Shown here: one piece after another, positions 1 to 36,663 of the stretch
Layout of the letters: each line of letters opens with the position of its first letter
Numbering within the stretch: position 1 is the first letter of the stretch
Origin: a virus
Lineage: Duplodnaviria > Caudoviricetes
Reading direction: 5' to 3' (one strand)
Virus record (IMG/VR): IMGVR_UViG_3300020045_001541
Location: 1 to 36,663 of that record
DNA: 36,663 nt
The notes under the pieces: generated by a model
What the model saw: only the letters and a program-made list of their open reading frames with translations
What the model was told of the DNA's origin: nothing
Databases searched by the model: none
Position numbers and translations under genes: made by a program

Positions 1-121
1 AATCGGGAAGGTATTAATTCAGGCCAGATTACACCTAATGAGGCCCGCATTAGTGAGGGCCGTCCGGCGCTTGCTGGTGGTGATAAATTATTAATTCAAG
101 GCGCAATGATTCCGATTGAGA
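1..121 (+). repeat. Exact 121-bp direct copy of 2948..3068 (3' end of portal gene)
   Basis: aatcgggaaggt...gattccgattgaga is identical at both positions and diverges afterwards. Confidence 0.95.
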
Positions 122-366
122 TAGATAAAGAAGGTGATACACTTAAAAATGATCGCGGTACTGTTGTGTTAAATCCAAAACACTCGCTGCTGGAAACTCT
201 TTCTCGCCGTAGCGTTGCGCTTAGCCGTATCATTCAGGTTCACGCACAGGCAACGCAGGGTGATAGCATTCACCAGAAGAAAAAGAACGGTGCAAAATCG
301 GCAGCATTAAGCGTAGTTGATAACACCATTGAAGAAGATGAAGATGATTTATTGGCTCGCCCATGA
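106..366 (+). CDS. terS: Terminase small subunit (P27-like), C-terminal part; the first 5 codons come from the duplicated portal segment
   Basis: EG-x-T...G...NP motif, acidic tail, overlaps terL start; MIPIE also occurs in the portal ORF. Confidence 0.75.
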   Translation: MIPIEIDKEGDTLKNDRGTVVLNPKHSLLETLSRRSVALSRIIQVHAQATQGDSIHQKKKNGAKSAALSVVDNTIEEDEDDLLARP

Positions 367-1886
367 TTAGAACGCGCGGTGATAAGGTTATCGCGTTCAA
401 TGAACGCTACTGTCGTGTTCCAGAAGGGATGCTTGTTGGTCAGCGCATTGTTATGGCTGACTTCCAGAGAGACTTCATTCATGCCGTTTACGATAACCCA
501 CATCCAGACGGCACTGCGATGGGCATTCTTTCTATGGCCCGCAAGAACTCAAAGACGGCAACCATTGCTTGCTTGTTGCTTGCTCACATTGCAGGCCCAG
601 AGGCCGTACTAAATAGCCGCATAATATCCGGCGCTCGCAGCAAAGAGCAGGCCGCTGAGATTTACAACTACGCATCCAAGATGGTTATGATGTCACCAGA
701 GCTTTCTGAATTGGTGCGCATTGTTCCATCAGGCAAGCGATTAATCGGGCTGGCAAAGAATGTCGAATACCAAGCCATATCAGCAGAAGGAAAAACAGCA
801 CATGGTAAGTCACCAATACTTGCAATACTTGATGAGGTTGGGCAGGTTCGCGGCCCTCAGGATGATTTTATTGATGCTATTACTACTGCTCAGGGTGCCT
901 ATGAGCATCCATTATTGCTTGCCATCTCCACTCAGGCTGCGACAGATGCCGATATTTTCTCTGTGTGGATCGACGATGCCAAGAAATCGAATGATCCATC
1001 AATCGTCTGCCATGTCTATGAAGCACCAAAAGAATGCGACATCATGGACAAAACAGCGTGGTATGCAGCGAATCCGGCACTAGGAAAGTTCCTAAACCTA
1101 ACAAAGTTTGCTCAAGAAGCTGAAAAAGCATCGCGTATGCCGTCTTATGAGAATACATTCAGAAACCTATGCTTAAATCAGCGCATATCTACTGTCAGCC
1201 CGTTCATGTCGAAGAGCGTCTGGGAGTCATGCGGCGGGTTGCCTGAATCACTAGAAGGCTGTAAAACTTATGGTGGCCTTGACCTTTCATCGCGTAATGA
1301 CTTGACAGCATTTGTGCTTGTCGGTGTGATTGATGGGGTTATTCAGATCCATCCATACTTCTGGTGTCCTGAAATTGGACTTGATGAGCGGTGCAAGCGC
1401 GATCGCGTAGAGTATGACGTATGGGTTAGAGAGGGTTATCTGCGAACAACTCCAGGTGCTACCGTTGATTATGCCTTTGTAGTGCAAGAAATCATGGAGA
1501 TCTGTGAAGGTACAGACTTGCAGGCTATCGCATTCGACCGGTGGCGCATCCAGATGTTAAAACGTGAAGCTGAAATATTGGGAATTGATCTGCCTATTAT
1601 AGAGCATGGGCAGGGTTTTAAAGATATGTCTCCAGCACTCGATACATTAGAAGCCGAGGCGCTAAACTCTCGCATACGACACGGCATGCACCCTGTATTG
1701 ACCATGTGCGCAGCTAATGCGGTGATAAGTAAAGACCCTGCCGGTAACAGAAAGTTGGATAAAAGCAAGGCAACTGGTAGAATAGACGGAATGCAAGCGT
1801 TAGCAATGGCACTAAGTGCGGCATCTTCTGACATCGAAGAGCCTTTGGATCTCGATTCTTTCCTAATGAGCCCACTAATATTATGA
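363..1886 (+). CDS. terL: Terminase large subunit
   Basis: Walker A-like ARKNSKT, Walker B ILDE, ISTQA coupling motif, GLDLS and RIDG nuclease motifs. Confidence 0.97.
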   Translation: MIRTRGDKVIAFNERYCRVPEGMLVGQRIVMADFQRDFIHAVYDNPHPDGTAMGILSMARKNSKTATIACLLLAHIAGPEAVLNSRIISGARSKEQAAEIYNYASKMVMMSPELSELVRIVPSGKRLIGLAKNVEYQAISAEGKTAHGKSPILAILDEVGQVRGPQDDFIDAITTAQGAYEHPLLLAISTQAATDADIFSVWIDDAKKSNDPSIVCHVYEAPKECDIMDKTAWYAANPALGKFLNLTKFAQEAEKASRMPSYENTFRNLCLNQRISTVSPFMSKSVWESCGGLPESLEGCKTYGGLDLSSRNDLTAFVLVGVIDGVIQIHPYFWCPEIGLDERCKRDRVEYDVWVREGYLRTTPGATVDYAFVVQEIMEICEGTDLQAIAFDRWRIQMLKREAEILGIDLPIIEHGQGFKDMSPALDTLEAEALNSRIRHGMHPVLTMCAANAVISKDPAGNRKLDKSKATGRIDGMQALAMALSAASSDIEEPLDLDSFLMSPLIL

Positions 1887-3118
1887 GTATTGAATCAACT
1901 TTTTACGCAATTCGTGGCTGGTTTGGGATGCCTGGGGCTCCGCAACGAGATGTCGGTGTACAATCTGGCCTTCCTGCTTACTCAACAACCTCCGCCGCTC
2001 CAGTTACTTTCGATTCAGCTATGCAGATCAGCGCTGTTTGGGCTGCTGTTCGTATCATTAGTGAGACGCTTGGATCATTGCCGTTCGGGATGTATGAACT
2101 AACTCCTGATGGTAGAAAGCTGGCAATTGATCACCCGCTTTATAAGGTATTGAGCAAAAAACCAAATCGATACATGACAAAGGTCGAATTTTGGGAGTCA
2201 ATGGCGCTAAATCTGGCTATTTCTGGCAACGCTTATGCGATTATCCAGCGTGCAGGTAATGAAATTGTAGGTTTATTGCCTATCTCGTCATCACAAGTTG
2301 AGACAAGATTACTGCCTGACGGATCAGTGGTTCATGAATATACCACCGGTGCAGACGTAAATGTCTATGCCTCATCATCAATGTGGCACGTTAAACTGTT
2401 CGGAAATGGCATTGTTGGCATGAGCCCGCTGTCATATGCGCGAAATTCTATCGGAATCGCAATCGCATCTGATAACCGAGTATCACAAATATATAGTAAC
2501 GGTGCAAAACCATCTGGCGTGTTGACAATTGATCGGACGTTAACCGATGCACAGAGAAAAATGGTGCGCGATAATTTTGCAGGCTTAGAGTCTGGAAATG
2601 AAGATCGTCTATTTGTTCTTGAGGCTGGTTTTCAATATCAGCAAGTATCAATGTCACCGCAAGACATCCAGCTTCTTGATTCTCGCAGGTTCCAGATTGA
2701 AGATATTGGTCGTTTTTTTGGCGTTCCATCAATCCTATTAAATCAGACATTCGGTCAATCAAGTTTAGGTTCTAACGTTTATGAAATTTTGAGCGCCTTC
2801 TACAAAATCAACCTAAGACCGTATCTTGAAAAGTTTGAATGCAGTGCTGAACGTTGGCTTATGACTGATGCAGAATCAGGAAAGTACGAAATGGAGTTTG
2901 ATTTTAACGCCCTGTTACGTGCTGATACGCTTGCCCGCATGCAGGCTAATCGGGAAGGTATTAATTCAGGCCAGATTACACCTAATGAGGCCCGCATTAG
3001 TGAGGGCCGTCCGGCGCTTGCTGGTGGTGATAAATTATTAATTCAAGGCGCAATGATTCCGATTGAGAAGGCAGGCGCTAACATGGGAGTAAGCACAAAT
3101 GCGCAATCTGGAATTTAA
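1883..3118 (+). CDS. HK97-family portal protein
   Basis: AVWAAVRIISETLGSLP, GNAYA, GMSPL, FGVP and TPNEAR motifs; position after terL. Confidence 0.97.
   Translation: MSIESTFYAIRGWFGMPGAPQRDVGVQSGLPAYSTTSAAPVTFDSAMQISAVWAAVRIISETLGSLPFGMYELTPDGRKLAIDHPLYKVLSKKPNRYMTKVEFWESMALNLAISGNAYAIIQRAGNEIVGLLPISSSQVETRLLPDGSVVHEYTTGADVNVYASSSMWHVKLFGNGIVGMSPLSYARNSIGIAIASDNRVSQIYSNGAKPSGVLTIDRTLTDAQRKMVRDNFAGLESGNEDRLFVLEAGFQYQQVSMSPQDIQLLDSRRFQIEDIGRFFGVPSILLNQTFGQSSLGSNVYEILSAFYKINLRPYLEKFECSAERWLMTDAESGKYEMEFDFNALLRADTLARMQANREGINSGQITPNEARISEGRPALAGGDKLLIQGAMIPIEKAGANMGVSTNAQSGI
2948..3068 (+). repeat. Second copy of the 121-bp segment at 1..121
   Basis: Direct sequence identity. Confidence 0.95.
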
Positions 3119-3785
3119 GCAAATATGCATCCATGATGCTGAAATTAAAGTTTCAGAAGATGGAAGCATTAAAGGTTTTACTGGTTATGCCTCTGTTTAT
3201 GGCGGAGAAGATAGCTATGGGGACACAATCCATCCTGGTGCTTATGACTCAATCGCTGGTAATGGAATTACAGTAAAAATGTATTTTAACCATGAGTGGA
3301 TTTTTAGAAATGCATTGCCAATTGGTCTTATTACGTTAAAGGCCGATGATCGAGGACTTAAAGTTGTTAGCGCTGAATTTACTCCAGGCATTAAAATGGC
3401 AGAAGAAGTGCAAAGCGCAGTTAGGCATAAAACGATCACCGGTCTTTCTATTGGTTACCATCTTTCTCAGGCATCATACAAAATGAAAGAAAATGGTGGC
3501 AGAGATATTTACAAAGTTGATGAATTAAAGGAAGTGTCAGTTGTTGACTTTCCGGCAGATAGTAATGCGCTGATAACTGGTGTAAAATCTGCAATTGAAG
3601 AAATTGAAAACTTAAAAGATGCTGAATCTCTGCTGCGTGATGTTGCAGGATTTAGCAAGTCGAATGCTGTCGCGCTGGTGTCACGTATTCGGACATTGAC
3701 GAAGGGTGATCCTTCTCAAGAAGTGAAAGAAGTTAAACCGGCAGAAATTAAAAACTTATTTGATAATTTTAAAATCACTATTTGA
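3099..3785 (+). CDS. HK97-family prohead protease
   Basis: FTGYASVY, D-SYGD, NH, GLSIGY and EVSVVDFPA motifs. Confidence 0.96.
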   Translation: MRNLEFKQICIHDAEIKVSEDGSIKGFTGYASVYGGEDSYGDTIHPGAYDSIAGNGITVKMYFNHEWIFRNALPIGLITLKADDRGLKVVSAEFTPGIKMAEEVQSAVRHKTITGLSIGYHLSQASYKMKENGGRDIYKVDELKEVSVVDFPADSNALITGVKSAIEEIENLKDAESLLRDVAGFSKSNAVALVSRIRTLTKGDPSQEVKEVKPAEIKNLFDNFKITI

Positions 3786-3795
3786 GGTTAGGATC

Positions 3796-4929
3796 ATGTC
3801 AGAAGAAATCAAAGTAATGCTTGAGACTGGTTTGAAAACCGTCGAAGCACAGGTAAAAACAGCACTGGATAACTACAATGCTGAACTGGTAAAGCATGGC
3901 AAAGTTAGCACCGATTTAACTGCTAATGTTGACGATTTATCTGAAAAACTGGCAGAAATGAAGTCGCAATTGGTGGATATTGCCCAGAAACAAGTCCAGT
4001 TGCCAGCTGAGCAGAAGATTATCACGGTTGGTGCTGACTTCATCAAATCAGATGCATTCACTCAGTTGGTTGGTAATCAACGTGAGCGTGTTCGCTATGA
4101 AGTAAAAAACACTGTTTTATCTGACACAACCACTACTTTCCCAACTCAACGCCCTGGTGTTATTCCTGGTAACTTCCTACCAGTGACAATTCGCAGCCGC
4201 ATTCCAACAGTTACCGTTACTGGTAATGCTGTAAATGCTTTGCGCGAAGCGTCAAACACTAACAACGCAGTTGAAGTTGCGCAAGGTGCAAGCAAGCCAG
4301 AATCGGCGGTTACATTTGAACAGTACAATGTACCAATCCAGACTGTAGCGCATTGGATCAAAGTATCAAATCAACTGTTGGCTGATGCTCCTGCGATTGC
4401 GTCATACATCGATACCCGCCTGCGTGATGGATTAGCGCAACGGATCGAACGTCAATTGCTGTTAGGTGATGGCACAACTCCGAACCTATCAGGTCTGACT
4501 GATTCTGGCAACTTCACTGCATTCACCCCGGTAACTGGTGCAAATCTGGCTGATTCTATCAATAAAGCCAAATACGCACTGTGGGCAACCGGTAATGTCG
4601 CCGATACTGTCATTGTTAACCCTGCTGATTGGGCTGCAATGGAGATCGCAAAAGAAACCGGCGGCGCTTACCTGTACGGAACTCCTGGTACTGCAGCTGG
4701 CATGACCCCATTCGGCGTTCAGGTTGTACTGTCTAACCACATGGCAACCGGTTATTTCCTGATTGGTAACCTAATGGGCGCTACCAACATCTTCCAGCGT
4801 CAGGGTACAACCGTTGAAATGGGTTACATCAACGAAGACTTTACTAATAACTTGGTTACCATTCGCGCCGAAGAGCGTTTGGGATTGGCAGTTGACCGCC
4901 CAGCTGCCATTCTGTACGGCACATTCTAA
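3796..4929 (+). CDS. HK97-fold major capsid protein with N-terminal delta (scaffold) domain
   Basis: Coiled-coil N-terminus, AHWIKVSNQLLAD, LLGDG, DFTNNLVTIRAEERL; ATG 3796 follows GAGG. Confidence 0.97.
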   Translation: MSEEIKVMLETGLKTVEAQVKTALDNYNAELVKHGKVSTDLTANVDDLSEKLAEMKSQLVDIAQKQVQLPAEQKIITVGADFIKSDAFTQLVGNQRERVRYEVKNTVLSDTTTTFPTQRPGVIPGNFLPVTIRSRIPTVTVTGNAVNALREASNTNNAVEVAQGASKPESAVTFEQYNVPIQTVAHWIKVSNQLLADAPAIASYIDTRLRDGLAQRIERQLLLGDGTTPNLSGLTDSGNFTAFTPVTGANLADSINKAKYALWATGNVADTVIVNPADWAAMEIAKETGGAYLYGTPGTAAGMTPFGVQVVLSNHMATGYFLIGNLMGATNIFQRQGTTVEMGYINEDFTNNLVTIRAEERLGLAVDRPAAILYGTF

Positions 4930-4948
4930 CCACTTAACAGTGTATAAT

Positions 4949-4971
4949 AGGGGCTTGCGCCCCTTTTTTTT
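4949..4971 (+). terminator. Rho-independent terminator after the capsid gene
   Basis: aggggc-ttgc-gcccct followed by a T run. Confidence 0.9.
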
Positions 4972-4982
4972 ATGGTGAATTT

Positions 4983-5207
4983 ATGCTTTATCGAATGAAA
5001 AAGACCTGCTTACATGGCATTCATGGCAAGCTATTAAAAGATCATGAATATGAATTAACTGATTTAGAAGTAGGTGGAATTCTTAGATTTGTCGAACCCG
5101 TCGAGGTGCGGGGGATCCCTTTTCCGTTAGAGATTCAAAAAGATTCGTCATTATTGCCAGTGGCCCCAGTCTTACAAAGCAAGACACAGAAACGGCGCGC
5201 AAAATAG
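4983..5207 (+). CDS. Small post-capsid protein with a basic C-terminus; zero-frame product of a putative frameshift gene
   Basis: GGTGA RBS, position after the capsid gene, contains in-phase C_CCT_TTT. Confidence 0.75.
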   Translation: MLYRMKKTCLHGIHGKLLKDHEYELTDLEVGGILRFVEPVEVRGIPFPLEIQKDSSLLPVAPVLQSKTQKRRAK

Positions 5208-5719
5208 GCAAGATCATCACAATAAACAGCTCAATATTTCTAGATGGTTATTCAGATATTCATTACGCCTGTGATCATCGTTGGTGGGCCGAGTATCACC
5301 GGCAGATAAAAGATCATAAATGCCTAAAAATAACTCCAAGCGCGAAGGCTGCCGAAGAATTTAAACTTGAATCAATCAAGGCGGAGTACGGTCGCGGGCT
5401 AAATAAGAAGGCATGGACGGTTAATTGCGGGATGAATAGTGGTTATCAGGCCATAAATCTAGCTTATCACCTTGGCGCGAAAGAGATTTACCTGCTAGGT
5501 TTTGATATGCAGCGCACTGGAGGACAATCTCACTTCCATGGCGATCACCCTAATGGGTGGGCAAATGGCGGAGATTATGCTGATTGGTGTAAAAGATTGG
5601 CTGAATTATCATCAGATCTTAGAGTTGAAGACGTCAAAGTGGTAAACTGTAGCCGTGAAACCGCGCTTGAATGCTTTGAGCGATCAACAATTGATGAGGT
5701 GTTTAGATGTCTGATTTAA
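5087..5719 (+). CDS. Maf/DUF115/MptE-like (sialyltransferase-related fold) transferase domain; no canonical start before its N-terminal motif; predicted 245-aa fusion with 4983..5123
   Basis: Stop-free frame from 5087 encodes VIIASGPSL...ITINSS...YACDHRWW...NSGYQAINLAYHLGAKEIYLLGFDM...HFHG; first ATG/GTG/TTG is at 5432. Confidence 0.75.
   Translation: MCRTRRGAGDPFSVRDSKRFVIIASGPSLTKQDTETARKIGKIITINSSIFLDGYSDIHYACDHRWWAEYHRQIKDHKCLKITPSAKAAEEFKLESIKAEYGRGLNKKAWTVNCGMNSGYQAINLAYHLGAKEIYLLGFDMQRTGGQSHFHGDHPNGWANGGDYADWCKRLAELSSDLRVEDVKVVNCSRETALECFERSTIDEVFRCLI
5117..5123 (+). other. Putative -1 ribosomal frameshift site C_CCT_TTT
   Basis: X_XXY_YYZ heptamer in phase with ORF 4983; the -1 frame is open to 5719; GAGG lies 10 nt upstream. 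Confidence 0.7.
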
Positions 5720-6393
5720 CATATCCAGTACTAGATAATGCGACATTTAAACGGCTTATTGATATGGGTGATGGAACTCATGCCGAAGTAATGGTGATGA
5801 TTAGTGATGATGGCAGGCCGGTATTGGTAGCCTTACCTCCAGCATTGCTAACTGACAACGGCGGGCCACATCAGCGCCTGCGGGTTGACACCGGTCAAAC
5901 TGGTTTTTTTGACGGTCGCCAATTTCGTATCAGCTTTGAGCTGACAATTACTGCAACACCAATCTGGGTTAAATTAGTTAGTCCGATAGATTTCATTCTA
6001 CAGTCGCAGACGTTTACCTGTGATCATGGCGGCTATAAGTTCACAGCATACCGGGCATCGCAAGGCACACCATCCGGCACATTTAATCAGCCAATCGACG
6101 TGTGGCAAAATAATTTTATGTCTGAGGCTCCGACATTCACCAATCCAATCACTTTCAACTATGGCGGATCATTCACCCCAACTGTTGGACAAAAACCAAC
6201 CGAGACAGAGCGAATGCTTGCAAATCTTGGTGGTGCTGCCCCATCATCTGGAAGCCCAAATACCGTTGGCGGTGATTCGGCTGGTGAACGCGGGTTGCCT
6301 GCTGGCACTTATTACCTTGGCTTTGCGCGCCTGCCAGATTCCACCGTAGATGCGCAAGGCGTTTGGTCACTAATATTTGAGTGCAGAGAATGA
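5707..6393 (+). CDS. Hypothetical beta-rich protein, possible virion or decoration protein
   Basis: 228-aa ORF with GAGG RBS, G/S/T/P-rich, overlaps both neighbours. Confidence 0.6.
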   Translation: MSDLTYPVLDNATFKRLIDMGDGTHAEVMVMISDDGRPVLVALPPALLTDNGGPHQRLRVDTGQTGFFDGRQFRISFELTITATPIWVKLVSPIDFILQSQTFTCDHGGYKFTAYRASQGTPSGTFNQPIDVWQNNFMSEAPTFTNPITFNYGGSFTPTVGQKPTETERMLANLGGAAPSSGSPNTVGGDSAGERGLPAGTYYLGFARLPDSTVDAQGVWSLIFECRE

Positions 6394-7214
6394 TTATTCA
6401 ATCAATGAAAGGTCTTGGCGACAACATTCTGCAGCGCGCATTTGTTAAATCCACAAGCCAGCCGGTTTACCTTGATACTCCATGGCCTGAATTATATTCA
6501 GATCTTCAAAATGTTCATTTTACGAAGCCATCAACAATGCTTAGGACACAGCACAAGAACATCTGCCGACAGCATATACAATGGGAAAGCATTCCAGTTG
6601 GTCATGCAATGAAACGAATATCATACGGAAATCAAGGTATGTTTCACGGTATGCGCCAAGCATTCGGCTTTGATCCTGTAAAAATGGATCTGCCTGATTT
6701 CGGTGTATCACTATACGACAGTCCTTATGTAGTTGTTCGCCCGGTAACCGTCCGCAGTGAGTGGCGCGCAGATTCACGCAATCCAAAAATAGGATATGTG
6801 ACGAAAGTCGCAGAATTGGCGAAACAGTTAGGCTATCTTGTTATCAGTGTTGCTGATTTAGAAGATGGAAAGGAATGGGCTTTAGAGATCCCGCCGTCAG
6901 ACATTCAGTTTCACCGTGGAGAATTAACGGTATCGCAACTGCTAAATCTCACGCAAAATGCAAGTGCGCTGATTGGCGGTATAGGTTGGATTGTTCCGGC
7001 TTCTATGGCGCAGAATGTACCAGCATTTATCGTGTGCGGCGGGCAAGGGCAATACAATCACCCAAGTAAGATTACTGACTCACTACAACAGCACAGAATC
7101 ACGTTTGCAATGCCAGATAAATTTTGCATGTGCGCAACAGCACAGCATGACTGTAATAAGGAAATCAGCAATTTTGATGAGCTGGTTAATAAATTTTTTG
7201 AGGAGATAAAATGA
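6390..7214 (+). CDS. GT-B glycosyltransferase, GT9/heptosyltransferase-like
   Basis: N-terminal GLGDNI, YVVVRP...RNP, ASALIGGIGW...A-NVPAFIV, C-terminal Cys cluster; ATGA overlap. Confidence 0.72.
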   Translation: MIIQSMKGLGDNILQRAFVKSTSQPVYLDTPWPELYSDLQNVHFTKPSTMLRTQHKNICRQHIQWESIPVGHAMKRISYGNQGMFHGMRQAFGFDPVKMDLPDFGVSLYDSPYVVVRPVTVRSEWRADSRNPKIGYVTKVAELAKQLGYLVISVADLEDGKEWALEIPPSDIQFHRGELTVSQLLNLTQNASALIGGIGWIVPASMAQNVPAFIVCGGQGQYNHPSKITDSLQQHRITFAMPDKFCMCATAQHDCNKEISNFDELVNKFFEEIK

Positions 7215-7429
7215 AGCTACATCACATAAAAGAAATGATGATTCATAGCATAAAAAAAGGAGATGTAATGGTTGTTAAATTGCCATCATCACCATCTCAA
7301 TGTGATATGCGAAGAATGCGCGATCAGATAATGAGCATCACAAAAGATTGTGGATTGGTTGATGTGATCTTTGTTGATAAAAATACTGATATTGAATTTA
7401 TTCGGAGCGAAGAAAATGATCATTCCTGA
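7211..7429 (+). CDS. Small hypothetical protein
   Basis: Strong GAGGAG RBS, overlaps neighbours. Confidence 0.65.
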   Translation: MKLHHIKEMMIHSIKKGDVMVVKLPSSPSQCDMRRMRDQIMSITKDCGLVDVIFVDKNTDIEFIRSEENDHS

Positions 7430-8024
7430 TTCATTCAAAGATACACTGGTATGGTCTGATAAGCTTGGCTATGGATTCCATACCAGGCCACCGATGGAAT
7501 ACGAAACAAGCTATTTTAACTCATACCAGCTGAGAGACCGCAGCGTTGTCGGTAAGTTGCTAACAGAGGCCCGCATCAAGCTAGTGCGCGATCACTATGA
7601 TGGCGTAGTGTGTGATATCGGTATCGGTGGCGGGCGCTTTGTCGAAGAGATTGACGGTGTAGGCTATGACGTCTGCAATGTTGCCGTTGATTGGCTTAAG
7701 CATAACGGCAGATATTGGAATCCGTATGATCATGATTGCGAAGCGATCACCTGTTGGGATAGCTTAGAGCATATTCCAGAACCTGAAAAGCTGCTCGCTA
7801 AAGTATCGAAGTTTGTTTTCGTATCGATGCCGATTTATACAAGTTCAATGGACTGCTTAAAGTCGAAACACTACAAGCCAGGCGAGCATCTTCACTACTT
7901 CACAGCCTGCGGCCTGAAACTATTCATGCGCAATAATGGCTTTGATCAGATTGCGTCAAGTGGAATTGAAAGCGAACTTGGTCGTGATAGCGTTTTATCT
8001 TTCGTGTTTAAGCGTAAAGTGTGA
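7416..8024 (+). CDS. Class I SAM-dependent methyltransferase (small-molecule/glycan type)
   Basis: DIGIGGG motif I, GYD motif, ITCWDSLEHIPEP and EHLHYFT; no DPPY/NPPY or PC motif. Confidence 0.88.
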   Translation: MIIPDSFKDTLVWSDKLGYGFHTRPPMEYETSYFNSYQLRDRSVVGKLLTEARIKLVRDHYDGVVCDIGIGGGRFVEEIDGVGYDVCNVAVDWLKHNGRYWNPYDHDCEAITCWDSLEHIPEPEKLLAKVSKFVFVSMPIYTSSMDCLKSKHYKPGEHLHYFTACGLKLFMRNNGFDQIASSGIESELGRDSVLSFVFKRKV

Positions 8025-8061
8025 CATACATCAAATAAAAATAAAAATAACGCGCTATAGT
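8020..8061 (+). promoter_or_regulatory. CRP/FNR-type box with -10 (class II-like promoter)
   Basis: TGTGA-cataca-TCAAA, 20 nt, TATAGT. Confidence 0.75.
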
Positions 8062-8088
8062 TAATTCAACAAACACAGGAGATTAAAT

Positions 8089-8286
8089 ATGAGTAAAACA
8101 ATAAAATTTTGGTGCGATTCTGGCGCAAATATACACTCATGCAAAAGAGGAGAGATAACTACTGATGAGCTTGGGTTTTCTGATTGCGAGTGGGATGAAA
8201 TTCCAGAAGAAGAAAAAGAAGAAATAATGAAAGAATATGCTCTTGATGGCCTTGATTGGGGATGGGTGGAGGAAAATAAAAAATGA
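8089..8286 (+). CDS. Small acidic hypothetical protein (moron)
   Basis: AGGAG RBS, D/E/W-rich 65 aa. Confidence 0.8.
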   Translation: MSKTIKFWCDSGANIHSCKRGEITTDELGFSDCEWDEIPEEEKEEIMKEYALDGLDWGWVEENKK

Positions 8287-8396
8287 AATACTCAGATCTG
8301 ACAATCGAAGAAGCTATTGTTTTATACATGCAAAATAATGCGCAAGTGCAATGTGACGGCGATATGCAAGTGGCCTATTTTGAGTTTGAATTCTAA
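8283..8396 (+). CDS. 37-aa hypothetical peptide (not in the ORF track)
   Basis: MKYSDLTIEEAIVLY...; GGAGG RBS; coupled to both neighbours. Confidence 0.6.
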   Translation: MKYSDLTIEEAIVLYMQNNAQVQCDGDMQVAYFEFEF

Positions 8397-8602
8397 TGAG
8401 CGGATTCTATCACCGGCCACCGTCACCGGTAATGACGGTAAAACTCTGCAATCAGATGATCCACTGTAACGATTATTACATAAATATTTATCGTGAGCGG
8501 TTGGAACATGGGTATGACAGAGAGATAAATAAAGCAAGACTTGCTGAGTACGAAAAAGAAAATAAGAGATTGAATGAATGGCTACAGGAGAATGATAAAT
8601 GA
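8396..8602 (+). CDS. Hypothetical protein (moron)
   Basis: TAATG coupling, fills the operon. Confidence 0.6.
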   Translation: MSGFYHRPPSPVMTVKLCNQMIHCNDYYINIYRERLEHGYDREINKARLAEYEKENKRLNEWLQENDK

Positions 8603-9138
8603 AAAAACACATACACATACCAGTTTTCGGACCGCAAGAATTGTTTAATGGAGTTCCTGATTATGTTGAATTTATCAGATTCAATGATTACTCGAGAGAT
8701 TATTTATGGGGTGATTCAAACTCAATAAATCATTTAGGATTTAGAGATTTAAAAGCAATACCAATCGTCGCCATGCGCCGAATCGAAGAAATAGAAAATC
8801 AACCCACAGTAAATCCAGAGCCTAAAAGCTGGACAGTGGAAGACCAGAAGGCCGGGCGATTGCCGGAGGTTGGGGTTGAATTTCAAACTAGCACAGGGAA
8901 AAGAAAGTGCGTTATCACAGAAGGTAAATTCATTTTTACAGTGAACGACGATGTTGTAGAAGTTTACACAATAGAAAGCGCTATGCCAGTAGAAACACCA
9001 GAAGACAAATTTGTTAGATCATTTGTTGAGATAAACAAACAAACAGTTAAGGCTGAAATTTCTGAAAGCACAGTAAGGGAATTATATAGAGCAATTAGAG
9101 ACGGAAAGCTAAGCGTTACCCCGATAGTTTATAGATAA
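8599..9138 (+). CDS. Hypothetical protein (moron)
   Basis: AGGAG RBS, 179 aa. Confidence 0.75.
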   Translation: MKKHIHIPVFGPQELFNGVPDYVEFIRFNDYSRDYLWGDSNSINHLGFRDLKAIPIVAMRRIEEIENQPTVNPEPKSWTVEDQKAGRLPEVGVEFQTSTGKRKCVITEGKFIFTVNDDVVEVYTIESAMPVETPEDKFVRSFVEINKQTVKAEISESTVRELYRAIRDGKLSVTPIVYR

Positions 9139-9151
9139 TCGCATGCGTACC

Positions 9152-9176
9152 AACCCGCTTAGGCGGGTTTTCTTTT
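9152..9176 (+). terminator. Rho-independent terminator closing the moron
   Basis: aacccgc-ttag-gcgggtt followed by ttctttt. Confidence 0.9.
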
Positions 9177-9230
9177 ATCTACTATCCGCAAGTGGTATCA
9201 TATACGCATCATTATGTGTAGGTGATAATC

Positions 9231-9557
9231 ATGGGTTACAGCTCACTATCTCGTTTTAAATCTCATCTCAGGTTAGAGCAAGATCCTGATACTGTCTATG
9301 ATGAAGAATTACAAGGCTATCTCGATGCAGCAGAAGATTATGTGGCTCAATTTCTGAATCGTACCGTGCCTTGGTATGACGATACCACATCACCAGCAAC
9401 TCAAATTCCTGTGCCTGCGGCTGTGCAGATTGCAACCTATATGCTTGCCGCTGATTATCACGAAAACCGTGAAGCGCAAATCATCGGCGTATCAGTTACT
9501 GAAAATCAAGCTGTAATGAATATGCTTTGGCCTTATCGAGTGGGAATCGGTATATGA
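9231..9557 (+). CDS. Head-tail connector (HK97 gp6-like)
   Basis: KSHLRL, YLDAAEDY and YHENREA motifs. Confidence 0.93.
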   Translation: MGYSSLSRFKSHLRLEQDPDTVYDEELQGYLDAAEDYVAQFLNRTVPWYDDTTSPATQIPVPAAVQIATYMLAADYHENREAQIIGVSVTENQAVMNMLWPYRVGIGI

Positions 9558-9880
9558 GATCGGGCCCGCTACGCCATAGGGTTACTTTTCAGAATCGGGT
9601 AACCACGAAAGATGCTTTCGGTCAACTTACTGAATCATGGTCTGACTTGTTCATTGTTTGGGCCAGTGTTGAGCCTATTTCTGGTCGTGAATTACTGGCA
9701 GCACAACAAACACTTGGCGAGATAACTCACAGGATACGCACAAGATACCGCGATGGAATCACGGCGGCTACACGTGTATTGTTTAATGGCCGTATTTTTG
9801 ATATTGAATCATCGATAAACGATAAAGAAAAAAACGCATATCTTGAAATCATGGCTAAGGAAGGCGCCACAAATGGCTAG
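9554..9880 (+). CDS. Head closure protein (SPP1 gp16 / HK97 gp7-like)
   Basis: G-LRHRVTFQ, WASVEPISGRE and IRTRYR. Confidence 0.93.
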   Translation: MRSGPLRHRVTFQNRVTTKDAFGQLTESWSDLFIVWASVEPISGRELLAAQQTLGEITHRIRTRYRDGITAATRVLFNGRIFDIESSINDKEKNAYLEIMAKEGATNG

Positions 9881-10358
9881 TGAAATCAAGGTTAACGGTC
9901 TTGCTGAACTACAGCGGACACTAAAAGACCTACCGGCTAGGCTTGGCAATAAAGTTGTCATGCAAGCATTGCGCAAGGCTGCTAACGTCATAAAGAAAGA
10001 CGCACAGCAGCGTGTAAAGGTTTTAGCGACACCGACAAAATATCGTAATTCTGGCACCGTGAAAAAAGCTATCAAGGTGCGCAAGTCAAAGCAGCACAAA
10101 TACGGGGTGTTTGTTGGTGTTAAGCCGCTTAATGTCAAGAAAATTATGGCGTTTGCTGGAAATTCAGCCAATAACCCAAACGATCCTTTTTACTGGTGGC
10201 AATTAGAGTTCGGCAACGTCAACATGCCTGCATTCCCATTTTTGCGGCCAGCGTTCGATTCTAATGTACAGAAATCAATCACTGAATTTGAAACTTACGC
10301 AAAGGAACGCGTAGTTGTTGAAGCTGAAAAGCTGGCTAGAGAGCGGGGGTCTAGATGA
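9873..10358 (+). CDS. HK97 gp10-like tail completion/neck protein
   Basis: V-GL-EL, FYWWQLEFG, PFLRPAFD. Confidence 0.92.
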   Translation: MASEIKVNGLAELQRTLKDLPARLGNKVVMQALRKAANVIKKDAQQRVKVLATPTKYRNSGTVKKAIKVRKSKQHKYGVFVGVKPLNVKKIMAFAGNSANNPNDPFYWWQLEFGNVNMPAFPFLRPAFDSNVQKSITEFETYAKERVVVEAEKLARERGSR

Positions 10359-10720
10359 TTGAGATTGATATCAGATCAGCGCTGCTTGCTGATACTGGAT
10401 TAACATCCATAGTAGGCGATCGCATTGCTGCAATGATTATGAATGCAGGTGAATTGCGACCATATATTACCTATCAGCTGATTGGCGGGAATCGGTTCCC
10501 AACGCTTAATGGCGCATCAAATACTAGATCGGCTAGATTTCAGATCAATTGTTTTTCTACAAATTACGGTCAGGCAAAGCAGATCGCCGAACTCGTTCAA
10601 GAGTCCATTGAAAACTCATCGTTATTTGATTCTGTATTTAACGGAGACCAAGACTTGTATGAGTCAACTACAAAACTTTACTATGTTGTGATAGACTATT
10701 CCCTGCACAAACAAGACTAA
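10355..10720 (+). CDS. Tail terminator (DUF3168-like)
   Basis: PYITYQ, RFQINCF; position before the tail tube gene. Confidence 0.85.
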   Translation: MIEIDIRSALLADTGLTSIVGDRIAAMIMNAGELRPYITYQLIGGNRFPTLNGASNTRSARFQINCFSTNYGQAKQIAELVQESIENSSLFDSVFNGDQDLYESTTKLYYVVIDYSLHKQD

Positions 10721-10733
10721 TGGAGTCACTAAA

Positions 10734-11387
10734 ATGGCTAGAAAATCGCGCGCCGTGTCATCTCAGGGCACTAAGTTTTACATGTCACAGGTTGGCGCGA
10801 CTAGCGTTGATGTGGCAATTACAGGCATTAGCAAATCAAATCCGGCGGTCGTAACGGCAACGTCTCACGGCTTGGAAACTGGTGACATTGTTGATATTTC
10901 AGGTGTTCTTGGCATGACTGAAATTAACGGTCAAGGCGGTCTAGTTAAGAAATTAACTACCAGCACATTTGAAATTGTCGGTCTGGATTCGTCTGATTAT
11001 GCGGCGTGGACATCTGGCGGTGTTGCCACTCCCGCCGTGATGATTGAAACAGATCAGCACAAGTCATATTCAGGCTTTGATGGCGCATCATCTGAGATCG
11101 ATATTACAACCCTAACTTCTACTGCCAAAGAGAAGGATATGGGCTTACAGGATGCTGGTTCAATGTCAGCTGAACTGCATTATGTTGAATCAGATCCATT
11201 CCAAATCGAAGCAAAACTGGCCCGCAAAGATGCAGAATATCGCTGGTTTAAATTAACCAAGCGCAATGGTTATCATAAAGTATGGCTCGGTCAGGTACTG
11301 TCATTCGGCGACTCTGGCGCGGTTGATGGTACAAACGGTGGCACGTTATCAGTATCGATCTCCGGCGAAGTAGCAGAGGCTATCTAA
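10734..11387 (+). CDS. Major tail tube protein with an inserted small beta domain
   Basis: SQGT start, ITGISKSNPAVVT-HGL-GD, IDITTL-S-AKE-GL-D-G. Confidence 0.9.
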   Translation: MARKSRAVSSQGTKFYMSQVGATSVDVAITGISKSNPAVVTATSHGLETGDIVDISGVLGMTEINGQGGLVKKLTTSTFEIVGLDSSDYAAWTSGGVATPAVMIETDQHKSYSGFDGASSEIDITTLTSTAKEKDMGLQDAGSMSAELHYVESDPFQIEAKLARKDAEYRWFKLTKRNGYHKVWLGQVLSFGDSGAVDGTNGGTLSVSISGEVAEAI

Positions 11388-11774
11388 ATGTCAACAATCA
11401 CACGCGATCAATTTATTTCAGCAGGTAATTATAAATCATTTGATGTTGATGGTTTTGGTTCTGTTCGAATCAAAGCTCTACCTGTGAAAGAGCGCTTTGT
11501 CATTATTGGCAAGCACATGGATATAGGAAAATCAGATGCCGGCTCAGTTGATAAGGTGCTAATGACTACCGATGCGCAAATCTACATGATCGCAAAATCA
11601 CTTGTTGATGGTGATGGCAATTACTTGTTTGATGCAAATAACCAAGGCGATCTTGATCTGATTGCAGCTAAGGATGAAGAGTTTCTTGGCAGATTGGTTG
11701 ATGAGATCACTGTGTTCAATCGCTTTGCAACCAACAAAGGCGAGGACAGCACAGAGGATGCAGCAAAAAACTAA
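11388..11774 (+). CDS. Tail assembly chaperone (gpG-like)
   Basis: Lies between tube and tape measure genes; ends GCA AAA AAC TAA. Confidence 0.88.
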   Translation: MSTITRDQFISAGNYKSFDVDGFGSVRIKALPVKERFVIIGKHMDIGKSDAGSVDKVLMTTDAQIYMIAKSLVDGDGNYLFDANNQGDLDLIAAKDEEFLGRLVDEITVFNRFATNKGEDSTEDAAKN

Positions 11775-11983
11775 GGCGGCGAGCTGAAAGGTTTTTTCTT
11801 TTCAAACTCGCCAGAGATCTAGGAAAGTCAGCTGCAGAAGTTGAGCAAAATATAACGTCATCCGAGTTTGTGGAATGGATGGCGTTTTATCAAATTGAAT
11901 ACGAATACAAAACAGATACAGCTCCACCTATCGAATACGACGATCCAAGAGAACAAGACGCAGCAATAGACGCGCTATTTTAA
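11765..11983 (+). CDS. Tail chaperone -1 frameshift extension (gpT-like) from A_AAA_AAC
   Basis: The -1 frame reads KLRRRAERFFLFKLARDLGKS...SSEFVEWMAFY...DALF* and fills the gap before the tape measure gene. Confidence 0.9.
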   Translation, partial: KKLRRRAERFFLFKLARDLGKSAAEVEQNITSSEFVEWMAFYQIEYEYKTDTAPPIEYDDPREQDAAIDALF

Positions 11984-11994
11984 AGGACAAGGCC

Positions 11995-14283
11995 ATGTCA
12001 CTGGGTACACTAACAATCGATCTGGCTGCTAACGTAGCGCGACTAACTAGCGATCTTGGCAGGGCTAATAGAATAGCAGAGCAATCAGCATCGCAAATGC
12101 AAAAGCGATTCGATCAGCTAAAAGCAGGAATCGGCGCTCTATTTGCAGGGTTATCTGTTGGTGCTTTTTCTTCATGGATTAAGCAGTCAATTGACGCAGC
12201 CGACGAGATAAACGATCTATCTGTAAAGCTTGGGATTAGCGCGCAATCATTGCAGGCATGGGGCTATGCTGCGCAAATGTCAGGCGGAAGTATGGAGGTT
12301 GTATCTAGCGCGCTAAAAAAACTAAATTTAGATATATCAGATGCCGCCAATGGATCGGTATCAGCATCGGAGAAATTCAGTTCGATAGGGGTTTCAATAA
12401 CAGATGCTAATGGCAAATTAAAATCAGCAGACCAAGTTCTGCTTGAAATTTCGGATAGATTTTCCGCTACCGCTGATGACGCAAATAAAACCGCTGTTGC
12501 TGTTGATATTTTCGGAAAATCAGGCGCCGATATGATCCCAACTCTTAATGCTGGTAGCGATGCGCTATTGGAGTTAATGAATCAAGCAAGGCAGTTTGGC
12601 CTTGTAATGAGCAATGAAGCAATACAGAATGCGGCAAGCTTCAACGACTCGCTTGATATGCTATCAGAAGTAAGCAGGGGATATTCTAATCAGCTTGCAA
12701 CAGCATTACTGCCAGCGCTAAACACCCTTGCTGGATATTTAATTGACGCGTCAACAAGTTCCGATACTGCAACTGATTCTATGGGTAAACTTGATGCGGT
12801 ATTGCGCGGCTTAATTATATCCGGTGTGTCTGTCGGGTTGGCCTTTAGGCGTGTCGGAAATGCAATAGGCGCAACTGCCGCCGCAGCTGTAATGGCGGCT
12901 CAGGGTGAATTCTCAAAAGCTGCAGATATCGCGACAATGTCCCAAGAAGATAGCGCGAAAGATATTGAAGATACACTAAAAAGAATATCTTCAACTTGGG
13001 ATGGTACATATCAAAAGATGGGCGAAAAGGCTGCCGAAGTAAGCGGAAAGATTAAGCCATCAATAAAGAGTATATCAGGCGCACAGGGCGAACTTACTGA
13101 GCTAACCAAAAAGCACGCTGCGGAGATTGCTGGTGTTACTGACAAGCAATATTCGTACAATCAAAAAATATCAGAGCTAAAAACACTGCTTGGATCAGGG
13201 AAGATATCGCAAGAGAATTACGCTAAGGCAGTAAGCGCTGCCGGTGCAGAATTAAATAAAACATCAAAAAATGCTGACTCTGCCGCATCAACAGCTAAAC
13301 GCCATGCAGAAGCCATCGCCAGCGAAATACAGCAGCTCGAATACAAAGCAGCTATCCTAGGCATGACTGATACACAAACTGAGCTTTATAAGTTATCAAC
13401 CGATGGCGCTACTCAGTCACAAATAAAACACGCAAAAACATTACTTGATCAGGTTGAGGCTTTCGAGAAAGACAAAAAAGCAAAAGAAGACTCGACAAAA
13501 TACCAAGAAGATCTGAATGATAAAATGCGACAATATGATGAGTTAATCACTGGCGCAAAATCTGGAACTACAGAATTCGGCGACACGCTACACGATCTAA
13601 ATGAGCTGCTAAAAGCAAATAAGATCAGTCAAGATGAATACAACGCAGCGGTAGGGCGACTGAATAAGAAGTATGAAGATGCAGGCAAGGCCGCTATAGA
13701 CTGGAGCAAAATCCAAGAGGGCGCGCTGGATGCTGGCCGCGATTCACTAGCGGACTTCCTGTACGATCCATTTGAAGGCGGCATAGAAGGAATGGTTGAT
13801 AACTTCACCATTGCTTTGAGAAAAATGGCTGCGCAGGCTGCTGCTGCTGGCATAATGGAAGAGGTTTTCAGCAAGGATAACATGGCATCAATAACGTCAT
13901 GGTTTAGCTCTATGATGGGTGCCGCAAGTAGCTCTGGCGGCTCCTCATCATCGTCAACTGGTTCCGGCATGGCTAGCATGATTGGCGCGATAGGTTCGAT
14001 GTTTAGCTTTGACGGTGGCGGCTTTACTGGATCCGGCGCTAGATCTGGTGGCTTGGACGGTAAGGGCGGATTCGTTGCCATGATTCATCCAAACGAAGAA
14101 ATCATTGATTACACAAAACCGGTGTATAATTCAGCAAAGGAAAGCTCATCTCGCGCGTCTGGACGAACCACTATCAACCAAGTTATAAATACTCAGGGTA
14201 GAATAGATAATCGCACCAGCAATCAGATAGCGACTGATACCGCAAGAAAACAGCGGCTGGCTCGCTCACGGTTAGGGGGTTAA
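11995..14283 (+). CDS. Tail tape measure protein
   Basis: SLGTLTIDL start, 762 aa, Ala-rich helical, C-terminal FDGGGFTG. Confidence 0.95.
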   Translation: MSLGTLTIDLAANVARLTSDLGRANRIAEQSASQMQKRFDQLKAGIGALFAGLSVGAFSSWIKQSIDAADEINDLSVKLGISAQSLQAWGYAAQMSGGSMEVVSSALKKLNLDISDAANGSVSASEKFSSIGVSITDANGKLKSADQVLLEISDRFSATADDANKTAVAVDIFGKSGADMIPTLNAGSDALLELMNQARQFGLVMSNEAIQNAASFNDSLDMLSEVSRGYSNQLATALLPALNTLAGYLIDASTSSDTATDSMGKLDAVLRGLIISGVSVGLAFRRVGNAIGATAAAAVMAAQGEFSKAADIATMSQEDSAKDIEDTLKRISSTWDGTYQKMGEKAAEVSGKIKPSIKSISGAQGELTELTKKHAAEIAGVTDKQYSYNQKISELKTLLGSGKISQENYAKAVSAAGAELNKTSKNADSAASTAKRHAEAIASEIQQLEYKAAILGMTDTQTELYKLSTDGATQSQIKHAKTLLDQVEAFEKDKKAKEDSTKYQEDLNDKMRQYDELITGAKSGTTEFGDTLHDLNELLKANKISQDEYNAAVGRLNKKYEDAGKAAIDWSKIQEGALDAGRDSLADFLYDPFEGGIEGMVDNFTIALRKMAAQAAAAGIMEEVFSKDNMASITSWFSSMMGAASSSGGSSSSSTGSGMASMIGAIGSMFSFDGGGFTGSGARSGGLDGKGGFVAMIHPNEEIIDYTKPVYNSAKESSSRASGRTTINQVINTQGRIDNRTSNQIATDTARKQRLARSRLGG

Positions 14284-14883
14284 ATGTTCAACGAATCACG
14301 ACTTCTCGATTGCGTATCCTACGGGTCAGAATTCGGACACCAGTATAACACGCGCGTAAATTCGCTTAGATCTGGGCATGAGCGCCGGAATGCCAACTGG
14401 TCAGCCCCGCTTGGTAAGTATGCTGTGCTTTACGATAATTTACACGCAGATGATCATGAGCTGGTGGTTAACGCTCATCACGCCTGCATGGGGCAGCTTA
14501 TCGGGTTTAGATTCAAGGATTGGTCAGACTACAAAGCGGATCGCGAAGTTTTAGGCGTTGGAACTGGTGCCAATCAATCCATTCAATTAGTGAAAACATA
14601 TCCATTCGGCAGTATTGATTTATCACGAAACATAACAAAGCCGATTGTTAACACGCTTCACTTTTACGCTGGCGATATCGAGATCTGGCCTATATCATCC
14701 AATTACACGACAGGAATTTTCACGCTAAACGCTACCGCTGGCGCTGTGATAACATGGTCTGGGCAGTTCGATGTGCCAGTTAGATTCACATCAGATGAAA
14801 TATCATTCTCTGTTGTCGATAAAAACAAACGCCGCGGATTCTTTCTAACTGCTGACGTAGAATTACAGGAGATCCGGCTGTGA
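14284..14883 (+). CDS. Distal tail protein (DUF2460, GTA-type)
   Basis: SGHERRNANW, GFRFKDWSDY, FDVPVRF. Confidence 0.9.
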   Translation: MFNESRLLDCVSYGSEFGHQYNTRVNSLRSGHERRNANWSAPLGKYAVLYDNLHADDHELVVNAHHACMGQLIGFRFKDWSDYKADREVLGVGTGANQSIQLVKTYPFGSIDLSRNITKPIVNTLHFYAGDIEIWPISSNYTTGIFTLNATAGAVITWSGQFDVPVRFTSDEISFSVVDKNKRRGFFLTADVELQEIRL

Positions 14884-15788
14884 GAAATGTATCAACAGCA
14901 CTGCAAACTCACTTAGAGCAAGACACGACAACCACTTGTCGCCTGTTAAAAATAACCCTCTCGACCGGCGTTAGCTATGGCCTAACAACTCTTGATCGTG
15001 ATGTGATTTATGAAGGTGTAACATACTCGGCTGATAATGGATTCGATCCGTCAAACCTATCCAGTAATACGGGCTATGACGTAGATAATGCCGAGGGTTA
15101 CGCGCTGATATCTGCCGACATACCAGGCATTACATTAAACATGGCGAAGGCTGGCGCACTGGACGATGCAAGATGGATGATGATGCTAGTTAATTGGGCT
15201 GATTTATCAATGGGTCACATCATCATTGATGCTGGCGACATCGGAGAAATTACAGTTACTGATAACGCAGTGTTTGCCCCTGAATTGCTAAGTTATACGA
15301 TGCGGCTCCGTCAGGCTATCGGCCATGTCGATCAGCGCAAGTGTCGCGCTGTATTCGGCACATCACCAAATCAGCAAACTGGCTGCGGCGTTAATTCAGA
15401 TGTTATGTGGGTTGCCGGTTCTGTTACTGCGATAAACACAGAGCAAAATCGCGTGTTTGCCTGCAGCTCATTAATTGGGTCGGTAATTTATTATCCCGGT
15501 CGCATCCGCTGGACATCCGGGGATAATCAATCAAGCCGACTTTATCAGGTCGAGTATTTCGACGCCACAACTGGTACAATTGGGATGTTTGAGCCTGTGC
15601 CGTTTGATATCGACATCGGCGATCAATTTACAATCAGGCCAGATTGTGATAAGACGGTGGCCAATTGCAAGTTTTACAACAACTTTTTGAATTACAAGGG
15701 TGAGCCGCACATACCGGTCGGGGATGGCGTAGAGGCTACAACTCCGCAGGCTCAGACTGGAACTACTATGTATGCTGGGTCATCATAA
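14880..15788 (+). CDS. Tail hub protein (DUF2163/BR0599) with four Cys (possible Fe-S ligands)
   Basis: C-R-FG...C and CDKT-C...FNN-NY-G-P-like motifs. Confidence 0.88.
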   Translation: MRNVSTALQTHLEQDTTTTCRLLKITLSTGVSYGLTTLDRDVIYEGVTYSADNGFDPSNLSSNTGYDVDNAEGYALISADIPGITLNMAKAGALDDARWMMMLVNWADLSMGHIIIDAGDIGEITVTDNAVFAPELLSYTMRLRQAIGHVDQRKCRAVFGTSPNQQTGCGVNSDVMWVAGSVTAINTEQNRVFACSSLIGSVIYYPGRIRWTSGDNQSSRLYQVEYFDATTGTIGMFEPVPFDIDIGDQFTIRPDCDKTVANCKFYNNFLNYKGEPHIPVGDGVEATTPQAQTGTTMYAGSS

Positions 15789-15791
15789 TAA

Positions 15792-16226
15792 ATGCGAGGC
15801 GTTATGAGCGATGTCATAGACAAATACATATCTCACGCCAGATCCATGATCGGCGTAAAATGGCGCCATCGCGGGCGCAAGCCGTGGGCTGTTGATTGCC
15901 TTGGTCTAATCTCGCTGTCCCTGTCATCCGCTGGCTTTGACGTTAACGACCGCACTGATTATGGTCGCGATCCGTGGAATGAAGGGTTGCAGAAATCACT
16001 ACGCGAACATTTCGGAGATCCGGTTACAGATTGGAAGCGTGGAGACATTGCGTTGATGATGTGGCCTAACTCAAAAGGCCCGTCTCATGTTGGCTTTATC
16101 GCTGATTACGTTCACGGCGGGTTATCGCTAATCCATGCATATAGTATGCAAGCAGTTATAGAGCATCGACTGGATGATCGCTGGTCAAGCATGATAGTTG
16201 AGGTGTATCGCCCTTGGCACAGCTAG
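15792..16226 (+). CDS. NlpC/P60 tail-associated peptidase
   Basis: WRHRGR, VDCLGL, HVGFI, LIHA. Confidence 0.9.
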   Translation: MRGVMSDVIDKYISHARSMIGVKWRHRGRKPWAVDCLGLISLSLSSAGFDVNDRTDYGRDPWNEGLQKSLREHFGDPVTDWKRGDIALMMWPNSKGPSHVGFIADYVHGGLSLIHAYSMQAVIEHRLDDRWSSMIVEVYRPWHS

Positions 16227-17236
16227 TGATGGGCGCCGTCGGCGCGGTAATCGGTTTTTATGTTGGCGGGCCGACCGGTGCAATGACCGGGTTTAGCGTT
16301 GGCGCTTCAATCGGCGCGTCAATGGAAGAAGTCGTTGTTCAGGGAAATAAAATCGGCGATATTGCAAAACAAACAAGCCGAGAGGGTGTTGCCAGACCGA
16401 TAATATGGGGTCGCGTTCGCCCTATCGGTGGGAATCTTATTGCTACCAGCGCGCCGAATATAGTTAAATCACGCAAATCATCAGGCAAGGGCGGCGGCGG
16501 GACAACAACTACATCAGAAAGCGTGTACAGGACTTATGCGATCAGGATCTGTGAAGGACCGATAACTGGAGTTATTAGAGTCTGGCGCAACAATGAACTG
16601 ATTTATGATGGTCGCGGTACTGCATGGGGCGCTGAAAATAACCCTGCATTTTTGGCTGTTGCTACTTTCTACAATGGCGACTGGGACCAGATGCCAGATC
16701 CATCGCTGGAAGGTGTTTTCGGTGCTGGTAATGTGCCACCGCATCGCGGTACTGCTTACATGGTCATGAATAATGAGTTGCTGGATGATACCGGCGGAGC
16801 AGTTCCTCAATGGCTTTTTGAGGTTGAAAGGTTGGACGGGCAACTGTCAACGTCTAGGCCATATGATATCGAAGACATAAACAGCTTAAGATCTAGTGGT
16901 GTTGTCTCGTTGAGGGATTCTCCAAAAGATCTAAGCACTCATTATGCTTATAGCTCTGGTGCTATCATTAACTCAATTAACTTAACTAAAGTTATGTTTT
17001 GGGTATATCACACGCAAGACCCAGAAATTGCAGTATCAAATGGGGCTAGTGTCGCTTCGGCCCAGTTAATATATAATCCAACAGTAATCGTTCCAGCAGA
17101 TAAAACCGAGCTAATCAATTCACCCGGGGCGTCGGTTGTTAGCGTTTTATTCTATCTGGGTAGAATTGAATATAATATCAACAATGAAAACCTAACATCG
17201 TCTGGCGCAACAATAATGCAGGTGTCACTATCATGA
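16214..17236 (+). CDS. Tail tip protein, N-terminal half (GTA g15/gpJ-like) fused to an unrelated ~130-aa tail
   Basis: QTSREG-PI-WG, CEGPI-RVW, QMPDP, P-HRGTAY, VPQ-FEV; TTG start with GAGGT RBS. Confidence 0.8.
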   Translation: MAQLVMGAVGAVIGFYVGGPTGAMTGFSVGASIGASMEEVVVQGNKIGDIAKQTSREGVARPIIWGRVRPIGGNLIATSAPNIVKSRKSSGKGGGGTTTTSESVYRTYAIRICEGPITGVIRVWRNNELIYDGRGTAWGAENNPAFLAVATFYNGDWDQMPDPSLEGVFGAGNVPPHRGTAYMVMNNELLDDTGGAVPQWLFEVERLDGQLSTSRPYDIEDINSLRSSGVVSLRDSPKDLSTHYAYSSGAIINSINLTKVMFWVYHTQDPEIAVSNGASVASAQLIYNPTVIVPADKTELINSPGASVVSVLFYLGRIEYNINNENLTSSGATIMQVSLS

Positions 17237-18171
17237 TCAACTTAAAATCAAATGTCGGTGGATTTTATAAGCTTGAGATAACAAACAATAACACGAATGA
17301 AAAAAGAGTTGCTGCTGATTGGTTTAAGAATTTAATTACCGATAATGGCTTAAATCTTCTAGCTACATCTGGAAGGTATCTAGGTGTTTGTCAGGTTGGA
17401 TCTGGATCATCTACCCCATTAGTATCTGATACAGCTCTAGCATCAATAATGGCATCAAATAGCTCTGGAGTATCATTCACTTATGGCACGACAACATCAG
17501 CACCGTATTACACATGGATCAGGAATGTATATAGATTTAATGCCGGGGTAGCAACTGGAAATATATCAGAGATTGGCGTAAGCCCAGCCGGATCAACGAC
17601 AGGCAATTTGTTTAGTAGGGCACTTGTTTTGGATGGTGAAGGAAACCCAACAACCATCACGGTATTGTCAAATGAGACGCTTGATGTTACTTATGAGTTG
17701 AGATATTACGCCCCATCCACGGATATAAGCGGATCATTTATGATAGGTTCATCAAGCTATTCATGGATATCAAGAGCATCGAATGTAGATGGCAATGATT
17801 CGCTTGGTTGGGGGCTGCAGGATGATGGGGCTAGTTCATTTGGGTATGTAGTTCCAGAGACAAACACATATCCATGGTTGTCAGAGGCTGGCATAAGAGC
17901 TTATAGCGGCGCTATATCATCAATTACCGAGATACCTTCTGGATCGTCAGTTATGGGGACTATATCTGCAAATTCTTATATCTCCGGGTCTTTTTATATA
18001 AATCATGTTGTTTCATTTTCAATATCTCAAGCCAACTATGCCGGAGGAATAGGCTCCGTTAGTGGCAGAATGGGTATTGGGTCATATCAGATCGGATTTA
18101 CCCCACATATACCAAAAACCTCCGATGATGTTTTTTCTATAACAATCAGGCACTCATGGGGTAGGGCGTGA
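17233..18171 (+). CDS. Putative tail tip/fibre structural protein
   Basis: WFKNLITDNGL, VGSG, GNISEIG, LFSRAL; S/G/T-rich. Confidence 0.7.
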   Translation: MINLKSNVGGFYKLEITNNNTNEKRVAADWFKNLITDNGLNLLATSGRYLGVCQVGSGSSTPLVSDTALASIMASNSSGVSFTYGTTTSAPYYTWIRNVYRFNAGVATGNISEIGVSPAGSTTGNLFSRALVLDGEGNPTTITVLSNETLDVTYELRYYAPSTDISGSFMIGSSSYSWISRASNVDGNDSLGWGLQDDGASSFGYVVPETNTYPWLSEAGIRAYSGAISSITEIPSGSSVMGTISANSYISGSFYINHVVSFSISQANYAGGIGSVSGRMGIGSYQIGFTPHIPKTSDDVFSITIRHSWGRA

Positions 18172-18737
18172 TGCTTCCAGATAACGAGCCATCATTATCA
18201 TTAGTGCGCGGTAGTTTTATAGGCGGTCGCGCTTATCCAGTTACAAACTTTGTGGATTATGAATCTGGAGGGGTTGGCATCCAAGATCCATCAAAGGGAA
18301 TGCTTTATCAAACATGGAGGGCCAGGCTTGAAAATGACCATGTTTATATTTCATCCGAAAATACACCTGAATACTCTATTTTTTCAGGCTCTGGAATAAC
18401 AGAGATCAGCTTTTCTTTTGATCAGAATATGCGCTTTACGCTTGCGTATGTTGAAAGCGGAAACGCAAAATTGTACTGGTATGATTCTACAATATCCGGA
18501 ATGAGAGTGACAAATTTTGGTGCCTCCGTTTTAAATCCTAGAGTAACGATGGATGACAAGAGAAGCTCTCAATCATCAACTAATGACATTATCTTTGCTT
18601 ACGTCAGAGATGGGGCCATTTACTACAGACAGCAAAGAGATAGATTTCAGGTTGAGCGGTTCATTCAGGGCGGAGTCTCTAAGCTAAAAAAAATAGGCAT
18701 GAATGATAAACTGAGATTGCAGTTTTTGTGGGAGTAA
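18168..18737 (+). CDS. Putative tail-associated protein
   Basis: 189 aa, beta-rich, coupled to the upstream gene within the tail module. Confidence 0.65.
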   Translation: MMLPDNEPSLSLVRGSFIGGRAYPVTNFVDYESGGVGIQDPSKGMLYQTWRARLENDHVYISSENTPEYSIFSGSGITEISFSFDQNMRFTLAYVESGNAKLYWYDSTISGMRVTNFGASVLNPRVTMDDKRSSQSSTNDIIFAYVRDGAIYYRQQRDRFQVERFIQGGVSKLKKIGMNDKLRLQFLWE

Positions 18738-18740
18738 ATT

Positions 18741-20336
18741 ATGAGCACGGGCATTGGTGATTCGCCAAGATTATACAGCTGGCCTGTCGTGTCTGTTGTT
18801 TCTGAGATATGCGAAAGGGCCGGAATACCATCGTGGGCCATTGATTTGTATGGGCTAGAAGGGATCTCAGTTGATGGGTTTTATATGGACAACTCATACG
18901 CCGCATTCTCTGGTTTGCAATCATTGTCGCGTGTGTTTATGTTTGATCCGTCTAATTGGGATGCAAAATTAAGGTTTATCCCCCGCGGTGGCGAGATTGT
19001 TGCAGAGCTAACATCTAGCGACCTGATCGATGATGGTGAAGAAATTGAGAAACTGGCTAGACGTGACTCACTATCTATTGCTCGTGTTTATCACTTATCT
19101 TATTTTGATGTTGACGGCGGGCTAAACCCAGACATTCAATCATCAGACAGAAGTTTTGACGCTAGAAGCAAATCAGAAGTAAGTACAGAAACTACCGTGA
19201 TCATGAATGCAGACGATGCAGCTAGAGTGGTGGCGATAAATCACAAAACTGTCATAGAAGAACAGCGCGGAACTTATGAGTTTTCATTGCCTGATTCTTA
19301 TCTGTATTTAGTTCCAGGCAAGTGCTTAAACCTTAACGGTGAGCGCCTACGAATTTCTGAGATAGAAATCAATGATGGCTATCAGCATTACGTGTGCCAG
19401 TATGACCGGCAATCTGCATATACATCAAGCGTTTTAGGCAATCCAGTCTACATGCCAAGTACTCCTCCATCACTGGTTATTGGCGACACTGTTTTGTACT
19501 TCATTGATTCTCACATCATAAAAGACAGTGATGATAGGCTTGGTTACTATGTCGCAGTCTCTGGCACTACTACCAACTGGAAGGGCGCGCTAGTTGAGTT
19601 ATCAACAGACGGAGGACAAACATATAACGAAAGTTATGCTGGTGACGCCGAATCTACAAGTGGAGTTTTAACCGCAGGCTGCGGTATTCATGCGAGAGAA
19701 TTCCCCGATGAATCAAATAAATTCACCGTGCAACTAACTAGATCTGATATGGAAATAGAAGACGCAACGCTAGCGCAAATGATGAGCAAAACAAACCTAG
19801 CTATCGTTGGTAATGAGCTTATTAACTTTGGTTCTGTCGATGAGGTTTCCGCTGGCGTATGGGATGTATCGTATTTATTGCGAGGGAGAAAAGGCTCAGC
19901 AATAACAAATCACGCTACCGGTGAGCGATTCGTTTTACTAAAACGTCAGGCTATGTATTTCATTGAAGCCGATCTTTTTAATCTAAATCGCCAGTTAACA
20001 TTCAGAGTGACATCGCTTGGTAAATCATCCAGCACAGTGCAAACAGTATCATTTACTGGACAGTCGCAGACCGAGCAAGCCCCATCATACCTATCTGCAT
20101 ATCGTGACGGTGGGAATGTTGTTATATCGTGGCAGGGTGTCGGAAAGCTTGGTGGGTCCACATCAATAGCAATGGGGCAATACTTCACAGGGTATCGCGT
20201 AACTATTAACGGCGCACCGCAAGATACAACAGACAAAACACTAACGGTAACAGACCCGTCAGGAAGTGTTACAATATCAGTTAGTCAAATAAACTCAATC
20301 ACTGGCGCAGGGCCTGAAACTACGGTGACAATATGA
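18741..20336 (+). CDS. Tail tip protein, C-terminal half (Phage-tail_3-like)
   Basis: VSEICERAG, L-FIPRG, W-GA-STDGG, ELI-F, LLRGRKGS, H-GERFVLL. Confidence 0.85.
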   Translation: MSTGIGDSPRLYSWPVVSVVSEICERAGIPSWAIDLYGLEGISVDGFYMDNSYAAFSGLQSLSRVFMFDPSNWDAKLRFIPRGGEIVAELTSSDLIDDGEEIEKLARRDSLSIARVYHLSYFDVDGGLNPDIQSSDRSFDARSKSEVSTETTVIMNADDAARVVAINHKTVIEEQRGTYEFSLPDSYLYLVPGKCLNLNGERLRISEIEINDGYQHYVCQYDRQSAYTSSVLGNPVYMPSTPPSLVIGDTVLYFIDSHIIKDSDDRLGYYVAVSGTTTNWKGALVELSTDGGQTYNESYAGDAESTSGVLTAGCGIHAREFPDESNKFTVQLTRSDMEIEDATLAQMMSKTNLAIVGNELINFGSVDEVSAGVWDVSYLLRGRKGSAITNHATGERFVLLKRQAMYFIEADLFNLNRQLTFRVTSLGKSSSTVQTVSFTGQSQTEQAPSYLSAYRDGGNVVISWQGVGKLGGSTSIAMGQYFTGYRVTINGAPQDTTDKTLTVTDPSGSVTISVSQINSITGAGPETTVTI

Positions 20337-21172
20337 CAAACACAGTAAATAACGGAATTCAATTTGTCCCAGAAAACACAACAGATCCAGCTGCTGGATT
20401 GAATTTATCGCTACTAACTATCGACATGCTTTTGAATCTATCTGTAGAATCGATAGGGGATACAACTCCACCTGCAACCGTATTGGATGGTGCCCGCTAC
20501 ATTGTCGGCGTTAGCGCTACTGGCTTGTGGCTTGGTCATGATAATGAACTAGCGATGTGGATTGATAACCCAGGATACTGGCAATTCCGTGATGTTAGCT
20601 TTGCATTCAACAAAACAACGTCATCATTCTGGGTTTTAAATTCAACGTGGGAAGAGTACGCAACAACTCCGTCATCGGCTGGCGAGATAAACACAGCATC
20701 AAATCTTGGCACCGGCTCTGGGCTGTATAAGCAAAAAACAGGCGTAGATTTACAGTTTAAATCACTGCTTGCAGGCACAAACTGCACACTAGATACAACA
20801 ACAGATCCTGATTCTGTTATTATTAACGTGCCAAATCAGTCAACTACAGATACAACCGTGGTCACAATAAAAGAAGATACAACCACGGGTTACACTTTGA
20901 TTTTAACCGATGCCGGAAAGTGCATAGAAATGAACAACGCGGCTGCAAACACATTAACAATACCACCATCATCATCTGTATCGTTTGCGACAAACACAAC
21001 GATACTTGTCAGACAGATGGGGGCGGGAAATACGACCATAGTCGCAGGATCTGGCGTTACAATCAGAAATCCACATGCAACACTAAAACTATTAAAACAA
21101 TACGCCACCGCGTCATTGCATAAGCGCGGAGCGGATGAATGGTGCATTGATGGCAACATGGCGGAATCATAA
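20333..21172 (+). CDS. Tail fibre-like protein with a DUF2793 N-terminal anchor
   Basis: TPPA-DG-RYIVG-ATG-W-GHDN-LA; C-terminal YTLILTDAGK...W-I-G domain. Confidence 0.82.
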   Translation: MTNTVNNGIQFVPENTTDPAAGLNLSLLTIDMLLNLSVESIGDTTPPATVLDGARYIVGVSATGLWLGHDNELAMWIDNPGYWQFRDVSFAFNKTTSSFWVLNSTWEEYATTPSSAGEINTASNLGTGSGLYKQKTGVDLQFKSLLAGTNCTLDTTTDPDSVIINVPNQSTTDTTVVTIKEDTTTGYTLILTDAGKCIEMNNAAANTLTIPPSSSVSFATNTTILVRQMGAGNTTIVAGSGVTIRNPHATLKLLKQYATASLHKRGADEWCIDGNMAES

Positions 21173-21927
21173 TGATATCAATACCAATGATTGGCGCTAT
21201 AGCGTCAAATAGAATTGCATCGTCATCATTATACGATCAATATATATCTGACTCCCCTAGGGTTTATTGGCGACTAAATGAATCATCAGGATCTGCTCTG
21301 AGTGATTCATCTTTAAACTCAATAACCGGCACGCTTTATAATACATATTCACTTTCTCAGCCATCGCTTGCGCCAAATGACATCGGAAGCTCGATACTAT
21401 TTAATGGTGGATACGCAAAGGCATCAAATAATTTTATACCAGAAAGCTCTAACGCATCATTTACAATTGCTTTTTTAATAAAACACACAAAGACTGGAGT
21501 TTGCAATTTTCTGCAATCCACGGTCTCATCATCAGTAAATAGGATCTTTATACAACTAAACAGAAATGCGTCCGCAACGCTCACAAATGGGTCATTTAGG
21601 ATATCAGGAAGCACAGCAACCGAGTCATTCAGTTTTTCGCCGACAAATAACCCAAACATAAACGATGGAAATATACATCTTGTCCATATTGTTAAGGATG
21701 GTTTAACTCCATATATATATATCGACGGCGTTTCTGTTTCTGTTTCAACTGGTTATATATCAACATTTCCATCCGGGTCTATATCTTCATCAAGCGAGAG
21801 ATATGTGATTGGATCTGACTCGTTGCTATCAGCTCCATGCACTGCATATATAGATGAGTTCGCCACATTTTACTCAGCCCTCAGTGCAGCAAGAATATCT
21901 AGTCACGCATCCGCCGCAGGGTTTTAA
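21172..21927 (+). CDS. LamG/concanavalin-like lectin domain protein (putative receptor binding)
   Basis: YWRLNESSG, IYIDG, IDEFATFYSALSA-I. Confidence 0.8.
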   Translation: MISIPMIGAIASNRIASSSLYDQYISDSPRVYWRLNESSGSALSDSSLNSITGTLYNTYSLSQPSLAPNDIGSSILFNGGYAKASNNFIPESSNASFTIAFLIKHTKTGVCNFLQSTVSSSVNRIFIQLNRNASATLTNGSFRISGSTATESFSFSPTNNPNINDGNIHLVHIVKDGLTPYIYIDGVSVSVSTGYISTFPSGSISSSSERYVIGSDSLLSAPCTAYIDEFATFYSALSAARISSHASAAGF

Positions 21928-21938
21928 TTATTAAAAAT

Positions 21939-21966
21939 TTGTAAGACATAAAAAACATACTATACT
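21939..21966 (+). promoter_or_regulatory. Sigma70-like promoter of a single-gene moron
   Basis: TTGTAA-16-TATACT. Confidence 0.55.
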
Positions 21967-22006
21967 TATAGTGAGAGTAAAATATGAGACGCCAAGGGGG
22001 TGTATC

Positions 22007-22213
22007 ATGAGAACTATCACAATGAGAGTTAACAACGGGATTGATGAGTTGTGGATTGAATCAGATCAAGAATGCAAACTGCTTGCTGTTATGGGCGCTT
22101 ATGGCCTTAGTCGTAGCGGTTGGCACTCACATCATGGTGATGTTACCGGGGATTTCGAGACAATCGAAGACGTACTTCAAGCATACAGGATAAGTGAGGA
22201 AATCATTCATTGA
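22007..22213 (+). CDS. Small hypothetical protein (moron)
   Basis: AAGGGGGT RBS; own promoter and terminator. Confidence 0.7.
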   Translation: MRTITMRVNNGIDELWIESDQECKLLAVMGAYGLSRSGWHSHHGDVTGDFETIEDVLQAYRISEEIIH

Positions 22214-22229
22214 TTTACACTCTGTAAAG

Positions 22230-22253
22230 AATCCGGCTGAGACCGGATTTTTT
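22230..22253 (+). terminator. Rho-independent terminator
   Basis: aatccgg-ctgaga-ccggatt followed by a T run. Confidence 0.85.
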
Positions 22254-22306
22254 ATGCCTGCAATTTGATAAAGTGTTACAATTAGAAAAAATGACTGGAT
22301 ATTACA

Positions 22307-22603
22307 ATGCAGAGCATAGTTGATTGGTTTAGGAATCTGGAGCCATTAACTCTAGGTATTATTATGTCGGTGATTATTAGCGTGGCGCGCATGATGTATG
22401 ACAATGAAACCAGCTTCAAGCGTGGCGTGTCTGAGGTAGTTCTCTGTACCTCATTCACATTTATCGGAGGTAAAACTCTGTTGATTTTCGGAATAGATCC
22501 AACGTGGAGTCTATTGATAGGTGGTGCAATCGGTGCCCTTGGTAACTTGGTTATCAGAAAATACATTTCAAAATTTATAGATAAAAAAATCAGCAAACAA
22601 TAA
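22307..22603 (+). CDS. Lambda-family (class I) holin
   Basis: Three hydrophobic segments, R-Y, E-LC, GG-IG-G, basic C-terminus. Confidence 0.85.
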   Translation: MQSIVDWFRNLEPLTLGIIMSVIISVARMMYDNETSFKRGVSEVVLCTSFTFIGGKTLLIFGIDPTWSLLIGGAIGALGNLVIRKYISKFIDKKISKQ

Positions 22604-22618
22604 AGCCGCTAGAGCGGC
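22595..22618 (-). terminator. Hairpin between convergent genes, U tail on the minus strand
   Basis: gccgc-taga-gcggc preceded by aaacaataaa. Confidence 0.55.
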
Positions 22619-22788
22619 CCTATTTCGTTAATCACTTTCATTGCTTCTTTTATTTCACATTCTAGCTGATATACCATTGATTCATTAACTCCAGCTGAAC
22701 AAATTACGCCCTGAATAAGTAATGATGATGCTTGGATTTTGTTTGCCGCATATTGAAGTTTAACCAATTCATCAATCGTATAGTTCAT
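22609..22788 (-). CDS. Small hypothetical protein
   Basis: GGAGG RBS before MNYTIDEL; overlaps the upstream stop. Confidence 0.6.
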   Translation of the reverse strand: MNYTIDELVKLQYAANKIQASSLLIQGVICSAGVNESMVYQLECEIKEAMKVINEIGPL

Positions 22789-22973
22789 TGCATAACCTCC
22801 TGCAATATCAACCTGCAACCATCGTTATCAGCAAGTATGCAAACGTTATGCGCTTGCAGTACTACATGAGGCCAATCATCATGCAGCGCCTTAACTCCTT
22901 CCTCAACGTTTTTATATCCAACAAATGCTGGCTCAAACACTTTTCCATCTGCGACAAGTTTAGTAGTGATCAT
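22785..22973 (-). CDS. Small hypothetical protein
   Basis: AGGAG RBS before MITTKLV. Confidence 0.65.
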   Translation of the reverse strand: MITTKLVADGKVFEPAFVGYKNVEEGVKALHDDWPHVVLQAHNVCILADNDGCRLILQEVMQ

Positions 22974-23058
22974 TTTCGTATCTCCTGCGCTTTTGCGCTG
23001 TTGTTGTATTATTAGTATTGTCCAGTAATTAACTTTGTGCAAATCTACCTACAACAAA

Positions 23059-23074
23059 TGTGATCTAAATCAAT
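23059..23074. promoter_or_regulatory. CRP/FNR-type box with no -10 at 20 nt
   Basis: aaa-TGTGA-tctaaa-TCAAT, close to the CRP consensus, intergenic. Confidence 0.6.
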
Positions 23075-23128
23075 AATAGTCAGTAAGCAGATCAAACAAG
23101 AAAACAAGCAAAAGAATAATGAATATGT

Positions 23129-23422
23129 TCATACTGGCAGCATCATGTTTTCTGCATCATCATGCAGGCTTTGCGCGTATTCCGTAATATACATCCACAT
23201 GACATAATTACCTGAATCAAGCATATCGAATGCGTGTTGTTTCCACTGATTGCGTTTGATGATGACGCCTGTCTGCGCTGCAAATTTATACTCGCAGGCT
23301 GCATCAAAAGCATTCCACATTGTTTCATGCAGATCTGTTTCAGTTGCCAGATAGTTGTAAAATCCATCGAGATCGGTTTCAAAAATGTGCTGTGCGTGTT
23401 CGTTAACGTCATAGTCTGTCAT
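23129..23422 (-). CDS. Acidic hypothetical protein (97 aa)
   Basis: AAGGAG RBS before MTDYDVNE; the longer track ORF overlaps the divergent gene. Confidence 0.75.
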   Translation of the reverse strand: MTDYDVNEHAQHIFETDLDGFYNYLATETDLHETMWNAFDAACEYKFAAQTGVIIKRNQWKQHAFDMLDSGNYVMWMYITEYAQSLHDDAENMMLPV

Positions 23423-23447
23423 AGTGTATCTCCTTGTTAGTTTCTTT

Positions 23448-23515
23448 ATCATATCAAACCAATAGTTAAAAACTGTGATGTATATCAAACAATAAAAAAT
23501 TGATAGCGATATACT
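23448..23515. promoter_or_regulatory. Bidirectional promoter around one CRP/FNR-type box
   Basis: TGTGA-tgtata-TCAAA (23474-23489); TATACT 20 nt to the right on +, TATGAT 20 nt to the left on -. Confidence 0.75.
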
Positions 23516-23536
23516 AAATAAAACACAGGAGGATAT

Positions 23537-24229
23537 ATGAAGAAAGCAATTTTTCTTTACGATTACACAGGAATCATGGCGCGACCATGGCTTGATGCTG
23601 GTTATGAATGCTGGTGCTTTGACGGTCAGCATCCGCAAGGAATAACCCGTGATGGCAATCATGTAAAGGTTGGTATGTGGTTCGATGCATACAACACGAT
23701 GCAATCAGTTAAAGAAATAAAGCAAATGGTTGGCGATGGCGTTGTATTTGTTTTTGGTTTTCCTGAATGCACAGATGTGGCAGTAAGTGGCGCAGTTCAT
23801 TTTGCGAAGAAAGAAAAAATAAATCCAGCATTCCAGGCTGAGGCTTGCGAGCTTGCAAGATTGGTTGAATATGTTGGTTCAGCGTTTTGTTGTGCGTGGG
23901 CGGCTGAAAATCCTGTTAGCGTTTTGGCTACATTGTGGCGCAAGCCTGATTGCTCATTCCATCCTTATGAGTATGGAGGATATTTACCTGAAAACGATAA
24001 GCACCCACTTTATCCTGAATACATAAAGCCTCGTGATGCGTACCCAAAGAAAACGTGCATATGGTCTGGAAATGGCTTTGTTATGCCAGATAAAAAACCG
24101 GTACCTGTGCAACCTGGATATTCAGACCAACACAAAAAACTTGGAGGTAAATCACTTAAAACTAAAAACATTCGCAGCGCAACACCAAGGGCGTTTGCTT
24201 TAGCTGTATTTGAATTCAATAAAAAATAA
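23537..24229 (+). CDS. Short phage C5-cytosine methyltransferase-like protein
   Basis: FPECTD (motif IV-like), ENPV (motif VI-like), degenerate motif I LYDYTG, RSATP. Confidence 0.75.
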   Translation: MKKAIFLYDYTGIMARPWLDAGYECWCFDGQHPQGITRDGNHVKVGMWFDAYNTMQSVKEIKQMVGDGVVFVFGFPECTDVAVSGAVHFAKKEKINPAFQAEACELARLVEYVGSAFCCAWAAENPVSVLATLWRKPDCSFHPYEYGGYLPENDKHPLYPEYIKPRDAYPKKTCIWSGNGFVMPDKKPVPVQPGYSDQHKKLGGKSLKTKNIRSATPRAFALAVFEFNKK

Positions 24230-24250
24230 AGCCTCATTGCGAGGCTTTTA
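24224..24250. terminator. Bidirectional terminator
   Basis: aaagcctc-attgc-gaggcttt between convergent genes. Confidence 0.8.
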
Positions 24251-24527
24251 TATTTTTGTACCATTCTTGCCACCTGATCAGCTTGTCGGTGTTTTCGGTT
24301 GCATTGTTGATATTCAATTCCAGCGCATCTTGTTTTTCTTCTATCGTTTGTTGGCATGATGAGCATTTAAATTCACTTGGTGCTATCAGTAGATCCTGGC
24401 TTACCGATAGATCCAAAACCGGCGTCTGTGATTTCGTACAGGCCGGAAGTAGCGCAAGACTCGCGATCAACAGCAGGAGCTTCACGCCATTTTGTGCGAT
24501 ATACTTTAACAGTTTCAGTTCTGACAT
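24234..24527 (-). CDS. o-spanin lipoprotein (Rz1-like)
   Basis: Hydrophobic signal with lipobox LLPAC; overlaps the i-spanin in another frame; L-WQEWY. Confidence 0.85.
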   Translation of the reverse strand: MSELKLLKYIAQNGVKLLLLIASLALLPACTKSQTPVLDLSVSQDLLIAPSEFKCSSCQQTIEEKQDALELNINNATENTDKLIRWQEWYKNIKASQ

Positions 24528-24726
24528 CTCGTTTTGCCCTCTGTAGTTCGGCCAATTTAAGATCTGATTGATTTAGTTTTTCCTGCAAAGCATCGCGCTT
24601 GATAACCTCTGCCTTTAATTGTTCAAGCGTTTCCATTTCATCGCGCTGATATTGCCAGTATGCGCCACCAAGAAAGCATACTGATATCAACATGGCTAAC
24701 AGTGCCAACTTAATCTGCGTTGTCAT
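24373..24726 (-). CDS. i-spanin (Rz-like)
   Basis: N-terminal TM segment, coiled coil, single periplasmic Cys. Confidence 0.82.
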   Translation of the reverse strand: MTTQIKLALLAMLISVCFLGGAYWQYQRDEMETLEQLKAEVIKRDALQEKLNQSDLKLAELQRAKRDVRTETVKVYRTKWREAPAVDRESCATSGLYEITDAGFGSIGKPGSTDSTK

Positions 24727-24913
24727 CTTGTGTCTCCTGTTGAACTAAGCGACCTATCAAAACGATTATAAATAACAATGAGTAAATCGATGACGGAATT
24801 TCGGCACCGTAAAATTCAATCACTCCGCTAATCACCACACCAACAAAAGAAAATATCACTGAAAAATATTTCCATGCCTTGCGCCACTCTGGAATCAGTT
24901 TTATTTTAAGCAC
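24710..24913 (-). CDS. Small two-TM holin/antiholin-like protein
   Basis: KLIPEWRKAWKYFSV...RLVQQ; sits between endolysin and spanins. Confidence 0.7.
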   Translation of the reverse strand: MLKIKLIPEWRKAWKYFSVIFSFVGVVISGVIEFYGAEIPSSIYSLLFIIVLIGRLVQQETQDDNAD

Positions 24914-25434
24914 AGTGCTTTCTCCTTATCCCGGCGAACAGTCAGGCCCTTTAACTCTTTGCCGCCAGATTTATTAAAATCAGGCAACCGCTCACACATC
25001 TGGCTGAATCTCCGTGCCTGCGCATGTTTGCTAATTGTCGTCTGTAGTAATTGTCCTTTGTTGTTTCGGTAAGTCAAAAGACCTTTGCAGCCGATGTTAA
25101 ACGCCGCAGACGTCATTGCGCTAAACTGGTTAGTATTCATCTCTGCGCCATTGAATGATCGCAGTACGCACGATTCAGCTTCTTTGATGTTTTTAATCCA
25201 GTCGCTAGCTATCTGCTGATCGGTTTTTTTGGTTCCTGCAATTACATCATGAGTATTCCCCATTCCATCGGTAAACACTCCGGCCGGGCAGTAATACGGC
25301 TCACGCTGACAGCTTTCTGCGCCACCAATAAGCTCTAGCCCTTCCTGATTTGTTCGCAAGCCTGAATTCATACTCATCACAATACCGATGATCGTCATGA
25401 CACTGCACGTTGCGCTAGTCTTCTTGTATTTCAT
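24901..25434 (-). CDS. SAR endolysin, GH24 lysozyme of the P1 Lyz type
   Basis: Weakly hydrophobic N-terminus with Cys10; E40/C49/T55 triad and C42; GLTVRR-E-C end. Confidence 0.92.
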   Translation of the reverse strand: MKYKKTSATCSVMTIIGIVMSMNSGLRTNQEGLELIGGAESCQREPYYCPAGVFTDGMGNTHDVIAGTKKTDQQIASDWIKNIKEAESCVLRSFNGAEMNTNQFSAMTSAAFNIGCKGLLTYRNNKGQLLQTTISKHAQARRFSQMCERLPDFNKSGGKELKGLTVRRDKEKALCLK

Positions 25435-25502
25435 ATCAGTACCAAAAATTATAAATCAATGGTAACATTATACCCTTAATCGTTATCTCCTGTTTCAACA
25501 TT

Positions 25503-25529
25503 GAGCCACTTTTCAGTGGCTCTTTTTTA
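25503..25529 (+). terminator. Hairpin with a U tail on + only
   Basis: gagccact-tttc-agtggctc followed by tttttt. Confidence 0.75.
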
Positions 25530-25530
25530 T

Positions 25531-26622
25531 TCAGTATTTTATTGAGACGTTTCTCACATTTCCTTTTGCTATTGACTTGATGATTTCTATATAAACATTA
25601 TCAGGAAGATCAAATCCTTTTTGCTTCATATCTACTATCAAATCAGCTAGTGATTCATCGTTTATTTTCTTTCTGTGATTTACGTTTGCGGCTTTTGCTA
25701 GTTCAGCAGCGTCACGATCAGACTTTTCTTTTGCTATGCGATTCTGTTCATCAGCCTGTCGCTGGCGCTCTCTGTCTGCTGCTTGTTGCACCGCTAAACG
25801 TTGGCGCTCTTCTGCGTCTTTCAGCTCTTGTTCTAGCCTTAGCTGCGCATCTTTTGCATCTTGCTCAGCCTTCAACTTGGCTGCAACCGCATCCTTTTCT
25901 CGCTGCTCTGCCTCTTGTTGTTTTTTCATTGCATCGCGTTCAGCTTCAATCTTTGCATTGTTTGCAGCCTGCTCTGCAATCAACCGCTCACGCTCAATCC
26001 GATCTGACTCTTCTTTTTGTTTTCTGAGTCTATCAATTTCTGCTTGCTGCTCTTCATATTGCAGTTTCGTTTTAAGCGCTGATTCTATTTTTTCTTTTTC
26101 TGAATACTTAAGAAGCTGCGCATGATCTTTATATTCTTGCCAATCATCACCAACTTCTATACTTAAAAGTTCATTTAGAATCAATTCAATTTCTGATGAT
26201 GCTGATTCAAATGTTATTTTTTCAGCAATTGATTTTATTGATTTCATTCTAAAATCAAGGTTGGCAATGCGAGCCTTTTCTTTTTCTTCCATATCAGTTA
26301 CTGGCTGGCGAACTTCATCGCGTAGCGCGTCCATTTTTGTAGCCCAATCGCGCAACTCTGCTTCAATTAACTTTGGCATCTCTTTGAGTTGCTTTAGGTA
26401 CTCACGCCCTGGCTTTTCAATTTTTGTTTTACTTTTTGATACCATTGCGGCCAACGACTTAACGCGTTCGATCCCTTTCTTGTTGCTTAAATCTGGCACC
26501 TCGCTAAGCACTTCTGCGCGTATTTGTTGATAGTACGGATCAAGCCCGCCAGAAACATAAAGCGATGGATATTGATCTGGCTGCACTTCAATCAAGGCCA
26601 GTTCTGTTTTTTCTTCTGTCAT
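25531..26622 (-). CDS. Long coiled-coil phage early protein
   Basis: VPDLS-KG-SLAA-V N-terminus, E/K/A/Q-rich middle, IAKG-I-Y end. Confidence 0.8.
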   Translation of the reverse strand: MTEEKTELALIEVQPDQYPSLYVSGGLDPYYQQIRAEVLSEVPDLSNKKGIERVKSLAAMVSKSKTKIEKPGREYLKQLKEMPKLIEAELRDWATKMDALRDEVRQPVTDMEEKEKARIANLDFRMKSIKSIAEKITFESASSEIELILNELLSIEVGDDWQEYKDHAQLLKYSEKEKIESALKTKLQYEEQQAEIDRLRKQKEESDRIERERLIAEQAANNAKIEAERDAMKKQQEAEQREKDAVAAKLKAEQDAKDAQLRLEQELKDAEERQRLAVQQAADRERQRQADEQNRIAKEKSDRDAAELAKAANVNHRKKINDESLADLIVDMKQKGFDLPDNVYIEIIKSIAKGNVRNVSIKY

Positions 26623-26641
26623 TTTAATCTCCTGTTTGTTT

Positions 26642-26878
26642 TTATCCGCGATCTATAAAACTGCCATTTATCACGCCCATGTAATAAATCATCTGCGTGT
26701 GAGTGAACCCTAACTGCTTAACCTGTTCGCGATACTTGTCGATTATTCCCATTATGATATCGGCATATTCGCGCTTAACTCTATCCGCTTGCTTTACTCC
26801 TTTCAGTTTCTGATCAACCTCTTTGTTGATCTTTTTAATGATAGCCCGCAGCGCGTTTGCTCTTGCTGAATCTTCCAC
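26642..26878 (-). CDS. Hypothetical protein
   Basis: GGAGGT RBS, GTG start coupled to the upstream stop. Confidence 0.7.
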   Translation of the reverse strand: MEDSARANALRAIIKKINKEVDQKLKGVKQADRVKREYADIIMGIIDKYREQVKQLGFTHTQMIYYMGVINGSFIDRG

Positions 26879-27402
26879 TAATCACCTCCAATTCCTTTCG
26901 TGAAGTGGATATATTTAGTTGGCATGGTTAATGACGTAAACACTGCAAAGCATGAAGAAAACGGACAGCCTGATATTTCCTTCTTTGTCTCGTCATCAAT
27001 GAAGTTATACCGAGCGGATGGTATGTAAACAATTGATGCCCTGTCTATTACGTGTCGTAACCACCACTTAGTAGTTGGCTCGAAAGGGATCATGCAGACT
27101 ACTGTCATGCCATATTTTTTGGCCTGTTCATGCGCTCTATCTAAAAACAATTCCTTTTTTGAGAATGGCGGATTACACCAAACTGCACTACGAAACTCAT
27201 CAAACCAATCAACAAAAAGCGCATCCATTTCTGGTGATATAAACGATGGCGCTTTCTTTGCCTCAAGCGTTGATGCCGCATCGAGAGAGAATTTACTCCC
27301 GATTAAAAATTCAGCGTCACGCACTGCCTGCCATGTAGTATTCCAGAAATCCTTTTTATTTGGCGGCGTATTACTTTCGTTTCCTTGCATGTTATGCGAC
27401 AT
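26878..27402 (-). CDS. dam: Phage N6-adenine DNA methyltransferase (T1/HP1 Dam-like family)
   Basis: D-W-T, F-LDAA, WCNPPFS, T-WW. Confidence 0.88.
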   Translation of the reverse strand: MSHNMQGNESNTPPNKKDFWNTTWQAVRDAEFLIGSKFSLDAASTLEAKKAPSFISPEMDALFVDWFDEFRSAVWCNPPFSKKELFLDRAHEQAKKYGMTVVCMIPFEPTTKWWLRHVIDRASIVYIPSARYNFIDDETKKEISGCPFSSCFAVFTSLTMPTKYIHFTKGIGGD

Positions 27403-27403
27403 G

Positions 27404-27595
27404 TTAAACCCCCTGCGGATCATCAAGCATTTCGTGATAGCGAGTCACAACCGGATCAAGTGACATGTATGACTCCCAGATGCCATGTCGATTCATATGC
27501 CCTATCTCCTGTTGATTACTTTCGGAATTCCAGATTACATAGTCAGTTAATTTATCAGGCGTAACTTGCGATGGATTTAACCAGTTGGCGATCAT
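27404..27595 (-). CDS. Small DUF551-like protein
   Basis: W-P start and VTRY-M-DP end; AGGAG RBS. Confidence 0.5.
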   Translation of the reverse strand: MIANWLNPSQVTPDKLTDYVIWNSESNQQEIGHMNRHGIWESYMSLDPVVTRYHEMLDDPQGV

Positions 27596-27774
27596 TGTCC
27601 TATCTCCTGTTTCTGTACTGGCAAGCATTGCATATTTACTGCATTAGCCTGCGTCTTGATTGATTCAGCTGCTTGTTCGCATAACCGCTGACTATCGAAG
27701 TTATCGATCATCATTGGCATTGCGTACTGTGTCGGCGTTGTGAAAACTTGAAATAACAAGATCCAGTTGTTCAT
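27592..27774 (-). CDS. Small protein with two Cys, possibly exported
   Basis: Hydrophobic N-terminus, F-S-CEQAA...C; AAGGAG RBS. Confidence 0.65.
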   Translation of the reverse strand: MNNWILLFQVFTTPTQYAMPMMIDNFDSQRLCEQAAESIKTQANAVNMQCLPVQKQEIGQ

Positions 27775-27797
27775 ATTTACTCCTTTGCTATGAATTA

Positions 27798-27839
27798 AAT
27801 ATAGCCGGTTATCATTATTAAACTGTGACGCAAATCAAA
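27798..27839 (-). promoter_or_regulatory. CRP/FNR-type box with -10 on the minus strand
   Basis: Minus strand reads TTTGA-tttgcg-TCACA, 20 nt, TATATT. Confidence 0.72.
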
Positions 27840-28503
27840 TATAAGTGAATTGATCGCCGAATTTAAATCCCATTTTATCAAGCATTAAATCCATGTCTTT
27901 GATCCACTCCTCTGCCCGTGCGTCATACTCGCGCATGCGCTGCTCATTACGATTGATTGATACATAATGCAGCCCGTTAATGCGCATTCTCGGATCGTAG
28001 TTTGCAAAGCGCCATTCGTCGCGGCCTGATACCCACATACTGTACTGGCACTGCTCGACATACTCTGGCTTGATTTTTTCATCACATCGAAACTGAATAT
28101 AGACCGCAGAACGAAACGGGCACTTTAATTCCAAACCATGCGCGCTGTCGGTTATGCCATCCGGCGAGCAACCAAAGCGGCGATCAGCATCTTTGTAAAT
28201 AAACGGGATCTGCTTAATAACTGATCCTGTCTCGAACTCATAAGCAATGCAGGCCGTTTCTTCATGGTCTTTACCCCACTGCAAAGACTTTGAATTAATT
28301 TGATCGGCGAATGAACCAGTGCAAACCTCTGCTACTTTATCGGCTAGATAGGTTTGATATGTCGCCGTGTTACGTCCTGCCATCCATTCCTTGGCACATG
28401 AGGCAGTAGCAACACCAAGCCGCATCATCATCCATTCCTGCGATCCCTGCTCAACATCTGCAAGATTACCAAGTTCCAATATCAGATCTGAGTATGTTCT
28501 CAT
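27835..28503 (-). CDS. exo: Lambda-type exonuclease (YqaJ family)
   Basis: QGS-EW-R-G-TAS, WG-E, SPDG, ELKCP, Y-Q-Q. Confidence 0.95.
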   Translation of the reverse strand: MRTYSDLILELGNLADVEQGSQEWMMMRLGVATASCAKEWMAGRNTATYQTYLADKVAEVCTGSFADQINSKSLQWGKDHEETACIAYEFETGSVIKQIPFIYKDADRRFGCSPDGITDSAHGLELKCPFRSAVYIQFRCDEKIKPEYVEQCQYSMWVSGRDEWRFANYDPRMRINGLHYVSINRNEQRMREYDARAEEWIKDMDLMLDKMGFKFGDQFTYI

Positions 28504-28751
28504 TTTGTTTCTTCCAATTTTCGCAGTAATGTATCAGCCCAAAATATAGCTCCATCAGCTATCGTATTTATATCACCTATCATTTTTGGATCTGATGCAA
28601 ATCCAGCCATGATATGCATTGCTATAGTTTCTCTCTTTGTCATTCCACTGCATATTAAATATCTTCCAGATTCATCAAACGGATAGTTACTTGTGGCTCT
28701 AGTGTCAATACTTCCACTTGGCATTGCTGGCATATCTGCATTTTTAATCAT
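28500..28751 (-). CDS. Conserved phage hypothetical protein
   Basis: PAMP...GMTKRE-A-M-G...AD-LL pattern. Confidence 0.7.
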   Translation of the reverse strand: MIKNADMPAMPSGSIDTRATSNYPFDESGRYLICSGMTKRETIAMHIMAGFASDPKMIGDINTIADGAIFWADTLLRKLEETK

Positions 28752-29491
28752 TTAACAAGCTCCAATTGTTTAGTTGCCCACTCTGATTCTTTCGCTGTGA
28801 TTTCTTCTAGCTTGGCGATTGATCGCTTGAATTTACCAGCCAGATACTGAACAAATTTTGACTCGTCGCGACCTTTGTTTTTGATCAGTTCTTTGATGTA
28901 AAGAATTGAATCAACCGATGCTGGCATGACTGATGGATCGTCTTGTGCAAGTGGCTTATCTGGTAGGCGGCCATCCATATCCTCGTCAGCAGTAGTGATA
29001 CCTAAAGCTCCAATGAACGTGTAGCGCATCATGTACTGAACTGCAGAGCCGATAGCCTGGATTGCATTTTTACTTCCTGATGTATCGGCTGGTGACAGCA
29101 TTGTATTTTTTTCACAATGCCCAGAAAAATGACTAAGAATACAAGTTACTTGAATCAACCCGTTATTTTGATCCTGCTCGAACCGGTAAGATAAACCGCA
29201 CTCAGAGATCAACTCTCTTGTCTGGCTAACAATGTCAGAAAGAGGAGCGTATTTGCAATTATGGCCCTGTTTTCTTTTTATGATGTCTGGGCATTTACTC
29301 TGAAATCTTGCCAGAGCATCAAGAAAATCACGCTTAGCGTTTTTTTCTTCCCATGCGGTTTGCATTGCCATTAAGCGCTCTAACTTGTCGATATCAGCGT
29401 TAGACGTTAACGCCATCTCGATCAGTTTGGTTGCCGGATTAACCGCGATCACATCAGTTTTCTGATCGCGCTCTATTAAGTTACTCATCAT
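28748..29491 (-). CDS. erf: ERF-family single-strand annealing protein
   Basis: KYAPL-DI, C-LSH-SGH, QAIGSAVQY-RY, EDMDG. Confidence 0.92.
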   Translation of the reverse strand: MMSNLIERDQKTDVIAVNPATKLIEMALTSNADIDKLERLMAMQTAWEEKNAKRDFLDALARFQSKCPDIIKRKQGHNCKYAPLSDIVSQTRELISECGLSYRFEQDQNNGLIQVTCILSHFSGHCEKNTMLSPADTSGSKNAIQAIGSAVQYMMRYTFIGALGITTADEDMDGRLPDKPLAQDDPSVMPASVDSILYIKELIKNKGRDESKFVQYLAGKFKRSIAKLEEITAKESEWATKQLELVK

Positions 29492-29546
29492 CTTTATCCT
29501 TCTCTCTGCGTTCCATTTCGCGCCATAGTTCGTCGAAGTCGATCAT
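29481..29546 (-). CDS. 21-aa peptide MIDFDELWREMERREKDKDDE (not in the ORF track)
   Basis: ATGA coupling to the upstream gene; overlaps the erf start. Confidence 0.45.
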   Translation of the reverse strand: MIDFDELWREMERREKDKDDE

Positions 29547-29821
29547 TGTTCTACCTTATATCCTGCTGATGTTATTGCTTCAATTACATCATCCTTACTT
29601 AGTGCAGCGTCTCCGCCTGCGCACTCTCCTCTACTTGTTGGCAACTTAATCACCTTCATGCTTTCGCGTGATGCTTTCCAGAAGTGAAAAGCAATATTTG
29701 CTGGAAGGTGATACCCGCCGGTTAGCCATACATAAATTGATTTTTCGCTATTCCATGTTATCTGCTCATTCTTATATTGAGATTTCCACTCCAACTCAAA
29801 CTCTTCTCTGCATTTATCCAT
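29543..29821 (-). CDS. Hypothetical protein, first gene of the leftward operon
   Basis: GGAG RBS; REEFE-W...WKASR pattern; no HTH or peptidase motif. Confidence 0.75.
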   Translation of the reverse strand: MDKCREEFELEWKSQYKNEQITWNSEKSIYVWLTGGYHLPANIAFHFWKASRESMKVIKLPTSRGECAGGDAALSKDDVIEAITSAGYKVEQ

Positions 29822-29849
29822 TTTTATCTCCGTTTGTTTGTGTAACTAA

Positions 29850-29908
29850 ACAATAGCACATGAAAATATAATATCAAGCATTGATTAATAAATTTATGCA
29901 GCTATAAT
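29850..29908. promoter_or_regulatory. Back-to-back sigma70-like early promoters
   Basis: + strand TTGATT-16-TATAAT (29881-29908); - strand TTGATA-16-TATTGT (29877-29850). Confidence 0.75.
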
Positions 29909-29931
29909 ATGGTTAATATCACACAAAAGGA

Positions 29932-30141
29932 ATGAAAATGGACATCAGCAAATCAATCAGAATCTGTCTTGCCGAACAAGACAAAAACAAAACATGGCTA
30001 GCTAATCAACTTGGTGTGTCTGGTACTCGCGTATCGCTACTGCTTAAACAGGACAACATGGAGTCTAAAGTGATCAAGCGCCTAGCTGATGCGTTTGGCC
30101 TCCAGGTTTCTGTATTCATCGCCAAGGGAGAAACAAAGTGA
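29932..30141 (+). CDS. Cro/XRE-like HTH regulator
   Basis: KTWLANQLGVSGTRVS...IKRLADAFG; first rightward gene. Confidence 0.88.
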   Translation: MKMDISKSIRICLAEQDKNKTWLANQLGVSGTRVSLLLKQDNMESKVIKRLADAFGLQVSVFIAKGETK

Positions 30142-30845
30142 ACCAATTAATATCATCTAACAAGTTAACCATGAGCAGCATTGACTTCTTACGTAACATA
30201 ATAAACCCCGCAAGAATAGAGAGCGGAGAAAATGAAGTAAGAAACCGTGATTTTATTGCAAGAATCGAGGATGAAATTGATGATCTGCCAGCGAGCGAAA
30301 TTATCGTCCGCTTTGGTAACTATGTGAAAGTTTATGATTTAAATACAAATCAGATGATGCTTATTGGCATGAGGGAATCAAAGGTTGTTAGGCGTAAAGT
30401 TTTAGATGTCATTAATAATCTAGAAAATAAAAAACCAGCAATACCGCAAACATATGCAGCGGCATTGTTAGAGGCCGGACGCCTTGCGCTTGAAAATGAA
30501 AAACAAGCAGAGCAGTTAAATCTTGCAGCACCTAAAGTTGAGTTCGTCGATAAGTTCGTTACCGCATCAACCGGATCGATGGGATTTCGTGAAGTTGCAA
30601 AGCTTTTAAAAATTAAAGAGCCTGAATTCAGATTGTTTCTATCAGAAGCAAAAATCATGTATCGACTTGGCTCGAATTATGTTCCTTACCAGCATCACAT
30701 TGAAGCTGGTAGATTTGAAATAAAGGCAGGCGTTAGCGACTCTGATCATGCCTATAAGCAGGCTAAATTCACAGCAAAAGGTATTGAATGGATCGCTGGT
30801 CTAATAGCTGTTTATCGCGTTAATCAAGAGTTAAAAGGGGTCTAA
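30138..30845 (+). CDS. Antirepressor-like protein with a KilA-C (ANT) domain
   Basis: TMSS, RESK-VR, PQTYAAAL, APKVEF-D, FREVAK-L, FT-KG-WI. Confidence 0.9.
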   Translation: MNQLISSNKLTMSSIDFLRNIINPARIESGENEVRNRDFIARIEDEIDDLPASEIIVRFGNYVKVYDLNTNQMMLIGMRESKVVRRKVLDVINNLENKKPAIPQTYAAALLEAGRLALENEKQAEQLNLAAPKVEFVDKFVTASTGSMGFREVAKLLKIKEPEFRLFLSEAKIMYRLGSNYVPYQHHIEAGRFEIKAGVSDSDHAYKQAKFTAKGIEWIAGLIAVYRVNQELKGV

Positions 30846-30847
30846 TC

Positions 30848-31639
30848 ATGCAATGGTTTAAGCACAAAACAGATGCAAATATGGACGCAAAATTGCAGGA
30901 AATATTGCTTGATTATGGATTGGAAGGATACGGCCTTTACTGGTATTGCGTGGAGCTTATTGCCGGTAAAGTATCAATCGATAACATAACTTTTAAGCTT
31001 GAACATGATGCGCGAATTATTGCCAGAAATACTGGTTCTACACCAAAAAAAGTAGAAGAAATTATGCGCAAGTTTGTTGAACTGGGGCTGTTTGAGGATT
31101 CAGACGGATTTGTAACGTGCTACAAAATAGCCAAAATGCTAGATCAGTCAATGACTGGAAACCCTCAAATGCGCTCACTAATCAACAACATAAAGGCATT
31201 TGCATTGAGTCATGACTCAGTCATGACTAAGTCAGAACAAAACTTGACTCAGTCAGAAAATGTCAGCCAAGATAAGATAAGAGAAGATAAAGAGAAAGAA
31301 AGAGCTTTAAAAGATCTTGCGCCGAGCGAAAAAAACATCGCTCTTACGCCGGTAGTTAACGAATCACCGGTCATGTTTTATTTGCCGTTAAACACTGGTG
31401 ACTGCTTTGAGATCAGGACGGATCAATTTGAGATGTGGGCGGTGCTGTATCCAGCCGTAAACGTGGATCAAGAAATCAGATCGATGATTGGGTGGCTAGA
31501 TGCAAACCCTAAAAACCGCAAGACGAAGGCTGGAGTATTGAGATTCTGTAACTCGTGGCTATCTCGTGCGCAAAATTCAAGTAAGCCTGTGCAGAGACAA
31601 TCAAGCGATCAAGACTGGCATCACGACCTGGGGATGTGA
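30848..31639 (+). CDS. Replication initiator (lambda O-like, DUF4373-type N-terminus)
   Basis: WFKH, YG-EGYGLYW; internal iterons; YPAV-W-NP-KT-F-WL C-terminus. Confidence 0.88.
   Translation: MQWFKHKTDANMDAKLQEILLDYGLEGYGLYWYCVELIAGKVSIDNITFKLEHDARIIARNTGSTPKKVEEIMRKFVELGLFEDSDGFVTCYKIAKMLDQSMTGNPQMRSLINNIKAFALSHDSVMTKSEQNLTQSENVSQDKIREDKEKERALKDLAPSEKNIALTPVVNESPVMFYLPLNTGDCFEIRTDQFEMWAVLYPAVNVDQEIRSMIGWLDANPKNRKTKAGVLRFCNSWLSRAQNSSKPVQRQSSDQDWHHDLGM
31145..31304. repeat. Putative replication origin: TGACT/AGTCA iterons followed by a purine-rich tract
   Basis: TGACTnAGTCA at 31213, 31224 and 31245; palindrome TGAGTCATGACTCA at 31206; A/G tract 31269-31304. Confidence 0.75.
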
Positions 31640-32274
31640 TCATGGCGATGAAAAACATTAGAGATCTTGTTTCAAATATTCACAAGCCAATGGCAAGCCA
31701 TACAGCGAATTATCAGCAACCTGTTAATGCTAGCGTACCGGATAGTGCCAAGGAATTCATTGACGACCTGTTTAAGGAGCTTAAAGCTACATATACGGCA
31801 TACAATTTAGCCATTAAAACGGTTGATGAAGAGTTAATGGCTAAAAAGGTATGGACTAAGGCGTTTATCGAGAACGGAATTCATAATCGCGATCAAACAA
31901 GTCACGGACTCAAGAAGGCGCGAAAAGATCCTAGCCGGTTCCTGCCATCAGTCGGTGAATTTATCAAGTGGTGCACTCCATCGCCAGAAGACTACGGCAT
32001 GCCATCACCTGAAACCGCTCTGCAAATGATCATTCGTCGTACTATCACACCAGAAACACATCCGATAGTGATCACCGTGGCAAGGCACACAAAATGGGAG
32101 CGTCAAACACTGGGCGCCGATGAGTACAATAAAATATTTAACCGCGAGTATGAAATCCAGATGCGGCGCGTAATGGCTGGTGAGCAGCTTGGCGAAGTTG
32201 TGAAAGGTATCGAGCACCAGAAAGAAAAACCGAAGATGGTTTTGACGCCTACTGGGTATAAAATTGCAGAATGA
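31636..32274 (+). CDS. Lambda P-like helicase loader
   Basis: K-W-AF-ENGI, G-KAR, FLPS-G-FI-WC. Confidence 0.88.
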   Translation: MIMAMKNIRDLVSNIHKPMASHTANYQQPVNASVPDSAKEFIDDLFKELKATYTAYNLAIKTVDEELMAKKVWTKAFIENGIHNRDQTSHGLKKARKDPSRFLPSVGEFIKWCTPSPEDYGMPSPETALQMIIRRTITPETHPIVITVARHTKWERQTLGADEYNKIFNREYEIQMRRVMAGEQLGEVVKGIEHQKEKPKMVLTPTGYKIAE

Positions 32275-32280
32275 CAAATA

Positions 32281-32322
32281 TTTGATCTAAGTCACATCAT
32301 GGATAAATTAGCGATCTATACT
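32281..32322 (+). promoter_or_regulatory. CRP/FNR-type box with -10
   Basis: TTTGA-tctaag-TCACA, 20 nt, TATACT. Confidence 0.75.
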
Positions 32323-32333
32323 GGAGTTAACGC

Positions 32334-32642
32334 ATGGAGATTAAATTACACAAAAGCGGTGCAATGTCGGTGCAGATTGGAAAGCAGTCTATGTGGTTGA
32401 CGCCGCACGCAATCGAGCGATGGAAGGAGCGCATAAGTACCGATTTAGAATCGATGTGTTACAGGGCGCTGGTGGCTAGACGCATACCAATCAGAGAATT
32501 AAAAAAGTTTCGCCGTAAAAGTTTTGGATTAAGAAGTATTTCAGAGAGGCATGAGCTTAGAGAGCACGGGAATGTTATTTTTATCGTAGATCCAAAAAAG
32601 CCGATAGTGATAACTGTTATCAAGGCTGAATATGTAAAGTGA
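32334..32642 (+). CDS. Basic protein with a possible RelE/DUF4258-like RNase fold
   Basis: TPHAIERWKER and terminal IVITV. Confidence 0.5.
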   Translation: MEIKLHKSGAMSVQIGKQSMWLTPHAIERWKERISTDLESMCYRALVARRIPIRELKKFRRKSFGLRSISERHELREHGNVIFIVDPKKPIVITVIKAEYVK

Positions 32643-32648
32643 GGTTAT

Positions 32649-32918
32649 ATGTCTATTTTCATTATAAACAAAAACCATGACTATACTGGTTTTTATGGCG
32701 CTCACGATACCATAGGATATGTTGAGTCTAGAGATGAAGCTGTTGAATTATGCAGAAAATTATCTTCAATTGCGTATGAAAAACAGAAGGAAGATTGCGA
32801 AAGAATAAACAAAGAGACAGGAAAGAAAATATATGGAGAGATGAAAAACTTTGATGATATAGATCCCATTGAATACGATTATTTTTTCGTTAAGGTCGAT
32901 AAATATGGCAATCAGTGA
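32649..32918 (+). CDS. Hypothetical protein
   Basis: GAGG RBS, 89 aa. Confidence 0.7.
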   Translation: MSIFIINKNHDYTGFYGAHDTIGYVESRDEAVELCRKLSSIAYEKQKEDCERINKETGKKIYGEMKNFDDIDPIEYDYFFVKVDKYGNQ

Positions 32919-33447
32919 ATCAAGACGAAGGAAGTCTGCTGATAATATCGAAAAGATAAAGCGAGTTGCTATCGGTTATGCATGGATAACATCTTCCGAA
33001 ATATCTGAATTATTAAATTCAGAGTTAACACCAAATAGAATTGGTATGATTATTTCGCATGCAATTAAGCTAAATAAATTTGATTGTAATGTTTACTGCA
33101 AATATGAAAATGATCGAAAGGTTTATTTTTTTACTTCAAATGATCTTCCATTTAGCAAATCAGCAAAAAGATTGCAGGGTGCAGATCATATGGTTTACGA
33201 GAAAAAAATACTCTGTGAATTAATGGCTGGTAAAGATTGGTTTTTATCACACGAAATCATGCATGTTTTAGATGTTAGCAACAAGAAACTAGCCGGACTT
33301 TTGCGAAGCCTGAAAGAGTTTGGCTTTCCTGGTTACATCATAAGTCAAAAAACAGTTCAATTGCGCTGGGTTCATCGCTGTTGGAAGATTGAAAAAGATG
33401 AGCCCGTTAAGTTTGATAAATCACTTTTGAGCAAGAGGTGGGTATGA
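32905..33447 (+). CDS. Putative DNA-binding protein with two winged-helix-like repeats
   Basis: WITSSEISELL and WFLSHEIMHVL segments. Confidence 0.55.
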   Translation: MAISESRRRKSADNIEKIKRVAIGYAWITSSEISELLNSELTPNRIGMIISHAIKLNKFDCNVYCKYENDRKVYFFTSNDLPFSKSAKRLQGADHMVYEKKILCELMAGKDWFLSHEIMHVLDVSNKKLAGLLRSLKEFGFPGYIISQKTVQLRWVHRCWKIEKDEPVKFDKSLLSKRWV

Positions 33448-33701
33448 TTGAGATCTGCAAATTACAAGAGTCATATAAAGCAAAAAAGACTCTTGATGAT
33501 GATATGGCTATCCGCTTTGTTGATGCCGTAGAACATGGATTAAGCATTGATGGAGTGCTTGAAATTATGTGCGGAAACTCAAAATATAAAACGATTGAGT
33601 TTGAAACCAAGCGGTTATTGAACAGCAAAATAATCAGGAGCAATCCGATCTGCTGCGCTGCGCTTGGTGTTAGGTGTATTCAACAAGGCGCTGAATTATG
33701 A
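33444..33701 (+). CDS. Hypothetical protein
   Basis: GAGG RBS, ATGA overlaps. Confidence 0.65.
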   Translation: MIEICKLQESYKAKKTLDDDMAIRFVDAVEHGLSIDGVLEIMCGNSKYKTIEFETKRLLNSKIIRSNPICCAALGVRCIQQGAEL

Positions 33702-33877
33702 TAACCGACAGGGATAAATTCGAGGCTTGGTTTTCAAAGAAACACAACCTGCTTGATGAAGACCTGAAAAGCCACAGAAGCGGATATTTTACTTACATCA
33801 CTTATCAGGGGAAGGCGAAGAGCTACTTAGAACACGATTGGGAAGTGTGGTCTGCTGCGTGTGGGGCTAGAAGATGA
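33698..33877 (+). CDS. 59-aa hypothetical protein (not in the ORF track)
   Basis: MITDRDKFEAWF...WEVWSAA; ATGA overlaps on both sides. Confidence 0.65.
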   Translation: MITDRDKFEAWFSKKHNLLDEDLKSHRSGYFTYITYQGKAKSYLEHDWEVWSAACGARR

Positions 33878-34323
33878 TTCCAATTAAAGATCTAAATGTT
33901 TTCGTCAAAACAAAACAGGACCTGTTCGATTGCTTGAATGGATTTGAGTTCGAGCATCCGATGCAAGTGGTTATCGGTCCAATCCAGAAAAAGCGCTCAC
34001 TATCGCAGAATGCAGTTTTCCATATGTGGTGTGGAGAGCTTAGCCAGTTTTTAACCTGTAAAGGACGAGCGTTCGCAACTCCAGAGTGGTGCAAGGATGC
34101 CATGAAATACACTTTTCTTGGCTTTGAATCAGTAGGACATACTAACGTAACAACCGGTGAGATTATGTCTTACAGCGAGTTAAGGCACACATCAAATCTA
34201 TCTACCGGCGAGATGTTTCACTTTATGGAGCAAGTTGAATCTTGGTGCGCTGGAATAGGGTGTCTGTTAACTATACCGGAAAAATCTGAGTATATGATAA
34301 TTAAAAAGCAGGTTAACCAATGA
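33874..34323 (+). CDS. NinB/YbcN-family recombination accessory protein
   Basis: KRSLSQNA-H-W, K-FLG, LRHTS-L-GEM-F. Confidence 0.85.
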   Translation: MIPIKDLNVFVKTKQDLFDCLNGFEFEHPMQVVIGPIQKKRSLSQNAVFHMWCGELSQFLTCKGRAFATPEWCKDAMKYTFLGFESVGHTNVTTGEIMSYSELRHTSNLSTGEMFHFMEQVESWCAGIGCLLTIPEKSEYMIIKKQVNQ

Positions 34324-34604
34324 ACAAAGACGAAAAGGCGCATCTTTCAACTGTAGCCGCTATTGGTTGCATTGTTTGTAAGAATGCTGGATATGATGGA
34401 ACTCCCGCTGAAATTCATCATATCCGTGATGGCGTTGGCATGTCGCAACGCGCTAGTAATTACGATGTGATACCGCTATGTCATTACCATCATCGAACTG
34501 GTGGTTATGGCAATGCTATTCACGCAGGGCGCCGAAAATTTGAATCACTATATGGAGCTGAGCGAGAATTACTCGATCAAGTAAAAGGATTAATCAATGA
34601 GTGA
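34320..34604 (+). CDS. Ref-family HNH-like nuclease
   Basis: GCIVC, EIHH, PLC-HHR, IHAG, YG-E-ELL. Confidence 0.85.
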   Translation: MNKDEKAHLSTVAAIGCIVCKNAGYDGTPAEIHHIRDGVGMSQRASNYDVIPLCHYHHRTGGYGNAIHAGRRKFESLYGAERELLDQVKGLINE

Positions 34605-34959
34605 CTATGAATTTACAATGCCTTGGCCGCCAACAGTTAACCACTGGCATCAGCCGTGTAATGGCCGAATCATTAAGGGCGCAAAGGCTCGTGAGTATGA
34701 GAAAAAAGCTGTTGAGCATTTGCGATCAATTGGCTTGCATGGCGAAGATTTGCGCGATTACTTAGATGTTAAGCTAATTTTATGCCCTCCAACTAATGCG
34801 CGTTATGACATCGATAATCGCACCAAGGGCGTGTTTGATTCATTATCTGCTGCAGGATTCTGGATTGATGATTCACAGGTCACAAAGCTAAGCATTGAGA
34901 AGGCGACAAAAATTCTTGGTGGCATGGTGAAAATATCAATAAACATTATAAAAACATGA
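34597..34959 (+). CDS. rusA: RusA Holliday junction resolvase
   Basis: PWPPTVN, DIDN-K-D, DDSQV. Confidence 0.93.
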   Translation: MSDYEFTMPWPPTVNHWHQPCNGRIIKGAKAREYEKKAVEHLRSIGLHGEDLRDYLDVKLILCPPTNARYDIDNRTKGVFDSLSAAGFWIDDSQVTKLSIEKATKILGGMVKISINIIKT

Positions 34960-34996
34960 CGCAGATCACATAGTGTTGTTAGTGTTGCGCTATACT
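34955..34996 (+). promoter_or_regulatory. CRP/FNR-type box with -10
   Basis: CATGA-cgcaga-TCACA, 20 nt, TATACT. Confidence 0.72.
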
Positions 34997-35021
34997 TTAT
35001 TCATCAACCAAGGAGATAAAC

Positions 35022-35573
35022 ATGAAATTATCGATTAAGTCTACTCACCTAAAATCAGCATTGCTGTGCAAAGCAGTTAATGATGTTAGATGGTATCTGT
35101 GCGGTGTCCTGTTTGCTAAAAATGGTGATGCTGTTGGCTGTAATGGTCATATTGCTTATGTCGGCGAGCACAACTCTGAAATAGAAAGTGACGTCATTAT
35201 TAGTTTTATTTGTCAAATTCCGTCGAGATTTGGCGTTGCTGAATTGACGTTCAATAATGATGAAAAAGAAGGTATCGTTAAATTCTATGACTCAGTGTTT
35301 TTAACAAAAGTCATATCATCCGGAATGGTTCAAATAGTTGACGGTAAATATCCTGATTACACTAAGTTATGCACAAAAAACAAAATGCAAACTGATGAAA
35401 TTGGGTTTAATGCAAAATATCTTGGGCTACTTGAAAAGGTATGCAAGCTACATAACCCTATATACTCAGGTGTTGCTCTTTCATTAAATGGTGATTCTGG
35501 TTGTGCATTTGCTGACATAAAAAATCCAGAGCAAGAAAAAGCACTAATGGTAATTATGCCAATGCGCTTATAG
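35022..35573 (+). CDS. Truncated DNA polymerase III beta-clamp-like protein
   Basis: DVRWYLCGV, GCNGH, VDGKYPDY, IGFNAKYL and VIMPMRL correspond to DnaN domain II-III motifs. Confidence 0.8.
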   Translation: MKLSIKSTHLKSALLCKAVNDVRWYLCGVLFAKNGDAVGCNGHIAYVGEHNSEIESDVIISFICQIPSRFGVAELTFNNDEKEGIVKFYDSVFLTKVISSGMVQIVDGKYPDYTKLCTKNKMQTDEIGFNAKYLGLLEKVCKLHNPIYSGVALSLNGDSGCAFADIKNPEQEKALMVIMPMRL

Positions 35574-35582
35574 GAGATGATC

Positions 35583-35672
35583 ATGAACGAAACAGATATT
35601 GAAAAACTGCGCGATGTTATGCGCAAGGCTATCGACGAAGAAAAGGCAAAGCGCGAAGGTGGCAAGAAATGA
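35583..35672 (+). CDS. 29-aa charged peptide
   Basis: AGGAG RBS; ATGA coupling downstream. Confidence 0.5.
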   Translation: MNETDIEKLRDVMRKAIDEEKAKREGGKK

Positions 35673-35812
35673 AATTTGAAGTTACCGGTATTTTGCTTGA
35701 TGGCACTACTGATAAGAAGCTGATCGAATCACCAACAAAGCATGAAATTGAACAAAATAAGTTCAAATATGGCTTTGCTAAAATTATCAACATTAAACAA
35801 AAAGGAAATTGA
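35669..35812 (+). CDS. 47-aa hypothetical protein
   Basis: Fills the gap; coupled start. Confidence 0.5.
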   Translation: MKFEVTGILLDGTTDKKLIESPTKHEIEQNKFKYGFAKIINIKQKGN

Positions 35813-35813
35813 G

Positions 35814-36377
35814 ATGACAGCTAAGAAAAAAGAACTTATTGAATTGATGCTTGATGCTGGAATAAATCCTGATTTATGGCCTACCGGAGCTAATTTCGCG
35901 GCACAAGATAAAAAAGCATCAGGTTATGGTGATAATGTTTTGATGTTTTACCGTGGAGAGAATGCTCCAAAAAAAAGCGCATGTGGAGAATATTTTTCCG
36001 GTAGTAATGTTGGACAACATATAGATCTAAAAATACTTTGTAAAAACTGGAGTAAAACAATCATAACAAAAGATCAATTTATCGCTGCTTACAATGATCG
36101 AAATAAACAAAAAGAATGGCCTGCTGAATCTGATATTGATGTTGTTGCGCAGAATGGCGAGATTGAAGAAGTTGATATCAATAAGTACAGCAAAGAAATT
36201 AAACCTGGTGTTTTTGTTGATGTTTATGATGTTTTGAAGGCGTGGAATGTTACAAATCCAGCTTTGCAGCATCTTATCAAAAAGGCATTGCAGCCTGGCA
36301 CTCGTGGTCATAAAACATTAAAGCAGGATATTGATGACATCATTGCGTCAGCAAAACGCGCTAAGGAGTTACTGTGA
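35814..36377 (+). CDS. Hypothetical protein with a C-terminal DUF3310-related domain
   Basis: VDVYDVL-W-V-NPA-QH-IKK-L-G-RGHK. Confidence 0.65.
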   Translation: MTAKKKELIELMLDAGINPDLWPTGANFAAQDKKASGYGDNVLMFYRGENAPKKSACGEYFSGSNVGQHIDLKILCKNWSKTIITKDQFIAAYNDRNKQKEWPAESDIDVVAQNGEIEEVDINKYSKEIKPGVFVDVYDVLKAWNVTNPALQHLIKKALQPGTRGHKTLKQDIDDIIASAKRAKELL

Positions 36378-36663
36378 AAGAAGATCTAAAATCATTCATC
36401 GGTGATTTGCATTATCCAGAGCAAGCGCCACGGTATTATTTAACATATGCAGAAGCGGTTAAAATGCTGGTGGAAAACGTTTATCGTGATGAAGAATTAC
36501 ACGATATCAAGGCAATGCAAATGATGTCAGTGGTAGATATCATGTCATTTGCAGCAGCGCTTGCGGTTAGGATCTTAATGGCGTTATTATCACCTGTTAT
36601 TGCACCTTTGTTTGTGTTGCATGACAGACTTCACAAAATTAAACACTTGAAGATGGTATTCTT
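36374..36663 (+). CDS. Partial hypothetical protein with a hydrophobic segment, runs off the window
   Basis: AAGGAG RBS, GTG start, open to the end. Confidence 0.6.
   Translation, partial: MKEDLKSFIGDLHYPEQAPRYYLTYAEAVKMLVENVYRDEELHDIKAMQMMSVVDIMSFAAALAVRILMALLSPVIAPLFVLHDRLHKIKHLKMVF

Follow-up and report, generated by a model that had tools for sequence, protein, structure and literature searches.

A probable -1 frameshift that would join a small post-capsid domain to a Maf/sialyltransferase-like enzyme in HK97-type phages

Programmed frameshifts in phage structural genes are known to produce tail chaperones and to extend capsid and tail proteins, mostly with Ig-like domains (available portions of PMC5009743 and PMC10885494). 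Coat or tail proteins are extended in this way in T3/T7 (gene 10), in Lactobacillus phage A2 and in Listeria phages A118, A500, and PSA (PMC5009743, available text). These systems resemble the locus described here in their position in a late structural operon, in their two products with a common N-terminus, in the Pro codon found at several of the shift sites, and in the existence of relatives that decode the extension in frame. They differ in that the major capsid or tail protein itself is extended, whereas here a separate small post-capsid gene would shift and thereby append an enzyme fold. The lambda gpG/gpGT tail-assembly chaperone provides a second parallel, since its -1 shift occurs at variable X_XXY_YYZ heptamers that are conserved by position and not by sequence across divergent phages (PMC5009743, same portion). 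However, it involves other, non-homologous genes in the tail module and not the head module, and its extension is not a transferase fold. The accessible part of PMC11445458 held nothing informative on phage structural-gene frameshifts, and a literature search that covered few subscription journals found no description of the frameshift considered here. Glycosylation of phage capsids is also known: it has been reported for mycobacteriophages including Che8, where phage-encoded glycosyltransferases are proposed or shown to modify the capsid (second-hand in PMC11256854). The host phylum is a different one, and the available text of that source mentions no frameshift-made, domain-tethered enzyme.

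The stretch of DNA analyzed here, hereafter the window, is a virus record of 36.7 kb (36,663 nucleotides) whose head module is of the HK97 type (Table 1). Behind the capsid gene, a terminator-like hairpin that would reduce the expression of downstream genes precedes a small ORF, which overlaps a long frame without a start codon. As the original prediction had it, this second frame is stop-free and has no ATG, GTG, or TTG ahead of its ASGPSL motif; it runs for 210 codons after the TAG at 5084-5086, and 23 codons lie before the motif. The 95-aa ORF annotated at 5432 was likewise correctly described as a C-terminal half: it covers half the domain, because PF01973 and phrog_4603 match the whole frame, the latter from profile position 1 (E 6.7e-48). 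Codon positions place the heptamer C_CCT_TTT within the small ORF in exactly the phase needed for a -1 shift, with CCT (5118-5120) and TTT (5121-5123) as the zero-frame codons, and the GAGG at 5103-5106 ends 10 nt upstream; all coordinates given earlier for these elements hold. A -1 shift at the heptamer would give a fusion of 47 + 198 = 245 aa. Pro46 and Phe47 of the small ORF are invariant in six of six close relatives. The five closest small-ORF relatives are P0123-P0127; single-protein searches found no close relatives in viral contigs. One heptamer within 23 codons would be weak evidence if it stood alone.

Table 1. Features of the head-module region of the window that bear on the predicted frameshift.
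Feature	Position	Strand	Basis
Major capsid protein gene, HK97-type (upstream context)	3796..4929	+	PF05065 E 8.5e-45; phrog_10 major head protein
Terminator-like hairpin and T run between capsid gene and small ORF	4949..4971	+	Sequence; annotated terminator at the same place in PMG1
Zero-frame ORF, 74 aa: small domain of ~43 aa, linker, basic tail overlapping the enzyme frame	4983..5207	+	HMM, model
SD-like GAGGTG, predicted stimulator	5103..5108	+	Sequence; family enrichment
Slippery site C_CCT_TTT (Pro-Phe), predicted -1 shift	5117..5123	+	Sequence; homologue comparison
Start-less -1 frame; from 5123, 198-aa Maf/GT42-like transferase part of the predicted 245-aa fusion	5087..5719	+	PF01973; phrog_4603; model
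228-aa gene, phrog_13935	5707..6393	+	phrog match
GT9/TibC-like (GT-B) glycosyltransferase, cassette partner	6390..7214	+	Atlas GT9 cluster score 0.97, TM 0.76
SAM-dependent methyltransferase, cassette partner	7371..8024	+	PF13489 E 3.4e-10

The conservation of this layout was examined in homologues picked by the enzyme. From 217 sequences (eight annotated phages, 208 fetched loci, and the window), ten without a recognizable motif were dropped, and the remaining 207 formed 135 clusters at 70% identity. With the window set aside, 55 clusters carried the small domain within 400 nt upstream of the enzyme and 73 had neither a small domain nor a capsid gene; six ambiguous clusters were left out. 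The enzyme lies in the -1 register relative to the small domain in 53 of the 55, in frame in one, and in the third frame in one. Since the small-domain HMM behind this count was itself seeded from such post-capsid ORFs, the register was also counted in clusters outside the seed set, where it was -1 in 25 of 27. Among the 53 clusters, the zero-frame ORF extends past the first motif of the enzyme in 51, the whole open frame lacks ATG, GTG, and TTG in 44, and no start follows the small domain in 49, compared with eight of the 73 clusters lacking the small domain and capsid gene. An in-phase heptamer is present in 41 of the 53, versus nine and three in the other two phases, and resampling of synonymous codons with the zero-frame protein kept gave a mean of 10.7 and a maximum of 20 in 1000 trials; the heptamers are therefore in phase more often than expected by chance. 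Both the heptamer and the missing start, whose conservation in homologous loci the original prediction had proposed as a check, are thus conserved. Sixteen different heptamers are in use. The comparison group, which may include missed cases, has in-phase heptamers in 17 of 73 clusters versus eight and eight. A strict heptamer is absent from 12 of the 53 clusters. Eleven loci in the -1 register without a strict heptamer (L019, L027, L030, L036, L063, L108, L127, L155, L167, L186, and L198) have no start except one far-upstream TTG in L127, and most of them contain in-phase CCC or TTTT runs that suggest single-tRNA slip sites.

Loci picked by the capsid protein alone gave a complementary view. 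The 80 loci fetched in this way yielded 64 parsed post-capsid ORFs, or 36 after de-duplication, of which 19 are directly followed by the enzyme and 17 are not (one of these 17, in L258, is a different protein). The sequence C_CCN, a C before a Pro codon that reads CCC in the -1 frame, occurs at codons 39-66 in 17 of the 19 enzyme-linked ORFs, versus two of the 17 enzyme-less ones (Fisher p 4.7e-6); in these, the -1 frame stays open for just two and seven codons, and several enzyme-less ORFs keep the Pro without the preceding C. The two enzyme-linked exceptions are L293, in which the enzyme is in another register, and L283, which has GCCTTTT and no C_CCN. When the 17 sites are aligned, the residues conserved ahead of the site (Y-E-T-K-V) belong to the zero frame, and the -1 frame is rich in stops there; beyond the site, the conserved residues (P-F-x-G-R-W-x-G-x-T-V-V-C) belong to the -1 frame. 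Because only seven of the 17 sites are full X_XXY_YYZ heptamers, the other ten having C_CCN alone, the minimal signal in this capsid clade is probably a slip of the P-site tRNA-Pro. The heptamer proposed as the driver of the shift is thus present and in phase in the window, but the conserved core in the window's own capsid clade is C_CCN.

An upstream SD-like stimulator, the other element of the original prediction, proved to be a trend of the family. Of 59 sites, 23 have an SD core between -20 and -5 and 36 lack one, and each of two control intervals gives five of 59; synonymous resampling gave an expectation of 14.6, and none of 2000 trials reached 23. No downstream stimulatory hairpin was detected in the window (z -0.25). 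Across the family, counting hairpins only, downstream structure shows a weak trend (mean z -0.83 versus -0.31 in a control interval, p 0.015).

Cultured phages share the layout of the window. In D3 the site is C_CCA_AAG, which is kept in six D3-like records; Psp6 has T_TTT_TTG, and in TvV-S20 a -1-frame stop immediately precedes the site C_CCT_TTG. The public D3-like records (L001 and L297-L301) give three different starts for the enzyme or omit it. The paper on the D3 capsid cryo-EM structure (PMC12749128), in its available text, names no D3 decoration protein at its single mention of "decoration", and a search of that text for "frameshift", "gp7", and "glycosyl" found none of these terms.

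From these comparisons, a programmed -1 ribosomal frameshift very probably makes the fusion, as originally proposed, with strong comparative support. Three other accounts of the broken frame fare much worse. That the break is an assembly indel or a decaying pseudogene is already largely refuted. G5 and T4 runs adjoin the junction, in-frame fusions exist, and a few loci (L261, L262, and L296) have split enzymes. However, contig X1 from an independent run (151 nt, depth 4) aligns without gaps over 5077-5227, where it differs in 15 letters, and 11 listed differences include none within 5117-5123; X1 is one low-depth contig, the SD-like element is near the contig end, and X1 and X2 together cover a minor part of the enzyme gene. 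The register is moreover common to 53 clusters and to cultured phages, and six listed X1 substitutions within the 74-aa ORF (5152, 5161, 5164, 5167, 5170, and 5173) each coincide with a third codon position in the -1 frame. For the same reason, the basic tail that the original prediction had given to the 74-aa product seems to be incidental, a consequence of the frame that it overlaps. Independent initiation of the enzyme at a non-AUG codon, with no frameshift, is improbable. It would use ATT in the window, the first codon of the -1 frame (5087), which has AGGTGG (5072-5077) 9 nt upstream, a configuration that the original prediction had only half noted. In the D3 group it would use the GTG/TTG found 20 codons before the motif, and the PMG1 annotation does start the enzyme at GTG; a canonical or near-cognate start is present at 25 of 42 sites. 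Yet 17 of the 42 sites have neither ATG, GTG, or TTG nor ATT, CTG, ATC, ATA, or ACG, in 18 of 59 only 0-3 codons separate the slip site from the preceding stop, and the enrichment of heptamers and C_CCN would be left unexplained. The D3-group GTG/TTG, for its part, stems from a Leu-Cys pair of the zero frame, and the GAGG upstream of it is missing in two of six records. Still less probable is slippage of RNA polymerase, by which one base would be added to the transcript and no shift would occur on the ribosome. Some sites are indeed homopolymers of A or T with at least 6-7 bases, and the 41 heptamer clusters include ten with AAAAAAG, three with AAAAAAA, and one with TTTTTTT. On the other hand, the window has T4 only, and most sites are mixed (CCCTTTN, GGGAAAN, and AAACCCT) and codon-phased, a phasing that polymerase slippage would not need.

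We next consider the enzyme itself. The 210-aa frame matches PF01973 (Maf/DUF115/MptE-like) with 35.1 bits against a curated cut-off of 34.6, and 71 of 74 homologues match the same family (E up to 0.05). The predicted structure (pLDDT 96.7) retrieved Maf 5MU5 by Foldseek (E 4.7e-4, TM 0.61), followed by CstII (TM 0.54-0.58), and the enzyme profile matched sialyltransferases only in the PDB (best E 0.0015). The CMP-binding motifs GPSL, N, SG, and GxD align with those of CstII (GT42); both fold and motifs were thus found. Of 74 members, 15 weakly matched the Kdo-III transferase WaaZ, with E 1.2e-4 at best. Because the fold and profile matches are to Maf, sialyltransferases, and WaaZ, the donor is likely to be a CMP-ulosonate, and in view of the WaaZ matches, Kdo appears as plausible as sialic acid for the transferred sugar. 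We consider it probable that the sugar transferred by the enzyme is acidic and that its donor is a CMP-sugar, either CMP-Kdo or one with a nonulosonate. The phage enzyme differs from Maf, CstII, and WaaZ in sharing 13-18% identity with them and in being a minimal domain of 190 aa. It has an invariant H130 and a near-invariant H135 after the GxD motif, where the alignment with CstII is loose, and in the HMM alignment the C-terminal His region of CstII has no clear counterpart in the phage enzyme. The CstII residues in question are the catalytic histidine and the lid tyrosines.

The small domain is less easily placed. The window's ORF scored 25.3 bits against an HMM built from the post-capsid ORFs of the capsid-nearest phages, where the best of 1000 shuffles scored 9.2, and by this profile comparison the two are homologous; a broader small-domain HMM did not recognize the window's ORF (-1.7 bits). 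Its model (pLDDT 89) has a fold like GINS-B and the N-terminal part of ribosomal L9 (Z 5.5-4.5). The C-terminal domain of lambda gpFI (PDB 2LSM) ranks below both (Z 4.0, rmsd 1.6 Å over 40 residues) and is a weak Foldseek match (E 3.8, TM 0.54). Pfam gpFI matched none of 66 small-domain members, and DUF7210 and DUF7302 gave no match in the window's ORF and weak matches in four and three of 66 relatives, respectively. Lambda gpFI, whose gene also lies directly after the capsid gene, is alike in gene position and weakly alike in its small fold. It differs in sharing only 2-6% identity and in being scored equally or surpassed by GINS-B and L9-N, and the phage small domain is N-terminal, with either a basic tail or the enzyme behind it. 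In lambda, gpFI bridges the capsid and the terminase (available portions of PMC13595911 and PMC4493119).

In some phages the two domains are joined without a shift. Among 190 proteins of more than 150 aa, five (P0034, P0035, P0112, P0135, and P0151) have the small domain, scoring 10 bits or higher, immediately ahead of the enzyme in a single frame, and P0021, P0038, and P0095 appear by eye to be similar fusions. P0135 adds a GT9-like domain to the pair, and P0151 matches DUF7210 at E 8.4e-6 with 25.6 bits against a cut-off of 27. Two further candidates, L084 and L116, were rejected as off-frame reads of the small ORF. In a FastTree phylogeny of 157 enzyme domains, in which the deep nodes are weak and no order of events can be read, in-frame forms occupy roughly six positions, and many branches carry shifted forms. 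The window's nearest relatives in the tree use AAAAAAG, CCCTTTG, and CCCTTTA (support 0.88).

How the pieces might work together can be sketched as follows. Late read-through past the terminator would lead to synthesis of the small protein, and a part of the ribosomes, pausing at CCU-UUU and aided by the SD-like GAGGUG, would re-pair on CCC-UUU and read on in the enzyme frame; in relatives with C_CCN alone, the P-site tRNA-Pro alone would slip. As the original prediction proposed, the fusion would be rarer than the plain product and could be tethered to the head at a set ratio. Our reading of the locus as a whole, which we somewhat favor, is that a start-less Maf/sialyltransferase-fold frame overlapping the small ORF is expressed by a -1 shift as a fusion beside the 74-aa product, and that the small domain docks the enzyme on the prohead. 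We regard it, by analogy, as an even bet that the small domain attaches to the packaging apparatus or the head shell, which gpFI-CTD is reported to do, and that a few fusions among many plain copies add sugars to head proteins, forming a glycan that the GT9-like enzyme and the methyltransferase would extend or cap. A bolder version can be offered only tentatively and seems rather unlikely: a widespread group of HK97-type phages including D3 would dock a CMP-Kdo-type transferase on the prohead by frameshifting and, with a heptosyltransferase-like enzyme and the methyltransferase, coat the capsid with a glycan that resembles the LPS core and is made from host CMP-Kdo and ADP-heptose, the shift rate setting the ratio of enzyme to capsid.

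The main competitor to prohead docking accepts the frameshift and differs in its purpose. The shift may mainly set a low dose of a late-gene enzyme that acts on the host LPS/LOS core or on another component of the cell or virion, with the small domain as a passenger; we hold this to be possible, though distinctly less likely than docking. The fusion's tether is not required for the enzyme, because many homologues begin at a start codon of their own and lack the small domain, as do 65 of the 73 clusters of comparison group B and most homologues outside the head module (P1 pmgO, PAJU2, and phiNP), the P1 and phiNP copies lying away from the capsid gene. P1 pmgO is non-essential (PMC10695390, in part), and only PmgC and PmgG are named as new virion proteins in the accessible portion of the P1 virion proteome paper (PMC9024508). 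In favor of the docking step, the PAJU2 homologue is a "structural protein", by annotation alone, and capsid glycosylation has been reported for mycobacteriophages (second-hand in PMC11256854). Partners of the WaaZ-like and GT9-like types are LPS-core enzymes, and the small ORF occurs without the enzyme in 17 of the 36 capsid-picked ORFs, which also suits a passenger role. Against the low-dose account, in-frame fusions retain the small domain at the several places in the tree noted above, where deep nodes are poorly supported, and a cassette within the late head module would come at a poor time for remodeling the host surface.

The arrangement is present in the window and in dozens of related phage lineages. 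Phage head modules would thus have a further conserved site of recoding, placed at two genes whose junction is routinely broken in annotation. The extension would be an enzyme fold and not an Ig-like or chaperone domain. As the cultured phage D3 carries the site, both the frameshift and a possible glycosylation of virions by phages of Gram-negative bacteria can be tested directly, and a glycan coat, if real, would bear on phage stability, defense evasion, and antibody recognition.

The genes around the enzyme vary. Loci bearing the GT9-like gene (30 of 30) and the methyltransferase gene (23 of 23) all carry the enzyme as well, counts that are biased because the enzyme served as the query for most of them. 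Many of the long homologues contain a GT9-like domain and the enzyme in one protein; the TibC match of the window's GT9-like product (E 0.14) serves as a lead only. The 228-aa gene that follows the enzyme is probably not part of the cassette because it is also found without the enzyme: the enzyme is present in 16 of 26 loci bearing this gene, and the gene lies near the capsid gene in 22 of 79 capsid-picked loci with or without the enzyme. Promoter-like sequences showed no excess (six versus 8.4 expected).

Cassette content varies widely between phages. A second Maf-like copy is present in L273, L274, L278, and L281 (at capsid +224 and +940 to +1200) and in L237 (+210 and +2013), where methyltransferase-like and other glycosyltransferase-like genes precede the head-tail adaptor. 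In L242, L245, L256, L257, L260, and L284, Cys-rich ORFs, judged by eye to be HNH-like, separate the small ORF/enzyme pair from the capsid gene and push the enzyme to ~880-930 nt downstream. L261, L262, L296, L258, and L259 have an enzyme gene split into two or three parts, which may reflect decay, assembly error, or a second recoding event. In the window, three small ORFs of non-structural appearance occupy 8089-9138 between the methyltransferase gene and the head-tail adaptor (9222), which is unusual inside a head module, and the tail-assembly-chaperone region at 11388-11995, between the major tail and tape-measure genes, is where a G/GT-type frameshift would be expected.
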